64,000 nucleotides of DNA from Ignavibacteriota bacterium (GTDB lineage Bacteria > Bacteroidota > Ignavibacteria > UBA10030), in the NCBI GenBank assembly GCA_963701295.1, contig OY969585.1, positions 1,376,001 through 1,440,000 on the forward strand, given 5' to 3'. How positions within the stretch are numbered: the stretch's first letter is position 1; each line of letters opens with the position of its first letter. Of the stretch, positions 1-64,000 are shown one piece after another. Under the pieces are notes generated by a model. That model did not search any database. It saw nothing but the letters and a program-made list of their open reading frames with translations, and was not told the DNA's origin. The position numbers and the translations under genes were made by a program.

Positions 1-10
1 TCAATTAAAA

Positions 11-39
11 AATATAACCGGATATGCCAACAAAGTCAA
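11..39 (-). promoter_or_regulatory. sigma70-type promoter facing out of the window (TTGACT-N17-TATATT)
   Basis: Minus-strand -35 at 34-39, 17-bp spacer, -10 at 11-16; same consensus recurs upstream of many genes here. Confidence 0.55.
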
Positions 40-50
40 CAAAAAATTCA

Positions 51-79
51 TTGCATATCAGATGATTGTCGGCTATATT
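51..79 (+). promoter_or_regulatory. sigma70-type promoter (TTGCAT-N17-TATATT)
   Basis: -35 at 51-56, -10 at 74-79, 60 bp upstream of ATG 139; AGGAG RBS follows. Confidence 0.6.
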
Positions 80-138
80 TATCAACACTAAAACCGCAGG
101 TTTTTTGTTTCAATCAGGAAATAGGAGCATGTTCTATC

Positions 139-2251
139 ATGGCTGTATTAAGCGATATCCGTGAAAAATCTCCAAAATTTATCATTGCCGGTGCGGCAGT
201 TATTTTCATCTTCTTAATTGTTTTCGATTGGGGGCTTGATATAACAAACCGAAGAGGACGTGGAGGTGCTGCCCCTGAGAAGTTTGGTTCAGTGAACGGC
301 AAGGAAGTAAGCTATAAACAGTTCAGCGAACTGGTGCGGCGTACCGTTGAAAATCAAAAGAAACAACAGAACAGTGAAGTGGATGCTGAAACCGAACGAC
401 AAATTCGTTCGCAGGTATGGACCCAAATGGTAGATGAACTACTGTTTGAGCAGGAAATAGATCGGCTCGGCATTACTGTCTCCGATCAGGAGATACTCGA
501 ATATCGTGAACGGCCCGAATCCGCCGGAATTTCTGGTTCAACAGTTTAAAGATTCTACAGGAACTTTTCGAAGGGATGCGTATGTCAATGCTATGCGCGA
601 CCCACAGAACAAGCAGGCATGGATTCAAGTAGAAGAAGGGATTCGTCAGGAGCAGAAACGCCGAAAGCTGCAAAGTCTTCTGCTGGCGACTACTATTGTC
701 AGCGAAAGCGAAGTGAAGCAGCGCTTCATTGACCATGACGTGACTTTGAATGCGAATTACGTTTTATTTGACATCAATCGGTTGGTGCCGGATTCAGCTA
801 TGACTGTGAGCGATAACGACCTGCAGAATCAATACGAGTCTCATCCCGCTGATTTCCAAGCAAAAGCGGCAAGAAAAATAAAATATGTATACTTTAGTCA
901 AAACGCTTCTTCAGAAGATTCAGCAGCGGTTGAGCAGGATGCAAAAAGTTATTTGGAGCAAGCAAAGTCCGGCGTTATGGACTTCGCAGAACTTGCCAAG
1001 ACATATTCCGAAATTCCAGTTACTGACGTATTCTTTAAACATGGCGAATTAAGCAGACAAAAAGAAGATGCGATTTTTTCTGCAAAGAAAGGTGATATCG
1101 TTGGTCCCGTGAAGGACAACGACGGAATCCATATTATTAAAATTCTCGATCAGCGACAGGGAAAATTAGAATTCGTTAAGTCTAGTCACATTCTCCTGAA
1201 TCTCGTATCAGGACCCGATAGTGTAAAAGTAATCCAGAAGGCATATGCACTTCTTGCACAAGCACGCTCCAGCGCAGACTTTGCAAAACTTGCTCGCGAA
1301 AACAGCCAAGATTATGGAACTGCAGTGCAAGGCGGTGAACTTGGCTGGGCATCGAAAGATCGTTATGTAAAACCATTTGCGGATGCTGCATTCAGAACGA
1401 GTGTTGGAGGTATTGTTGGGCCTGTGCGAACGCAATTCGGTTGGCACATTATTAAAGTAACCGGAAGAGATAAACGCGAAATAAAGATTATTGATCTTGC
1501 ATTGAAAGTAAGGGCAAGCGCACAGACAGTTGAAACTGCGTTTCAAAAGGCGCAGGATTTTGGATATTTAGCGAAGGATGAAGGATTCGAGAAAGCTGCA
1601 GAGAATAGTAAATATCAGGTCCTTGAAACTCCCGAGTTCCAAAAAACAGGATCAATTCCAGGTATAGGTCAAAATGATGCGGTAACAAACTTTGCGTTTA
1701 CGAATAAACTTGGAGTGATCAGCGAACCAATCTACGTGCGAGACGGGGTCAGCGTGATAAAAGTGTCGAACATCCGGGAAGAAGGCGTCCGTCCACTTGA
1801 GGAAGTCAAAGGCATCTTGAAATCGATGGCGATAAAGCAGAAAAAAATGGAAAAGATCCACACCCTAGTAGATATTTTCTATAAAACGTTAACACCTTCC
1901 ACTGACATCATTTCAACGGTACAATCCAATCCAAATTTGATTGCTCAGAATACCGGTGCATTCAAACCTACGGATGGTCCTTCAAGTATCGGGCGAGATC
2001 AGAAATTCATCGGCATTGCTCTCTCTTTGAAACAGGGCGAACTGTCCAAACCATTCGAAGGCAATCGTGGTTACTATATTATCCAACTTTTATCGAAGAC
2101 ACCTTTTGATTCAGTGAAGTACAGCTCGGAGCGTGAATCGCTGAGTACACAGCTTTTACAAGAGAAGCGCAACCGTGCATTATCGGACTGGCATACCACG
2201 CTGCGCGAGAAAGCGGATATTGTTGATCATCGGGATAAATTCTTTCGCTGA
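139..2251 (+). CDS. PpiD/SurA-like peptidyl-prolyl cis-trans isomerase, split by an apparent +1 frameshift at ~500
   Basis: ORFs 139..549 (TM anchor, SurA_N-like) and 506..2251 (parvulin motifs SHILL, GGELGW, FGWHII); removing one A at 500/501 gives ILDIVNGPNPP and a single 703-aa frame. Confidence 0.85.
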
Positions 2252-2269
2252 AATTTTTAATTTTTCGAC

Positions 2270-2303
2270 AAGGCGTCTCGATTCATCGGGGCGCTTTTTT
2301 TTT
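2270..2303 (+). terminator. Rho-independent terminator
   Basis: AAGGCGTCTCGAT-TC-ATCGGGGCGCTTT hairpin running into a long T tract right after the PPIase stop. Confidence 0.75.
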
Positions 2304-2313
2304 AGCGCGGACA

Positions 2314-2883
2314 ATGAAAGAAACACTTCACGGAAATAAGAAATCGCTTATTTTCCTTACCGGATTTATGGGAAGCGGGAAGAGTACGATCGGTCCTATT
2401 CTTGCCAATACACTTGGGTATGAGTACGTCGATGTTGATCGGTTCATTGAACAGAAGACAAAGAAAGAGATTGTAGAAATATTTCGTACTGAAGGTGAGA
2501 AAGCGTTTCGTCAATTAGAGCGGAATATATTGCATGAACTTACAAAACTCGATCACTCTGTCATCTCTCTCGGAGGTGGCACGATTGCCAACGAAGAGAA
2601 CTGTCGGATTGTATCTCAGAATGGAATTCTTATCTATATCAAACTTTCGCCAGAAGAAATACTTCAGCGTGTGCAGTATCGAAGTGATCGTCCAATGTTG
2701 AAGGATGCCAATGGCAAGCCTTTGCAAGCGCAAGAATTGGAAAAACGTATTTTGGAACTTCTCTCATCTCGAGAACCGTTCTATTCGCGCGCCGATGTGA
2801 TTATTTGTGCTGATAACATGCGCATTGGAGTAACAGTGGATGAGATTATGAAAAATATTCGCAGCATAATTGAGAAGGAGTAA
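2314..2883 (+). CDS. aroK: shikimate kinase
   Basis: GFMGSGKSTIG P-loop, DVD, GEKAFR, SLGGG, RPML; adjacent to aroB. Confidence 0.95.
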   Translation: MKETLHGNKKSLIFLTGFMGSGKSTIGPILANTLGYEYVDVDRFIEQKTKKEIVEIFRTEGEKAFRQLERNILHELTKLDHSVISLGGGTIANEENCRIVSQNGILIYIKLSPEEILQRVQYRSDRPMLKDANGKPLQAQELEKRILELLSSREPFYSRADVIICADNMRIGVTVDEIMKNIRSIIEKE

Positions 2884-2887
2884 TCCT

Positions 2888-3988
2888 ATGGTTCACCGGC
2901 AAATCGATGTTGCACTGGGCGACCGTTCGTACCCTCTTGTTACGGGTACCGATATGCTTTCATCATTCGCTCCTGTATGCCGCCAGCATGGGATTTCGGA
3001 TACCGTCGTGATTATAACAGATCGGAATGTTGCGCGTTTTCATCTCCAGCCGTTGCTGCGAAATCTTCTTCACCATAAATTCCGACCTCTAATAATTACA
3101 ATTCCGGCGGGAGAGACACAAAAAACTCTCACAAGTGCGAATAAACTCTTTACAGAAATGTTGAAAAAAAGAATTCCACGCAATGCGGCTATCATCGCTT
3201 TAGGCGGCGGTGTGATTGGTGATCTTGCGGGATTTGTGGCGGCAACCTATCAACGCGGCATGAAGCTGGTCCAAGTTCCGACAACATTGCTTGCCCAAGT
3301 GGATAGCTCTATCGGGGGAAAAGTCGGTGTGAATCATCCCTTAGGAAAGAATATGATTGGTGCGTTCCACCAGCCTATATTTGTGTGGATGGATACCGAT
3401 TATCTAAAAACACTGCCAACGCGCGAAATGATTTGCGGTTTAGGAGAAGTTATCAAATATGGCGTCATACGCGATACGGAGTTGTTTGCCTACCTTGAAT
3501 CGCATCTTGAAGAAGTAGTACAGCTTGATGTTGAAGCAGTGATGCATGTGCAAGCGGCATGTGCGGCTATTAAAGCAGAAATTGTCTCGCAGGATGAAAG
3601 AGAATCTGGAATCCGCATCATTCTCAATTATGGACACACGATTGGTCATGGATTGGAATCTGCCGGTCGTTACAAACTCCTGAAGCATGGCGAAGCAGTG
3701 CTCCTGGGAATGATTAGTGAAGCTTCTATCGCCAAAGAAATGAAATTGTTAGATGCGAATTCTTATGAGCGGCTCGTCTCCCTCATCCGCCACGCGCCGA
3801 TGAAGGCGAAGCTTTCCTCATTGAAGATGGCAGACATTGTAAATGCTATGGGCCGCGACAAGAAGCGTGTTGCAAAGAAACTTCGCTTCGTTCTACCGAC
3901 GAAGATTGGCGAAGTGAAGGTCGTGGATGATGTGGATCCGAATCTGATTCGATCAGCGGTGAAAGAAATACTCAAAGCGAAGCGATAA
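2888..3988 (+). CDS. aroB: 3-dehydroquinate synthase
   Basis: GGGVIGDLAGF, PTTLLAQVDSSIGGK, KNMIGAF, LNYGHTIGH, HGEAV; ATG 2888 preferred over overlapping TTG 2870. Confidence 0.95.
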   Translation: MVHRQIDVALGDRSYPLVTGTDMLSSFAPVCRQHGISDTVVIITDRNVARFHLQPLLRNLLHHKFRPLIITIPAGETQKTLTSANKLFTEMLKKRIPRNAAIIALGGGVIGDLAGFVAATYQRGMKLVQVPTTLLAQVDSSIGGKVGVNHPLGKNMIGAFHQPIFVWMDTDYLKTLPTREMICGLGEVIKYGVIRDTELFAYLESHLEEVVQLDVEAVMHVQAACAAIKAEIVSQDERESGIRIILNYGHTIGHGLESAGRYKLLKHGEAVLLGMISEASIAKEMKLLDANSYERLVSLIRHAPMKAKLSSLKMADIVNAMGRDKKRVAKKLRFVLPTKIGEVKVVDDVDPNLIRSAVKEILKAKR

Positions 3989-4032
3989 CTTTTCGTACCT
4001 TCGATGGAGGAGGACGGTACTCATGAGAATTT

Positions 4033-6345
4033 CTACCATGTCACCTTGCTATTTTTTCTTATGTTCTCACCTTCCTTATCCCGATTCCAATCAGCAGAGG
4101 TATGTTTGTCACACAGGCCAATGGGAAATTTTACATTGAAGATTTCTGTTGTCTTATTCGGACACCATTCGCGCGCTTTCTTTTTCGTATCGACACAAAT
4201 CGTATCCGTGATAATACCCTCCGGTTGAACGAAATACTCCGGCAATAAACTGATGGAAGAATCTTCATATACCTTCTGCATAAACCGGCCGAAGATCGGT
4301 GCGGCTGCAACACCACCCTGACCATTGTGACTTCCTAGGCGAATGCGGGGTTCATCAAATCCAACCCATGCCCCAGCCACCAGTTGAGGAGTAAATCCGA
4401 CGAACCAAGCATCGGCATAATCGTTTGTTGTTCCAGTCTTGCCTGCACAGGTTCCGGTGAAGTACCTGCGTACACTACTTCCCGTTCCGCCATTCACTCC
4501 GCCTTTCAGCAAATCGGTCATGAGGTAAGCGGTTTCTTTACTCAATACTTCTTTCTTATTTGGTGCATTATCTTCAATTACGTTCCCATCTTTATCTTCG
4601 ATACGAAGGATGGCGATAGGTGAGACAAGCACGCCTTCATTTGGATACACGCCATATGCCGATGTCAGTTCCAATGGTGATACTTCAACTGTACCGAGCG
4701 CAAGGGACTCATATGCCGGTACACGGGACGTGATGCCCATCCGGTGTGCATATTCAGAGACCTGTTTAGCAGGAGCGATTTCAAGAATAACACGCACAGC
4801 AATAAGATTTTTTGAATGCTTTATTCCCTCACGTAATGTGAATTTGCCGCCGATATCTTTATCATAATTTTCCGGTGCCCAGCGGGTACCATCAGGCATT
4901 GGAATAGTGACGGGTTGGTTCAACACCTCGTAGCACACCGGATATCCGTTATCGAGTGCTACAGTATAGACGAATGGTTTAAAAGCCGAACCGGGCTGTC
5001 GATGAATTTGTGTCACATGATTCAATCCATATTTAAATGTGCGATAATTCCGACCGCCAACCATTGCTTTGATCTGTCCCGTATGCGGATCGATGACAAC
5101 AAACCCTACTTCAAGCGTCTGTGCTGCCCTTTTTATTGAATCGATAAATGCACGGCTACCAAGCAATAGTGTACGAATACTATCATGGATCGCCACATTA
5201 TGAGATTTACGGTATAATTCATCATCTCGAATTGCTTTATTGATGACGTCATTCAAGATATCGGGATGTTCTTTCCAATCCCATGTCGAATCGAATGCTG
5301 TTTGGAAATCCTTCAGATGATCTTCGATGGCTGAAATCGCATGCCGCTGCATTCGGCTATCGAGCGAAGTATAAATACGCAGACCATCCCGGTATATGTC
5401 ATAGCCATGTGTTTCAGCTTTTTTCAGAAGCTGGCGGCGGATCCATTCCACAAAGTGCGGCGCAATGCCGGAGCGAAACTCTGATTCGATAGTTTTGAGA
5501 TCGAGCGAATCAGTTCGAATTTGCTTTGCCATTTCCTCGGTGAAGAATCCTTCTTTCACCATTTGATCGATCACCACATCGCGGCGCGCTAGGGCACGAT
5601 CGCTGTGTTGAATGGGATCGTAATAATTTGGTCCTTTGAGCATGCCGATGAATAGGGTGTACTCAGGTGGTGTCAACTCGGTAGCAGGTTTACCAAAGTA
5701 TGTCTGTGCAGCGGATTCGATACCATAGGCGTTTTTCCCAAAGTAGGCGACATTTAAATACAGCTCAAGAATTTCATTTTTTGTAAAATTGCGCTCAATT
5801 TGTATAGACGTGAGAAATTCACGAATCTTTCTTGTGATCTTGTCAAAAATTGATTCACGTTTACTTTGCAGCTTGTACAAATTACGCGCGAGCTGTTGAG
5901 TGATAGTGCTTGCTCCTGCTTGGCGGAAGGTGACGACATTGAGAATCATTTGCCGGATGAACCGTGATAAATTAACACCCCAATGGTTATAAAAGTCCTT
6001 GTCTTCTGTTGCAATCAATCCTTTGATCAATCCGGGAGGAAGTTCATCGAGTGAAATGCGTGTTCGGTTCTTATATGCGAACTGATCCAGTACTTCACCA
6101 TCGATAGAATAGATTTTTGTTGCGAGCTCCGGTCTTGGATTTTCCAATTGATCTAGGGTTGGCAGCCCTTGAATAATGTACACAGAGTACCATGTTGTCA
6201 GCATGATAAAAATGAAAATGATACCGTAGAGAATCAAATGCTTTCGGTCGAAGTATTTTTTATTAAGTTTCATATGGGTATGCCGGTATTCCGGATCATT
6301 GAAATACCGTTCCATCTCTTCCGAACTAAATTTTCGATCAGCCAT
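4033..6345 (-). CDS. class A penicillin-binding protein (PBP1A family)
   Basis: N-terminal TM, transglycosylase motifs EDKDFY and GASTITQQLARN, transpeptidase motifs SAFK, SKN, GKTG. Confidence 0.95.
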   Translation of the reverse strand: MADRKFSSEEMERYFNDPEYRHTHMKLNKKYFDRKHLILYGIIFIFIMLTTWYSVYIIQGLPTLDQLENPRPELATKIYSIDGEVLDQFAYKNRTRISLDELPPGLIKGLIATEDKDFYNHWGVNLSRFIRQMILNVVTFRQAGASTITQQLARNLYKLQSKRESIFDKITRKIREFLTSIQIERNFTKNEILELYLNVAYFGKNAYGIESAAQTYFGKPATELTPPEYTLFIGMLKGPNYYDPIQHSDRALARRDVVIDQMVKEGFFTEEMAKQIRTDSLDLKTIESEFRSGIAPHFVEWIRRQLLKKAETHGYDIYRDGLRIYTSLDSRMQRHAISAIEDHLKDFQTAFDSTWDWKEHPDILNDVINKAIRDDELYRKSHNVAIHDSIRTLLLGSRAFIDSIKRAAQTLEVGFVVIDPHTGQIKAMVGGRNYRTFKYGLNHVTQIHRQPGSAFKPFVYTVALDNGYPVCYEVLNQPVTIPMPDGTRWAPENYDKDIGGKFTLREGIKHSKNLIAVRVILEIAPAKQVSEYAHRMGITSRVPAYESLALGTVEVSPLELTSAYGVYPNEGVLVSPIAILRIEDKDGNVIEDNAPNKKEVLSKETAYLMTDLLKGGVNGGTGSSVRRYFTGTCAGKTGTTNDYADAWFVGFTPQLVAGAWVGFDEPRIRLGSHNGQGGVAAAPIFGRFMQKVYEDSSISLLPEYFVQPEGIITDTICVDTKKKAREWCPNKTTEIFNVKFPIGLCDKHTSADWNRDKEGENIRKNSKVTW

Positions 6346-6373
6346 TATGTATCGCTCGATTCACGCGACTCAA

Positions 6374-7138
6374 TTAATTTGTAAACTTTTTGAGTTCCAT
6401 TTTTTTTCCATCGTACACTGCGTATGTGTTCTCAATAATCCAATCACCAAGGTTAACATATACTCCGTTTCCGATTTTTTGATGCGATGAGATATGGTTG
6501 TGTCCCATTACGACAAAATCAAATCCATTCCGAAGCTTTTGTGCTGCAAATTCCACCATACCGCTGCTTTCGTACGTTCTGTTGCTCGTGTAGCGCCGGC
6601 TCGTCCGCGATGACCACCGCGCAATCCATCCGGTCACATCCGGATGAATGAGGGAAAAGAGGAATATGTTCAATCTGTTGCGAAGAATTTTCTTGAGGAT
6701 CTTATAACCGATATCGCCTTTCAGTAATCCATCACCATGATGGATGAGGAAACGTTTCCCGCCAATTTCCGTTTCAATGGGATCGAGGTACACTTCCAGA
6801 CCAAGTTCAGTACGGAAGTAGTCTTTCACCCAAAAATCGTGATTGCCTGCAGTGAAAAACACGCGAATATCTCGTTCGGTTGTCTCGGCAAGTTTTGCAA
6901 AAAGACGAAAATATTTTTTAGGAACAACCGTTTTATATTCAAACCAGTAATCGAACAAATCACCAACGATGAATATCTGTGCGGCGTCATGTTGGATAAA
7001 ATCTAAAAAACGGATTAGGCGCAATTCTCTTTGTTGATCCTCTTCAGGAGAGCCAAGGCCGAGATGAGCGTCGGAGAAGAAATATGTTTTATGTCGTGTC
7101 GCTGTTTTTTGCTGTATCCAGGGTTTCGTTGTTTTCAT
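6374..7138 (-). CDS. lpxH: UDP-2,3-diacylglucosamine diphosphatase (LpxH-like metallophosphoesterase)
   Basis: SDAHLG, GDLFD, GNHD, HGD, GHNH, NLGDW motifs. Confidence 0.85.
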   Translation of the reverse strand: MKTTKPWIQQKTATRHKTYFFSDAHLGLGSPEEDQQRELRLIRFLDFIQHDAAQIFIVGDLFDYWFEYKTVVPKKYFRLFAKLAETTERDIRVFFTAGNHDFWVKDYFRTELGLEVYLDPIETEIGGKRFLIHHGDGLLKGDIGYKILKKILRNRLNIFLFSLIHPDVTGWIARWSSRTSRRYTSNRTYESSGMVEFAAQKLRNGFDFVVMGHNHISSHQKIGNGVYVNLGDWIIENTYAVYDGKKMELKKFTN

Positions 7139-7212
7139 TTCATGGAGCCAATCTGTTGAATTAGATACAGAAAAATTGAAGGAAAATCAAGAAACGCTTT
7201 TCACGTCCTACC

Positions 7213-7241
7213 TTGCTTCTCGAAACTGATTTCTTTATTAT
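7213..7241 (+). promoter_or_regulatory. sigma70-type promoter (TTGCTT-N17-TATTAT)
   Basis: 17-bp spacer, about 20 bp upstream of the fni ATG. Confidence 0.45.
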
Positions 7242-7260
7242 TCAATCGAGAAAATAATGT

Positions 7261-8328
7261 ATGAGAACCACGCGGACATCGTCACGCAAACAACAGCATA
7301 TAGATATTAGCTTAACCAAAGATGTCTCTTTTTGCACTAAGACAGCCGGTTTTGAACACTGGGATTTCTTACACAATGCCCTGCCAGAATTGAATCTGTC
7401 CGATGTTGATCCGTCAACATCGTTCCTGGGAAAAAAAATGGCGTTTCCATTTATCATTTCCAGCATGACCGGTGGTTACACAGACGCTATAAAAATCAAC
7501 CGGCAGCTTGCGGAAGTGTGTGCAATCAAAAAGATTGCCATGGGCGTGGGCAGTCAGCGTCAGGCGCTGGAAGATGATCAATATCATCGCTCATTTTCTG
7601 TAGTGCGCGAAGTAGCAGACAATATCCCGGTGTTCGGGAATATTGGCGCGGCAGAAGTGGCAAAGTTACGAGATGCATCACCGATACTTCGTTTGGTTGA
7701 GTTGATTCATGCAGATGGGTTTGCCATTCATCTCAATCCTGTTCAGGAATTACTTCAGCCAGAGGGTGATACAAACTTCCAGGGAGTGCTTGCCGGAATT
7801 GAAATGCTGATGAAAGCAATTCCTGTTCCACTGATTGTGAAAGAAATCGGTGCAGGTATCTCCGCAGACGTTGCACAGCGACTCATCGATAGTGGAGTAA
7901 TGATCATTGATGTTGCTGGAGCAGGAGGAACCAGTTGGGCTGGCGTTGAGATCTTAAGAGGGAAGAAAAAAGATGGAAAAAGGAAGAATGAAGAAATGAG
8001 ATTGAACTTGCAAGAGTTTTGGGATTGGGGAATTCCCACAATAGATGCGCTGAGGAGTGTGTGTATAGTAAAGAGTAAATCATCCGGGGTGAAAGTGATA
8101 TCATCCGGCGGCATTTCCAATGGTATCGACATTGCGAAGTCTTTAGCGTTCGGCGCTGATTACGCTGCTGTTGCACGGCCCATTCTAAAGGCACTCGCAA
8201 ACGGCGGAGTAAAATCAGTTCTCCGACTTATCGATAAGTGGGAATGTGAATTAAAAGGTGCAATGTTTTTGACTGGTTCGCGATCTATAGCAGTGCTGCA
8301 GAAGCAGCAGATGATTCCGAGAGTGTGA
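7261..8328 (+). CDS. fni: type 2 isopentenyl-diphosphate delta-isomerase
   Basis: RKxxHI, SMTGG, GVGSQR, NIG, HLNPVQE, PEGD, VKEIG, GAGGTSW, WGIPT. Confidence 0.95.
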   Translation: MRTTRTSSRKQQHIDISLTKDVSFCTKTAGFEHWDFLHNALPELNLSDVDPSTSFLGKKMAFPFIISSMTGGYTDAIKINRQLAEVCAIKKIAMGVGSQRQALEDDQYHRSFSVVREVADNIPVFGNIGAAEVAKLRDASPILRLVELIHADGFAIHLNPVQELLQPEGDTNFQGVLAGIEMLMKAIPVPLIVKEIGAGISADVAQRLIDSGVMIIDVAGAGGTSWAGVEILRGKKKDGKRKNEEMRLNLQEFWDWGIPTIDALRSVCIVKSKSSGVKVISSGGISNGIDIAKSLAFGADYAAVARPILKALANGGVKSVLRLIDKWECELKGAMFLTGSRSIAVLQKQQMIPRV

Positions 8329-9314
8329 GAAAAATTATGAATCCAGAACAAAGGTATGAGCGGCATAAAATAGTCGTCGAGAGGTATCTTCGCGGTTTCA
8401 TCAGCGAACATAAACCAAAGACGCTGTACGCTCCGGCGAAATATGTTCTCGCAGCCGGTGGCAAACGAATACGTCCGGTATTGACATTGCTTGCTTGCGA
8501 AGCTGTTGGTGGTGTTGCAAGCGATGCGCTGCATGCTGGAGCGGGAATTGAAATCCTACATAATTTTACACTGGTTCACGATGACATAATGGACCATGCA
8601 CAAACACGACGTGGCCGTCTTACCGTCCATAAGAAGTGGGATGAAAACATTGCGATTCTCTCAGGCGATGTGCTTCTTGGACTAGCCCATCGTGCTTTGC
8701 TTAGAACAAAATCATCATGTATTCAAGAGATCAGTAAATTGTTCACTGAAAGCGTTATCACAGTGTGTGAGGGGCAATCGTTAGATAAGGAATTCGAGAC
8801 ACGCCATCGCGTTCATGTGAATGAATATCTGTTAATGATCGAAAAGAAAACCGGAAAACTCGTCTCTGCTGCGACGCAGATTGGTGCACTTATCGGGAAG
8901 GCCACTCCGACAGAATTGGAAGCACTACGGCTGTACGGTGAGTATGTCGGACGTGCATTTCAACTTCAAGATGACCTGCTCGATATTGTTGCTAATGAGA
9001 AGGAGTTTGGCAAGGCCATCGGTGGCGACTTAGTTGAAGGCAAGAAAACATTTCTACTACTCGAGGCCATGCGCCGTGCAAAGGGGAAGGAAAAAAAGAT
9101 GCTCCACCATGTGTTCACTGACGGTGGTGTGCCGCGTAAACAGGTACCATTATTTCGAAGAATCTATGAAGAAACAGGCGCCATTGATTCTGCGAGGAAA
9201 AGAATTGAAACCGACATTACAGAAGCGAAGAATCAACTCGTCGCCTTGCCGACTTCCACGGCGCGCGAAACTCTTCGTTGGCTGGCGGAAAAATTAATGA
9301 ATAGAACCTACTAA
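8325..9314 (+). CDS. polyprenyl diphosphate synthase (GGPP/FPP synthase family)
   Basis: GGKRIRP, LVHDDIMD (FARM), RRG, KTG, FQLQDDLLD (SARM), DLVEGK. Confidence 0.92.
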   Translation: MRKIMNPEQRYERHKIVVERYLRGFISEHKPKTLYAPAKYVLAAGGKRIRPVLTLLACEAVGGVASDALHAGAGIEILHNFTLVHDDIMDHAQTRRGRLTVHKKWDENIAILSGDVLLGLAHRALLRTKSSCIQEISKLFTESVITVCEGQSLDKEFETRHRVHVNEYLLMIEKKTGKLVSAATQIGALIGKATPTELEALRLYGEYVGRAFQLQDDLLDIVANEKEFGKAIGGDLVEGKKTFLLLEAMRRAKGKEKKMLHHVFTDGGVPRKQVPLFRRIYEETGAIDSARKRIETDITEAKNQLVALPTSTARETLRWLAEKLMNRTY

Positions 9315-9329
9315 TGGTATGTGTCGTGA

Positions 9330-9599
9330 ATGATTGAACGAGAAGTAACGATTCGGAATCGGGCGGGTCTGCATACTCGACCCGCTGCATCGATTGTCAA
9401 ACTGGCGGCGAAATTCCAATCCGAGTTTTTTATCGAAAAAGACAGCTTTCAAATCAATGGTAAAAGTATCATCGGCGTGATGACGCTGGCCGCAGAACAG
9501 GGTTCTAAGCTCTTAGTGCGCTTTAATGGACCTGATGAAGAAGAAGCGTACCGAGCCATGGCTGAGCTGTTTGATAGCGGCTTCGGTGAACCTATATAA
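9330..9599 (+). CDS. ptsH: phosphocarrier protein HPr
   Basis: GLHTRP (His15) and NGKSIIGVM (Ser46). Confidence 0.95.
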   Translation: MIEREVTIRNRAGLHTRPAASIVKLAAKFQSEFFIEKDSFQINGKSIIGVMTLAAEQGSKLLVRFNGPDEEEAYRAMAELFDSGFGEPI

Positions 9600-9641
9600 T
9601 TACGAAGAAATGGATTTTTATAAATTCCGAATAGGTACAAA

Positions 9642-11396
9642 ATGAATAAGACAGCCAAACAAGAGGTAAAGCTGAAGGGAATTCCGGCGTCTCCTGGTAT
9701 TGCTATTGGACCTGTATATCTTTTTCGGAAACATGAACCGACCATCCAGATTCGTACCATTGACGTTAATGAGGTTGGGAAAGAAAATAGCCGTCTTCAA
9801 AACGCTATTGCACGATCTAAAAAAGAACTCACTAAGGTTTTTGATTTTGCCGAACAGAAGTTAGGTGCAGATCAATCTAAGATATTCGAAGCACAGCTTC
9901 TCCTTCTTGAAGATACAGTTCTGTTTGAAGTTGTCTATAAGAGGCTCAAGGAAGAACTAAAGAATGTCGAATTTCTGATTCAAGACGAGATGGAAAAATA
10001 TCATCGCTTGATGACGGCGTCAAATGATCAGTATGCGCGTGAACGCGCTGATGACCTGCTCGATGTGGAAAATCGTATTCTTCGAAATCTTGAGGAACAA
10101 AAACTTGTTTCGAAAATCGACGGCTCTCATATCGTTGTGACGCACAACCTTGCTGCAGCGGACGCACTTATTTTCAGTCGTAACGAAGTTATGGCATATG
10201 TAACAGAAATTGGCGGCGCAACTTCACACATGGCATTGCTTGCGCGTGCATTAAAGATTCCCGCTGTTGTCGGTGTTCACCAAATTTCATTACTCGCACA
10301 TGCCGATGATCCAATCATCGTGGATGGATACGATGGGACAATTGTTCTCCATCCAAGTCCGGAGATGTTAAAACGCTACGAGAAGAAGAAAGAACAGTAC
10401 CATACATTTGAAGAAACGCTTGCCCCTCTTCGCGAACTTCCTGCCGAAACACTCGATGGGCATTGTATTAAACTTGCCGCCAACGTTGAATTGGAAGAAG
10501 AACTTGAGTTCATCAAACTGCAGGGTGCCGACGGGATTGGACTCTATCGTACGGAAAGTTTGCTCCTCGGTGAAGAAGTATTCCCGACTGAAGAAGAGCA
10601 GTATGAAGTGTACCACCGTATCGCGGAATCAGTATATCCAAAAGATGCCATTATACGCACATTCGATATCGGCGGTGACAAGTTCATGGCACAGACAGTG
10701 AAAGAGAATAATCCGTTCCTTGGCTGGCGCGGTGTTCGTGTCATGCTGGATAAGCCACAGATCTTCCTTGATCAGTTGCGCGCTATTCTGCGTGCCAGCA
10801 AGAAAAAGAATATCGCCATCATGCTTCCTATGGTGACTAACTTGAAAGAAGTACAACTCACAAAGCAATTGATTGCACAGGCAAAAGATGACTTACGCAC
10901 ACGGAGAATTGCCTTTGATGATAAAATAAAACTCGGTGTTATGATTGAAGTACCAGCAGCAGCAATTATTGCAGATCACCTTGGACGAGAAGTGAATTTT
11001 CTCAGCATCGGTACAAACGATCTCATTCAATATTTGCTTGCGGTAGATCGCGGCAACGATATTGTTTCGGAACTCTTTCAGGAATTTCATCCTGCTGTCA
11101 TCCGTTTTTTACGCCGCATTATCGAACGTGGGAAACAGAAAAATTCTTGGGTGGGCATGTGTGGACAAATGGCGGGTGATCCTCTGGCGACTATTTTGCT
11201 CGTTGGGCTCGGTCTGGATGAGTTCAGCGTGGTGCCGAATGCAGTGCCAGAAATCAAAAAGATAATTCGCTCGATCCATTATACCGAAGCAATACGCGTT
11301 GCTGAACGCGTGCTGATGATGCAGTCCGAAGACGAGATCAAAACGTACCTTAAGAATTTGATGAAGCGCAAGTTCCCAGATATTCCCATCGAATAA
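9642..11396 (+). CDS. ptsI: PEP-protein phosphotransferase (PTS enzyme I)
   Basis: GIPASPGIAIG, TSH phospho-His, GIGLYRTE, RTFDIGGDK, NPFLGWRG, SIGTNDL, GMCG. Confidence 0.95.
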   Translation: MNKTAKQEVKLKGIPASPGIAIGPVYLFRKHEPTIQIRTIDVNEVGKENSRLQNAIARSKKELTKVFDFAEQKLGADQSKIFEAQLLLLEDTVLFEVVYKRLKEELKNVEFLIQDEMEKYHRLMTASNDQYARERADDLLDVENRILRNLEEQKLVSKIDGSHIVVTHNLAAADALIFSRNEVMAYVTEIGGATSHMALLARALKIPAVVGVHQISLLAHADDPIIVDGYDGTIVLHPSPEMLKRYEKKKEQYHTFEETLAPLRELPAETLDGHCIKLAANVELEEELEFIKLQGADGIGLYRTESLLLGEEVFPTEEEQYEVYHRIAESVYPKDAIIRTFDIGGDKFMAQTVKENNPFLGWRGVRVMLDKPQIFLDQLRAILRASKKKNIAIMLPMVTNLKEVQLTKQLIAQAKDDLRTRRIAFDDKIKLGVMIEVPAAAIIADHLGREVNFLSIGTNDLIQYLLAVDRGNDIVSELFQEFHPAVIRFLRRIIERGKQKNSWVGMCGQMAGDPLATILLVGLGLDEFSVVPNAVPEIKKIIRSIHYTEAIRVAERVLMMQSEDEIKTYLKNLMKRKFPDIPIE

Positions 11397-11517
11397 ACAG
11401 GAGAATGCAGGTTTATGATTTGAGAATAAAGAAAAGATGAGGCAGGTAGAGGAAGCTGATTGTTTTCGATGAACCGTTCAGAGTTTTATACTATCAAGAA
11501 ACATTAAAAGGAGAACA

Positions 11518-12574
11518 ATGATGACGCTCGACGATATTACACGAAGAGATCCCAAGGGGATGTCAATCTGGATTGCTGATTTCCCCAAACAGATTGAACA
11601 ATCTGTTCGCATTGGGAAAGAAGCAAGAATAAAGCTCAATGTAAAAGGTATACAAAACATCGGTACTGACCGGATTGGGCGGTTCAGCTATCGGCGGGGA
11701 TTTACTTCGTTCATATCTTGCTGAAGAACTCAAAGTACCATTTATGGTCAATCGGAATTATATTCTGCCGGAGTTCGTTGGAAAAAATACGCTTGTTATT
11801 GTCTCCAGTTATTCGGGTAACACAGAGGAAACCATCTCTGCACATAAAGATGCAATAAAGAGAAAGGCAAGAGTTCTTTGTATTAGTACAGGAGGAGAGA
11901 CGGCAAAAATGGCGAAAAAATTCAAGCAGCCCTGGATTCAAATTCCACCGGGACTTTCTCCACGTGCAGCTCTAGGATACTCATTCTTCCCATTGCTCGT
12001 TGTGTTTGGCAGGCTAGGTTTGATCAAATTAAAAGACAAAGATATAAAAGAGACAATTCGGCTTCTCAAAACCAAAGCAGCACTCTATAGCAATCCAGAA
12101 TCGCTAGAAAATGCGCCATTAAAATTGGCAGAGCGAATCAAAGGTAAGTTTCCGGTTATCTATTCTCCAACCGAGCACCTCGATACCATTAACATTCGAT
12201 GGCGCGGTCAAATTGCGGAAAATGCTAAGCAGCTATCCTCGGGCCACGTATTACCGGAGATGAATCACAATGAACTTGTCGGTTGGAAAGTGTTAACCGA
12301 CTTGATGAAGCAGATGCATGTCATCTTTCTTAAGGATGCAGGTACCCATAAACGTGTTGCGATTCGCGAGGAAATTACAAAGCACATCGTAGCACAATAT
12401 GCTGGTATAGTGACGGAAATTACAAGTGAAGGAAAATCGCTGCTTGCGCGAATGTTCTCACTTGTCCATTTCGGTGATTGGGTAACTCTCTATCTTGCTG
12501 TCTTGAACAATGAAGATCCGGAGCCGGTCGCTGTTATTGACTTTCTCAAGGGCGAATTAGGAAAAGTGAAGTAA
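11518..12574 (+). CDS. bifunctional phosphoglucose/phosphomannose isomerase, apparent +1 frameshift at ~11662
   Basis: GGSAIGG, SYSGNTEET, PRAA, ENAK, PEMNHNE; removing one G at 11662/11663 gives IQNIVLTGLGGSA and a 351-aa frame. Confidence 0.88.
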
Positions 12575-12647
12575 AACAATCAGTTTTTTAGATATCTATT
12601 AAACGAAAGTATTGATAACGGAACCTTAGCTTCAGACTATTAAAACC

Positions 12648-12676
12648 TTGCATTTAACAACACCGGAAGATATATT
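12648..12676 (+). promoter_or_regulatory. sigma70-type promoter (TTGCAT-N17-TATATT)
   Basis: Same hexamers and spacing as the promoter at 51-79; upstream of the Crp/Fnr gene. Confidence 0.6.
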
Positions 12677-12753
12677 ACCAACGTTCATGCTGTGCGAAAT
12701 TTTAATTTCTAATTAAACAGGCATCTTAATTTACACATCATACACGGACCACA

Positions 12754-13440
12754 ATGCCTCAAGAAGAAATCAATTTTCTCCGTAATGTGCCTATCTTCGC
12801 TGAACTCGAAGAAAAGGATTTACTGAGGGTTGTCAAACTCGGCACAAGTCAAAAATATAAGAAGGGCAACATCGTTGTCCTTGAACAGGAAAGCGGTGCT
12901 GCTCTCTTCGTTATCATCACAGGTAAAGTGAAAGTAGTACGAATGGATGAGGATGGACGGGAGGTCATCCTCTCGATGTTTGGACCCGGCGAATTTTTTG
13001 GCGAGATGTCGTTGCTGGATGGGTTGGCACGATCGGCGAGTGTTGTGGCAACGGTGAAATCCGAATTGTTTATGATTCATCGGCGGGATTTTTTAGAGTT
13101 ATTGAATGAATTCCCAACGGTGACGATTTCACTACTGGCAGAACTTGCTATGCGGTTGCGGAAAGCCGATATGCAGATCAAGAGTTTGTCGCTGAAAGAT
13201 GCCGAAGGAAGGGTTGCCAATGTTATGTTGATACTTGCCGATGATGTCGGTATCTTCCGCAAAGGGAAAGTGGAAATTGATGATTTACCGCTTCAGCAGG
13301 ATATTGCTAATATGGCTGGTACGTCCCGCGAAACGGTTTCCCGCATGATTCATTTATTTATCGAAGGCGGAGAAGTGCAGATGAAAGGGAACAAGCTCAT
13401 CATTAACGATTACGAGGCGTTCCGGAAAAAATATTTGTGA
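12754..13440 (+). CDS. Crp/Fnr family transcriptional regulator
   Basis: cNMP pocket FGEMSLLDGLARSA, HTH IANMAGTSRETVSR. Confidence 0.93.
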   Translation: MPQEEINFLRNVPIFAELEEKDLLRVVKLGTSQKYKKGNIVVLEQESGAALFVIITGKVKVVRMDEDGREVILSMFGPGEFFGEMSLLDGLARSASVVATVKSELFMIHRRDFLELLNEFPTVTISLLAELAMRLRKADMQIKSLSLKDAEGRVANVMLILADDVGIFRKGKVEIDDLPLQQDIANMAGTSRETVSRMIHLFIEGGEVQMKGNKLIINDYEAFRKKYL

Positions 13441-13517
13441 GAAATCCTTTTCGCTTTGCCATGGATAGAATTTGAGGATATGGATGAGTATACGAATAAA
13501 AGTTTGTGCGGATTTTT

Positions 13518-14387
13518 ATGGTTGAAAAAAGGAATGGGCTAACAGAACATTCAGATCGTCCCGACAATTCTCGAGCGGATCTCCATCTTCATACAACATA
13601 CTCCGACGGTGCACGAAGCCCTAAAGAAATTGTTCAACGGGCTCATGCGGCAGGACTTTCTGTTATTTCCATTACTGACCACGACAATGTCGGCGCTCTC
13701 GATGAAGCAATCGAAACAGGAAAAAGCCTCGGTATAGAAATTGTACCAGGTGTGGAGTTGAGTGTTGCGTTGAATGAAAAAGATATTCACTTGCTTGCAT
13801 ACTTCTTTGATCACACAAATCAGAAACTGTTAGATTATCTTTCTTTTTTCCGCTACGAACGATTGAAGCGCGCTGAACGTATAGTCCAAAAACTCAACGA
13901 CATTAATATCCCTTTAAAATTGGATGCAGTGCTTGATCAAGCAGGAATCGGTTCAGTGGGGCGTCCCCATATTGCTAGCGCCTTGATGGAAGAAGGATTG
14001 ACGGATACATATCACGAAGCATTTTTAAGGTACATAGGCGCTGGCGCCCCAGCGTACGAAAAAAAATACCAACTCTCACCGCTTGAAGCAACACAACTTA
14101 TTACACAGGCTGGCGGACTTTCATTCCTCGCACACCCCGGTAAGTATACAACAGATGTGGAATTGTCAACGCTTATTCAAGCCGGTTTGGACGGGATCGA
14201 AGTGGTGCATCCGTCACATAACGAAACACGTCAGGAATTTTATCGTGGCGTTGTTCATCAGTATTTCCTTCTGGAGTGTGGTGGCTCCGACTACCATGGC
14301 GGCAAGAAGAATGACGAGGGTATTTTTGGTGTCTATACTGTATCGCTGGATATTGTCGAAGATATGCGCAATCGTCTTTTTTCTTGA
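13518..14387 (+). CDS. PHP-domain phosphoesterase (TrpH/YciV-like)
   Basis: DLHLHT, TDHD, PGVE, GRPH, LAHP, GSDYHG; alternative GTG start 13506. Confidence 0.88.
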   Translation: MVEKRNGLTEHSDRPDNSRADLHLHTTYSDGARSPKEIVQRAHAAGLSVISITDHDNVGALDEAIETGKSLGIEIVPGVELSVALNEKDIHLLAYFFDHTNQKLLDYLSFFRYERLKRAERIVQKLNDINIPLKLDAVLDQAGIGSVGRPHIASALMEEGLTDTYHEAFLRYIGAGAPAYEKKYQLSPLEATQLITQAGGLSFLAHPGKYTTDVELSTLIQAGLDGIEVVHPSHNETRQEFYRGVVHQYFLLECGGSDYHGGKKNDEGIFGVYTVSLDIVEDMRNRLFS

Positions 14388-14393
14388 GTTGTT

Positions 14394-14879
14394 GTGAATC
14401 CAAAAAATCATACTCCCCGCACATTTCAAGAATCGGCGGCGAAATTTCGATTTGCCATTGTTGTTAGCAAGTTCAATCATCCTATTACCGAAAGACTTTT
14501 AGTGGGCGCTGAACAATGTCTACGTGAGCATCACGTTCCAGAGAAGAACCGGAAGGTAGTATATTGTCCGGGATCATTTGAGTTACCACAAGTGGCAAAT
14601 AGGTTAGCTGCACAGAAGAAGTGGGACGCGATTATTTGTCTTGGCGCAATCATTCGCGGGGAAACTCCGCACTTCGAGTACGTTTCTGCAGAGACAGCAC
14701 GCGGCATTCAGGATGTAGCGCTTCATCATTCTCTACCGGTGATATTCGGTGTGCTGACGACGGACAATGAACAGCAAGCGTTAGATCGCATCGGTGGTTC
14801 ACAAGGGCACAAGGGATGGGATGCGGCACTGACGGCTATCGAAATGGCTGCACTCTTCCGAACATTAAAACGCACATGA
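14394..14879 (+). CDS. ribH: 6,7-dimethyl-8-ribityllumazine synthase
   Basis: VSKFN, PGSFELP, GAIIRGETPHFEYV, PVIFGVLT. Confidence 0.95.
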   Translation: MNPKNHTPRTFQESAAKFRFAIVVSKFNHPITERLLVGAEQCLREHHVPEKNRKVVYCPGSFELPQVANRLAAQKKWDAIICLGAIIRGETPHFEYVSAETARGIQDVALHHSLPVIFGVLTTDNEQQALDRIGGSQGHKGWDAALTAIEMAALFRTLKRT

Positions 14880-14892
14880 CGGTAAGTGCCAT

Positions 14893-17178
14893 ATGAGTCG
14901 TAGAACAACAATCATCTTCTTCCTCCTCATCTTGAGTCTTGATGCGCAGAGCCAGCAACAAATCGGACAATGGAAATCATTTACCGACATGAAATCTGTA
15001 CGCGGTGCAGTGCGTGTGGGCAGCAGTATTTGGGCGGCAACGAGCGGCGGCGTATTTGTATTTGATACGGTATCGGGGCAATACAAGAAGTACAACCACT
15101 CCAACGGTCTCTCTTCTAACGATATACGTTGCATTGCTGTCGAACCCGGAAATCGTATTTGGGTTGGCGGAGCAAATGGATTTATCGACACATATAATCT
15201 ACAAACAGGGGTTTGGACAGCTATCGATGCGAATAGGTCAAACGGTGATTCCCAAATAGGAGTACAAGATTTCTTTCTTAAGGATGATACAATGTTTGTT
15301 GCCACAGTGTTTGGTGTAATACCTTTTAAAATTGACAAATGGGAATTTGGGGATACATATGCCAGCTTTGGTTTTCTATCCGCTCCTGTTGTGAACTGTG
15401 TTCTTACTGATGAAAGCCACATATTTGTCGGTACTGATAGAGGACTCGCGGTTGCACCACTCGCAGCTCTCAATCTCTCTGCACCAGATTCATGGACGAT
15501 CTACTCGACATTTCCCGGACTCTCTTCAAATTCAATTACGTCGATGACAGTATTGAGAGACACGTTAGTGATTGCTACGGATAAGGGGGTAGGATATTAT
15601 GCGAACGGATCATTTGGTGTCGTTGGATCGCTTGGTGGGAAACCGATTAGCGATCTTTCTGTTGATGGCGGAAAACTGTTCATACTCAGGAATGAAGGGT
15701 CGGGTTTTCTCGTTGAGTCGCTCTCGTCTTTTACCGATTCAGCTCAATTTGTTACAGCAAATTCTGCTGTTCAAGGGTCAAGTTTTGTTCCAGCTTCTTC
15801 TCTGTGGATAGGTACCGATTCGAGCGGATTAACGCGACAAACAGTATTAGGGTGGGATTATTACTCTCCCAATGGCCCGGAATCAAATTTATTCAGCAGC
15901 CTCGCAGTTGATGATAATGGTGTGTTGTGGGCGGCATCCGGCTCGAATACTCATGCTGGATTTTATCGATACAATCCATCTCTACCAGAGAATGCCCAGT
16001 GGAAGAATTTTTCTTTTTTTGGTGATGGATCCTACAAGGTTTCACTTGGAGCAAAAGGTTCAGTCTGGGTCAGTTCATGGGGAGATGGCGTTGAAGAAAT
16101 TGTCGGCGATACCATCCGACGCAAGTTGAATTATTATTCCCCTGTGAGACTTCCATCAGCTGTATCTAAAGATTCCGATTATGTCGTTACCAGCGGAGTC
16201 TCAGTGGACAATGACGGTAAACTGTGGATAATTAACCTGAATACGGTGAATGGCAGAAGTCTTCTTAGATTAAACGATGACGGAACTGCGACCTATTTTG
16301 ACAACCAGTATCCGGGGGGCACCTCGGATGGTTGGTTCTCTTCAATGGTTATAGATCGTAATGGAACAAAATGGTTGGCGGGAGATCTTCCTTGGATGCC
16401 CAAAAAAACCACAAACGGATTAAACGGTGTGTATGTCTTTAATGAAAATCCCATGCTTTTTGGAATAGACACCATAGGTGGCTGGGGACATATGGACTCT
16501 ACAGACGGATTGAAAAGCGATATAGTTCTTGCTTTTGTAGTTGATCTTGATGGCGCTGTATGGATTGGTACAAGCTTAGGTGTTACAATTGTACCTGACC
16601 CTCAATCCCCAAAACAATTCAATCAATGCTTTGCCTTATTGAATTTCGCTCCTCCATTTGTCCAAACCATGGCTGTTGATGCATTAAATAACAAATGGAT
16701 CGGTACGAACAATGGTGTTTTTGTTGTCAACTCAGACGGCACACAGATAGTCCCGCCGACGTACACTGTCGCATCAACCAATGGTCAGCTTTTGGCTGAT
16801 GACGTGAGATCGATTGCTATTGACCAGAAACGCGGTATCGTTTACTTTGGAACAGAACAAGGATTATCAAGTCTTACTATTGAACCCGTGCAGACCAACC
16901 AATCATATTCCCGGCTGGAAGTCGGGCCAAATCCATTCATCCTGCCAAGCGATCAACCGTTGACGATTCGTAACCTTGTGGCTGGCAGTACTATTAAAGT
17001 AATGACGGTAAGCGGTTTTCTTGTGACACAATTTGAAGCACAAGGAGGAGGCAGGGCGTTTTGGGATGGACGGGATAAGAATGGTGCATTCGTTTCATCC
17101 GGGATATATTTTATCGTCGCGTTTACAGAAAATGGTTCTCAAACTGTAGTCGGTAAAGTGGCTGTTATCCGTCGTTAG
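14893..17178 (+). CDS. PorZ-like secreted beta-propeller protein with T9SS-type C-terminal domain
   Basis: Signal peptide, IGQWKS start, WIGT/KWIGT propeller repeats, C-terminal PNPF...WDGRDKNG..VSSGIYF...GKVAVIRR. Confidence 0.7.
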   Translation: MSRRTTIIFFLLILSLDAQSQQQIGQWKSFTDMKSVRGAVRVGSSIWAATSGGVFVFDTVSGQYKKYNHSNGLSSNDIRCIAVEPGNRIWVGGANGFIDTYNLQTGVWTAIDANRSNGDSQIGVQDFFLKDDTMFVATVFGVIPFKIDKWEFGDTYASFGFLSAPVVNCVLTDESHIFVGTDRGLAVAPLAALNLSAPDSWTIYSTFPGLSSNSITSMTVLRDTLVIATDKGVGYYANGSFGVVGSLGGKPISDLSVDGGKLFILRNEGSGFLVESLSSFTDSAQFVTANSAVQGSSFVPASSLWIGTDSSGLTRQTVLGWDYYSPNGPESNLFSSLAVDDNGVLWAASGSNTHAGFYRYNPSLPENAQWKNFSFFGDGSYKVSLGAKGSVWVSSWGDGVEEIVGDTIRRKLNYYSPVRLPSAVSKDSDYVVTSGVSVDNDGKLWIINLNTVNGRSLLRLNDDGTATYFDNQYPGGTSDGWFSSMVIDRNGTKWLAGDLPWMPKKTTNGLNGVYVFNENPMLFGIDTIGGWGHMDSTDGLKSDIVLAFVVDLDGAVWIGTSLGVTIVPDPQSPKQFNQCFALLNFAPPFVQTMAVDALNNKWIGTNNGVFVVNSDGTQIVPPTYTVASTNGQLLADDVRSIAIDQKRGIVYFGTEQGLSSLTIEPVQTNQSYSRLEVGPNPFILPSDQPLTIRNLVAGSTIKVMTVSGFLVTQFEAQGGGRAFWDGRDKNGAFVSSGIYFIVAFTENGSQTVVGKVAVIRR

Positions 17179-17268
17179 GATGGACCTAGTGTCTTCCCTA
17201 GCATCTGAACGGAGTTTTCGTTTTTTTTCAATTTTCCCTTTTTGGTTTTTACACCACTAAATGCAATA

Positions 17269-17350
17269 TCATTCCAGCGAAAGCCTGAATCCAGAAACAG
17301 GATGCGGTGTTCCCTCAAAATGCTGGCGGACAAGTCGCTGGCGTAACAGA
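17269..17350. repeat. degenerate REP-like palindromic element between convergent genes
   Basis: TCATTCCAGCGAAAGCCTGAATCCAG resembles GTCATTCCNGCGAAAGCNGGAATCCAG-type REP hairpins; single copy in window. Confidence 0.35.
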
Positions 17351-17398
17351 ATAGATATCGCGATGCTTGATATAAGGAAGTTTATGAATTGTTTGCCT

Positions 17399-18574
17399 TT
17401 ACGCTGGTGAAATCTTCCTTGTTTCCCTGCGCCTAAACAATAATGCGAAATAAACACCAAGGAATAATAATAGTGCTGACACGATGTATGGACCTGTATA
17501 ATAAATTTCATAGAGATAACCAGCAAGAAGCGGTGCGATCACCATATATGCAGACATCAGTGCTGAAAGAATTCCCATCGTCTCGCCTTTCTTCGAAGGA
17601 TCAGCTGCTGCTACAACTTGACTCGTAATCACCACTCGAAGAATAGCTTGACCGGTTCCCAAACCAAGAAAACTAAGATAAAACAATGGCAAGATTTCTG
17701 TCGAAACTAGGAGCGAGGAAAAAGCCAGCACGACAAGCATGAAAATTTCCAATGTTGATTCCGAGAATTTCGCAAGCCAAAATTTTTTCAATAGAAATCC
17801 CTGGTTAAAAACCACAATTACACCGATCATCGTGAACATCATTCCCGTTTGGAATGCAGTGAAACCAAATACGTCCTTGACAAATAAGCCAAAAACAGCC
17901 TGACTTGTCACGATGGCGAATGCAAAGAACGACCAGGTAAAGTAAAGAGGCCGTAACTTTCGATCTTGTGCAGCTCGTAGTAACGGTATGAACGGATTGA
18001 AACTTATTGGTTTCTGATGATCACGCTGGTGATGTGTTTCTGGGAGGAAGAAAAATGCGGAGATCGCATTTGTTGCCGCTAGTGCTCCAGCCATCCAAAA
18101 CGGAAATGCATGTGACACTTTACTCAACACACCGCCGATAAGCGGACCGAGAATAAATCCGATCCCAAATGCTGCTCCGATGAGTCCGATATTTGCCGTC
18201 CGTTCCTTTTCATCTTTGGCAAGATCCACCATATAGCTTTGTGCTGTTGTAAAATTACCTGCAGCTAGTCCATCAATGATGCGTCCAAGGAACAACATCC
18301 AGAGAGAGTGCGCGCTGGCAAATACCAACCAACCAATCGCCGTACTCGTAATGCTCAGAATAAGGATCGGTCGGCGTCCGATGCGGTCGGACCACATACC
18401 TAACAGAGGTGCACTCAAAAAAGAGAAAAAAGAAAATGTTGCAAATAAGAGTGTGATGGTAGTTGGCGAAGCACCGAATTCCGTTACATAGAATGGTAAA
18501 ATTGGGATAACAATGCCAAACCCGATTACATCTACAAGAACCGCCGAGATAACGATGAGCTTTTCTTTTTGCAT
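17399..18574 (-). CDS. MFS transporter, TetA/DHA1-like
   Basis: About 12 hydrophobic segments, motif A GMWSDRIGRRP, LGRIIDG, GAAFGIGFILGP. Confidence 0.9.
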   Translation of the reverse strand: MQKEKLIVISAVLVDVIGFGIVIPILPFYVTEFGASPTTITLLFATFSFFSFLSAPLLGMWSDRIGRRPILILSITSTAIGWLVFASAHSLWMLFLGRIIDGLAAGNFTTAQSYMVDLAKDEKERTANIGLIGAAFGIGFILGPLIGGVLSKVSHAFPFWMAGALAATNAISAFFFLPETHHQRDHQKPISFNPFIPLLRAAQDRKLRPLYFTWSFFAFAIVTSQAVFGLFVKDVFGFTAFQTGMMFTMIGVIVVFNQGFLLKKFWLAKFSESTLEIFMLVVLAFSSLLVSTEILPLFYLSFLGLGTGQAILRVVITSQVVAAADPSKKGETMGILSALMSAYMVIAPLLAGYLYEIYYTGPYIVSALLLFLGVYFALLFRRRETRKISPA

Positions 18575-18675
18575 AGCAATTTCATGATAATGGAAATTTT
18601 AATTAATAGCAGAATATGGATAAATGTCGAGCAGTTCCATGGAAAGACTGTTAAATTCTCTTATTAAACTCAACC

Positions 18676-18704
18676 TTGATTCCTTTCCTCCTACATCGTA
18701 TCTT
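18676..18704 (+). promoter_or_regulatory. sigma70-type promoter (TTGATT-N17-TATCTT)
   Basis: Followed by GAGGTGG RBS and ATG 18721; the ORF-track TTG start falls inside the -35 box. Confidence 0.55.
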
Positions 18705-18720
18705 ACCCGTGAGGTGGATA

Positions 18721-19785
18721 ATGCCAGAAGTTTCACTCAAAGAAATTCTTACGAATCATACGAAAGAAGGGAAACTCTATGCCGAAATGCCAAACGATTG
18801 GGTACGGTGTTTCGCTTGTGGGCATAGATGCAAGATTCCACCGGCAAAAGATGGCATCTGTAAAATTCGATTTAACAAGGATGGAAAACTTTACGTTCCA
18901 TTCGGGTATGTCTCCGGTATCGCACTTGACCCGATAGAAAAGAAACCGTTTTTCCATGTGTATCCCGGATCGACAGCACTGAGCTTCGGCATGCTCGGCT
19001 GCGATTACCACTGCTCATTCTGTCAGAATTGGGTAACATCTCAAGCACTCCGAGACCCACATGCTATTTCTTCTCTTGAAGAAATTGATGCTGAAGAGAT
19101 TATCAAAATTGCTCTTCGCCGGAAAGCACCGATCATCACGAGCACATACAACGAGCCTCTGATAACCTCTGAATGGGCAGTGGAGATATTCAAGCACGCA
19201 AAGAACGCCGGACTCATCACTTCGTATGTCTCCAACGGGAATGCAACACCAGAGGTACTCGACTATATACAACCATGGATTGATCTCTACAAAGTTGACC
19301 TGAAAGGTTTTCGCCAGAAAGCTTACCAACAAATGGGCGGTGTACTTCAGAATGTGCTTGATACTATTAAGTCATTGCACGAACGCGGAAAGTGGATTGA
19401 GGTGGTCACACTTGTTGTTCCAGGAATGAATGATGCAGATGAAGAGTTGACTGATATCGCCAAATTTCTTTTCTCTGTCTCGCCGGATATTCCGTGGCAT
19501 GTGACTGCCTATCATCGGGATTACAAAATAGCGGCGGAAGAAGAAGTCACTCCTATCTCTACTCTGCTTCGTGCTGCAGAAATTGGTTATAAAGAAGGAT
19601 TACATTTTGTTTATACCGGCAATCGGCCGGGGCAGACGCGGAATTATGAGAACACTTTTTGTTACTCATGTAACGAACTTCTTATCGAACGGCAAGGATT
19701 TCGAGTGTTGAGAAACAAACTATCAGACGGAACGTGTTTCAAATGCGGAACAGAAGTCGCAGGAAAATGGGGCAACGCCTCTTGA
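18721..19785 (+). CDS. amrS: AmmeMemoRadiSam system radical SAM enzyme
   Basis: N-terminal CFACGHRC...GIC, DPIEKKP, CxxxCxxC (GCDYHCSFCQNW), TYNEP, C-terminal CYSC/CFKC. Confidence 0.88.
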   Translation: MPEVSLKEILTNHTKEGKLYAEMPNDWVRCFACGHRCKIPPAKDGICKIRFNKDGKLYVPFGYVSGIALDPIEKKPFFHVYPGSTALSFGMLGCDYHCSFCQNWVTSQALRDPHAISSLEEIDAEEIIKIALRRKAPIITSTYNEPLITSEWAVEIFKHAKNAGLITSYVSNGNATPEVLDYIQPWIDLYKVDLKGFRQKAYQQMGGVLQNVLDTIKSLHERGKWIEVVTLVVPGMNDADEELTDIAKFLFSVSPDIPWHVTAYHRDYKIAAEEEVTPISTLLRAAEIGYKEGLHFVYTGNRPGQTRNYENTFCYSCNELLIERQGFRVLRNKLSDGTCFKCGTEVAGKWGNAS

Positions 19786-19838
19786 GAAAAAAATGAACCT
19801 CTTCCTCATCACATCTCTCAATGAGTGAGAGATATTTG

Positions 19839-20174
19839 ATGACTAAATCATTCATCATCTCTGTTTCGTTCCCATGTTCTTCTGAAATAATCTTTGCTGC
19901 TCCCGCGGATTCCCGCCCAATTACCATGTGGAGTAATCAACGAGGACAAGTTGAACTGTTTAACCGCTGGAGAAGGGATTCGTGTTGGCGTATGAGCAGG
20001 ATAAACAGCTTTGCTCATTGGAGAACTCTTAGAATGGGTAAAAGAGGATCAAACATCCATTGTTTCTTATCTTTTAAACAGACAAGAATAGGAACGAAGT
20101 TGATTCTGAAACATTCGGTGTTCTCTCATAAACTTGAACTGCAAGTTTATTACGATGAGACCTTCAATTTGTAA
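19839..20174 (+). pseudogene. possible degenerate SRPBCC/AHSA1-like gene
   Basis: Start SFIISVSFPCSSEIIFAA and end FKQTRIGTKLILKHS resemble SRPBCC termini; the middle looks scrambled. Confidence 0.3.
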
Positions 20175-20197
20175 ACGAGCCGGTGAAAGTGTATCTT
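20169..20197 (+). promoter_or_regulatory. sigma70-type promoter (TTGTAA-N17-TATCTT)
   Basis: 17-bp spacer, upstream of the EEP-like gene. Confidence 0.4.
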
Positions 20198-20243
20198 CTA
20201 TGCAAGGAGACATTATTGATCAGACAATTATTTCAGGCACATC

Positions 20244-21026
20244 ATGAGATGTTATTGTATCAAAATATTTGGAATTCTAGTATCAGTTCTCGTTTTCTGG
20301 GGATGTCCATCGATTCCACTAAAAGGTGAAAAAGAAATCACCCAAAAACCGGAAATCATTCTTCACATTGCCAGCCTGAATCTCGGCAATTTCAATAAAC
20401 GCATAGAGCAAAAATATATTGTTGAACTTGCGAAAGTACTGAAACGTGAACAGGTGGAAGTGCTCGCAGTCCAGGGGATCTCGCGGTACCTCGGTGTCGC
20501 ATCGCGCGTCGATTTTGTCGATGAGCTTTCTGCAAAAACAGATTGGCGGAATGCATTTGGCGAGATGATGAACATTTCTGGTCGTCAAACCGGCAATGCT
20601 GTTTTCAGTTCCTATCCAATTCTTTCGCAACACAATCAAACATTCGATCATCTGAAGACAGCAAGTTTTGAGGCTGCTTTGCAAGCAACAATAGATGCAG
20701 GTGTGCATTCGCTAGTTGTTGTCAGCGTGCAAATGCCACCCAAAGCAACAGCGGAAGAAGAAGCACAATGCATACGGCTTATTGCTGCATCGAATTCTGA
20801 TGGAAGCAGTCAAACAACTGTCATCACTGGAAATTTACCTTCTTCGGAAGCGGTACACACTTTAAATTCATTTAACGAGGTTCTACAATTCGAATCTGCC
20901 AGAGGCACAACACCAAGTGTTTGGTATTCGGCAAACGCATCGTCTCAACTGCTTGCATCGCGCATAGTGGAAACAGAACTTGGCAGGCTTATTATTGCAC
21001 AATTGGGATTATTTCGGCAGAAATAG
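20244..21026 (+). CDS. endonuclease/exonuclease/phosphatase-fold lipoprotein with degenerate catalytic motifs
   Basis: Lipobox-like VFWGC; IASLNL, VLAVQG, GNAVFSSYP and ITGNL align to EEP motifs. Confidence 0.7.
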   Translation: MRCYCIKIFGILVSVLVFWGCPSIPLKGEKEITQKPEIILHIASLNLGNFNKRIEQKYIVELAKVLKREQVEVLAVQGISRYLGVASRVDFVDELSAKTDWRNAFGEMMNISGRQTGNAVFSSYPILSQHNQTFDHLKTASFEAALQATIDAGVHSLVVVSVQMPPKATAEEEAQCIRLIAASNSDGSSQTTVITGNLPSSEAVHTLNSFNEVLQFESARGTTPSVWYSANASSQLLASRIVETELGRLIIAQLGLFRQK

Positions 21027-21101
21027 CCAACAAGAGCCATGAAGTAGCTTGCGAATCAGAAATTTGGACTAAGTGCTATTTGGACCTTCAATATATCGTC
21101 C

Positions 21102-21130
21102 TTGGATATCGTCTTAAGAACTATTATAAT
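21102..21130 (+). promoter_or_regulatory. sigma70-type promoter (TTGGAT-N17-TATAAT)
   Basis: Consensus -10 with 17-bp spacer upstream of the TPR-receiver pair. Confidence 0.5.
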
Positions 21131-21267
21131 ATATGGGTATATTGTTAAGTATTTGTCTTATGGGAAAACAAGAGGTAAGACAGACGACATCATCGCTTCC
21201 GAATTCCTGTAAACAATAAAAAACAACTTCGGAAACTGTATTCTGGAACAACAATAAATCAGGAACA

Positions 21268-22461
21268 ATGTCTGAAGAAAAAAAACTTGATCCCCAGGCT
21301 TTAAAAGAGCGCATCGGTAAGCATTTGCGAACTGCGGATGAATTTACGCACCAGCAGCGGTATGAAGAAGCTCTCATGGAAATTGAGCGGGCGCTTGAAA
21401 TAGATCCAAAGAATAACTATGCACGTTCCTTCCTCGAGCGAGTCAAGTTGATGCATAAACGTTCTCAACCGAAAGAACTTGACCAAGCGGTATCGGAAGA
21501 AAAATCAGAGGAAGAACGAACAGCTCTTATTTCTCAACATCTTTCTAAGGCAGAAGAGTATATTAACAAGAAAGATTATGCACATGCATTGGAGGAAGTT
21601 GCACGTGTTTACAAAATAGACCCAAAGCATTACTACGCACAAACCTACTCCGAACGAATTGATATTCTTATGCAAGATAAGAGTATTGAAAATGATAAAC
21701 CTGTAGCAACCTTTGTCCAACCCGCAATACCGGATGTTCCGCCTCTACAATCTCCCACAAGAGGCAGTACACTGATGTATTGTGAACTTCTCAAAGAAGT
21801 ATGGTTCGATGGAAAAATAACCGAACAGGAGGCTCATGAACTTAGTACGTTGCGCGAGCTTTTTGGCATCACGCATGAAGAGCATATAAGACTCGAACGG
21901 GAAACAAGAATTGAAGCGTATCTGGAAGCGTTGCGCATTGCATGGCGCGATAATAACCTCAGCGGTTTGGAACAGAAGGCGCTACAGATGATGCTCGATA
22001 AATATGGTATCTCTAAAGAAGAGCAAGCAGAAGCAGAATCACGATATGCAGAGATCAAGAAATCGTCGAAGTCACGAGGCACTATCCTTGTTGTTGATGC
22101 AGATCGACAGACTCTAGTATCATTGAGTAAAGGGCTGCAGCATCACGGACTAACTGTCCTTTTGGCTCAGAAAGCAGAAGATGCGCTGCAGATTCTCAAC
22201 ACTCATACACCAAATATTATCATTTCCGAGATTCTTTTTCCCAAGGATCAAATGGATGGAATAGGATTTCGCAGAAAGTTAAGCGAGCATTCGGCTCTCA
22301 AGCGAACACCGTTCTTTTTTATTAGTTCCATTACCGATAAAAAGGTGATCCATGCATGTTATCGATTAGGCGTCGATCATATTCTTATAAAACCAATCGA
22401 TATGAAAATGCTATTATCAATGATTGAAGGAAAACTTCACGTTTCACCTTTGGATAAATAA
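21268..22461 (+). CDS. TPR-repeat + TerB-like helical repeats + atypical receiver domain protein (paralogue 1)
   Basis: TPR units (ALMEIERALEIDPKN, ALEEVARVYKIDPKH), WFDGKITEQE/WRDNNLS repeats, C-terminal REC (ILVVD, PNIIISE, KP). Confidence 0.75.
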   Translation: MSEEKKLDPQALKERIGKHLRTADEFTHQQRYEEALMEIERALEIDPKNNYARSFLERVKLMHKRSQPKELDQAVSEEKSEEERTALISQHLSKAEEYINKKDYAHALEEVARVYKIDPKHYYAQTYSERIDILMQDKSIENDKPVATFVQPAIPDVPPLQSPTRGSTLMYCELLKEVWFDGKITEQEAHELSTLRELFGITHEEHIRLERETRIEAYLEALRIAWRDNNLSGLEQKALQMMLDKYGISKEEQAEAESRYAEIKKSSKSRGTILVVDADRQTLVSLSKGLQHHGLTVLLAQKAEDALQILNTHTPNIIISEILFPKDQMDGIGFRRKLSEHSALKRTPFFFISSITDKKVIHACYRLGVDHILIKPIDMKMLLSMIEGKLHVSPLDK

Positions 22462-22469
22462 TCCTTTTC

Positions 22470-23834
22470 ATGTTTAAAAAGAAAATATCCCCAGTCGATC
22501 CTTTTAAAGACCGCGTCAGTAAGCATCTTCGTACGGCCGATGAATTGGTACGGCAAAAAAAATATGACAACGCCTTGTTGGAAATTGAATCCGCTTTCGA
22601 AATCGACCCTAAAAACATGTACATCCGTTCCTTCCTTGAACGCACGCGCTATTTAATCCAGAAGGAAAACGAAAGACGGGCGAAAGTATTCGATGAAATG
22701 GATATGCCCCTCGAACGCCGGATGCAAACCATTTCACGTCTGCTTGCATCCGCAGAAGAATTTATCAAAGTCAAATTGTACCATCGTGCATTAGGAGTTG
22801 TTGCGAAGGTTTATCAAATCGACCCGAAGAATCACTATGCGCAGTTATATTCTGATCGTATTGAAGAATTAATGCTTGCTGAAGCGGCTGGCAAAGGAAA
22901 CGTCGATCTCAAACCCCCTCGCCGTAGTGAACCCGAAGTGTACGCTCCCCCTGCAACTGAGCCACCTGCACTTGTCCAGGAAGACATTCCCAAGCCGACC
23001 GTACTTAAACAGGACACCGCCCCCAATCGTCCTGCACTCATGCAAGGTGACACTCCCAAGCCGAGCAAAAAAGACCAAACACAACAACAACCACTATCAA
23101 AAAGTGAGCCGCAGGAAGAAGCTGGCCGTTTTGCATTGTACCGGGAGCTTCTCAGGGAATGCTGGGCGGATGGTGTTATTACTCCTGAAGAATCTGCTAT
23201 GTTGCATCGCGTGCGCACTCAGTCATCGATTACGTTTGAAGACCATTGTCGACTCGAAGTGGACATCAAGATCGACGCGTATGTCGATGCGCTGCACATT
23301 GTTTGGCAAGACGGTGTGGTGACCGATAATGAACAGGAAGTATTGGATATTATGCGCAAGAAATTCGGAATAACACCGGAAGATCAAGCTGCGGCAGAAA
23401 AGAGATTCTCTTTATTACGCACGACTACTGAAATAAAGGAAACAATCCTGATTGTTGACCCGGATCAAGATGACTTAATTTCTATTGCGCGCGCTCTCAT
23501 TGGTCAAGGATATGACGTAAGAGTAGCACGGCACCCGGATGAGGCCATTCTCTTCATGAAAACGAATACACCTGATCTCATCCTTAGCGAAGTTGTTTTC
23601 CCGCAATTAGACACCGACGGATTTGAATTTTATCAGAAAGTGCGTTCAAATAAGCAATGGAATCATATTCCGTTTTTGATGATGACCTATCCTGGTGACG
23701 CCCGCATCGTGAGAGCAGGATTACGCATGGGTGTGGATTACTTCCTTCCCAAACCTTTGCATATCGATTTTATGGTGGCAATCGTAGAAGGCAAACTCAA
23801 ATCAGGGCGGCAGCTCACAACATCAACAAAGTAA
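22470..23834 (+). CDS. TPR-repeat + TerB-like helical repeats + atypical receiver domain protein (paralogue 2)
   Basis: Same architecture; WADGVITPEE/WQDGVVTDNE repeats, Pro-rich linker, REC (ILIVD, PDLILSE, PKP). Confidence 0.75.
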   Translation: MFKKKISPVDPFKDRVSKHLRTADELVRQKKYDNALLEIESAFEIDPKNMYIRSFLERTRYLIQKENERRAKVFDEMDMPLERRMQTISRLLASAEEFIKVKLYHRALGVVAKVYQIDPKNHYAQLYSDRIEELMLAEAAGKGNVDLKPPRRSEPEVYAPPATEPPALVQEDIPKPTVLKQDTAPNRPALMQGDTPKPSKKDQTQQQPLSKSEPQEEAGRFALYRELLRECWADGVITPEESAMLHRVRTQSSITFEDHCRLEVDIKIDAYVDALHIVWQDGVVTDNEQEVLDIMRKKFGITPEDQAAAEKRFSLLRTTTEIKETILIVDPDQDDLISIARALIGQGYDVRVARHPDEAILFMKTNTPDLILSEVVFPQLDTDGFEFYQKVRSNKQWNHIPFLMMTYPGDARIVRAGLRMGVDYFLPKPLHIDFMVAIVEGKLKSGRQLTTSTK

Positions 23835-23999
23835 ATTACTATAAATACTTTGGAAGAATTCTCAAGAACATACGCACATATTGATTTTTATAGTTTACGG
23901 TGTGTATGGAGTATTCTTCATAGTGTGAAACAACGTGCACCATTATCAAAAATGCACGCTTCGCATAAGTTTATTTTAGAATACTAGTCTGGTTGTGTT

Positions 24000-25214
24000 C
24001 TATTCCAAATTGATCGTCTCGCCAATTCTGGGGAGATGAATAAGCTTGAGTTCCTTTTTTCCATCCTTGGTAACCATCGCATGTTCGAAATAAAATTTGA
24101 TGCCTTTTGCTGTTTGCAAGTAGGGCGAATCCTGCAGGTGATAATGAATCACAGGTTCAGTTGCGCTGCCGGAACTTCCACATAGTGCTATCACTTGCCC
24201 CCGTGTCACCTTATCACCTACTCTTACCCGAATGCTTCCCTGTTTTAAAAAAGCGAGAACCGAATACTCACGATTGGAATGCTGAATGATAATCGCGTTG
24301 CCGATAGATGCGTAGGGATTACGCAAACCGGGAGAATTTTCGCGGATGCCGTCAATCGCTTCGACGACAGTTCCGTTTGCTGGAGCGAGCACTTCCTTTC
24401 CATACCCGAAGTAATCTTCATTTGCCTTCCCGTCATTCTTATAACGTGATCCGACCGTATCCTTTGCTGAAAATTCATATGCATACTGTTGCTGCAATAA
24501 GTTGTTTTGTACGGCACCTTCATGCAATTCTCCACCAGCGATAACAGTCCAAGTGCCCTTGAATGGGGGATACAATTCTGTTTGTTGTTTATCCGGCACA
24601 ACAGGAACAACAGGTTGTTTAACTGTTGGGCTCGTTGTTAGAGTTGATGCTGGGAGTGATGGTGCGGGTGTGGTTTGTGTTGGTATCGATTTCGGTTCAA
24701 CGTTCGGAATCGGAGTTGTTGTTTTCGCAGATGTTTGTGCCGGCGCTGGTTTTGGTTCAATGGTCTGACTTGGATTTGTTGTTTGAGTAGTAGTAGGTGT
24801 TGGTGAAGGCTTTGGTTCTTGTATTGTTTGAGGTTCAGGAATGGCATGGGTTGTAAAAATAAACCCTTTGATTTTCTCTTGATCGTTGATATAGAGTGTT
24901 AGGTCCTGAGCACCGTGCTCAAAATATATCACGCAAATTGCCTGATCTATAGCCTTAACCTGAGGCGAATCAACCCTGGTTACATTCCCATATTGGGATT
25001 CGTAATTTTTGAATAAGAGTGTTGTGTTGTTGAGTGGAAATGCAGCCGTCATTCCGGTATCGTACTCACGTTCAATTCCGGCGTAATCTTGTTTATTCAT
25101 CGCTTCAATCAAACGGCTAATGACCCTTGCAAACCGTTCAGCTCCCTGTTGCTGTGCAAAAGATGTCAGTGTCCAGATAACGATGAATAGAATTATTCCT
25201 GTTGTTTTCCTCAT
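24000..25214 (-). CDS. secreted protein: DUF3887-like N-terminus, Pro/Thr linker, M23-like domain with degenerate zinc ligands
   Basis: Signal peptide; EVLAPANGTVV, GNAIIIQH, VRVGDKVTRGQ, CGSSG M23 scaffold. Confidence 0.75.
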   Translation of the reverse strand: MRKTTGIILFIVIWTLTSFAQQQGAERFARVISRLIEAMNKQDYAGIEREYDTGMTAAFPLNNTTLLFKNYESQYGNVTRVDSPQVKAIDQAICVIYFEHGAQDLTLYINDQEKIKGFIFTTHAIPEPQTIQEPKPSPTPTTTQTTNPSQTIEPKPAPAQTSAKTTTPIPNVEPKSIPTQTTPAPSLPASTLTTSPTVKQPVVPVVPDKQQTELYPPFKGTWTVIAGGELHEGAVQNNLLQQQYAYEFSAKDTVGSRYKNDGKANEDYFGYGKEVLAPANGTVVEAIDGIRENSPGLRNPYASIGNAIIIQHSNREYSVLAFLKQGSIRVRVGDKVTRGQVIALCGSSGSATEPVIHYHLQDSPYLQTAKGIKFYFEHAMVTKDGKKELKLIHLPRIGETINLE

Positions 25215-25344
25215 GGTCGTCCCTTCCATACAACTCTATCTCTTATGGTATATAATACTCAGAAATCAACCCACGCTTCACCAACCGGATTGATGAAGGT
25301 TAGCACGTTTTTTAGTAAGAATCAATATCCGAATGATCCTTGTA

Positions 25345-25381
25345 CAATACAAAAGGCAGGTGTTACCTGCCTTTTGTATTG
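25345..25381. terminator. inverted repeat, likely bidirectional Rho-independent terminator
   Basis: CAATACAAAAGGCAGGT-GTT-ACCTGCCTTTTGTATTG perfect 17-bp arms, 20 bp past the stop of the gene ending at 25401. Confidence 0.75.
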
Positions 25382-25400
25382 CATTTCTGACAGAATAAAT

Positions 25401-25988
25401 CTAAAACTTTCCGAACTCCAATGTTAGAACAACCGCCAGTCCACTCAAGTCGGCATTCGTTGATAGCGTGCTCTTCAATCCGTTAACGTATCGGTAACTT
25501 ACACCGCCTGCAATACGAAAGAAATGAGTCACATTCAGATTTGCGTGGGCACTGGGTTCCAGTACGAAAAATGATTCCATGGTACGATGATTATCAAACA
25601 TATCGTTAACATTGTCTTTGAATCCTATGCTGCCACCGCCGATTAATAATCCTAAGGAAAGATGAACAAGATCGTTGGATGATGCAATATACTCAAGATC
25701 CAAACCGCCGTATCCCATTTGTATGAATTAATGAACAGAATCAGTATTTTTTGCATTCACATTCGTTACCAACCCGTAGCCGGCTCCGCCAAGGACAAAC
25801 GTATGATTAATGATCCAACCACCGCATCCACCAATTAACACAGCGGTTTCCCCGTTGATACTGGTAACTTTCACAGCAGGTCCGCCAAAACCTCCGCTTT
25901 CAATATCTCCATCACCTATGAGTGTTTGTTCTTGCGAAAAAGCAGGAAGAGTTAGTATTACGAAGAGAAGAAATAGTACATACTTCAT
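25401..25988 (-). pseudogene. outer-membrane beta-barrel protein interrupted by an in-frame TAA at 25728-25730
   Basis: ORFs 25728..25988 and 25401..25718 share a frame (TDSVH*FIQMGYGG); signal peptide, SGGFGGP, C-terminal FGKF. Confidence 0.7.
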
Positions 25989-26312
25989 ATGTACTCCATT
26001 TATTTATGCAAATTTTTATTGTTATTACTGCAGATAGAACTTAAAAAATGACACAAAAAAACATGAATGTTGCACGCGATTTGTTCTTTTCCAACATTCA
26101 AAATTTCATGAAAGAGCATCATGGACTTATAATGCTATAGCGGATTATAATAAATAAAAACAAAAAAATGAATACCAACTGATTGCTCAACCATGTTACT
26201 ACCCTATCCTTCGATTGGCACAAGAGTTTAGGTTTTCGAACAGCTTATCGTGTGAATGTCAAAGGTGCAAAAATCAAGTATAACACTCTTGAGTAAAATC
26301 TCTTACCATAGT

Positions 26313-26762
26313 TTATTGCTCCTTGGGAACATTCCCGGTTGGTATGTTCATTTGCGTATGAATCTCTCGTAGCAATTTGAAAGTGAGCCAGAAAGCGATT
26401 ACTTCTAAAACCAGCACAAGTCCGAACGATCCTTCATAAAGAATTTTCCAGATCGATGAAGGTTCTTGCTGTGTAATCGGAGGTAATGCCGTGAATCGAG
26501 TAACAATATTATAGATCAAATCTGAAGGCAAGATACCAAGCAAAACAACCGCTCCCTGCCGAGCAAACTGCGTTGACAAAAAGAAGACTACCAGCAGTGG
26601 TGCCAAGCAAAGAAATAAGAGAAGCGGCATGTACGGAGTCAGAGAATAGATGAGATCAATCTTTTCGTGAGCATAACTGTTGATAACCAGCAGGGCTGTA
26701 TGAGCTGAGATGACATACATTACCTGCTTTGCCAGTGAACGGATACTTTCAGTCAGTACCAT
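26313..26762 (-). CDS. hypothetical membrane protein (about 4 TM)
   Basis: 149-aa ORF with AAGGAG RBS and hydrophobic segments. Confidence 0.65.
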   Translation of the reverse strand: MVLTESIRSLAKQVMYVISAHTALLVINSYAHEKIDLIYSLTPYMPLLLFLCLAPLLVVFFLSTQFARQGAVVLLGILPSDLIYNIVTRFTALPPITQQEPSSIWKILYEGSFGLVLVLEVIAFWLTFKLLREIHTQMNIPTGNVPKEQ

Positions 26763-26799
26763 ATGTTCTCCTTTTATAAATTGAATAACAGTACATAAG

Positions 26800-27954
26800 T
26801 TATTTCTGGATGATTCTGTGCGCTAGAACGAATCGGTTCAGGAGCGATTCTTCGAAATAATTCGATGAAGGATCAAAACTGCCTAATCGTACTCCCCCTG
26901 GTACTGCACTATGAATAAATAATTTATTCCCGAGTGAGAGAGCAACATGGGTAATATGTTTCGGTTGTCTTCCTTTTGTCCTCTGGCAAAAGAAAAGAAG
27001 ATCACCTTTTTGGAGATTCTCAAAATTTTTCCCCGGATCGATTGGCATTCCTTGGTCCGCTTGCTGATCAGCATCACGGTGTAGCTCCATTCCATTCAAT
27101 CGATATACCATTTTGACAAATCCTGAACAATCCATTCCTTTCACCGATGTTCCGCCCCAAAGATATGGAATACCCAAAAACGCTTTTGCAGTCTTTTCAA
27201 GATTGTCTCCCGTGAGCACGCGGCTTTTATTCCAACCATCGAGATTCTGAACAAAGGAGTCCCGCACAAAACCTTTTCGCCCATCGGCAAGTTCCACTAT
27301 AGTCCACCCGTTATTCTTACCGCTGTTTTTCAAAATACATCCGGCAACAACATTACAAAGTGGCATTGAGGATGAGTCAGGTGTCTTACGAACGATACAT
27401 TTCAATTCTGTGATAATCACTTTGTGTGCAGTGTTCCACGTCTTCACGTCAGTTTGATCTGTCATGTAGAGTGATGCTCCATCGATCCACCCAAGATATC
27501 GGTCGGGCATTTGAATGAAGCAATATCCATCGGCCTTCTTCAACAACTTTACTGTTGTGCCCATTAATACTTGCGTTATGAGTTCTCCCTGCTTGCGGGG
27601 TTCGTGTCGAATATCTCCTACGTTGATAATGACGATACCATTTCTGTAGTTTCCCAGTGTTAGATCGGGAAGCACATAAATGCTGTCAATCACCTTTTCT
27701 TTCAAATTCTTATGCAGTGCGTCGAGCAGTGCGTTCTTTGCTGCAAGAGTATCAACTTCTCCGAAGAGTACAATTCCTGTCTTTGTCTGCTTATAAGAAA
27801 TATCGAAGACCGCCGTCCGCTTGTCCGGCGCGTACTGCTGTTGTATAGATTGAAGAATGCGTTCGATGAAACTGTTTTGATCTGTTGCTCTTGCTTCAAA
27901 GGCAAGGAGGACGAAAAAGATGACGGCGACAAAACTTATGCGATATGCTTTCAT
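26800..27954 (-). CDS. NlpC/P60 (C40) peptidase with SH3-like domains
   Basis: Signal peptide, YLGW/KGFV SH3 motifs, GIPYLWGG, DCSGF, HVAL, FIHS. Confidence 0.9.
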   Translation of the reverse strand: MKAYRISFVAVIFFVLLAFEARATDQNSFIERILQSIQQQYAPDKRTAVFDISYKQTKTGIVLFGEVDTLAAKNALLDALHKNLKEKVIDSIYVLPDLTLGNYRNGIVIINVGDIRHEPRKQGELITQVLMGTTVKLLKKADGYCFIQMPDRYLGWIDGASLYMTDQTDVKTWNTAHKVIITELKCIVRKTPDSSSMPLCNVVAGCILKNSGKNNGWTIVELADGRKGFVRDSFVQNLDGWNKSRVLTGDNLEKTAKAFLGIPYLWGGTSVKGMDCSGFVKMVYRLNGMELHRDADQQADQGMPIDPGKNFENLQKGDLLFFCQRTKGRQPKHITHVALSLGNKLFIHSAVPGGVRLGSFDPSSNYFEESLLNRFVLAHRIIQK

Positions 27955-27999
27955 CGATACACTATTGAATTGTAAGCGCTGGGAAATATGTATAACAGA

Positions 28000-28028
28000 A
28001 ATATACAGGAAATCTCTTCCTTGGTCAA
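28000..28028 (-). promoter_or_regulatory. sigma70-type promoter (TTGACC-N17-TATATT)
   Basis: 17-bp spacer, 46 bp upstream of the C40 peptidase ATG. Confidence 0.6.
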
Positions 28029-28047
28029 ACGTTGCGGGCGTTGTAGT

Positions 28048-28689
28048 TTAGATTTGCTGCTGCAGCCAGGTTGAGATGTCTGAGAGACTTTCATCACTGA
28101 TCGTGTGCTGGATAGGATATTCGCGATAAAGAACGTTCGCGTTCGCTTGTTTAAGCAATCGATGTGCCTGTCTGCCTAATTCGATCGGAACAATGGGGTC
28201 TTGTTCGCCGTGTGCAATGAAGAATGAAAGAGCGCCCAAATCATCCCATCGATAGGATAGCCGCTCGTGTTGGGGCAGCACACCGCTGTGTGCAATGATA
28301 CCTTTGAAGCGCTTTGGACTTGAAAGCGATACCGCCAGCGACATCATTGCTCCCATGCTGAATCCAAACAGAAACAGCCTGCTTGAATCAACAGGATATT
28401 TCTGCTGAAAATCATCTAACCACAGAAGAAAAGAATCACGGCTCTTGAGAAGTTGATCGATGTTCACAGCGCCGTTCTCATCTAGGTCAAACCATGTATA
28501 CCCGCCATTGGGAAACCTGTACGGTGCCCGCACACTGGCGATGAGCAAATGTGGATCGAGGCAGGGTGTCAACCCGAAAAGATCGTTTTCGTCGGTTCCC
28601 CGGCCGTGCAGGAAGACAAGCGCCGGATGCAGACCTGATTCTTTAGTACTCAGAGGGGCGATTTTAGAGAAGAGCGATGGTGATTCCAT
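28048..28689 (-). CDS. phospholipase/carboxylesterase (alpha/beta hydrolase)
   Basis: FLHGRG, GFSMG nucleophile elbow, HGEQDPIVP, catalytic H in IQHTI. Confidence 0.88.
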   Translation of the reverse strand: MESPSLFSKIAPLSTKESGLHPALVFLHGRGTDENDLFGLTPCLDPHLLIASVRAPYRFPNGGYTWFDLDENGAVNIDQLLKSRDSFLLWLDDFQQKYPVDSSRLFLFGFSMGAMMSLAVSLSSPKRFKGIIAHSGVLPQHERLSYRWDDLGALSFFIAHGEQDPIVPIELGRQAHRLLKQANANVLYREYPIQHTISDESLSDISTWLQQQI

Positions 28690-28736
28690 AACAATCTGAT
28701 AAGCAAAAAAATAAGAGGAACGTAGAAAAATGACTA

Positions 28737-29141
28737 TTACTGTTTCGATGATCGGATCAACTCGTCGATGCTGCTGGGGCGCAGCAACATTAAGATAGAT
28801 GAATGTGAGACAATGAGATACTTTTCGCCTTCGAATTCAACTTCAATAGCGGCATCACGTATGAAAATAGCGTAATCACCTTCTTCAGCCTGCAGGGGAA
28901 GGTACTTGATAGGATCTTTGGGAGTTGTAGACCATGATTCCTGATCCATGAATTGCGGATTAGGCACCGCATAACCTGGACCAACGCGTACCACGTATCC
29001 GCTCTGGACCTTGTCTTTTTCCTTCACACCGGGAGGGAGATATAAGCCATGATTTGTCCGCTCACTCTCTTTATCGGGGGCGAGGAGTACCTTATCGCCG
29101 ACAAGGATAATTTTATTCCTGGATTTCAATTCCATATTCAA
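28737..29141 (-). CDS. GroES-like co-chaperonin (stand-alone)
   Basis: GDKVL, GLYLP mobile loop, VGPG, EGD, FEGEKYLI; no groEL adjacent. Confidence 0.8.
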   Translation of the reverse strand: MNMELKSRNKIILVGDKVLLAPDKESERTNHGLYLPPGVKEKDKVQSGYVVRVGPGYAVPNPQFMDQESWSTTPKDPIKYLPLQAEEGDYAIFIRDAAIEVEFEGEKYLIVSHSSILMLLRPSSIDELIRSSKQ

Positions 29142-29166
29142 TTCATAATTTTTTTATCACAATTCG

Positions 29167-29241
29167 TCGGGACGGCGGGATTTGAACCCGCGACCCCTTG
29201 CACCCCAAGCAAGTGCGCTAGCCGGGCTGCGCCACGTCCCG
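29167..29241 (-). tRNA. tRNA-Pro (TGG)
   Basis: Minus strand CGGGACGTGGCGCAGCCCGGCTAGCGCACTTGCTTGGGGTGCAAGGGGTCGCGGGTTCAAATCCCGCCGTCCCGA; acceptor stem CGGGACG/CGTCCCG, GGTTCAAATCC T-arm; CCA not encoded. Confidence 0.95.
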
Positions 29242-29316
29242 AAGAAAATCGAGGTTTCTAAAAAGATATTACCATTCAAAAACCTACGAATTAAATCTAC
29301 AAGTCACCCCTTGGCT

Positions 29317-29467
29317 ACCCAACGGTAACCACCAGCCTATTGGTTACTTGTTTGTCTAATATAGCAATATGTATCACGTTTAGCAATTATGAATTTTGCA
29401 GTGAGCCTGCCCGCCATACTTTATATTTTGGCGCGCTCATTCCGCCAGCTTGAGCGCCTGGTTAGGC
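29317..29467 (-). mobile_element. attC-like site of cassette 2 (R'' and L'' clear, R' end degenerate)
   Basis: Minus-strand GCCTAACCAGGCGCTCAAGCT overlaps the gene stop codon; candidate R' GTTGGGT at 29317-29323 lacks a clear L' box. Confidence 0.55.
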
Positions 29468-29842
29468 CGCGACATTAGAAACATTTCGTGTCCGATACCA
29501 ACATAAAAGAAATAAAAAACCAGGGGTTGTAAAAACCAACCAAGCCCAGCCATTTGGAAACTTACTGGCGGTTGCAAAATGAAAGATATAAAACATTACT
29601 AAGCTTCCCACTGTGATGCTTCCTCCAATGCCTTCTTGCCACCAAGCAAGAATCATTCCAATAGAAATCCCAACAGGAAAGAATAATAGCCCAATCCATT
29701 CTGTCGGCCTAATCAGTGTAGGGCTGAATCCTTCACCTACAATGAATAATAGTATGAAGCCAATGCTCACAATACTCAACATTCTTGCTGTCCAACGAAT
29801 TATGTGGGTTAATCTAGGCTGAGACTTATTCGAATTCTCCAT
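29462..29842 (-). CDS. small 4-TM membrane protein carried as an integron-like cassette
   Basis: 126 aa, RWTAR...LAWW.EGIGG...PGFLFL; preceded by GTTAGGC (29885-29891), stop TAA lies inside GCCTAAC. Confidence 0.8.
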   Translation of the reverse strand: MENSNKSQPRLTHIIRWTARMLSIVSIGFILLFIVGEGFSPTLIRPTEWIGLLFFPVGISIGMILAWWQEGIGGSITVGSLVMFYIFHFATASKFPNGWAWLVFTTPGFLFLLCWYRTRNVSNVAA

Positions 29843-29884
29843 GTTCTCATCCTTTCATAAATATTCTAGTCATACCTTTTAGCC

Positions 29885-30152
29885 GCCTAACGGACGGATG
29901 CTAATCCCGATTTGACAAACTTGATGCTTTATATTAAGCTTTGGTCGAATCGAGGATCTCGTAAAGCGGGAGTTGCGGCACTGCAAACTTTCAAATTGTT
30001 GATAACGAAACAAGTTCATTCTGAAAAGTTTATTATTAAACATCCGAACCTCTATATGCCATGCTTAACGTACCTATGCTCATTCATAATTAGTATCACG
30101 CTTCGCGTGATTCATTCTTCTGGACAAGCCGAGCTTGAGCACCTGGTTAGGC
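29885..30152 (-). mobile_element. attC-like recombination site of cassette 1
   Basis: R'' GCCTAAC (30146-30152), L'' TGCTCAA, L' TTAGCA lacking the extra base, R' GTTAGGC (29885-29891). Confidence 0.7.
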
Positions 30153-30182
30153 GGCGAACTATCGGTCAAGAACTCTTGCAAG

Positions 30183-30872
30183 TTAAATCGCTATTTTTTT
30201 AATACTATTTCCTTTAGTTATAGCAGCAACTTTATCAGCAAGTGTTGGACTGACTTTTAGAACTTGAGCCTTGGTGAGCTTATGCCAAACAGTGAGAATT
30301 ACCTTATGGCCATCCATCTCACGCGCAGTAAGTCCATTTAATTCATATTGTGGCCAATTCTTAGAAAAAAACGCCTGAGATAAGATAACAATTCCATATC
30401 GGGAATTTGCAAGTCCATGGTCAATTGATTGCCGCAAACTATCACCAACTTGAAGCTCAAACTCATCATACCAAATTCTATAACCCATTTTTTCAAGAGC
30501 ATTGGCTAAAGGACGCACTATTACTTTTTTATCTTCTGACGCGTGAGAGATAAAAGCGTCATAACCTATATCTTCAGAATTAATTAAAGATTTCTCAAAA
30601 TCGTCCGCGCTCATTCGAAGCATAAGTCCTATGTGCATTGAGAATGCTTCGTCTGCAGATTTAAAAGCGGATTTAGGGTAAAGGTTCATCGGCGTCCCGC
30701 CTCCGACAACCCACCATTCTGGATCTTTCTTATCTGTGGTAGTAACTGAAAGAACAATATCTTCGCGACCAAGGAGATGAAAGCGTTCAGCGAAGGAAAC
30801 GCGTTTCACTTTTGTATGAGCTTCTAGCTCAACATAATCTTTCGCATGTTTGACCAGTTGTTTTAGATTCAT
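30183..30872 (-). CDS. TIR-domain protein with uncharacterised N-terminal domain (integron-like cassette)
   Basis: YDAFISHASEDK, WYDEFELQVGDSL, SRYGIVILS, WPQYEL; GTTAGGC 21 bp upstream of ATG. Confidence 0.88.
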   Translation of the reverse strand: MNLKQLVKHAKDYVELEAHTKVKRVSFAERFHLLGREDIVLSVTTTDKKDPEWWVVGGGTPMNLYPKSAFKSADEAFSMHIGLMLRMSADDFEKSLINSEDIGYDAFISHASEDKKVIVRPLANALEKMGYRIWYDEFELQVGDSLRQSIDHGLANSRYGIVILSQAFFSKNWPQYELNGLTAREMDGHKVILTVWHKLTKAQVLKVSPTLADKVAAITKGNSIKKIAI

Positions 30873-30887
30873 AGTAATGTATTTTTT

Positions 30888-31027
30888 TGGCCGCCTAACT
30901 ATGATTAGACGGACAAGTCCGGCGTAACAATATTACTCGGATTGGTCCGCGTAATATACATTACATGGATCAGTCTGCGTAATAAATGTTATCATGGATT
31001 TGTCTACTAATGTATACACTACAACTA
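30888..31027. repeat. attI-position array of 4-5 tandem 28-bp 11-6-11 dif-like units
   Basis: Units start at 30888, 30916, 30944, 30972 and (weaker) 31000; the first contains the cassette crossover core GCCTAAC. Confidence 0.65.
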
Positions 31028-31083
31028 CCCCTTGCATTCTAAGAAGGCCTTGGCACAGGCTTTGTAAATTTAGCGCTTGCGCT

Positions 31084-31112
31084 AATATAACAGTTCATTT
31101 TCAAGTTGTCAA
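31084..31112 (-). promoter_or_regulatory. Pc-like cassette promoter (TTGACA-N17-TATATT)
   Basis: Perfect -35, 17-bp spacer, points toward the cassette array. Confidence 0.65.
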
Positions 31113-31467
31113 TCCATTCGGAAGAAGCATAACATTTCGACCACTAAAAAAGGCAGCAACCATCACCGCCTCTGGTTCGAACTATGAACAGCCTGAACAG
31201 ATTGCTCTTTCATCGTCGTTCTGGAAAGGCGCAGCAGTAAAGCTCCGCGTGATCTCCACTGCCTCGGACAAACACAGCCGTATAATCTCTTTCAGATTGT
31301 CTGTATGTGCCTGAGGTGTGGGCGGGAACTCTGTCCGAAAATTTTTCTCTTTTTTATCAAAAACCTGAAGGACAAATGAATCACAATATCTGATAGAGAG
31401 ATTTATCGGATTGAATACCTAAATTCTCAACTAACAATTATGTTAAAACCTTGGATAGACTTTCTTC

Positions 31468-31496
31468 TTGATTATTTGCGTGTTTATAGCTATATT
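31468..31496 (+). promoter_or_regulatory. sigma70-type promoter of the yceD-rpmF-fab operon (TTGATT-N17-TATATT)
   Basis: 17-bp spacer, 74 bp upstream of yceD. Confidence 0.55.
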
Positions 31497-31569
31497 TTTA
31501 AATATTTTTTTGCAAAGTCTGTTCGTTTCCTTGCCAATTTTGATAGCTTCCGGCTGAGCCGGAGTTCAC

Positions 31570-32091
31570 GTGGTGGTTTTTGTGGCTGAATTTCGGATAA
31601 ATATCGCAAATCTCTCGGAAGGAATTCACGAGTATGTCTTTGAAGCCGAACCTTCCAAGATCGGTTTGGATGAGCGATTCAGGAGCATCGTAAAGGTCAA
31701 GGTAAAGCTCGATAAGAGTTTACGTCAAATTCTCCTTCAGGTGAAAATGTGGGCTGAAGGGGAATTTATTTGCGACCGGTGTCTTGATAATTTTATTTGG
31801 CAGATGGATAAGAAGTATTCTATGGTTTATATCCAAGGCAACCGATCCACAATCGATTTGAAAAAAGGAGAGGAAATTCAGGTTCTTTCTGCAGATACGA
31901 ATTACGTCGATCTGGATGAGGATGTGAGGCAATATATACTTTTAGCCATCCCGCAGAAACTTTTATGTCAAGAAGATTGTTTGGGTATCTGCCCAACATG
32001 TGGAGTGAATAGAAATAACGAGAGTTGTACATGTGATGCTGAAGTGACAGACTCACGATGGGACACGCTGAAGAAGCTATCTCATAACTAA
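31570..32091 (+). CDS. yceD: YceD/DUF177 ribosome biogenesis protein
   Basis: CDRCL, LCQEDCLGICPTCG, DSRWDTLKKL; upstream of rpmF. Confidence 0.9.
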   Translation: MVVFVAEFRINIANLSEGIHEYVFEAEPSKIGLDERFRSIVKVKVKLDKSLRQILLQVKMWAEGEFICDRCLDNFIWQMDKKYSMVYIQGNRSTIDLKKGEEIQVLSADTNYVDLDEDVRQYILLAIPQKLLCQEDCLGICPTCGVNRNNESCTCDAEVTDSRWDTLKKLSHN

Positions 32092-32130
32092 TTGAAAGCG
32101 AAAAGAGAATATTATTGAAGGAAAAACTAT

Positions 32131-32313
32131 ATGCCTAATCCTAAACGACGACATTCCAAAGCCCGTGGGCGTAAACGCCGAACGCACTACAAGGCGTCAG
32201 TTCCGTCAACGCAGGAGTGCCCAAATTGCCACGAGCAAAAACTGCAACATCGGGCGTGTCCCCACTGTGGATTTTATAACGGCCGCTCCATCGTCACTCC
32301 GAAGGAAACCTAA
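32131..32313 (+). CDS. rpmF: 50S ribosomal protein L32 (zinc-ribbon type)
   Basis: MPNPKRRHSK, CPNC...HRACPHCGFY. Confidence 0.95.
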   Translation: MPNPKRRHSKARGRKRRTHYKASVPSTQECPNCHEQKLQHRACPHCGFYNGRSIVTPKET

Positions 32314-32363
32314 TAAGCAGGACGCGTTTTGGTGCCGGATAACTGGTCTCTGAAGCGAATCTC

Positions 32364-33383
32364 ATGGAATCCCCCAAGAAATTACGTATCGCAATTGATG
32401 CAATGGGAGGAGACTATGCACCCGAGCGGGAAATTGCCGGCGCCGTAGAAGCTCGCCGAACATCAAACGGGAAATTCGAAATCATTCTTGTGGGAGATGA
32501 ACAAGCTATTCGTCGTCAGCTTTTTGAGCAGAAAGCGAATGATCTTCCTTGGAAAATTGTGCACGCATCGCAGATTATCACAATGGAAGATTCACCGACC
32601 GCGGCACTGAAGCAAAAGAAAGATTCTTCCCTCGCTGTCGGAATGCGTCTCCATCAGGAAAGAAAAGCAGATGCCTTTGTCAGCGTCGGTAATACAGGTG
32701 CGGTACTCTCAGCGGCGACACTTATTTTGGGACGTATCAAGGGCGTCAGCCGTCCAACGATCGGGACATTTATCCCGGCAGAGCATGGCACATGTTTACT
32801 GGTAGATGCGGGTGCCAATGTTGATTGTCGTGCGCAACAGCTTTATGAGTTTGCGGTAATGGGAAGTATCTATATCCAATTGCTCCGGAAAAAAGAACGC
32901 CCTACAATCGCCCTTCTCAATATTGGAGAGGAAGAATCTAAAGGTACAGAAGCCGTCATAAAAGCGTATAAGCTTCTTTCGGCAAGCACGCTCAATTTTA
33001 TTGGTAATGTTGAAGGACGGGATATTTTAAAAGCGAAAGCCGATGTTGTTGTATGCGATGGTTTTACCGGTAATAGTATTTTAAAATTCGGTGAGAGTGT
33101 TCCTGGGTTCTTGAAGAGTAAATTGAGACAGTTTGCAGAACAAGGATTTATAAACAAGATTGCTGTCGGCCTTGCCTTGTGGCCTCTCAAAGCATCCCTC
33201 AGTGATATGGATCCAAACAAAGAAGGTGGTGTGCCGGTATTGGGGGTGAAAGGTGTCACTATCATAGGTCATGGAAGTTCGACAGCAATAGGAATCAAGA
33301 ATATGATTCTCCGTGCTGCTGAAGTAGCACACACACAGGTAAACCGAGATATTGAAGCGGCATTACTAGTCCCTGTTTTATAA
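32364..33383 (+). CDS. plsX: phosphate acyltransferase
   Basis: IAIDAMGGDYAP, GNTGA, DAGAN, NIGEEESKG, CDGFTGN, IGHGSS. Confidence 0.95.
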   Translation: MESPKKLRIAIDAMGGDYAPEREIAGAVEARRTSNGKFEIILVGDEQAIRRQLFEQKANDLPWKIVHASQIITMEDSPTAALKQKKDSSLAVGMRLHQERKADAFVSVGNTGAVLSAATLILGRIKGVSRPTIGTFIPAEHGTCLLVDAGANVDCRAQQLYEFAVMGSIYIQLLRKKERPTIALLNIGEEESKGTEAVIKAYKLLSASTLNFIGNVEGRDILKAKADVVVCDGFTGNSILKFGESVPGFLKSKLRQFAEQGFINKIAVGLALWPLKASLSDMDPNKEGGVPVLGVKGVTIIGHGSSTAIGIKNMILRAAEVAHTQVNRDIEAALLVPVL

Positions 33384-33394
33384 AAAAGGAAAAG

Positions 33395-34405
33395 ATGGAA
33401 TTACGACGAGCAACAATTACAGCAGTTAGTCATTATGTTCCTGAAAAGATACTCTCAAATTCTGATCTTGAGAAGATGGTTGAAACGAACGATGAATGGA
33501 TTCGTACTCGTACGGGTATTCGTGAGCGGCATATTCTCGAAAAAGGAGCGACTTCAGATTTAGTAGTAAAAGCAGTTCAACAGTTGCTGACAAATCGCGG
33601 TATCGGTGCTGCGGAGATTGACCTGATCATCGTTGCCACTATTACACCGGACATGATGTTGCCGACAACAGCATGTCTTGTGCAGGATAGAATCGGAGCA
33701 CGAAATGCATGGGCGTTTGATCTCAATGCGGCATGTTCTGGATTTCTCTTTGGTCTTAGTGTCGGTGCACGGTTCATTGAGACTGGAGTGCATTCCAAGA
33801 TCATCGTCGTTGGAGCGGATAAGATGAGTTCCATTACCGATTATACTGATCGGAACACATGTATTCTATTTGGTGATGCGGCAGGGGCAGTATTGCTTGA
33901 GCCGACCAACGAGAAAGAGTACGGCATTCTAGATCAGTGCTTCTATAGTGATGGTTCCGGCGGCAAGTATCTCCATGTGAAAGGTGGCGGAAGTTTGAAC
34001 CCGCCGACTCATGAAACCATCGACAAAAAGATGCACTATGTGTATCAGGATGGTAAGTCGGTTTTTAAGAGCGCTGTTATAGGAATGGCTGATGTTGCGG
34101 CGGAAATCTTGGAACGCAACCATTTACAAGGGAAAGATATTGCCTGGCTTGTCCCGCATCAGGCAAATCTTCGCATCATCGATGCGACAGCACAACGTAT
34201 GGGTATTGATCGCAGCAAAGTGATGATCAATATCGATCGGTATGGCAATACAACAGCGGCAACAATTCCGCTTTGTTTATCCGAATGGTGGCAAGCAGGT
34301 CAGTTAAAACGCGGACAGAAAATTGTACTTGCAGCATTTGGCGCCGGCTACACTTGGGGCGCAACACTGATGAATTGGTCATTAACGAATCCGAAGAAGC
34401 GATAA
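33395..34405 (+). CDS. fabH: beta-ketoacyl-ACP synthase III
   Basis: WIRTRTGIRER, AACSGF, LFGDAAGA, PHQAN, GNTTAA. Confidence 0.95.
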   Translation: MELRRATITAVSHYVPEKILSNSDLEKMVETNDEWIRTRTGIRERHILEKGATSDLVVKAVQQLLTNRGIGAAEIDLIIVATITPDMMLPTTACLVQDRIGARNAWAFDLNAACSGFLFGLSVGARFIETGVHSKIIVVGADKMSSITDYTDRNTCILFGDAAGAVLLEPTNEKEYGILDQCFYSDGSGGKYLHVKGGGSLNPPTHETIDKKMHYVYQDGKSVFKSAVIGMADVAAEILERNHLQGKDIAWLVPHQANLRIIDATAQRMGIDRSKVMINIDRYGNTTAATIPLCLSEWWQAGQLKRGQKIVLAAFGAGYTWGATLMNWSLTNPKKR

Positions 34406-34407
34406 CG

Positions 34408-35334
34408 ATGCTCAAGACTGCATTTGTTTTTCCGGGACAAGGATCGCAATATGTCGGTATGGGGAAAGACCTTTATGAAGGGAATACTCAAGCCAAAGAA
34501 CTTTTTAGCAAAGCGGATGAGACGCTCAGTATTTCTCTTAGTAAAATTTGTTTTAACGGACCGGATGAAGAATTGAGACAAACAAAGAATACACAACCTG
34601 CAATATTTCTCCACAGTGTTGTGTTGTTCAGTCTGATGAAAAACAAAAAATTCGAAATGGCGGCCGGACATTCTCTTGGCGAATATTCTGCACTGGTCGC
34701 AGCAGGTGCATTGACGTTTGAGGACGGATTGAAACTTGTCCGATTGCGCGGTGAGTTAATGCAACAAGCTGGCGTTGTACAACCGGGAACCATGGCAGCT
34801 ATTGTCGGCCTTGATCCAAAAACGGTCAATGGAATCTGTGCTGAGGCATCCTCGGCGGGTATAGTGCAAGCGGCGAATTTTAATTCGCCGGGTCAGATTG
34901 TCATCTCCGGTTCGGTTACGGGAGTACGAAAAGCAATGGAGCTTGCAAAAACACGCGGTGCAAAAATCGTTAAAGAACTTCCGGTAAGCGGTGCGTTTCA
35001 TTCACCATTGATGAAATCAGCGCAAGCAGGATTAAAAGAGGCATTAGACAAAACGGAGATTCAAGATGCGGCGATCCCGGTCTATGTCAATGTTACAGCC
35101 AGGCCCGTTCATCATGCGGATGAAATCAGGAGTTTACTCTATAGACAATTGACGAGCCCTGTACGTTGGGAAGAAAGTATTACAAACATGATTGCCGACG
35201 GTGCGATAACATTTACGGAAATTGGCCCTGGAAAAGTACTTCAAGGGTTGGTAAAACGGATCGACGGGAATGTTAAGACGTGCGGATTTGAAAAATTGGC
35301 TGATGTCACAGGTACAGATATAGTATCGAATTAA
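34408..35334 (+). CDS. fabD: malonyl-CoA:ACP transacylase
   Basis: FPGQGSQ, GHSLGEY, SGAFHS, EIGPG; ATG 34408 directly follows the fabH stop. Confidence 0.95.
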   Translation: MLKTAFVFPGQGSQYVGMGKDLYEGNTQAKELFSKADETLSISLSKICFNGPDEELRQTKNTQPAIFLHSVVLFSLMKNKKFEMAAGHSLGEYSALVAAGALTFEDGLKLVRLRGELMQQAGVVQPGTMAAIVGLDPKTVNGICAEASSAGIVQAANFNSPGQIVISGSVTGVRKAMELAKTRGAKIVKELPVSGAFHSPLMKSAQAGLKEALDKTEIQDAAIPVYVNVTARPVHHADEIRSLLYRQLTSPVRWEESITNMIADGAITFTEIGPGKVLQGLVKRIDGNVKTCGFEKLADVTGTDIVSN

Positions 35335-35397
35335 TGGAATGATCTATAATGAGTAATCTCAATATATTTTCAGTATTATGTAAAGATAAGGAATAGT

Positions 35398-36144
35398 ATG
35401 GGTGTTCTCGATAAAAAAGTAGCATTAGTCACAGGTGGCGCACGTGGCATCGGCAGGGAAATAGCATCAAAGCTTGCATCGGAAGGTGCCCATGTGGCGT
35501 TTACTGATATCCGGTTAGAGGGAGCGGCAGACGAAGTTGTGAACTTAATCCGTGCAAAAGGTGTTCGAGCAATGGCAATTCAATCGGATGTAAGGAACTT
35601 CGCCGAAGCACAGAATGCGATTGATGCGGTTGTAAAAGAGTATCAACGAATCGATATTCTGGTGAACAATGCAGGAATTACTCGGGACAATCTAATTATG
35701 CGAATGTCGGAAGACGAATGGGATTCTGTCATCGCTATTAATTTGAAAGGTACGTTTAATTTTTGTAAAGCTGCGAGCCGGCAAATGATCGGCCAGAGAG
35801 AAGGAAAGATCGTCAATATCGCTTCGGTTGTGGGAGTAATGGGCAATGCCGGTCAAGTAAATTATTCTGCATCAAAGGCAGGCGTTATAGGCCTTACCAA
35901 AACACTTGCAAAAGAGTTCGCATCTCGCAATATTCAAGTGAATGCTGTGGCACCGGGATTCATCGATACGGAAATGACACAGAAATTAACTCCCCAACAA
36001 CGCGAGGCCCTTTTGGGTGCAATTCCCATGAAAAGAATAGCAAAGCCGGAAGAAATTGCAAGTGTCGTAGTATTTCTTGCTTCACCAGCCGCAAGCTATA
36101 TCACCGGTCAGGTAATCAATGTAGATGGCGGACTTGTCATGTAA
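35398..36144 (+). CDS. fabG: 3-oxoacyl-ACP reductase
   Basis: [27 protein letters not shown]. Confidence 0.95.
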
Positions 36145-36197
36145 ATGAAATAATCAACCAAAACGTAATATCCTAAAACAATCTAAGGAGTAATACA

Positions 36198-36434
36198 ATG
36201 GCAGATTCTACTGAGAAAGTGAAAGAGATCATCGTCTCAAAATTAGGCGTTGATGCAGCTCAAGTAACACCGGAAGCATCTTTCACAAACGATCTCGGTG
36301 CCGATTCGCTCGATACAGTTGAGCTGGTCATGGAGTTCGAGAAAGCATTCAACATTCAAATCCCGGATGAAGATGCCGAAAAAATTGCCAGTGTTGGCGA
36401 TGTGATTAATTACCTGAAGTCAAAAGGTTTATAA
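36198..36434 (+). CDS. acpP: acyl carrier protein
   Basis: [12 protein letters not shown]; AAGGAG RBS. Confidence 0.97.
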
Positions 36435-36509
36435 TTGCCCTCGGCATATAGCAGTAACGAGAGCAACAAATTGAATCAGAGGAGCTCTCTCTTTTTTGAG
36501 AATTATCAC

Positions 36510-36540
36510 GCGGGGCGTATAGAAGTTTTCTGCGCCTCGC
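36510..36540 (+). terminator. GC-rich hairpin between acpP and fabF (attenuator or stabiliser)
   Basis: GCGGGGCGTA...TGCGCCTCGC; weak T tail. Confidence 0.35.
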
Positions 36541-36568
36541 ATCATTTTCGATTGATGAGGAAGAAGAT

Positions 36569-37831
36569 ATGGCAGTGGATGAAAGCAGGCGGCGTGTAGT
36601 AGTGACAGGGATGGGTGTTATTACTCCCCTCGGCAACACTGTACAGGAATATTGGCAAGCATTGATTGAGGGAAAAAGCGGTGCCGGGCCGATTACGCTT
36701 TTCGATGCGAGTAACTTCGAAACGAAGTTTGCCTGCGAAGTAAAGGGATTCGATCCGATGAAGTATATGGATCGAAAACTTGCGCAGCGCGCCGATCTCT
36801 TTACATTGTACGGAATTGCTGCTTGCAAGGAAGCGATGAAAGATTCAGGTTTGAATCTCGAGAAAGAAGATCTTGAACGCATAGGCGTCATCTTTGGCTC
36901 CGGAATTGGCGGGATGTGGACATACCACAAGCAATTCATGAATTATATCGATGGCAAAGGACCGCGCCTTATCAGCCCATTCTTCATTCCCATGTTGATT
37001 CCGGATATTGCCGCAGGCCGCATCTCAATGATTTACGGTCTGAAAGGCCCAAACTATGCAACCGTATCTGCATGTGCAACATCTTCTCATGCTATAGGAG
37101 ACGCCTTCATGCTGATCCAGCGTGGGAATGCAGATATCATGGTGACAGGAGGCGGTGAGGCAAGTATCTGTCCGATGGGTATCGGTGGATTCAATGCCTT
37201 AAGAGCTTTATCTACGCGCAACGACGCTCCTCAGAAAGCCAGCCGTCCGTTTGATAAAGGTCGTGATGGTTTTGTGATGGGCGAGGGCAGTGGAATTCTT
37301 GTGTTGGAAGAACGTAAGCATGCTATGAATCGCGGCGCGAAAATTTACGCTGAACTTTCCGGTATTGGTTTCACCGGTGATGCGCACCATATCACTGAGC
37401 CAGCTCCGGGTGGAGAAGGCGCAGTGCGAGCTATGCGCATCGCCATTCGCGATGCAGGATTAATACCGGAAGATATCGACCATGTGAACACTCATGGCAC
37501 ATCAACACCTCCAGGTGATAGAAGTGAAACTGCCGCCATCAAAACGGTTTTTGGGGAACGTGCTAAAAAAATTGCTATCAATTCCACAAAGTCAATGGTA
37601 GGTCATCTCCTTGGCGCAGCGGGTGTCGTCGAAGCGGTTGCCACTATTATGGCAATTCAAAATAATAAAGTACATCCGACGATTAATCAAGAGACACCCG
37701 ATCCGGAATGCGATTTGAATTACATCCCGAATAAAGCACAAGATTGGAATGTTAACGTAGCGATCAGCAATACGTTTGGATTCGGAGGTCATAACGCAAC
37801 CCTTCTATTTAGAAGGTATCAAGAAAGCTAA
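36569..37831 (+). CDS. fabF: beta-ketoacyl-ACP synthase II
   Basis: RRVVVTGMG, SACAT, NTHGTST, GHLLGA, FGFGGHN. Confidence 0.95.
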   Translation: MAVDESRRRVVVTGMGVITPLGNTVQEYWQALIEGKSGAGPITLFDASNFETKFACEVKGFDPMKYMDRKLAQRADLFTLYGIAACKEAMKDSGLNLEKEDLERIGVIFGSGIGGMWTYHKQFMNYIDGKGPRLISPFFIPMLIPDIAAGRISMIYGLKGPNYATVSACATSSHAIGDAFMLIQRGNADIMVTGGGEASICPMGIGGFNALRALSTRNDAPQKASRPFDKGRDGFVMGEGSGILVLEERKHAMNRGAKIYAELSGIGFTGDAHHITEPAPGGEGAVRAMRIAIRDAGLIPEDIDHVNTHGTSTPPGDRSETAAIKTVFGERAKKIAINSTKSMVGHLLGAAGVVEAVATIMAIQNNKVHPTINQETPDPECDLNYIPNKAQDWNVNVAISNTFGFGGHNATLLFRRYQES

Positions 37832-37850
37832 ACCTTCCCACAGGTAGTTC

Positions 37851-38714
37851 GTGGGGGATGAAAGATTTGTGTTGAATAACATCATCAATCGGGTTCGTTG
37901 CCGATTCCACCTACTTTGTTTTTCTTTTCTCTCACGGGATGCGCTGGTCAAGTCCCTTGTCGAGAAACTCCGCTCCACAGGGTTTGATTTTGTACAGTTC
38001 GAAAAAGCTCTTCAATTCAGGCCACGAAAGTGGAAACTATTTCTTCAAGCACTGATCCATCGTTCGTACCTTCAACTCATCGATGAGCGTTGGGAATCGA
38101 ATGAACGATTGGAGTTTCTTGGTGATGCAATTCTCAGTTTTGTTGTTGCCGAACATCTCTACAGAACCTATCCTGAAATGGAAGAGGGGAATTTGACTAA
38201 ATTACGGTCACGATTGGTTAATCGGAAAATCTTAGCACAGCGTTCAAAAGACCTGCATTTGTCTGATTTTTTATTGCTTAGTACGAGTGCCGCACAATCT
38301 ATCGACAGCGGATCTGAATCGATCATCGCGGATGCGTTTGAATCCATCATTGGAGCCTTGTATTTGGATGGAGGATTTGCGGCGGCAAAGAGGTTCATCT
38401 ATGCGTCTTTGTTGGAGAATCCAGAAGTGTTCAACTCAGCCATGATGGACGATAACTATAAAAGTGCGCTGTTAGAATTTGTACAAGCCCGTTCATTGGG
38501 TATTCCACGCTATTCAGTTACCCAGGAAGAAGGTCCTGAACATGACAGGCGTTTTACGGTGGAAGTTACTATAGGTGCGCATTCATGGGGTGTTGGATCC
38601 GGGCGAAGTAAAAAAGAGGCTGAACAGTCTGCTGCTGCTGCTGCCCTTGAGCGTATCCAAAAACAAAAAGTAAATTCCCATCCTGAGAATGTACATGAAA
38701 CATCGGCAAAGTGA
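37851..38714 (+). CDS. rnc: ribonuclease III
   Basis: [25 protein letters not shown]-terminal dsRBD; exact start uncertain. Confidence 0.93.
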
Positions 38715-41589
38715 ATTCCTTGTGCGGCATCTTGGCCCGCGTGAGCAAGAGGTGACCGAGATGCTCAAGATCATCGGTGTCCGTTCAATCGATGAACTGA
38801 TCGACCAGACTATTCCTGACGGCATCCGAAAAAAGCAACAGATCCAAATGGAGCCTGCGAAAACAGAGTTCGAGATGCTCAAAGAACTCCGTGAGATCGC
38901 GAAGAAGAATGTAGTGCTTCAATCGTGTCTTGGTCAGGGCTATTACAACTGCATAACACCAAGTGTGATACAACGAAATATTTTTGAAAACCCAGGCTGG
39001 TATACGCAGTACACGCCGTATCAGCCGGAAATTTCGCAGGGGCGGCTTGAGGCTCTCTTGAATTTTCAAACTATGGTTGCAGACCTTACCGGAATGCCCG
39101 TCGCGAATGCCTCACTCCTCGATGAAGGCACTGCAGCTGCTGAAGCAATGGCAATGGCTTATGGAATTGTGAACAAGTCTCCCCAAGGAACGTCGAATAA
39201 ATTCTTTGTCTCAGCACGCTGCTTTCGCCAAACGATTGACGTTGTCCTTACGCGTGCAACACCGCACAATATTGAAGTCGTTGTTGGCAATCCTGAAACG
39301 GTGAGCTTCGACAATACATTCTTCGGCGCACTGGTTCAATATCCGGGAGAAGATGGAGCGGTAGTCAATCTGCGGCCGTTCATCAAGAAAGTGCATGATG
39401 CCGGTGCTGTAGCGATCATGGCAACAGATTTGCTCGCATTAGCATTGCTCACACCGCCGGGTGAATTTGATGCAGACATTGTCATTGGCAACTCTCAACG
39501 TTTCGGAATTCCTCTTGGCTACGGTGGACCGCATGCGGCGTTCTTCGCAACAAAGAACGAATATATCCGTACGATGCCCGGCCGCATCATCGGTGTCTCT
39601 CTTGACGCTCAGAAGAACACTGCGTATCGCATGACACTCCAGACACGTGAGCAGCACATTCGCCGCGAGAAAGCGACATCGAACATTTGCACTGCGCAGG
39701 CATTGCTGGCAATTATGTCGGGCATGTACGCCGTCTATCACGGAGAAGAAGGCATCAAGAATATTGCCTCACGCGTTCATCGCTTGACAATGTTGATGGA
39801 AGTTGAATTAAAGAAACGTGGTTTCGTACAGCTAAACGAAAATTATTTTGACACGCTACGGATTCAGGTTGCCGACAAGAAGCATGCAGAACGCATTCTT
39901 CAACTTGCCGTCAAGGCAGGATACAACCTGCGATTTATAGAAGATAAGTACATTGGCATCTCGTTGGATGAAACATCCACACTCGAAGACATTGAAACAA
40001 TTCTGAACGCATTTACACAGATAAAGGGAGAACCGGTCAAAGCGGGCTCTCTTGATGATTCCTTTGGAGCGATAGCGGTTTCGTATCCGTCTCAGTTTCA
40101 ACGCACGACCACATTTCTTCAGCATCCGATATTTCATTCGTATCAATCTGAAACAGCAATGATGCGATATATCAAAAGTCTGGAAAATAAAGACCTTTCG
40201 CTTACTGCTTCCATGATTCCACTTGGTTCCTGCACTATGAAGCTGAATGCCGCGACGGAATTGCTTCCACTTACGTGGCCGGAATTTGCCTGCATACATC
40301 CGTTTGTGCCGGTCGAACAGGCAATGGGATATTATAAAATCTTTCGAGAATTGGAAAAAGCACTCTGCAAAACAACGGGTTTTGCATCAGTGTCGCTTCA
40401 GCCAAATTCCGGGGCACAGGGTGAGTTCGCAGGTCTTCTTGTTATTCGTGCGTATCATCAAGATCACGGACAGCCCCAGCGTGTTGTGACACTTATTCCG
40501 TCATCCGCACATGGAACAAATCCTGCAAGTGCAGTGATGGCGGGAATGAACGTTGTTGTTGTCAATTGTGATGCGCAGGGTAATATTGATGTAGATGATC
40601 TTCGCGCTAAGGCAGTTCAGCACAGAGAGACACTTGCTGCGTTGATGGTGACGTACCCATCCACCCATGGCGTGTTTGAGGAACGCATCAAAGAAATGTG
40701 TAACATCGTTCATCAAAACGGCGGTTTGGTATATATGGATGGCGCAAATCTCAATGCGCAAGTCGGACTTACGTCTCCCGCTGAAATCGGCGCCGATGTG
40801 TGTCATATCAATTTGCATAAGACTTTTGCTATTCCACATGGCGGTGGTGGACCAGGTATGGGACCGATTTGCGTGACGAAACAGCTTGCACCTTACTTGC
40901 CCGGACATCCAATTGTGAAAGTCGGCGGAGAGAAAGCAGTCCACGCAGTATCTTCTGCGCCGTGGGGAAGCGCGAACATTTTGCTTATCTCGTATGCCTA
41001 TATCAAGATGCTTGGAATCGAAGGGTTAACGGATGTGACCAAAATTGCAATCCTCAATGCCAACTATCTGAAATCTCAACTGGAAAAACACTTTCCCGTT
41101 CTCTATCAAGGCAAGAACGGCAGAGTGGGGCATGAGTTTATATTAAACATGAAACAGTTCAAAGAACAGACAGGCATCGAAGTGGAAGATATTGCCAAAC
41201 GGCTTATGGATTATGGTTTCCATGCGCCGACCGTATCGTTCCCTGTACATGATACACTGATGATTGAACCGACGGAAAGCGAACCAAAGGCTGAACTTGA
41301 TCGTTTTGTTGATGCGATGATTGCTATTCGGAAAGAATTACAGGATATCGTCGACGGCACATCAGACAAGACCGACAATCCGCTGAAGAATGCACCGCAT
41401 ACAGCTGTGACGGTAACGAGCAATTCATGGAATCATCTATATTCCCGTGAACAGGCTGTGTTTCCAATTCCATCGCTGAAGAAGAATAAGTTCTGGCCGT
41501 CCGTTGGGCGGATCAACAATACGTATGGCGATCGGAATATCTTTTGTACATGTCCACCAGTGGAAGAATACAAAGAAAAATCAACGTAA
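38695..41589 (+). CDS. gcvP: glycine dehydrogenase (decarboxylating), single-chain P protein
   Basis: [48 protein letters not shown]. Confidence 0.97.
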
Positions 41590-41629
41590 TCGGTTTTGAG
41601 GTACTATCTGTGTATTCAGAGAAATCACA

Positions 41630-42040
41630 ATGCCTATTGAAGACGATAAAAAGATCATAGAAATCTTCTCAACCGCAAAAACCATCGCTGTAGTCGGCGC
41701 ATCCAGCAAGCCGTTACGCGATAGTCATCGTATCACGCAGTACCTGAAGCGAGAAGGATACGATGTTCTTCCTGTCAACCCGATGTACACAGAAATTGAT
41801 GGCGAGAAATGTTATCCTAATCTTACATCCATCGAAAAACCGATTGATATTGTGGACGTGTTCCGTAATCCGGATGCAGTGGATGAGATTGTCGCAGAGG
41901 CGATTACGGTGAAGGCAAAAACCATCTGGCTCCAGCTTGGTGTTGTCAATGCGGCGGCGGCAAGGAAGGCTGAGAAAGCCGGTCTTCAAGTGGTTATGGA
42001 TCATTGTATCGCAATCGACCACTCCCGCTTGACGCGATAA
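41630..42040 (+). CDS. CoA-binding domain protein (YccU-like)
   Basis: IAVVGAS, PVNP, IDIVDVFR, WLQLG, VMDHC. Confidence 0.9.
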   Translation: MPIEDDKKIIEIFSTAKTIAVVGASSKPLRDSHRITQYLKREGYDVLPVNPMYTEIDGEKCYPNLTSIEKPIDIVDVFRNPDAVDEIVAEAITVKAKTIWLQLGVVNAAAARKAEKAGLQVVMDHCIAIDHSRLTR

Positions 42041-42071
42041 GAGACGCAAGCGAGAACATGCAGAACGGTGG

Positions 42072-43403
42072 TTGCTTTATAGTAAGAAGGATATTTCAAT
42101 TTGGAGATCTGTGATAAAACATTCAAAATTGCTGTTGTTGGGTTTCATATTCACCTCTTCGCTTGAAGCACGGTGGGTGTCTGATTCCATTTTGACTGTA
42201 AATGACATACAAATACTTGGCAACCATACAACGAAGGAATATGTTATTCTCCGCGAAATGTCCATACAACCAGGTGATACATTGACACAAGAAGCGATCG
42301 AACGCGATCGAAATAATATTTACAATCTTGGCCTCTTCAATAAAGTAGATGTAGAATATTCTGTTCGTCAAAATACTGCATCAGTCTTTGTTATTGTCTC
42401 AGAACGATGGTATTTTGTTCCGTATCCGATACTAGGAATGAAATATCGTGACCCGTCAAAGCTGTATTACGGAGCGGGAGTGATGGACCAAAATTTTCGC
42501 GGACGCAATGAGAAGGTGTACGCAAGCTTCGGTTTTGGGTACGATCGGTGGTCCATGTTGAATTATCAAAATCCAAAAGTGACGGACAATGATGATATTT
42601 ATTTCAGTGGAGCATTCGCGGTCCAAAAAGTGCACAACCTGAGCAGCAGTTACGGTGAATATGAGAATTCAAATATTTTCTTGAATGGAACTATTGGAAA
42701 ACGTTTTGGTTTGTATCAAACGTTTTCCGGCACAGTGGGGTATGAAGTTTGGCAGGTCAACGAACCGCAAATGGACCGTACCGTTTCATCATCGGGACGC
42801 GATGCATTCCTCACAGCATCCATACAGTATAGGTATGATACACGGGACAACCGTGAATATACAACGGATGGTTCACTGATCTCACTCGGCATAAGTAAGA
42901 GCGGATTCGGGGAATCGGAAATGAACCTGACCGGATGCGCATACGACTTACGGCAGTTCTTTGGATTCAACAGCGGGAGCGCTCTTGGTGTACGAACAAT
43001 AGGATCGTTTACTTGGGGCGGGGTGATTCCTCCGTACCGGCATGTCTTTTTCGGATACGATGAGCGTATCCGCGGATTCTTCTACAAGACATTTGAAGCA
43101 GAAAATAGAATAGGCATGAACGCCGAACTACGGTTACCAATTCTTATGCCGCGTTACCTTGAGATTAATTCCTTCGGTATTCCCGAGTTCCAAAAACTAC
43201 GCTACGGTCTGTACTTTGCCATCTTTGCCGATGCAGGAAAACTGTGGTCGCGTCATCAGGTCTTGTCGGAACAACCGTGGTATTCCGGTGTGGGTGCTGT
43301 ATTTCAATTTCTCTTACCATATGGATTCAATATTCAAACGGGGGCAGCGTTCAATAATCTCGGAACCACGGAAGAATTCATCGACTTTGATACATCATTT
43401 TAG
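42072..43403 (+). CDS. Omp85/BamA-TamA family outer-membrane protein with a single POTRA domain
   Basis: GNHTTKEYVILRE POTRA, NFRGRNE, YDTRD, IRGF, FADAG, terminal Phe. Confidence 0.8.
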   Translation: MLYSKKDISIWRSVIKHSKLLLLGFIFTSSLEARWVSDSILTVNDIQILGNHTTKEYVILREMSIQPGDTLTQEAIERDRNNIYNLGLFNKVDVEYSVRQNTASVFVIVSERWYFVPYPILGMKYRDPSKLYYGAGVMDQNFRGRNEKVYASFGFGYDRWSMLNYQNPKVTDNDDIYFSGAFAVQKVHNLSSSYGEYENSNIFLNGTIGKRFGLYQTFSGTVGYEVWQVNEPQMDRTVSSSGRDAFLTASIQYRYDTRDNREYTTDGSLISLGISKSGFGESEMNLTGCAYDLRQFFGFNSGSALGVRTIGSFTWGGVIPPYRHVFFGYDERIRGFFYKTFEAENRIGMNAELRLPILMPRYLEINSFGIPEFQKLRYGLYFAIFADAGKLWSRHQVLSEQPWYSGVGAVFQFLLPYGFNIQTGAAFNNLGTTEEFIDFDTSF

Positions 43404-43417
43404 TTGAGTCATCATCC

Positions 43418-44128
43418 ATGGATTACTTTTATGTCAAACAGGAAGATATCAGCAGCCACGGATTAATTCTTCGTGGCGATGAATCAAAGCATCTTATCCG
43501 CGTGATGCGGAAGAATATCGGCGACCGCATCTTTGTCACCGACGGCAATGATACAATGTACGAAGCAGTGATTGTCGGATATGGAAAGACAGACGCACGG
43601 TGCGATATCGCTGCAATGCACAGGAAGTACAATGAACTATCTCTTGATGTAACACTTGCAGTCTCACTGCTTAAAAACCCGGCCCGGTTCGATTATCTCG
43701 TAGAAAAAGCAACGGAGCTCGGCGTGCGAATGATCATTCCGCTGCTCAGTGAAAGAACCATCCCGCAGCACGAGAAGCATGACCGTTTAGAAAAAATTGC
43801 TCTTGCTGCAATGAAGCAATGCGGACGAAGTTGGTTACCACGGATTCAACCGCTGCAAAAATACGAATTCGTGGTAGGCAATTCGTCACACTGGCCGTTG
43901 AAATTTATCCCTCACGAAAAGACCGATTCCCTTCAGACTATCTCATTGGAGCTGAATCGTCACGATGATGTCCATTCGCTTCTCATTACTATTGGACCTG
44001 AGGGTGGATTCTCGGAAGATGAAGTGGCTCTTGCCGAACACAATGGATTCAAACTCATATCCCTCGGCTCGCGTCGTCTGCGGACAGAAACTGCAGCGGT
44101 AGTAACTATGGCAGAACTACTGAAGTAA
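43418..44128 (+). CDS. rsmE: 16S rRNA m3U1498 methyltransferase
   Basis: HLIRVMR, EKATELGV, AMKQCGR, IGPEGGFS, LGSRRLRTETA. Confidence 0.95.
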   Translation: MDYFYVKQEDISSHGLILRGDESKHLIRVMRKNIGDRIFVTDGNDTMYEAVIVGYGKTDARCDIAAMHRKYNELSLDVTLAVSLLKNPARFDYLVEKATELGVRMIIPLLSERTIPQHEKHDRLEKIALAAMKQCGRSWLPRIQPLQKYEFVVGNSSHWPLKFIPHEKTDSLQTISLELNRHDDVHSLLITIGPEGGFSEDEVALAEHNGFKLISLGSRRLRTETAAVVTMAELLK

Positions 44129-44161
44129 AGTTTCCATTACCATCATTTTGATTATGCGATA

Positions 44162-44791
44162 TCAAAAAATGTAGCCGGCTCCCAAAGAGAAATCCGCTCC
44201 GTTGTAGTTCATCCTTCCCCCAATAGCAGTTTCAAAATCTGCCATCAGATGATACCCCACGTTGGCATTCAGCTTGAAATGATTGCTAAGGAAGAAATCG
44301 ATACCCACGCCAAGGCGTCCGCCAAATGTGGTTTCTGTATGTGCTTGCTGTGAAAGCAATGTATTCTTTGCCTCTGATCCGAAGTAAGTCCCAACCGCTG
44401 CTGAAAGAAATGGGCGAACATTGTCGCTAGGCTCAGGTACGTAAAACCGAATGCCAAGCAGTAGTGGAATAACAGCACTTGCTTGCTGTGTGACATTGAA
44501 AGCGCTGATGGTAGAACTTGCTTGTGCTGTGAGCAAGCTGACCGTTGCCGTCAGTGACAGTTGCTCCCGTAACCAATATGAATAACTGAGACCGCCTGCA
44601 AAACCGCTGGTTTTTGCCTCCGCCTGAATCCCCGTCGTCGCGACTGTGTTTGATGCTTTCGCCCCTCCCCATAAGCCGAGGCCGAGTTCAATTGCAGATC
44701 TGCCTTTAAAAGAAAGATCCTGAGCCGTTAAAACGGAACCTGTTGTAATGAATAGAAGAACCATGGAAAATGTTCTTATCGTGGTCTTCAT
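44162..44791 (-). CDS. outer-membrane beta-barrel protein (OmpA/OmpW-like)
   Basis: GGAGG RBS before ATG 44791, signal peptide, alternating beta strands, RPFL..AVG, terminal YIF. Confidence 0.75.
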   Translation of the reverse strand: MKTTIRTFSMVLLFITTGSVLTAQDLSFKGRSAIELGLGLWGGAKASNTVATTGIQAEAKTSGFAGGLSYSYWLREQLSLTATVSLLTAQASSTISAFNVTQQASAVIPLLLGIRFYVPEPSDNVRPFLSAAVGTYFGSEAKNTLLSQQAHTETTFGGRLGVGIDFFLSNHFKLNANVGYHLMADFETAIGGRMNYNGADFSLGAGYIF

Positions 44792-44910
44792 CGTTGACCT
44801 CCGTTTCGATATTGGAATATCCCTCCGCATTTCATATAGGCGTTGAAACATCAATGTGTGTAAAAATCATTTAATATTTTTATAAAATTCAAAAATCCAA
44901 TATGTTGCGT

Positions 44911-45096
44911 TTATTCTTTGTTCCTTTTTGCTGTCAGCGCTGTGACTATTTTGGTCCAAGCAGCACCAACAACTACCCCGCTCACAAACAAACCGAGCAC
45001 CTGAACTGTTCTTACGTTTTCTGTAAACTGTGTTAGTCCTAATACACCGAACACAACCATGATCGCAGCATTTCGTCCAATGAGTTTCATGTCCAT
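44911..45096 (-). CDS. small 2-TM hypothetical protein
   Basis: 61 aa, AAGGAG RBS, two hydrophobic segments. Confidence 0.6.
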   Translation of the reverse strand: MDMKLIGRNAAIMVVFGVLGLTQFTENVRTVQVLGLFVSGVVVGAAWTKIVTALTAKRNKE

Positions 45097-45336
45097 ATTC
45101 TTCTCCTTAACTAAAATGATTTGATTTGAACTAATTTCTTTAAAACAAGTGTTATGAATACAATATATATTACTTTTTAAAAAGATGCGTTTGATTCTTC
45201 CCGCTGTTGCAAATCTCCAGATCTCTCATAAAGAACGAATATGTTGTTTGTGTAAGGCCATCCCCGGATGCGCTCCCGCCGTACGTTTAATTTTTTATGT
45301 TGATGGTATCCTCCTGTAGTGAGATGTATCCGGAAA

Positions 45337-46017
45337 TTACGCGCCACTGCCTGAGTTTGTACCGGCGAGTTGAGCAATATCCTTATTCTCCAGGATCTGT
45401 TTTGCATAGCCAATCCGGACTGCTCGAATCATCGCAATGCCTAAATCTTCTAGTGTGCAAACATTCTTTGGAGATAAGACTTTCCACAACGGATACAACG
45501 ACCCAAGTACTTTGAAGAGTGGCTTTACATTCTTCTGACCTTTGGTTGGTTTCATAAGTCCCGGTCTGAATAGGTACACTGCTTTGAAGGGAAGCATTAT
45601 AAGATGATTTTCCGTTTTCCCTTTTATTCTTGCCCACATACTGCGGCTTTTTTCAGTGCTGTCGGTTCCCGTTCCTGAGATATAACAAAATGTCATATCA
45701 GGATTGAATCCTGACAGGGTTCGTGCAGCCTGCATTGTAAGGTCGTATGTAATCCGGCTATAGTCTTGTTCATTCATTCCTAAAGAAGAAACACCAAGAC
45801 AGAAAAAACAGGCGTTAAAACCTTTGAGATGTTCTCCAATAGTAGAGTAGTCGAAGAAATCTTTATGAAGCAGTTCTTTCAGTTTTTGGTGCTTCACATT
45901 GCACGATCTTCTGCCTATGACCAAGACTGATTCAATATCAGGACATTTGAGAGCTTCGTGGAGAACTCCTTCTCCGACCATTCCTGTAGCTCCGAAGATG
46001 ATAGCTTTGATTTTCAT
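45337..46017 (-). CDS. NAD(P)-binding epimerase/atypical SDR family protein
   Basis: IFGATGMVG, ACFFCLG, WARIKGKTEN, FRPG. Confidence 0.85.
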   Translation of the reverse strand: MKIKAIIFGATGMVGEGVLHEALKCPDIESVLVIGRRSCNVKHQKLKELLHKDFFDYSTIGEHLKGFNACFFCLGVSSLGMNEQDYSRITYDLTMQAARTLSGFNPDMTFCYISGTGTDSTEKSRSMWARIKGKTENHLIMLPFKAVYLFRPGLMKPTKGQKNVKPLFKVLGSLYPLWKVLSPKNVCTLEDLGIAMIRAVRIGYAKQILENKDIAQLAGTNSGSGA

Positions 46018-46076
46018 TGTCACGTTATGATTCCCTTTAGACATTCTGTTTTTCAGTGCTGTGCACCGTTTTATTG

Positions 46077-47483
46077 TCACATGTGAAAATCTCGAACTCT
46101 TGGATCGAGAATAATATCAGAATACTTCAAAGGAGCATTGAGATACACACCTTCGTATGACCTGCAGCGGCTCAGTGCCACGTATGCTTGCCCATGTGCG
46201 AATGCACCATATCCCAGATTAATGATGACCTTGTCAAAAGTTTTGCCTTGACTTTTGTGAATGGTAATTGCCCATGCAAGTTTTATCGGGTATTGACGGA
46301 ACGAGCCTGTCACGATGGATTCGATACTGTGATAAGTACGGTCGTACTCGTATACCGATTTTTCCCAGCTAGTTTGTTCGATCGTATGGACAATGCTGCC
46401 GAAAGAAACTTTAATGGAATCATGGGAGATATGCTGTATGACGCCAAGAGTTCCATTGACCCAGCGTTTGTTCGGGTCATTTTTGACCATCATCACTTGG
46501 GCTCCTTTTCGCAGCTTGAGTTTCTTGTCGGTCGGTTGCGATTTTTCATCGAAGTCTCCTTCGATAACTGCGTCGAAATTAAATTCCTGAGACGGTAATG
46601 CAGAAAGCCGCTGCAGATTGATCGCTGAGGCAAGCGCGTTGGTGCTGGTGAGAGTTATGGCGAGATCATGCGTGTTGAATTTCAAAGAAGGTTTGTGCCT
46701 CTGATTGATCTTCTCCAGATCGGACAGCTCGATTTCTTTGTTGCGTACCTTATTCAGAAGCTGAATAAACTCAGGGTCGTTTTGCCGAAATACGTGCTGC
46801 AGTTCTATTTTCTGCAGGCGGATTTCGCTGAACACTTTTGCGCTGAAAAAATATGGAGTCAAGTAGTTATCTTCGAAGTATTCTCCGAGATCCTTTTCGA
46901 CAACCGGCGGAAGCTGGAATAGGTCGCCGATGAGGACGAGTTGAACACCTCCAAAAGGATCATACGGCCGATTGCGGTTTAGCCGGAGGGACGCATCGAT
47001 TGCATCCATCATATCTGCTCGCACCATGGAGACTTCATCAATAATGAGAGTCTCGAGAGCAGCGAACAGGTCTGCTTTACCTCGTATTTTTTTGACATCG
47101 TCCAATGTAATGAGGCGTGTAGGAAAGCGGAAGAACGAATGAATCGTTGAGCCGCCGATATTGACTGCAGCAATTCCTGTGGGGGCAAGTACAACGGTTT
47201 TCTTTTGCGTTTTTTCTTTGAAGTACTGAAGGAGTGTCGACTTTCCCGTTCCCGCATTGCCGGTAACATAGTAGTGGTGTTTTGTGCGTTCAAGCATATC
47301 GAATGCGGTCGAAAACTCACGCGTCAATTCAAAGTCCGAAGGAATACCTGCAACGGAGGAAAAAGCAAGTTCTTTCTTCGGTTTCTTTGACTTCGTTGGT
47401 GATTCGGGTGGAGGTGCCGGTGTCTTGGGGGGTTTGGGGGAGAGCTTCGCTGATCGTTTCAAAGGACTTGAACTCTTCTTCAA
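46077..47483 (-). CDS. Pif1-family (SF1B) DNA helicase
   Basis: TGNAGTGKS, APTGIAA, TIHSFF, IIDEVSM, GDLFQLPPV, AITIHKSQG, YVALSR. Confidence 0.88.
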   Translation of the reverse strand: MKKSSSPLKRSAKLSPKPPKTPAPPPESPTKSKKPKKELAFSSVAGIPSDFELTREFSTAFDMLERTKHHYYVTGNAGTGKSTLLQYFKEKTQKKTVVLAPTGIAAVNIGGSTIHSFFRFPTRLITLDDVKKIRGKADLFAALETLIIDEVSMVRADMMDAIDASLRLNRNRPYDPFGGVQLVLIGDLFQLPPVVEKDLGEYFEDNYLTPYFFSAKVFSEIRLQKIELQHVFRQNDPEFIQLLNKVRNKEIELSDLEKINQRHKPSLKFNTHDLAITLTSTNALASAINLQRLSALPSQEFNFDAVIEGDFDEKSQPTDKKLKLRKGAQVMMVKNDPNKRWVNGTLGVIQHISHDSIKVSFGSIVHTIEQTSWEKSVYEYDRTYHSIESIVTGSFRQYPIKLAWAITIHKSQGKTFDKVIINLGYGAFAHGQAYVALSRCRSYEGVYLNAPLKYSDIILDPRVRDFHM

Positions 47484-47698
47484 AATAAATAATTACTAAG
47501 GTTAGCTATGGTGTTAGAAGTTTGCTTCTGACAAATCCTTTTTCCTAAAAATTACATTACTTCAATTTACAGTAAATTGTGGAGAGGTGCATGGTGTATA
47601 ATAGCAGCAACAAAAATGCCGTTCTGCTTGTCAAATAAAAGAATTAATCTATCGTAGCGGCAAGCCGACTTCATCAATCAACCTTTTATGTTGTGAAC

Positions 47699-48640
47699 TT
47701 ACTTACTCTCAATTCTTGCTCGCCTTGCCTGCCATGAAGCCGACTCTTCCCAAGAGCTTCGGGATTGTTGCATAAGATGCTGGATGATTTGCAGTATCGT
47801 AATTTGCGCATCCGCAAGTATCTTTTGGGTTGAGTAGTTTTTCGAATCAGCAGCATAGTTTGCTGCTATTAATTTCTGATAAAATACTGTGTATCTCGTT
47901 TTCGCGTGATCCACAGATGCACGCCATTGAGGCAGGATTTTTTGGAGCCGTTTATTAGCGATTGCTATATGCTTGTCTGCCGATTTCAATTTTACTTCTT
48001 TCACTTTTACAGGATCGGGTGCGCTCATTTCGCCGGAGCTGATCTGAGGAAGTTTGGCAATTTCGGCAGCTTCCCATAAATCTATTTCTGAGTGTGATTT
48101 ACGGTATTCCTCAACCATTTTTGCTTCTTCTTGCTCCTTAGTAATTGACCGCTGAAATTCATTTTGTGTGTCGTTGTAGATTTTTTGCCATTCGTCTAAG
48201 GCGGCACGGACAGAAGGCGAATCTATTTCAGTCACAGGGCTGCCTGACTGCATGGACTTCATCATTTCCATTGCCATTTTCATTTTCTCTTCCTTGCTCA
48301 TCGTCTTCATCTTCTTCTGCATTTCGGGGTCGCTCATTTTCTTAGCAACTTCGGGAGATAATTCCGGTATTGCAGAACCTGCTGTAGGTTTTGGCTGTGC
48401 CTTAAATTCCGCTTCAACTCCTTTCACATCCTGTTCAATAGGATTGAACAACTTCTCTGCGCTGCATCTCAATTCTCCATAGTTGTTATTTATAATAACC
48501 TTCGCAAAAGCGTCTTGAACGGTCGCAGGCGGTGGTGGAATATTTTCAAGCATCTCCATCAAGTCCTTTTTTATGGGTACTTGAGCCGACAGAGTAAATA
48601 TTGCGGTACTGAGTACGACCATTATTGCAACGGTTCTCAT
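47699..48640 (-). CDS. secreted all-alpha hypothetical protein
   Basis: Signal peptide after GAAAGGA RBS; Met/Lys-rich helical segment; no family recognised. Confidence 0.7.
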   Translation of the reverse strand: MRTVAIMVVLSTAIFTLSAQVPIKKDLMEMLENIPPPPATVQDAFAKVIINNNYGELRCSAEKLFNPIEQDVKGVEAEFKAQPKPTAGSAIPELSPEVAKKMSDPEMQKKMKTMSKEEKMKMAMEMMKSMQSGSPVTEIDSPSVRAALDEWQKIYNDTQNEFQRSITKEQEEAKMVEEYRKSHSEIDLWEAAEIAKLPQISSGEMSAPDPVKVKEVKLKSADKHIAIANKRLQKILPQWRASVDHAKTRYTVFYQKLIAANYAADSKNYSTQKILADAQITILQIIQHLMQQSRSSWEESASWQARRARIESK

Positions 48641-48993
48641 CGAATAGTTCCTTTCATTTGATTTTATTGAGTTGCACATTCATTTTTGGAAGATTCCTGT
48701 TAAATTCCTTTTTCAAATCAGTGTATCGGGAAGCAATTGCATCTAACTATGGTTGCAACGGATAGGGTTCAGCTCCCTAATAAGGAGCATAAAGGTGTAA
48801 AAAATACCTCTTTGTTCGTCTGATTCGCAATATCTCCACGTTTGAACAATTTACCTCTTGTTTGTATTTACATCCAGAATAGCGTTCCTACATACATCAT
48901 ACATCTACCAAAACGACGGCAGACAAGCAGGGGTAAGTAAAAATCAGATTGATAGATGGTAGAAAGTATTTATGTCAGTTGCAATATGCAAAA

Positions 48994-49029
48994 CTTGGTA
49001 GAGGTTCAATATATTGAACCTCTACCAAG
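48994..49029 (-). terminator. perfect 36-bp palindrome, terminator of the hut operon
   Basis: CTTGGTAGAGGTTCAATATATTGAACCTCTACCAAG followed by TTTT on the minus strand, 19 bp after the cyclodeaminase stop. Confidence 0.75.
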
Positions 49030-49047
49030 ATCGTGGACAACAAAAAT

Positions 49048-49680
49048 TCAATATGAAAACAACCGCTCGTTGATCCGGAATAACGTTTGATGCGCAGAAT
49101 TGCTGATGCTTACCTGCAATGAGTTCGTCAATATTCTATTGGATTCAACAAATGACAGGTCTGTTATACTTGCAAGATTGATGCGTACATTCATCGCGGC
49201 TCCTTCGCAGGCAGATCCCAACATCAAGACGGCAACACCGGCATCCGTGAGAGAATTTTTATTCCCTTTTTCGCCCACAATTTTTAGCAGCGCGACTGCC
49301 TCAGCACAGAGTTCCAAGAGCTGGAGAGGAACAACCGTTGCTTCTTTATATGCCGTCTGGATTGCGGCTACACGTTGTGCATCCTGGTCTGTAGTTTCTT
49401 TTGGAAGCCGATAGGCAGCGATGACCTTTTTGAAAGCATTGGTGTCTTCATCAATAAGAGCTGTGAATTTTGCACGAAGTCTTTCGGATTTTATTAAGAC
49501 ACTTTCCAGCTCAAACTGAATGGTGACATTCGTATCTCTTTTCATGGTGAGACGGCACACCATCGATGCTAATGCAACTCCAAGCGATGCCGCAAGAGCA
49601 GAAACGCTTCCACCGCCGGGGGCAGGAGAGTTGGACGCTGTTTCATCAAGAAATTTGGAAACTGAAAGTGAATTAAGCAT
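49048..49680 (-). CDS. formiminotetrahydrofolate cyclodeaminase/cyclohydrolase family protein
   Basis: SNSPAPGGGSVSA, DEDTNAF, VPL, TDAGVA, NVRINL; downstream of the formiminotransferase. Confidence 0.88.
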   Translation of the reverse strand: MLNSLSVSKFLDETASNSPAPGGGSVSALAASLGVALASMVCRLTMKRDTNVTIQFELESVLIKSERLRAKFTALIDEDTNAFKKVIAAYRLPKETTDQDAQRVAAIQTAYKEATVVPLQLLELCAEAVALLKIVGEKGNKNSLTDAGVAVLMLGSACEGAAMNVRINLASITDLSFVESNRILTNSLQVSISNSAHQTLFRINERLFSY

Positions 49681-49690
49681 ACCATATCCT

Positions 49691-50713
49691 TTAAATCATA
49701 TATTCAATAATTTTTTTCTTTGGATCAAACGGTTCAAGTCGGCTTAAACCCAATTTTTTGACAGCAAGTGAAACATATTCCGATTCAGAGAGTTCTTTGC
49801 CATCCGAATAGAATTTTCCTGCTTGTACCATCGCATCCAATGGGGCAAGTCCCACCAGTTCGCTTCCAGCGACGTCGATTCCAAGCAAATGAGCCTGTTT
49901 CTTTACTTCTTCAAACGCCTTATGGATAGATGTTATTTCATAATCCACAAGATTGATGGAAACTTGTGAGATCTTAAAACGATCAAGATAAACGCCCATG
50001 GCTTTTACTGCTTTGAGCGTGCCGGGAATCTTGATTATCTCACCCTGTTCATTTTTCATCGTGTTGCCACGTTCATCCTTTCTTGGCCTACCGCTGTCAC
50101 GTATGCGTAGAGCAATCTCTAGTGCATGGCGATCGTTGATTGTGTTGAGGTTCACATTATACGCGATGAGGATTTTCCGTGCTCCGGTTACGGTAGCACC
50201 GGATTTCGCATTGAAGAGACGTGCGCCATAATCCGGTTGCCAGGCTGCATCCTTCAGCTTCTCAGCTAATCCTTCATACTCACCTTTGCGGATATCGGAA
50301 AGATTTCTTCGCTGCGGTGAACGAGCTGCAAATTCATATAAAAATATCGGAATGTTCAGCTCTTGTGCAACGCGTTCGCCGAATTTTTCGGCGAGCTTCA
50401 CACACTCATCCATCGTTACACCGCTGATAGGAACAAATGGCACAACATCAGCAGCACCGATGCGTGGATGTTCGCCTTTCTGTTGTGTCATATCGATGCG
50501 ATCAGCAGCGATCTTGGTTGCCTGAAATGCGGCTTCCACCACTGCTTCCGGTTCGCCGACAAAGGTTACCACAGTTCGGTTGTAGTCTGTATCCGGTTCG
50601 AGACAAAGCAAGTGTGCTCCCGGAACATGCGTGATACTCTCGCCAAGAGCATCGATGGTTTCCTTATTTCTTCCTTCACTGAAATTGGGGACGCATTCCA
50701 CAAGTTGTCGCAT
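49691..50713 (-). CDS. ftcD: glutamate formimidoyltransferase
   Basis: VECVPNFSEGR, DYNRTV, HPRIGAADVVPF, RKGEYEG, GARKILIAYNVNL. Confidence 0.92.
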   Translation of the reverse strand: MRQLVECVPNFSEGRNKETIDALGESITHVPGAHLLCLEPDTDYNRTVVTFVGEPEAVVEAAFQATKIAADRIDMTQQKGEHPRIGAADVVPFVPISGVTMDECVKLAEKFGERVAQELNIPIFLYEFAARSPQRRNLSDIRKGEYEGLAEKLKDAAWQPDYGARLFNAKSGATVTGARKILIAYNVNLNTINDRHALEIALRIRDSGRPRKDERGNTMKNEQGEIIKIPGTLKAVKAMGVYLDRFKISQVSINLVDYEITSIHKAFEEVKKQAHLLGIDVAGSELVGLAPLDAMVQAGKFYSDGKELSESEYVSLAVKKLGLSRLEPFDPKKKIIEYMI

Positions 50714-50730
50714 AGAGGTTTCTTTCAATT

Positions 50731-51975
50731 TTAAAATTCTAAATACGTTCCGTGCTTGATCACTTTGGCAACATGGTTTGTACCGAAGTGATAAACAAGA
50801 TGTCGATAATCCGGAACATTGTATAAAATAATATCGGCTTGTTTCCCGACTTCAATACTGCCAAGTGTGCTCGAGAGTCCAAGAGCTGCTGCGCTGTTAA
50901 TCGTAGTTGCACAGACCGCTTCTTCCATTGTCAATGACATTTGTGTGCAGGCAATGGTCATCATCAATGGCAATGAATAGGACATACAGGAACCTGGATT
51001 GAAGTTCGATGCAATTGCCAACGGAATACCGGCATCGATGATCTTTCGTGCCGGCGGATATCCGCCGTGCAAAAAGAATGATACACCGGGGAGTACTGTA
51101 GCGATTGTTCCAGAATGTTTCAACGCAGAAATTCCCATATCATTGATGTGCTCCAGATGGTCGGCGGAGACTGCGTTCATTTCTGCGGCGAGCTTTGATG
51201 CACCGATTTGTGAAAGTTGATCGGCATGAATTTTAATCCCGAGCCCTAGCGATTTTGCGGTCTCGAAGATTTTTTGGCATCGTTCAACGGAAAAATATTT
51301 TTGCTCGCAGAATGCATCGCAGAATTTTGCCATGTTATGCTTAGCGATGTACGGGAGCAGTCGTTTGCAAATGAGATCGACGTAGCCGTCTGGGTCTTCT
51401 CTGAATTCCTGCGGAATTGCATGTGCTCCAAGAAATGTCGGAACAATATCCATCAAGCTTTCTTCAGCAAGTTCATTGATTGTATGAAGTATCTTGATCT
51501 CAGCATCTTCGTTTAATCCGTACCCGGATTTTATTTCAACAGTTGTAGTCCCTTGACGAAGCATTGCATCAAGGTGATGGCGGGCGAGCTTCTTCAATTC
51601 TTTTTTAGAAGCAGCTCGTGTTGCGTCCACCGTACTGATAATTCCTCCGCCTGCCTCGGCAATTTCTTGATATGTTTTTCCTTGAGTGCGCTTTGCAAAT
51701 TCATTTTCGCGGCTTCCGGCAAAAACAGAATGAGTGTGCGAATCAACAAATCCGGGTAGTGCAATCAGGTCGGAAGAATCGATAGTATCAATGGTTTCAT
51801 ATGGCGTCTGTGAGAATTCTACGCTTGGTCCAATCCAGGAGAATAACCCATTTTGAATCAAGACTGTTGCATCTTCAATAATGCCGAGATCGCGCATCTC
51901 TTTGCCGGATTTATACGGTTTGCCATCCGACCGCACGGTGATAAGCTGTTTGATATTTTTGATGAGCAGGTTCAT
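50731..51975 (-). CDS. hutI: imidazolonepropionase
   Basis: PGFVDSHTH, GGGIISTV, EIKSGYGL, FLGAHA, HADQL, SADHL, NFNPGS. Confidence 0.95.
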   Translation of the reverse strand: MNLLIKNIKQLITVRSDGKPYKSGKEMRDLGIIEDATVLIQNGLFSWIGPSVEFSQTPYETIDTIDSSDLIALPGFVDSHTHSVFAGSRENEFAKRTQGKTYQEIAEAGGGIISTVDATRAASKKELKKLARHHLDAMLRQGTTTVEIKSGYGLNEDAEIKILHTINELAEESLMDIVPTFLGAHAIPQEFREDPDGYVDLICKRLLPYIAKHNMAKFCDAFCEQKYFSVERCQKIFETAKSLGLGIKIHADQLSQIGASKLAAEMNAVSADHLEHINDMGISALKHSGTIATVLPGVSFFLHGGYPPARKIIDAGIPLAIASNFNPGSCMSYSLPLMMTIACTQMSLTMEEAVCATTINSAAALGLSSTLGSIEVGKQADIILYNVPDYRHLVYHFGTNHVAKVIKHGTYLEF

Positions 51976-52125
51976 AGATAGACAACGTATTTCTTGGAGG
52001 GAAAATAACAAAGATAATGCTTCGGAAGCAAGTTCCTTTCAATAAACAGTTAGTAACAAAAGATAGTTTTGTTCTGGGAAGGCGCTTCCTTAGAAGGAGG
52101 TTCCGTGCGATGGGAAAAAATTAAT

Positions 52126-52482
52126 TTATTGACGTGGATTGCTTTGCCACAACGCTAATTGAACACCATCAGGTGTCTCAAACTGTGCCCGCCAACCCAT
52201 CGATCCGACCTGAGATTTCTTCGTCAACATTTTGCCGCGTGCTTTTCGTATGGATTTCATTGTTATATTGATATCTTCCACTTCGATATATGGAATGACT
52301 TGTCCTTTCTTGGGCATTCGTTTCATGATCTCAAATCCACCGTTGGGATATTTACCAGTATGGATGATTGTATAATCGATATCCTGAATATAAGAAAATG
52401 TCCAGCCAAAGACTGTGCCGAAGAATCTCTTTGACTTCTCAAGATTGATTGCTGGAATTTCGATATGACCAAAAGCGTGCAT
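52126..52482 (-). CDS. VOC/glyoxalase family protein
   Basis: AAGGAGG RBS; HIEIPA, FFGTVFGW, YIEVEDI, PDG. Confidence 0.8.
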   Translation of the reverse strand: MHAFGHIEIPAINLEKSKRFFGTVFGWTFSYIQDIDYTIIHTGKYPNGGFEIMKRMPKKGQVIPYIEVEDINITMKSIRKARGKMLTKKSQVGSMGWRAQFETPDGVQLALWQSNPRQ

Positions 52483-52505
52483 AAGTTCCTCCTTATGAAG
52501 ATGAT

Positions 52506-54170
52506 TCATTGCTCTTTGAGCATTGGAATATGAACATTGAATTTCTTTGCATTTTCAATTGCGCGTTTGTATCCGGCATCAGCGTGACGAATAATACCCA
52601 TACCTGGATCGTACGTCAGCACTCTTTGTAACCGTGCTTCCGCTTCTCTTGTTCCATCGGCAACGACAACCATTCCAGCGTGAATCGATAATCCAATACC
52701 GACACCACCGCCGTGGTGAACGCTTACCCAGCTTGCACCACCTGTAGCATTGAGCAGCGCGTTGAGAATGGGCCAATCGGCTATGGCGTCACTGCCGTCA
52801 AGCATCTTCTCGGTTTCGCGATTTGGCGATGCAACACTACCGCAATCAAGATGATCGCGGCCAATGACGAGGGGGGCGCTTACTTCACCATGAGCGACAA
52901 GATTATTGAAGATCGTTCCCATCTTTGCACGTTCGCCATATCCCAGCCAGCAAATACGAGCTGGTAACCCTTGGAAATCAACTTCATTCTGCGCCTTTTC
53001 AATCCAGGTACAGAGCTGCTTGTTTTTAGCAAAAGTTTCTAACACTGCACGATCTGTGCGATAAATATCTTCAGGATCACCGGAGAGTGCTGCCCACCTG
53101 AATGGGCCCTTACCATCACAAAAAAGAGGACGGATGTATTCCGGCACAAACCCGGGAATGTCAAATGCTTTCTTAACTCCGCTTGCCAATGCCTCACCGC
53201 GGATATTGTTGCCGTAATCGAAAACGATCGCACCTTTCTGCTTCAGTTTCAGTAATCCCTTAACATGTTCAGCGATGGAATTCTGAGAAAGTGCAATATA
53301 TTTCTGTGGGTTCTTTTTGCGAAGTTTAAGCGCTTGTGCATATGGCATTCCGGCAGGCACATAACCATTCAGTGTATCGTGTGCGGATGTTTGGTCGGTA
53401 ACGATATCCGGCAAAAACTTTCCCGCGGCAATCTTCGGAATAATATCTGCGGCATTGCCGAGTAAGCCGACAGAGAGCGGCAATTTTTTTTCCTTGGCGG
53501 CACGCACTTGTGCAAGTGCATCATCAAGATTATTTGTCATGGTATCGAGGTAACTTGTTTCAAGTCGACGTTTAATTCTGTGGAGATCAACCTCAACGAC
53601 GAGACAAGCGGCACCGTTCATAGTTGCAGCAAGCGGTTGAGCGCCTCCCATACCGCCGAGCCCAGCGGTGAGTAAAAATTTACCGGCAAGATTCCCATGA
53701 AAATGTTTTGCCGCTGCCGCCGCAAATGTTTCGTACGTTCCCTGAAGAATTCCCTGTGTGCCGATATACATCCAGCTTCCGGCTGTCATCTGGCCATACA
53801 TTGTCAGACCAAGAGCTTCCAATTTACGAAATTCATCCCATGTTGCCCACTTTGGTACTGACATGGAATTGCTGATGAGCACGCGCGGTGCGTACTCATG
53901 CGTTTTAAATATTCCAACAGGTTTACCAGATTGAACGAGCAGCGTTTCATCGTTTTCTAAATTTTTCAGACTCTCCACAATGGCGTCATAACATTGCCAA
54001 TTGCGAGCGGCTTTTCCAGTTCCGCCATAGACAATCAACTCCTGGGGTTTTTCGGCGACCTCAGGATCGAGGTTGTTCATCAGCATACGCAGCGCAGCTT
54101 CCTGAATCCAGCCCTTACAGGTGAGTTGCGTGCCGTGTGGAGCGCGAATGCTGCGAGGTGACTGTCTCAT
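52506..54170 (-). CDS. hutU: urocanate hydratase
   Basis: [50 protein letters not shown]. Confidence 0.97.
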
Positions 54171-54247
54171 AGATGTCCTCAGTAAAACTTAGCGTTCTTT
54201 ATCGATAATTTATGATTTGCAATTGGAGCCGACAGTCTCGCGTCGTA

Positions 54248-54730
54248 TCAAAGTTTATACCCGATTTTCCGCAAGAAGTCTTTCCTCCACTTAATGTCGG
54301 TATCAGTTTCGATGCCTTTGGTTTTCATCCCATCGATGATACCGAGGATACCGCGGCCCTGTTCGGTCTCTGCGACAATGACTTCCACGGCATTTGCCGT
54401 AGCACAGTAAATGGTGCAAACTTCCGGAATGTTCTTGATGGTGTTGAGAATGTTGACCGGGAATCCGTTTTCCATGAAGAGAATAAAACAGTGTCCACAT
54501 GAAAGTGTCATTGCGTTTTTCTTCGCCATCTCAATGAGCGTGTCGTTATTACCGGTCCAACGGACAAGAGTATTACCGGAAGATTCGCAGAATCCAAGTC
54601 CAAATTTCATTTGCGGATTTGTTTGTACGACGGCTTCATAAATGTCTTCTACCGTTTTAATAAAATGTGATTGTCCCAGGATAAAATTTGTACTCTCAGG
54701 TTTGTCAATTTTTACGACTTTCAGTTCCAT
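54248..54730 (-). CDS. adenosine-specific kinase family protein (DUF355)
   Basis: GQSHFIKTVED, FCESSG, GFPVNILN, CATAN, GRGILGIIDG. Confidence 0.88.
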   Translation of the reverse strand: MELKVVKIDKPESTNFILGQSHFIKTVEDIYEAVVQTNPQMKFGLGFCESSGNTLVRWTGNNDTLIEMAKKNAMTLSCGHCFILFMENGFPVNILNTIKNIPEVCTIYCATANAVEVIVAETEQGRGILGIIDGMKTKGIETDTDIKWRKDFLRKIGYKL

Positions 54731-54750
54731 ACAATCATCTCCTCCTACGG

Positions 54751-55236
54751 TTAGATGAATTTTGAAATTGTCTCAACATGTATAAGTTGCTTCAATATCC
54801 CTGTTCCCGGGCGAAGAGGTTCAAGAACTTCGACAAGTGCCAGGCTGCATTTCTTCATTTCAATATCAATCTTATGATCTCCACCAATCAACAATGAAAT
54901 TGTGTCGGAGAGAAACGGTTCATGTCCGACGAGGAGCACAGATTCGACATTGAATTCAGTGATCTGTTTGAATAATTGTTTAGGATGAGTACCGTTCACG
55001 AGATATTCGGACGCTTCCATACGCGGCGCGTTGATGAGCGATTGCACGATTGCTCCTGTTTCACAAGCTCGTGTCAGAGGACTTGTAAAAATGATATTAA
55101 TATTTGTTTTGGTGTGGCGAAGAAATTTACCAATGTATGCGGCTTGCTTGTGTCCGAGATCGGTCAGCGGACGTTCATTATCATCGAAGCGGGAATGAGA
55201 GGAAGCATCACCGTGTCGAAGGAAATAGATCAGCAT
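54751..55236 (-). CDS. sixA: phosphohistidine phosphatase
   Basis: LRHGDA, RPLT, SPLTRA, LVGHEP. Confidence 0.88.
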   Translation of the reverse strand: MLIYFLRHGDASSHSRFDDNERPLTDLGHKQAAYIGKFLRHTKTNINIIFTSPLTRACETGAIVQSLINAPRMEASEYLVNGTHPKQLFKQITEFNVESVLLVGHEPFLSDTISLLIGGDHKIDIEMKKCSLALVEVLEPLRPGTGILKQLIHVETISKFI

Positions 55237-55298
55237 AATGTGGTGCCGATGTTTTAGATGCCGCGTATGTAAACAGAAAGAGCAGGTAGATGGACCTG

Positions 55299-56678
55299 TT
55301 ACTCTTTTGTTAAATTGTATTGTTGGATTTTTGTGTACAGTGTTTTGAGACTGATACTGAGAATCTGTGCCGCGGTGTTTTTATTCCATCCAACGGTTTT
55401 TAGGACTCCTTCAATGTGTGCTTTTTCTATATCGCGAATCGACACAGCGCTTCCTATTTGCGGACCGGTTGCCGTTCCCACCGTTTCTCTAAGCAAAGCA
55501 GGTCGTCTGCCGATGGGGAGAGAGATGTCTTCAATGCAGATCAGATTATCTTTGCATAAAATGCTGGCGCGCTCGATGACATTTTCCAATTCGCGAACGT
55601 TGCCAGGCCAGTCATACTTCATGAGAAGTTCGAGTGCTTTCGGTTCCATCATTTTAAGTTCACGGGGATGCACACGGCTTTTTAAAAAGTAATCTACCAG
55701 CATGGGAATATCATCCGGCCGTTCGCGCAGCGACGGTACCGACAGTGTAATGACATTAATGCGGTACAGCAAGTCCTCACGAAAATCTCCTGTGCCTACT
55801 TCGTCGTGCAAATTTTTATTCGTGGCGGAGATAACCCGTACATCTGATTTGAGATTCTTGTTGCCTCCCACACGCCGGTATTCTCCTGTTTGAAGGAAAC
55901 GCAAGAGTTTCGGTTGAATCATTAAACTAATCTCGCCGATTTCATCGAGGAAGAGTGTGCCGCCGTTTGCGATTTCAACAAGACCCTGTTTCATTGCGTG
56001 TGCATCGGTGAACGCACCTTTTTCATGGCCGAACAGCTCGCTTTCGAGTAAATTTTCTGGAATAGAAGCGCAGTTTAATGCAACGAACTGCATATCCTTG
56101 CGATAACTGTTTTTGTGCAGGAAGTTAGCGATGAGTTCTTTCCCCGTGCCGCTTGCTCCTTGAATGAGTACCGGAGAATCGGTTGGCGCAACTTTCGCAG
56201 TGATGTTGAGTAATTCCAACATTATTTTGCTTTCGCCAATAATATTACTGGTACTTGTGTGGCGTGCAAGTTCGGATTTGAGAACTTTATTCTCGATACT
56301 GAGCCGCTTACGTTCGACTGCACGTTCAATGACTGCTATCAACTCTTCACTTCCATATGGCTTGGTAATATAATTGTATGCCCCTAATTGCATACACTCA
56401 ACCGCGATCTTCACGTCATGAACACCGGTAAGCATAATAACTTGTGTGTCATAGGAGTGCTCACGGATGAATTTCAATACCTCTACACCATCCACGCGAG
56501 GAAGTTTAATATCCAACAGTACAAGATCGAATGTTCGCTTCTGGAGGGCATTAATTGCCATGACGCCGTCTTTTGCTGTTTCGACCTTGTAACCTTCTTG
56601 GATGAGCATTGTCTCGAGGACTTGAAGAAAAGGTTCTTCGTCATCGACAGCGAGAATGGAAATGGTTTCTGGTTTCAT
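55299..56678 (-). CDS. sigma54-dependent NtrC-family response regulator
   Basis: REC (DD, LLDIKLP, KP), [38 protein letters not shown], Fis-type HTH. Confidence 0.95.
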
Positions 56679-56702
56679 AAGTGTATAAAAATGAGTACAT
56701 CG

Positions 56703-57809
56703 TTATCGAATCGGAAGCGCAAAATAAAAGGTTGCTCCTTTGCCGGTTTCCGATTCTACCCAAATTTTTCCGTTGTGTGCTTCGATAATACGTTGTGAAA
56801 TAATCAATCCGAGACCTGTCGACTTATCCTTGTTCGATTTGCCAGAAACAAGATCGCGGTAACGGTCGAAGATCAGCGACAGTCTTTCTTGTGGGATCCC
56901 GGATCCGCTATTAAATACCGAGACGATTTCATGATCTGTTGGTTGTTGTCCTTCCTCAAGTACAATTGCAACCTTGCGTACTTGCACGACGATTGCACCT
57001 TGTGACGGTGTGTGTTGTACAGCGTTACTTAAAAAATTATGCAACACTTGGTCAATTTTTTCTGCGTCGTACTCCAACGGCAGCAAATCAGGTTCGGTAT
57101 AAAAATCCAGTGTGATTTTGCTTGATTGGATAGGAACGCGAAATTCCTGTATGGCATTTTGTACCGATGTACCAAGATTGCCAATGCCTTTATTCAATCG
57201 TACTCTCCCACCTTCAAGCTTTGTCAAGTCCATCATGTCAGTGAGAAGGCCGATCACCTTATCGATGGAAGTAGTCATGTATCCAAGGAGTTCCTTCTGG
57301 TGGTCGCCGAGTGAGCCAGCCATTCCTTTCAATAAGTACCCAATACTTTGGCGAAGTCCGGCAATAGGATTGTGGAGATCGAAGAGCAAGCGAGCTGTAT
57401 GTTCCGTTTGCAGGCGTCGAATACGGTCTTCAGCGTCACGTGCCTGAATGATGCCCTTGAGCTGTGGAACGAGCTGGTCCATATCGATGGGCTTGGTAAG
57501 ATATTCCTTTGCTCCAAGCTTCATTGCTTCCACTGCCATACTGACGTCACTCATACCGGTCATCATAACAACTTCTGTTTGTGCTGAATTCTTTTTGATG
57601 TAACGCAATACTTCCAAACCGTTTGCACCGGGCATCTTGATGTCGAGGAGTGCTATGTCATAATCTTTTACCTGTGTCTTTTTAATCGCTTCGACACCAT
57701 CTCCAACCTCTTCGACTTCAAATCCTTCATCACTCAGCCACGCCGCGATGGTCATCCGCAAGGGCTCTTCGTCGTCAGCAATAAGGACCTGAATTTTATC
57801 TTCGCTCAT
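56703..57809 (-). CDS. receiver-HisKA-HATPase hybrid kinase with a non-canonical H-box
   Basis: REC with LLDIKMP; HisKA-like LFDLHNP; N box NFLSNA, G1 NSGSG, G2 GLGL. Confidence 0.85.
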   Translation of the reverse strand: MSEDKIQVLIADDEEPLRMTIAAWLSDEGFEVEEVGDGVEAIKKTQVKDYDIALLDIKMPGANGLEVLRYIKKNSAQTEVVMMTGMSDVSMAVEAMKLGAKEYLTKPIDMDQLVPQLKGIIQARDAEDRIRRLQTEHTARLLFDLHNPIAGLRQSIGYLLKGMAGSLGDHQKELLGYMTTSIDKVIGLLTDMMDLTKLEGGRVRLNKGIGNLGTSVQNAIQEFRVPIQSSKITLDFYTEPDLLPLEYDAEKIDQVLHNFLSNAVQHTPSQGAIVVQVRKVAIVLEEGQQPTDHEIVSVFNSGSGIPQERLSLIFDRYRDLVSGKSNKDKSTGLGLIISQRIIEAHNGKIWVESETGKGATFYFALPIR

Positions 57810-57913
57810 ACATGGTCACTCATATCAATGCACAGAAAATATTTATTGCAACCCGCTACTGGAAAGGCTTGACCACCGCGAATTATCATTGTTAACATAA
57901 TCTACCGCTGGAG

Positions 57914-57942
57914 ATAATAAACAGATTCACCTGAAAAGTCAA
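57914..57942 (-). promoter_or_regulatory. sigma70-type promoter (TTGACT-N17-TATTAT)
   Basis: Upstream of the hybrid kinase operon, divergent from the hutH promoter. Confidence 0.5.
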
Positions 57943-57975
57943 TTGCTTTCTCCTCTTTATGGTCTCAAAGAAAAG

Positions 57976-58004
57976 TTGAATTTGACGATACACACTACTA
58001 CATT
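57976..58004 (+). promoter_or_regulatory. sigma70-type promoter of hutH (TTGAAT-N17-TACATT)
   Basis: 17-bp spacer, 36 bp upstream of ATG. Confidence 0.45.
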
Positions 58005-58039
58005 AGACCACTAATTTTAATAATACCTATGGTTTTGTT

Positions 58040-59611
58040 ATGAAAAATCACATCCTCGATGGCAATCGGCTTACCATTCCTCAAGTATTTGACCTCGCGC
58101 ACGAAACAGCCCGTGCGAGGCTGAGTTCAACTACGAAGCGAAAAATTATTCACGCAAGAGGACTTATTGATCGCTGGATAAACAAGGGCGAGACAGTCTA
58201 TGGTGTAACGACCGGTTTTGGAGAGTTTTCTAATGTATGCGTGAGAAGGGAAGATATTGAACTGCTCCAAGAAAATCTTATTTTTAGTCATGCTGCTGGC
58301 GCCGGGGACATGCTACCAGCAGAAATAGTGCGTGCGATGATGGTATTGCGGGTCAATGCACTGGCGAAAGGATATTCTGGAATTCGGCTTTCGACCGTGG
58401 AATTGCTGATGGAAATGTTGAACCACAACATTGTTCCGATCATTCCGTCACAAGGATCCGTTGGCGCAAGCGGGGATCTGGTGCAGCTTGCACACCTAGT
58501 GCTGGCGATGATGGGGAAGGGAAAGGCATGGGTTAAGGGAGAAGGGAGAAGTGAAAAAGGGAAAGTGGTGAATGCTGCAACTGCATTACGACGCAATAAA
58601 CTTCAACCAGTCAAGCTGACGGCGAAAGAAGGACTTGCATTGATTAATGGTACGCAAATGATGACGGCATACGCAGCACTGGCGGTTCATCAGGCGAAAC
58701 GCTTAGCAAAGCTCGCTGACGTCGCATCGGCGATTAGTGTAGAGACACTGCGGGGAAGTGATACGGCATACGACGAACGTATTCATCAGCTTCGTCCTTA
58801 TAAAGGGCAATTAACGGTTGCGAAAAATATGCGGAGACTCATGTGCAACAGCGAACTTCGTGAATCGCATCGTCGTAATGACGCGCGCGTACAGGATGCG
58901 TATTCGATACGGTGTATTCCGCAAGTGCATGGCGCCTCACGCGATGCAATCGACTATGTCTACGACAAGGTTTCCATTGAGATCAATTCGGCGAATGACA
59001 ATCCGCTTATCTTTCCGAAAGATGGTATCCATCTTGAAGGCGGCAATTTTCACGGTCAGCCAATGGCTCTTGCGATGGATTTTCTTGCTATCGCACTATC
59101 GGAGCTTGCAAATATTTCAGAGCGCCGTATTGAACGATTGGTGAACGGTTCACTCAGCGGCCTGCCGAGATTTCTCACGTCCAACGGCGGACTCAACTCT
59201 GGCTTAATGATTGCGCAGTACACTGCTGCATCACTTGTGTCTGAAAATAAAGTATTGGCACATCCCGCAAGTGTAGATTCTATCCCGACATCTGCCAATC
59301 AAGAGGACCACAATAGCATGGGTTCCATCAGCGCACAAAAGGCATGGCGTGTATTAAAAAATACGCAAACGGTTCTTGCTATTGAGCTTCTCTGTGCATG
59401 TCAGGGGATGGATTTTGCCCGGGCACTGAAACATTCGAAACCGCTTAAGTCTGGTGCAGGAACAGAAGCAGCATATCGGTTTGTTCGAAAACATATCAAG
59501 CATCTCGAGCGGGATCGAGTGCTGTACGATGATATTCAGAAAGCGCTCGGATTGATCGAGAATGGAAGTGTACTCAATACAGTTGAAAGAAGAATAGGAT
59601 TCTTGGATTGA
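58040..59611 (+). CDS. hutH: histidine ammonia-lyase
   Basis: YGVTTGFG, LIFSH, GSVGASGDL (MIO), KEGLALINGTQ, QDAYSIRC, GGNFHG, NQEDHNSMG. Confidence 0.95.
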   Translation: MKNHILDGNRLTIPQVFDLAHETARARLSSTTKRKIIHARGLIDRWINKGETVYGVTTGFGEFSNVCVRREDIELLQENLIFSHAAGAGDMLPAEIVRAMMVLRVNALAKGYSGIRLSTVELLMEMLNHNIVPIIPSQGSVGASGDLVQLAHLVLAMMGKGKAWVKGEGRSEKGKVVNAATALRRNKLQPVKLTAKEGLALINGTQMMTAYAALAVHQAKRLAKLADVASAISVETLRGSDTAYDERIHQLRPYKGQLTVAKNMRRLMCNSELRESHRRNDARVQDAYSIRCIPQVHGASRDAIDYVYDKVSIEINSANDNPLIFPKDGIHLEGGNFHGQPMALAMDFLAIALSELANISERRIERLVNGSLSGLPRFLTSNGGLNSGLMIAQYTAASLVSENKVLAHPASVDSIPTSANQEDHNSMGSISAQKAWRVLKNTQTVLAIELLCACQGMDFARALKHSKPLKSGAGTEAAYRFVRKHIKHLERDRVLYDDIQKALGLIENGSVLNTVERRIGFLD

Positions 59612-59739
59612 CGAATGAATAAGTCTTCAAAGAGAAGGACATTCTATGAAATTATTTGTACTACTCTCAAGCCGGATTCGTTAGTGCGAGAAAAATACTC
59701 CAACATATAGGTTGTGATATGGTTCAGGATTGCTCTTCT

Positions 59740-61413
59740 ATGAGAGATAGAATTAAAGCCCACTGGTCTATTCTTGTTGCACTCATCACCCTTTGGGTAA
59801 TAATGACAATGTTGACCATGTCATTTATTCAACAAACAAGAGGACATTTTATATATACATTGGATGATGCATACATCCATATGGCGATGGCGAAGAATAT
59901 AGCGCTGCATGGCGTGTATGGCGTAACGCCGTATGAGTTTAGTTCGTCGTCCTCTTCTATTCTGTGGACATTGTCGCTTGCTGGTGCCTACTGGCTGTTT
60001 GGCGTGCGGGAAATACTACCGTTGTTTCTCAATATACTATTAGCTTCATGTGCTTTGGCAGCGGCATATTGTTTCCTGAAACGTGAAATGTCCAATCAGA
60101 TTGTGTTGTTGTTGGTATTGCTCGCTATAATATTTTTAACACCGCTTCCGGCAATGATATTTTGTGGTATGGAACACGTGCTGCATATTCTTCTTGTGTT
60201 TCTCTTCCTTCCAATTGCAGGGCGTGTCCTGCTGGAAAAGGAACCGACACGACAAAACACATCATCTCTTTTTCTTGTCACGGTATTATTGGTGTTAACA
60301 CGCTTCGAAAGCTATGCACTTGTTGGAATGGTGCTTGCATTGTTCTTGTTTCAAAAACGATGGAAAATTGCTTGCGCAATTTTTGCTTCGGCTGCATTAC
60401 CGTTACTCATCTATCAATATATTTCCATTGTGCATGGATGGTCATGGCTGCCCAATTCTATCCTTCTTCGTTCCAATGTGCCGGATATATTCAACAGCCA
60501 GCAGGCGATTGAAATCAGTTTGAGTTCGTTGTTTCAGCGAACAGGATTCTTTGCGAATTATTTTCACAACATTCTTGCGGGCGCTCATCTGTATGTCCTT
60601 GCGTTGACGGAGCTGGTTCTAGGTGTTATTATATTAATGCGAACACGAACGATGTGGACTTTATCAACGCTGTCGTTGGTACTTTTTGTTGTGTCAGCGT
60701 TTGCCCACCTTCAATTTGGCAAGGTTGGACATTTTTTTCGCTATGAATCGTATCTTATTGCATGGGGTATTCTTGCTTTTGCAGTTGTCTGTGCCGAACT
60801 TCTTAAATCATTTCATATAACGCCTGCCATCATACAGAAACGATGGACCGTTGGAGTCGTCATTGCAGGCATAGGCGCTCTTTTTTTAAAGCCACTTTTT
60901 TCTCGCGGGCTAGACGCATGGAATAAACTTCCTATGGCAAGCCGCAATATTTATGAACAACAATACCAAATGGGATTATTCTTGCAGAAATATTATCCTA
61001 CTGCAGTTGTGGCTGCCAACGATATTGGCGCTATTTCATTTTTAACAAATATTAAAGTGTTGGATTTGGTGGGTTTAGCAAGCGCAGATGTGCTCAATCT
61101 AAAAATGCATCATAGATACTCTCAAGAACAAGTAGAGATGCTTTTGCAACGTGCGGGGACACAGATTGCCGTTGTCTATGACTCGTGGCTGTACATGTCC
61201 GGACTCAATGCAAATTCTATGGGATGGAAAAAGGCGGGAGAATGGAAAATTCAGAATAATGTTGTGTGTGGTAGCGATAGGGTCTCTTTTTATGCCGTAC
61301 AACCGAAAGAAGAAACATTGCTACAAAAACATTTGCAGGAATATTCTGAAATACTGCCCCGAACAATCGTGCAGCATGGCAGTTATCTGCAATTATCAAA
61401 CGAAGTAAAATGA
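59740..61413 (+). CDS. GT-C-like polytopic membrane glycosyltransferase (putative)
   Basis: YTLDDAYIH, SSSSILW, GMEH, TRFE, DIGAISF, DLVGL; many TM segments; start uncertain (59719 or 59740). Confidence 0.7.
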   Translation: MRDRIKAHWSILVALITLWVIMTMLTMSFIQQTRGHFIYTLDDAYIHMAMAKNIALHGVYGVTPYEFSSSSSSILWTLSLAGAYWLFGVREILPLFLNILLASCALAAAYCFLKREMSNQIVLLLVLLAIIFLTPLPAMIFCGMEHVLHILLVFLFLPIAGRVLLEKEPTRQNTSSLFLVTVLLVLTRFESYALVGMVLALFLFQKRWKIACAIFASAALPLLIYQYISIVHGWSWLPNSILLRSNVPDIFNSQQAIEISLSSLFQRTGFFANYFHNILAGAHLYVLALTELVLGVIILMRTRTMWTLSTLSLVLFVVSAFAHLQFGKVGHFFRYESYLIAWGILAFAVVCAELLKSFHITPAIIQKRWTVGVVIAGIGALFLKPLFSRGLDAWNKLPMASRNIYEQQYQMGLFLQKYYPTAVVAANDIGAISFLTNIKVLDLVGLASADVLNLKMHHRYSQEQVEMLLQRAGTQIAVVYDSWLYMSGLNANSMGWKKAGEWKIQNNVVCGSDRVSFYAVQPKEETLLQKHLQEYSEILPRTIVQHGSYLQLSNEVK

Positions 61414-61498
61414 AACTTAGTACCAATTCGTGAGAGAAACAATTATGTCGATAACCATTGTAATGCATCTGATGGCTGTGTTTTTTTTGGGAGGTTCT

Positions 61499-62122
61499 AT
61501 GAATATCAATAATATTCACTGGCTGGGACACGCATCGTTTCGGATTGAAGATAACAAAAAAGAAATCTATATCGATCCATGGAAGATTTCGGAAAAATCC
61601 CCCAAGGCCGATATGATCTTTATTACCCACGGTCATTATGACCACTTCTCTCCGGAGGATATAGCAAAGATACGAACGAAAAAAACGATTCTGGTAGCGC
61701 CAAAGAATATTGCTGGTCAATTTCACGGAAACGTTATTGCCGTCGAACCGGGGAAAACATATGAAATCGGTTCTCTCAAAGTTACGACTGTTCCAGCGTA
61801 CAACATTAATAAGAAATTTCATCCGAAAGAAAACGGCTGGGTGGGATATATCATAACTTTGTCCAACGGTGAAAGAATCTATCACTCCGGCGATACAGAT
61901 TTTATTCCGGAGATGAAAAAGATCGTTGCGGATGTTGCTATGATGCCTTGCGGCGGAACTTATACAATGACCGCGGCAGAAGTGGCGGAAGCGGCCAATT
62001 CCTTTAAGCCGAAAATATTGATTCCCATGCACTGGGGAGATATTGTCGGCTCGAAAGCAGATGCAGAGGAAGTGAAAAAGCTTTATAAAGGTGAGACGGT
62101 GATTTTAAAACCTGAACGTTAA
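61499..62122 (+). CDS. MBL-fold metallo-hydrolase (UlaG/UPF0173-like)
   Basis: GGAGG RBS; WLGHASF, YIDP, THGHYDH, YHSGDT, IPMHW. Confidence 0.88.
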   Translation: MNINNIHWLGHASFRIEDNKKEIYIDPWKISEKSPKADMIFITHGHYDHFSPEDIAKIRTKKTILVAPKNIAGQFHGNVIAVEPGKTYEIGSLKVTTVPAYNINKKFHPKENGWVGYIITLSNGERIYHSGDTDFIPEMKKIVADVAMMPCGGTYTMTAAEVAEAANSFKPKILIPMHWGDIVGSKADAEEVKKLYKGETVILKPER

Positions 62123-62254
62123 GGTTATTCCGCTGGTTCCTCAGATTTATAGCTGATCGCGCATTACGCAAATGAGATTATTATCGTTGAATCAGTGAAA
62201 AAGAAAATTTGTAAAATTCTTCATCTATTTATCTCAATCTGAGCAATCAGTTAA

Positions 62255-63517
62255 TCATTTTTTCTTCATCTGAAGAAAACGCTCTCGATCACGCCGGTGA
62301 ATTCGCATCTTCATCCTAACATGTTCTCCTTCATATGCTCGTTCCAGTACTTCGCCGATATCATACAATTGCGCGATGAGCCTTTGACGCAAGTTTGGCA
62401 ATACGATTTCTTCAATAGTAAATTCCTTTTCCAGCAGTTTGGTAACTTCATCTTTGAGCCCGGCGATATTGATTCCTCGTGTTGCAGAAATGAAAACTCG
62501 ATTCGGGTGCTTCTCTGCAAGTGCCGATATAATATTTCGGTCTTGGAGTAGGTCGATCTTATTGAATACGATGAGAGTTGAAGTGTCGCCTGCACCGAGA
62601 TCTTCCAAGGTCTCTTGCACGACGTTAATTTGGTCCTCGTAAAACGGACTCGAGATATCTACGATATGCAAAAGAATGTCCGCCTCGGTTATTTCCTCCA
62701 ATGTACTCTTGAACGACGCCACAAGATGATGTGGGAGTTTTTTGATAAACCCTACGGTATCCGTCATAAGAATAGAGACGGCTGAATTGAGCGGGACGAG
62801 TCGAGTTGTCGGATCGAGCGTTGCGAAGAGCCGGTTTTCCACAAAAACATCGGAGCCGGAAAGCAGGTTTAAAAGCGTCGATTTACCGACATTGGTGTAC
62901 CCAACGAGCGCAGCGCGTGTATGTTTCGTCCGTCCTTTACGTTGCGTGACACGCTGTTGCGAGATGCGTTCCAGCTTTTCTTTCAGATGACTGATACGTG
63001 TGCGTATTAACCGACGGTCCGTCTCGATCTGTGTCTCACCGGGTCCTTTGGTACCGATGCCACCAAATTGTTTCGACAAATGTGTCCATTGACGTGTCAA
63101 GCGAGGCAGCAGATACTCGAGCTGTGCTAGTTCTACCTGTGTTTTCGCTTCGCTGGACTTTGCACGTGTTGCGAATATGTCAAGAATCAGACCGCTGCGG
63201 TCGACCACCTTACATTCAAGAAGACTCTCAAGATTCCGCACCTGTGCCGGTGTGAGATCGTCGTCAAAAATGACAAGCGGTATCTTTTCTTCTTGCAGTC
63301 GTTTGTGTAACTCTTCGACTTTTCCTTTTCCGATAAACGTTGCAGGTTCAGGATGATCACGATCCTGTGTTAATCTGCCTACAACTTCTGCTCCTGCTGT
63401 ATCAGCAAGTAATGCGAGCTCAGTAAGAGATTCGTCAACTTCCGTTTTGGAAGTAAGACGTGAAGGCATTCCAACGAGAATGCATTTTTCTTTTCCGGCT
63501 TGGGCTAATTCAATCAT
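62255..63517 (-). CDS. hflX: GTPase HflX
   Basis: ELALLADTAG, QVELAQ, GPGETQIETDRR, GYTNVGKS, FATLDPT, DTVGF, NKID. Confidence 0.97.
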   Translation of the reverse strand: MIELAQAGKEKCILVGMPSRLTSKTEVDESLTELALLADTAGAEVVGRLTQDRDHPEPATFIGKGKVEELHKRLQEEKIPLVIFDDDLTPAQVRNLESLLECKVVDRSGLILDIFATRAKSSEAKTQVELAQLEYLLPRLTRQWTHLSKQFGGIGTKGPGETQIETDRRLIRTRISHLKEKLERISQQRVTQRKGRTKHTRAALVGYTNVGKSTLLNLLSGSDVFVENRLFATLDPTTRLVPLNSAVSILMTDTVGFIKKLPHHLVASFKSTLEEITEADILLHIVDISSPFYEDQINVVQETLEDLGAGDTSTLIVFNKIDLLQDRNIISALAEKHPNRVFISATRGINIAGLKDEVTKLLEKEFTIEEIVLPNLRQRLIAQLYDIGEVLERAYEGEHVRMKMRIHRRDRERFLQMKKK

Positions 63518-63529
63518 AGGCGTTTTTGA

Positions 63530-64000
63530 TTATCCATTTGTGTGTGTGGTTGCTGTTGTCAAAGACCGTTTACTCTCACGTGCTACAAACATTTCGACAA
63601 TAGCAATGAGCAACGCGGCGATGAGGAACTGTTTCCAGAGTTCTGTACCAAGACGCGATTCAATAATAATGCGCTGTACTTCCTGCGGCTGATGTACTGT
63701 ATGTACGACATTGTTGGCAATGCCAAGATGCATCAACATTTTCTCCCGTCGTTTCTCGTTTGACGGAGTCGTATTGGATTCATCGGGATCGATATTGACT
63801 GCGAATTTGTCGATTATGAGATTACCAGCCTTAACGCTATAGAAACCATAGAGATCTGTGCCAGAAAAACGCATGCTTTTACCCTTTAGTCGTTGCTGTG
63901 AGTTGACAAGAACTTCCATTCCTCCCGGTTTAGTTACCGTAAGTTCAGGTGCAACCGAACTGCGAATGTGGATTGCTTTTTCATCACCAACGAACAATGA
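63530..64000 (-). CDS. C-terminal part of a BatA/vWA-associated membrane protein (5' end outside the window)
   Basis: FAVNIDPDES...ELWKQFLIAALLIAIVEM, typical C-terminal TM of this family; frame runs to the window edge. Confidence 0.6.
   Translation of the reverse strand, partial: SLFVGDEKAIHIRSSVAPELTVTKPGGMEVLVNSQQRLKGKSMRFSGTDLYGFYSVKAGNLIIDKFAVNIDPDESNTTPSNEKRREKMLMHLGIANNVVHTVHQPQEVQRIIIESRLGTELWKQFLIAALLIAIVEMFVARESKRSLTTATTHTNG

Follow-up and report, generated by a model that had tools for sequence, protein, structure and literature searches.

A repeat row beside a cassette array

The window analysed here, 64,000 nt of an Ignavibacteriota genome assembled as a single contig of 3.64 Mb, contains a row of five repeat units at 30888–31027, directly upstream of a gene cassette, and the question is whether such a row serves dif-type Xer recombination or an integron integrase (IntI). 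All five units are present at the coordinates that an earlier note had listed, and Tandem Repeats Finder returned the array as the top of 16 rows in the window (period 28, score 76). The repeats and their 28-bp period are real, but the period is not exact, contrary to what had been claimed: the TAA/TTA register slips by one base in two units. Units 1, 3 and 4 have the 11-6-11 layout with TAA and TTA, whereas unit 2 reads 12-5-11, with a spacer of 5 bp, and the right arm of unit 4 is off by one base. Genome-wide, TAA-N6-TTA sites lie 28 bp apart in a single pair among 914 sites, namely units 3 and 4. The 36/56 period-28 matches at the locus are a level reached by seven genome regions, and the other six are, by eye, low-complexity short-period repeats. 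A public metagenome contig is identical over 30912–31062, although it may stem from the source sample and hence not be independent.

Beyond TAAC, the left arm of unit 1 is first-cassette sequence that varies from copy to copy and lies outside the platform. Because all the arms are alike, 22-bp palindromes with 6-bp spacers between them (consensus from other copies, TTACATGGACTAGTCCATGTAA) are another possible frame for the array. Their centres are spaced 28, 28 and 29 bp apart, and the copy comparisons described below favour this frame over 28-bp units. The features of the locus, in window coordinates, are as follows.

30893..30899, minus strand: attI R box, G-TTAGGC; crossover between 30899 and 30898, bases past GTTA cassette-derived
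30904..30910, minus strand: attI L box, GTCTAAT, 4 bp from the R box (TAA-N6-TTA)
30905..30927, unstranded: palindrome 1, the L-box arm plus a back-to-back arm; offset 20–21.5 in attI types A, B and C
30933..30954, unstranded: palindrome 2, 22 bp, likely accessory integrase site; 27.6 bits with a model from other copies
30961..30982, unstranded: palindrome 3, 22 bp, likely accessory integrase site; 28.5 bits, the best site of the genome
30989..31010, unstranded: palindrome 4, degenerate; core at offset 105 in 14 of 21 B1 copies
31084..31112, minus strand: predicted Pc, TTGACA-N17-TATATT with TG; 11/12 consensus match
30183..30872, minus strand: cassette 1 gene, 229-aa TIR-domain protein, candidate anti-phage gene; Pfam TIR_2, 2e-19
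29885..30152, minus strand: attC of cassette 1, 268 bp, long form of the genome's attC family
29462..29842, minus strand: cassette 2 gene, 126-aa DUF7670 membrane protein (domain match)
29390..29467, minus strand: left half of the cassette 2 attC, cut off and fused to DNA upstream of tRNA-Pro
29166..29241, minus strand: tRNA-Pro(ggg), left neighbour outside the platform
31134..31229, unstranded: dispersed non-coding repeat fragment in the place that the intI start occupies in complete copies; no IntI similarity

The predicted Pc, a sigma-70-type consensus match about 75 bp past the array, is directed into the cassettes; a matching element is present in many related copies and lies directly before the intI start where intI exists. 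Unconstrained folding of the 268-bp attC gave no canonical stem, and Rfam matched the tRNA alone.

Some homologous platforms adjoin integron integrases

The array and its upstream DNA recur in 8 of 15 congeners at 72–85% identity; in 45 genomes of other genera, all matches were under 35 bases. Pattern scans added 14 loci in species genomes and 30 in metagenomes. The 58 matches collapsed to 37 at 97% identity and, after L159, L162 and L163 had been dropped as repeats, to 34 distinct copies, in which the motif is kept next to cassette arrays. Every named record among the copies is titled as an Ignavibacteriae, Ignavibacteriaceae, Bacteroidota or Bacteroidetes MAG. The core was fixed by the search pattern in scan-derived copies, and it is nearly invariant in BLAST-found copies too.

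As the earlier note had proposed, this is an attI position: the platform is constant, the cassette varies at GTT and intI lies beside homologues. The R-box flank varies in every copy directly left of TAAC, the sequence change falls exactly after G-TT, and the first cassettes are whole. At the array itself the first cassette end matches the crossover bases at 10/10; among the 17 copies with a detectable attC half, 16 match at 8/10 or better and 11 at 10/10, with 4 of those 10 bases fixed by the search pattern.

An intI gene lies 296–302 bp from the core, on the opposite strand, in 4 of the 37 copies (intact in L049, L054 and L161, broken after residue 65 in L048). Decayed intI fragments adjoin five others, 21 have none in at least 600 bases and seven are too short; with other queries, applied to 10 loci, remnants appeared in two of those 21. 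The intact proteins, 319 aa long, form clade B (SH-aLRT 100 in a quick tree) and share 56–64% identity with the two other clades of the genus, A and C. In alignment they carry the I2-region insertion that is absent from XerC and XerD, and the two that were scanned scored 442 and 450 bits against TIGR02249 (cut-off 265). Throughout the copies, intI or its remnants are the only recombinase-like sequence found alongside. The copy at 30888–31027 has no IntI similarity in the 1935 bases beyond its core and is not a complete integron, there being no adjacent intI.

Seven of the 10 tested copies, B2 platforms and one of the 28-bp type (B1), adjoin decayed clade-C IntI fragments; judged by these neighbours, platform type and IntI clade do not correspond one to one and the types are mosaic. 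In L151, intI is deleted nearly from start to end behind the platform, its start joined to its end, and several integrase-less platforms stop at or right after the intI start; integrase-less platforms thus appear to arise through intI loss. The same 60-bp sequence occupies the intI-start position in L047, L051, L141 and L145 and in the genome near G000:C1 98944 and 1046712, a hint that integrase-less platforms of two types may have spread as a unit.

The core recurs across a dispersed integron

The genome is a dispersed integron: its one intact intI stands against at least 12 attI-like platforms, which belong to several types, and heuristic scans gave many arrays with about 160 attC sites in all (97–270 bp), the attC sites having the usual four boxes. 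Its 14 phage-integrase-family matches include that single intact integron integrase (TIGR02249, 453 bits), a XerC-like protein and XerD. The attI linked to the intact intI consists of an L box, 4 bp and an R box, which gives a TAA-N6-TTA core, with two 23-bp palindromes 39 bp apart ahead of it. A scan with the core pattern returned 8 sites in the genome and 0 in a reversed control: the intI-linked site, six integrase-less copies of that site and unit 1 of the array. The L-box geometry and a near-identical 15-bp core recur in all of them, and inspection by eye added four attI-like sites whose core has 7 bases. Because the intI-linked attI and its six integrase-less copies share the geometry, the dif-looking TAA-N6-TTA is, by this comparison, the attI core of the lineage.

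Cassette-sized stretches are 97.7–99.4% identical between integrase-less arrays of the genome. The array at 30888–31027 has no 250-bp stretch at 95% identity in common with the other 11 arrays compared.

Phased palindromes as probable integrase sites

On sequence, the array has every testable feature of an attI site: the GTT crossover, the inverted L box, homologues with an I2-bearing intI and a Pc match. We consider it probable that it is an integron attI platform without intI and that its extra palindromes bind additional integron-integrase molecules. The array is a variant of attI and no new recombination system; what sets it apart, as far as the copies tell, is the presence of up to four 22-bp palindromes behind the L/R core, spaced 28 bp, or 39–40 bp in sister platforms.

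In 21 B1 copies, palindrome cores lie at offsets 20, 48, 76 and 105 (20, 18, 19 and 14 of 21, respectively), and in 13 B2 copies at offsets 20 and 59 (13 and 11 of 13), with extra cores in some at 87–88 and 116. Type A has them at 20.5 and 59.5–60.5, and type C at about 21.5. The first palindrome, which includes the L box, is therefore common to all types, and the next lies either 28 or 39–40 bp further, two distances one helical turn apart. Such phasing leads us to infer a protein lattice on double-stranded DNA. The accessory arms also follow the L arm of their own type: at position 9, type-A arms have C (27 of 32) and B1 arms have A (73 of 74). The likeliest binder of the palindromes would be IntI. 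In L054, L068, L139 and L147, both palindrome halves shift together from GGA..TCC to AGA..TCT, and either selection for symmetry or template switching could produce such paired changes.

In integrons, the integrase brings the L/R core, as double-stranded DNA, together with an attC whose bottom strand is folded, exchanges one strand at G-TT and leaves replication to resolve the junction. By the same steps, IntI would here pair the L/R core with an attC bottom strand, one strand would be exchanged at G-TT and, once replication had resolved the junction, the new gene would stand first behind Pc. The 22-bp palindromes would be back-to-back IntI arms, the counterpart of DR1 and DR2 in attI1. With arms on one helical face, whether at 28 bp or at the 39–40 bp of the sister types, the row would load more integrase, and the lattice might perhaps occlude promoters. 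Extra IntI sites are the natural reading because attI1 needs both accessory sites, DR1 and DR2, for optimal recombination (PMC3518468). With this precedent and arms that track the L arm, the suggestion in the earlier note that the repeats are accessory binding sites gains ground.

The single IntI of the genome, about 1.5 Mb away and with the same attI core, would serve the site in trans. Such use is plausible, since core, palindromes and promoter are intact and the attI core beside this clade-A integrase is nearly the same. The genome has no B-clade IntI, and the accessory arms of its own IntI differ (TGC rather than GGA at positions 7–9). Against present activity, the array heads only two cassettes, the last attC is broken and no stretch is common with other arrays; alternatively, it would be a frozen relic that still expresses the TIR cassette.

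A reading as an attC-like, single-stranded attI was rejected: the plus strand gave z −2.85, but its long hairpin is centred on unit 3, away from the crossover.

Comparison with dif

The GC-skew maximum of the genome is at 2,711,790, and dif lies there (G000:2711762-2711789), 1.3 Mb from the array. A dif-derived pattern found one site in the genome and one in each of 14 of 15 congeners, with 0 control hits. Unit 1, which carries the crossover, matches this dif at 11/28, below the median of 13 for TAA-N6-TTA sites, and its spacer at 1/6. Units 3 and 4 match at 17 and 18/28, levels reached by 50 and 17 of 913 other TAA-N6-TTA sites, units included (top 2–5%), and the best unit in a congener copy reaches 21. 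Spacers are often TATACA or TATATA, as in dif.

With the dif arms named XerC-side and XerD-side by analogy with E. coli, left arms match the XerD-side arm at 7–9/11. B1 arms resemble the XerD-side arm (3.84 of 8) about as they do their own L arm (3.97), B2 arms score 4.58 with each and type-A arms score 3.59 of 8 with the XerD-side arm, whereas the XerC-side arm matches at chance level (1.6–2.0 of 8). The earlier observation that the left arm of unit 3 matches a XerC arm at 9/11 is correct for the E. coli sequence quoted, but with dif of the same genome the likeness is to the XerD-side arm, at 7/11. None of 102 arms starts with TTATG like the XerD-side dif arms, although the dif search pattern itself required TTATG.

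The likeness to dif/XerCD sites and pdif therefore comprises the 28-bp unit, TAA-N6-TTA, an AT-rich spacer and a partial XerD-side arm. Unlike them, the array lies off the terminus, lacks the XerC-side arm and TTATG, has symmetric arms and has a crossover unit that is not dif-like; on these comparisons it is not a dif site. The type-A arms, being about as XerD-like, fit the descent of IntI from Xer proteins (PMC7790495).

Alternative readings of the palindromes

An unlikely alternative makes the palindromes operators, at which a separate transcription regulator would control Pc or the intI promoter. They do lie between Pc and the first cassette, their most constant bases form a GA-N4-TC dyad, and the second arm often lacks its TAA end. 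Yet no comparable palindrome was found elsewhere in the genome, where the 22-bp model built from other copies gives 28.5 and 27.6 bits here and next 17.1 inside other DNA; palindrome 1 includes the L box; and there is no such site before recA or the one HTH-S24 repressor gene. With neither a LexA DNA-binding domain found nor a dyad before recA or the S24 repressor gene, we also rejected an SOS-box reading.

Slightly less likely again is a division of labour in which the core is an IntI site and host XerD, or XerCD, occupies the accessory units in an architectural or gating role. The dif matches of units 3 and 4, of the congener copy and of the left arms speak for it, as do the dif-like spacers and the XerC and XerD genes in the genome. 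The missing TTATG and the chance-level XerC-side arm speak against it, both arms are alike in the fashion of a homodimer, and type-A arms, with other bases, are about equally XerD-like, possibly through family ancestry. Its strongest form strikes us as improbable: a dif-derived lattice would load host XerD beside IntI, and XerD would serve a dozen dispersed platforms as architectural cofactor or cell-cycle gate for cassette capture. If true, such a lattice would preserve a stage in how integrons descended from Xer systems.

Similarly improbable, the extra units may derive from the L-box region by neutral tandem duplication or be its insertion scars. Arm similarity could stem from duplication alone, unit number varies, type-C platforms have about one palindrome, and near-palindromes can persist through template switching. 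What argues against neutrality is that arms are conserved and spacers drift (in the 10 BLAST-found B1 copies), that spacing shifts by about 11 bp with phase kept and that the units are unlike attC sequence. Scars of repeated insertion, which the earlier note had entertained, are unlikely because the units are conserved in 34 copies with differing first cassettes.

Highly improbable is the proposal, also made there, that attC cassettes enter at dif-like units through the action of XerC/D or a Xer-like recombinase: the 11-6-11 geometry recommends it, but insertions occur at unit 1 alone, which is less dif-like than the median site and whose spacer is unlike the bases before GTT in attC sites, a mismatch that counts against Xer insertion because Xer exchange needs spacer homology, and the intI-linked attI of the genome shares the core, the neighbours are true IntI, with homologous platforms directly before intI, and the attC sites have the usual boxes.

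Relation to known integrons

Among known systems, the closest to the array are attI1, CALINs, dif-type sites and attG. The core spacing of attI1 is N7, as in type C and in other IntIs of the family, whereas that of the array is TAA-N6-TTA; moreover, its Pc lies wholly upstream of the intI start. The class 1 attI1 is otherwise alike in its inverted L/R core, G-TT crossover and cassette-renewed R box, with accessory sites upstream and then Pc and a divergent intI beyond (PMC3518468, PMC4792948). It has two direct repeats in about 65 bp, as opposed to up to seven arms of alternating orientation in about 115 bp. The array also resembles CALINs, in print as attC cassettes without a nearby intI for which mobilisation in trans has been proposed (PMC4889954); use in trans and CALINs with their own attI are likewise in print (PMC4889954, 10.1101/2025.06.18.660453, PMC9892861), the latter in a figure legend (PMC9892861). 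It differs in keeping a full attI and a consensus Pc ahead of only one whole attC and one left half, where a CALIN comprises at least two attC sites, and in belonging to a set of 12 or more attI-like platforms, of several types, whose genome has a single intact intI. Like attG, which has been likened to dif-like core sites, it concerns IntI cassette insertion at chromosomal sites away from the integron (10.1101/2022.09.11.507474); unlike attG, it is no chance target, since the platform is conserved, is homologous to intI-linked attI and has a promoter of its own.

The earlier note had allowed that the motif might match an attI already known for a standard IntI. It does belong to a standard IntI as its attI, but in the literature searched (partial full text, with figures, supplements and the INTEGRALL attI set outside the search) we found no description of an attI with a phased palindrome row.

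Beyond class 1, little is known of attI recognition by integrases. Because the two bind weakly in vitro, attI–integrase structures are lacking (PMC7790495); the array is a candidate high-affinity substrate. The genus offers a natural attI series in which the number of palindromes runs from one to four, the core has 6 or 7 bases and the spacing changes by one turn; the series adjoins three integrase clades about 60% identical and so provides material to probe accessory sites. Arrays scored as integrase-less can retain a complete attI together with its promoter, and many expression platforms may therefore be run by a single integrase. IntegronFinder would miss such platforms because it searches by exact match for class 1–3 attI alone (PMC4889954).

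History and neighbourhood of the locus

The closest congeners lack the stretch from about 29390 to 31324 at this place, and in two of them tRNA-Pro and yceD are about 550 bp apart; none of 29 yceD upstream regions (1.5 kb) from relatives holds the array. Because L017 and L170, from other congeners, carry unrelated cassette ends that abut yceD or the DNA upstream of tRNA-Pro, the interval seems to be a recurrent site for arrays. Insertion at a tRNA 3′ end was rejected, as the insert sits upstream of the tRNA 5′ end, and so was an inverted second attI at the far end of the array, since the L-arm look-alike at 29345–29358 is tRNA-Pro upstream DNA kept in array-less congeners. The repeat fragment at 31134–31229 recurs at six other places in the genome at 80–86% identity; it also lies upstream of an attI-like site at G000:C1:3449601.

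The cassette 1 protein matches PADLOC PDC-S66 (1.5e-64) and ThsB (6.6e-39) and has 4924 relatives; this TIR gene, under a near-consensus promoter, is a candidate phage-defence cassette encoding a widespread protein.

Elsewhere in the genome, the C-terminus of its own IntI (L004:1183-2142) matches clades B and C and not its closest relatives in clade A, which suggests a chimera, and a 45-residue intI end fragment lies at G000:C1:581744-581878. A 1.41-kb element (G000:C1:226041-227450) with a transposase-like ORF, IS110-like by eye, has at least eight more copies at 98.7–100% identity, and the copy inspected interrupts an attC right after its first box.
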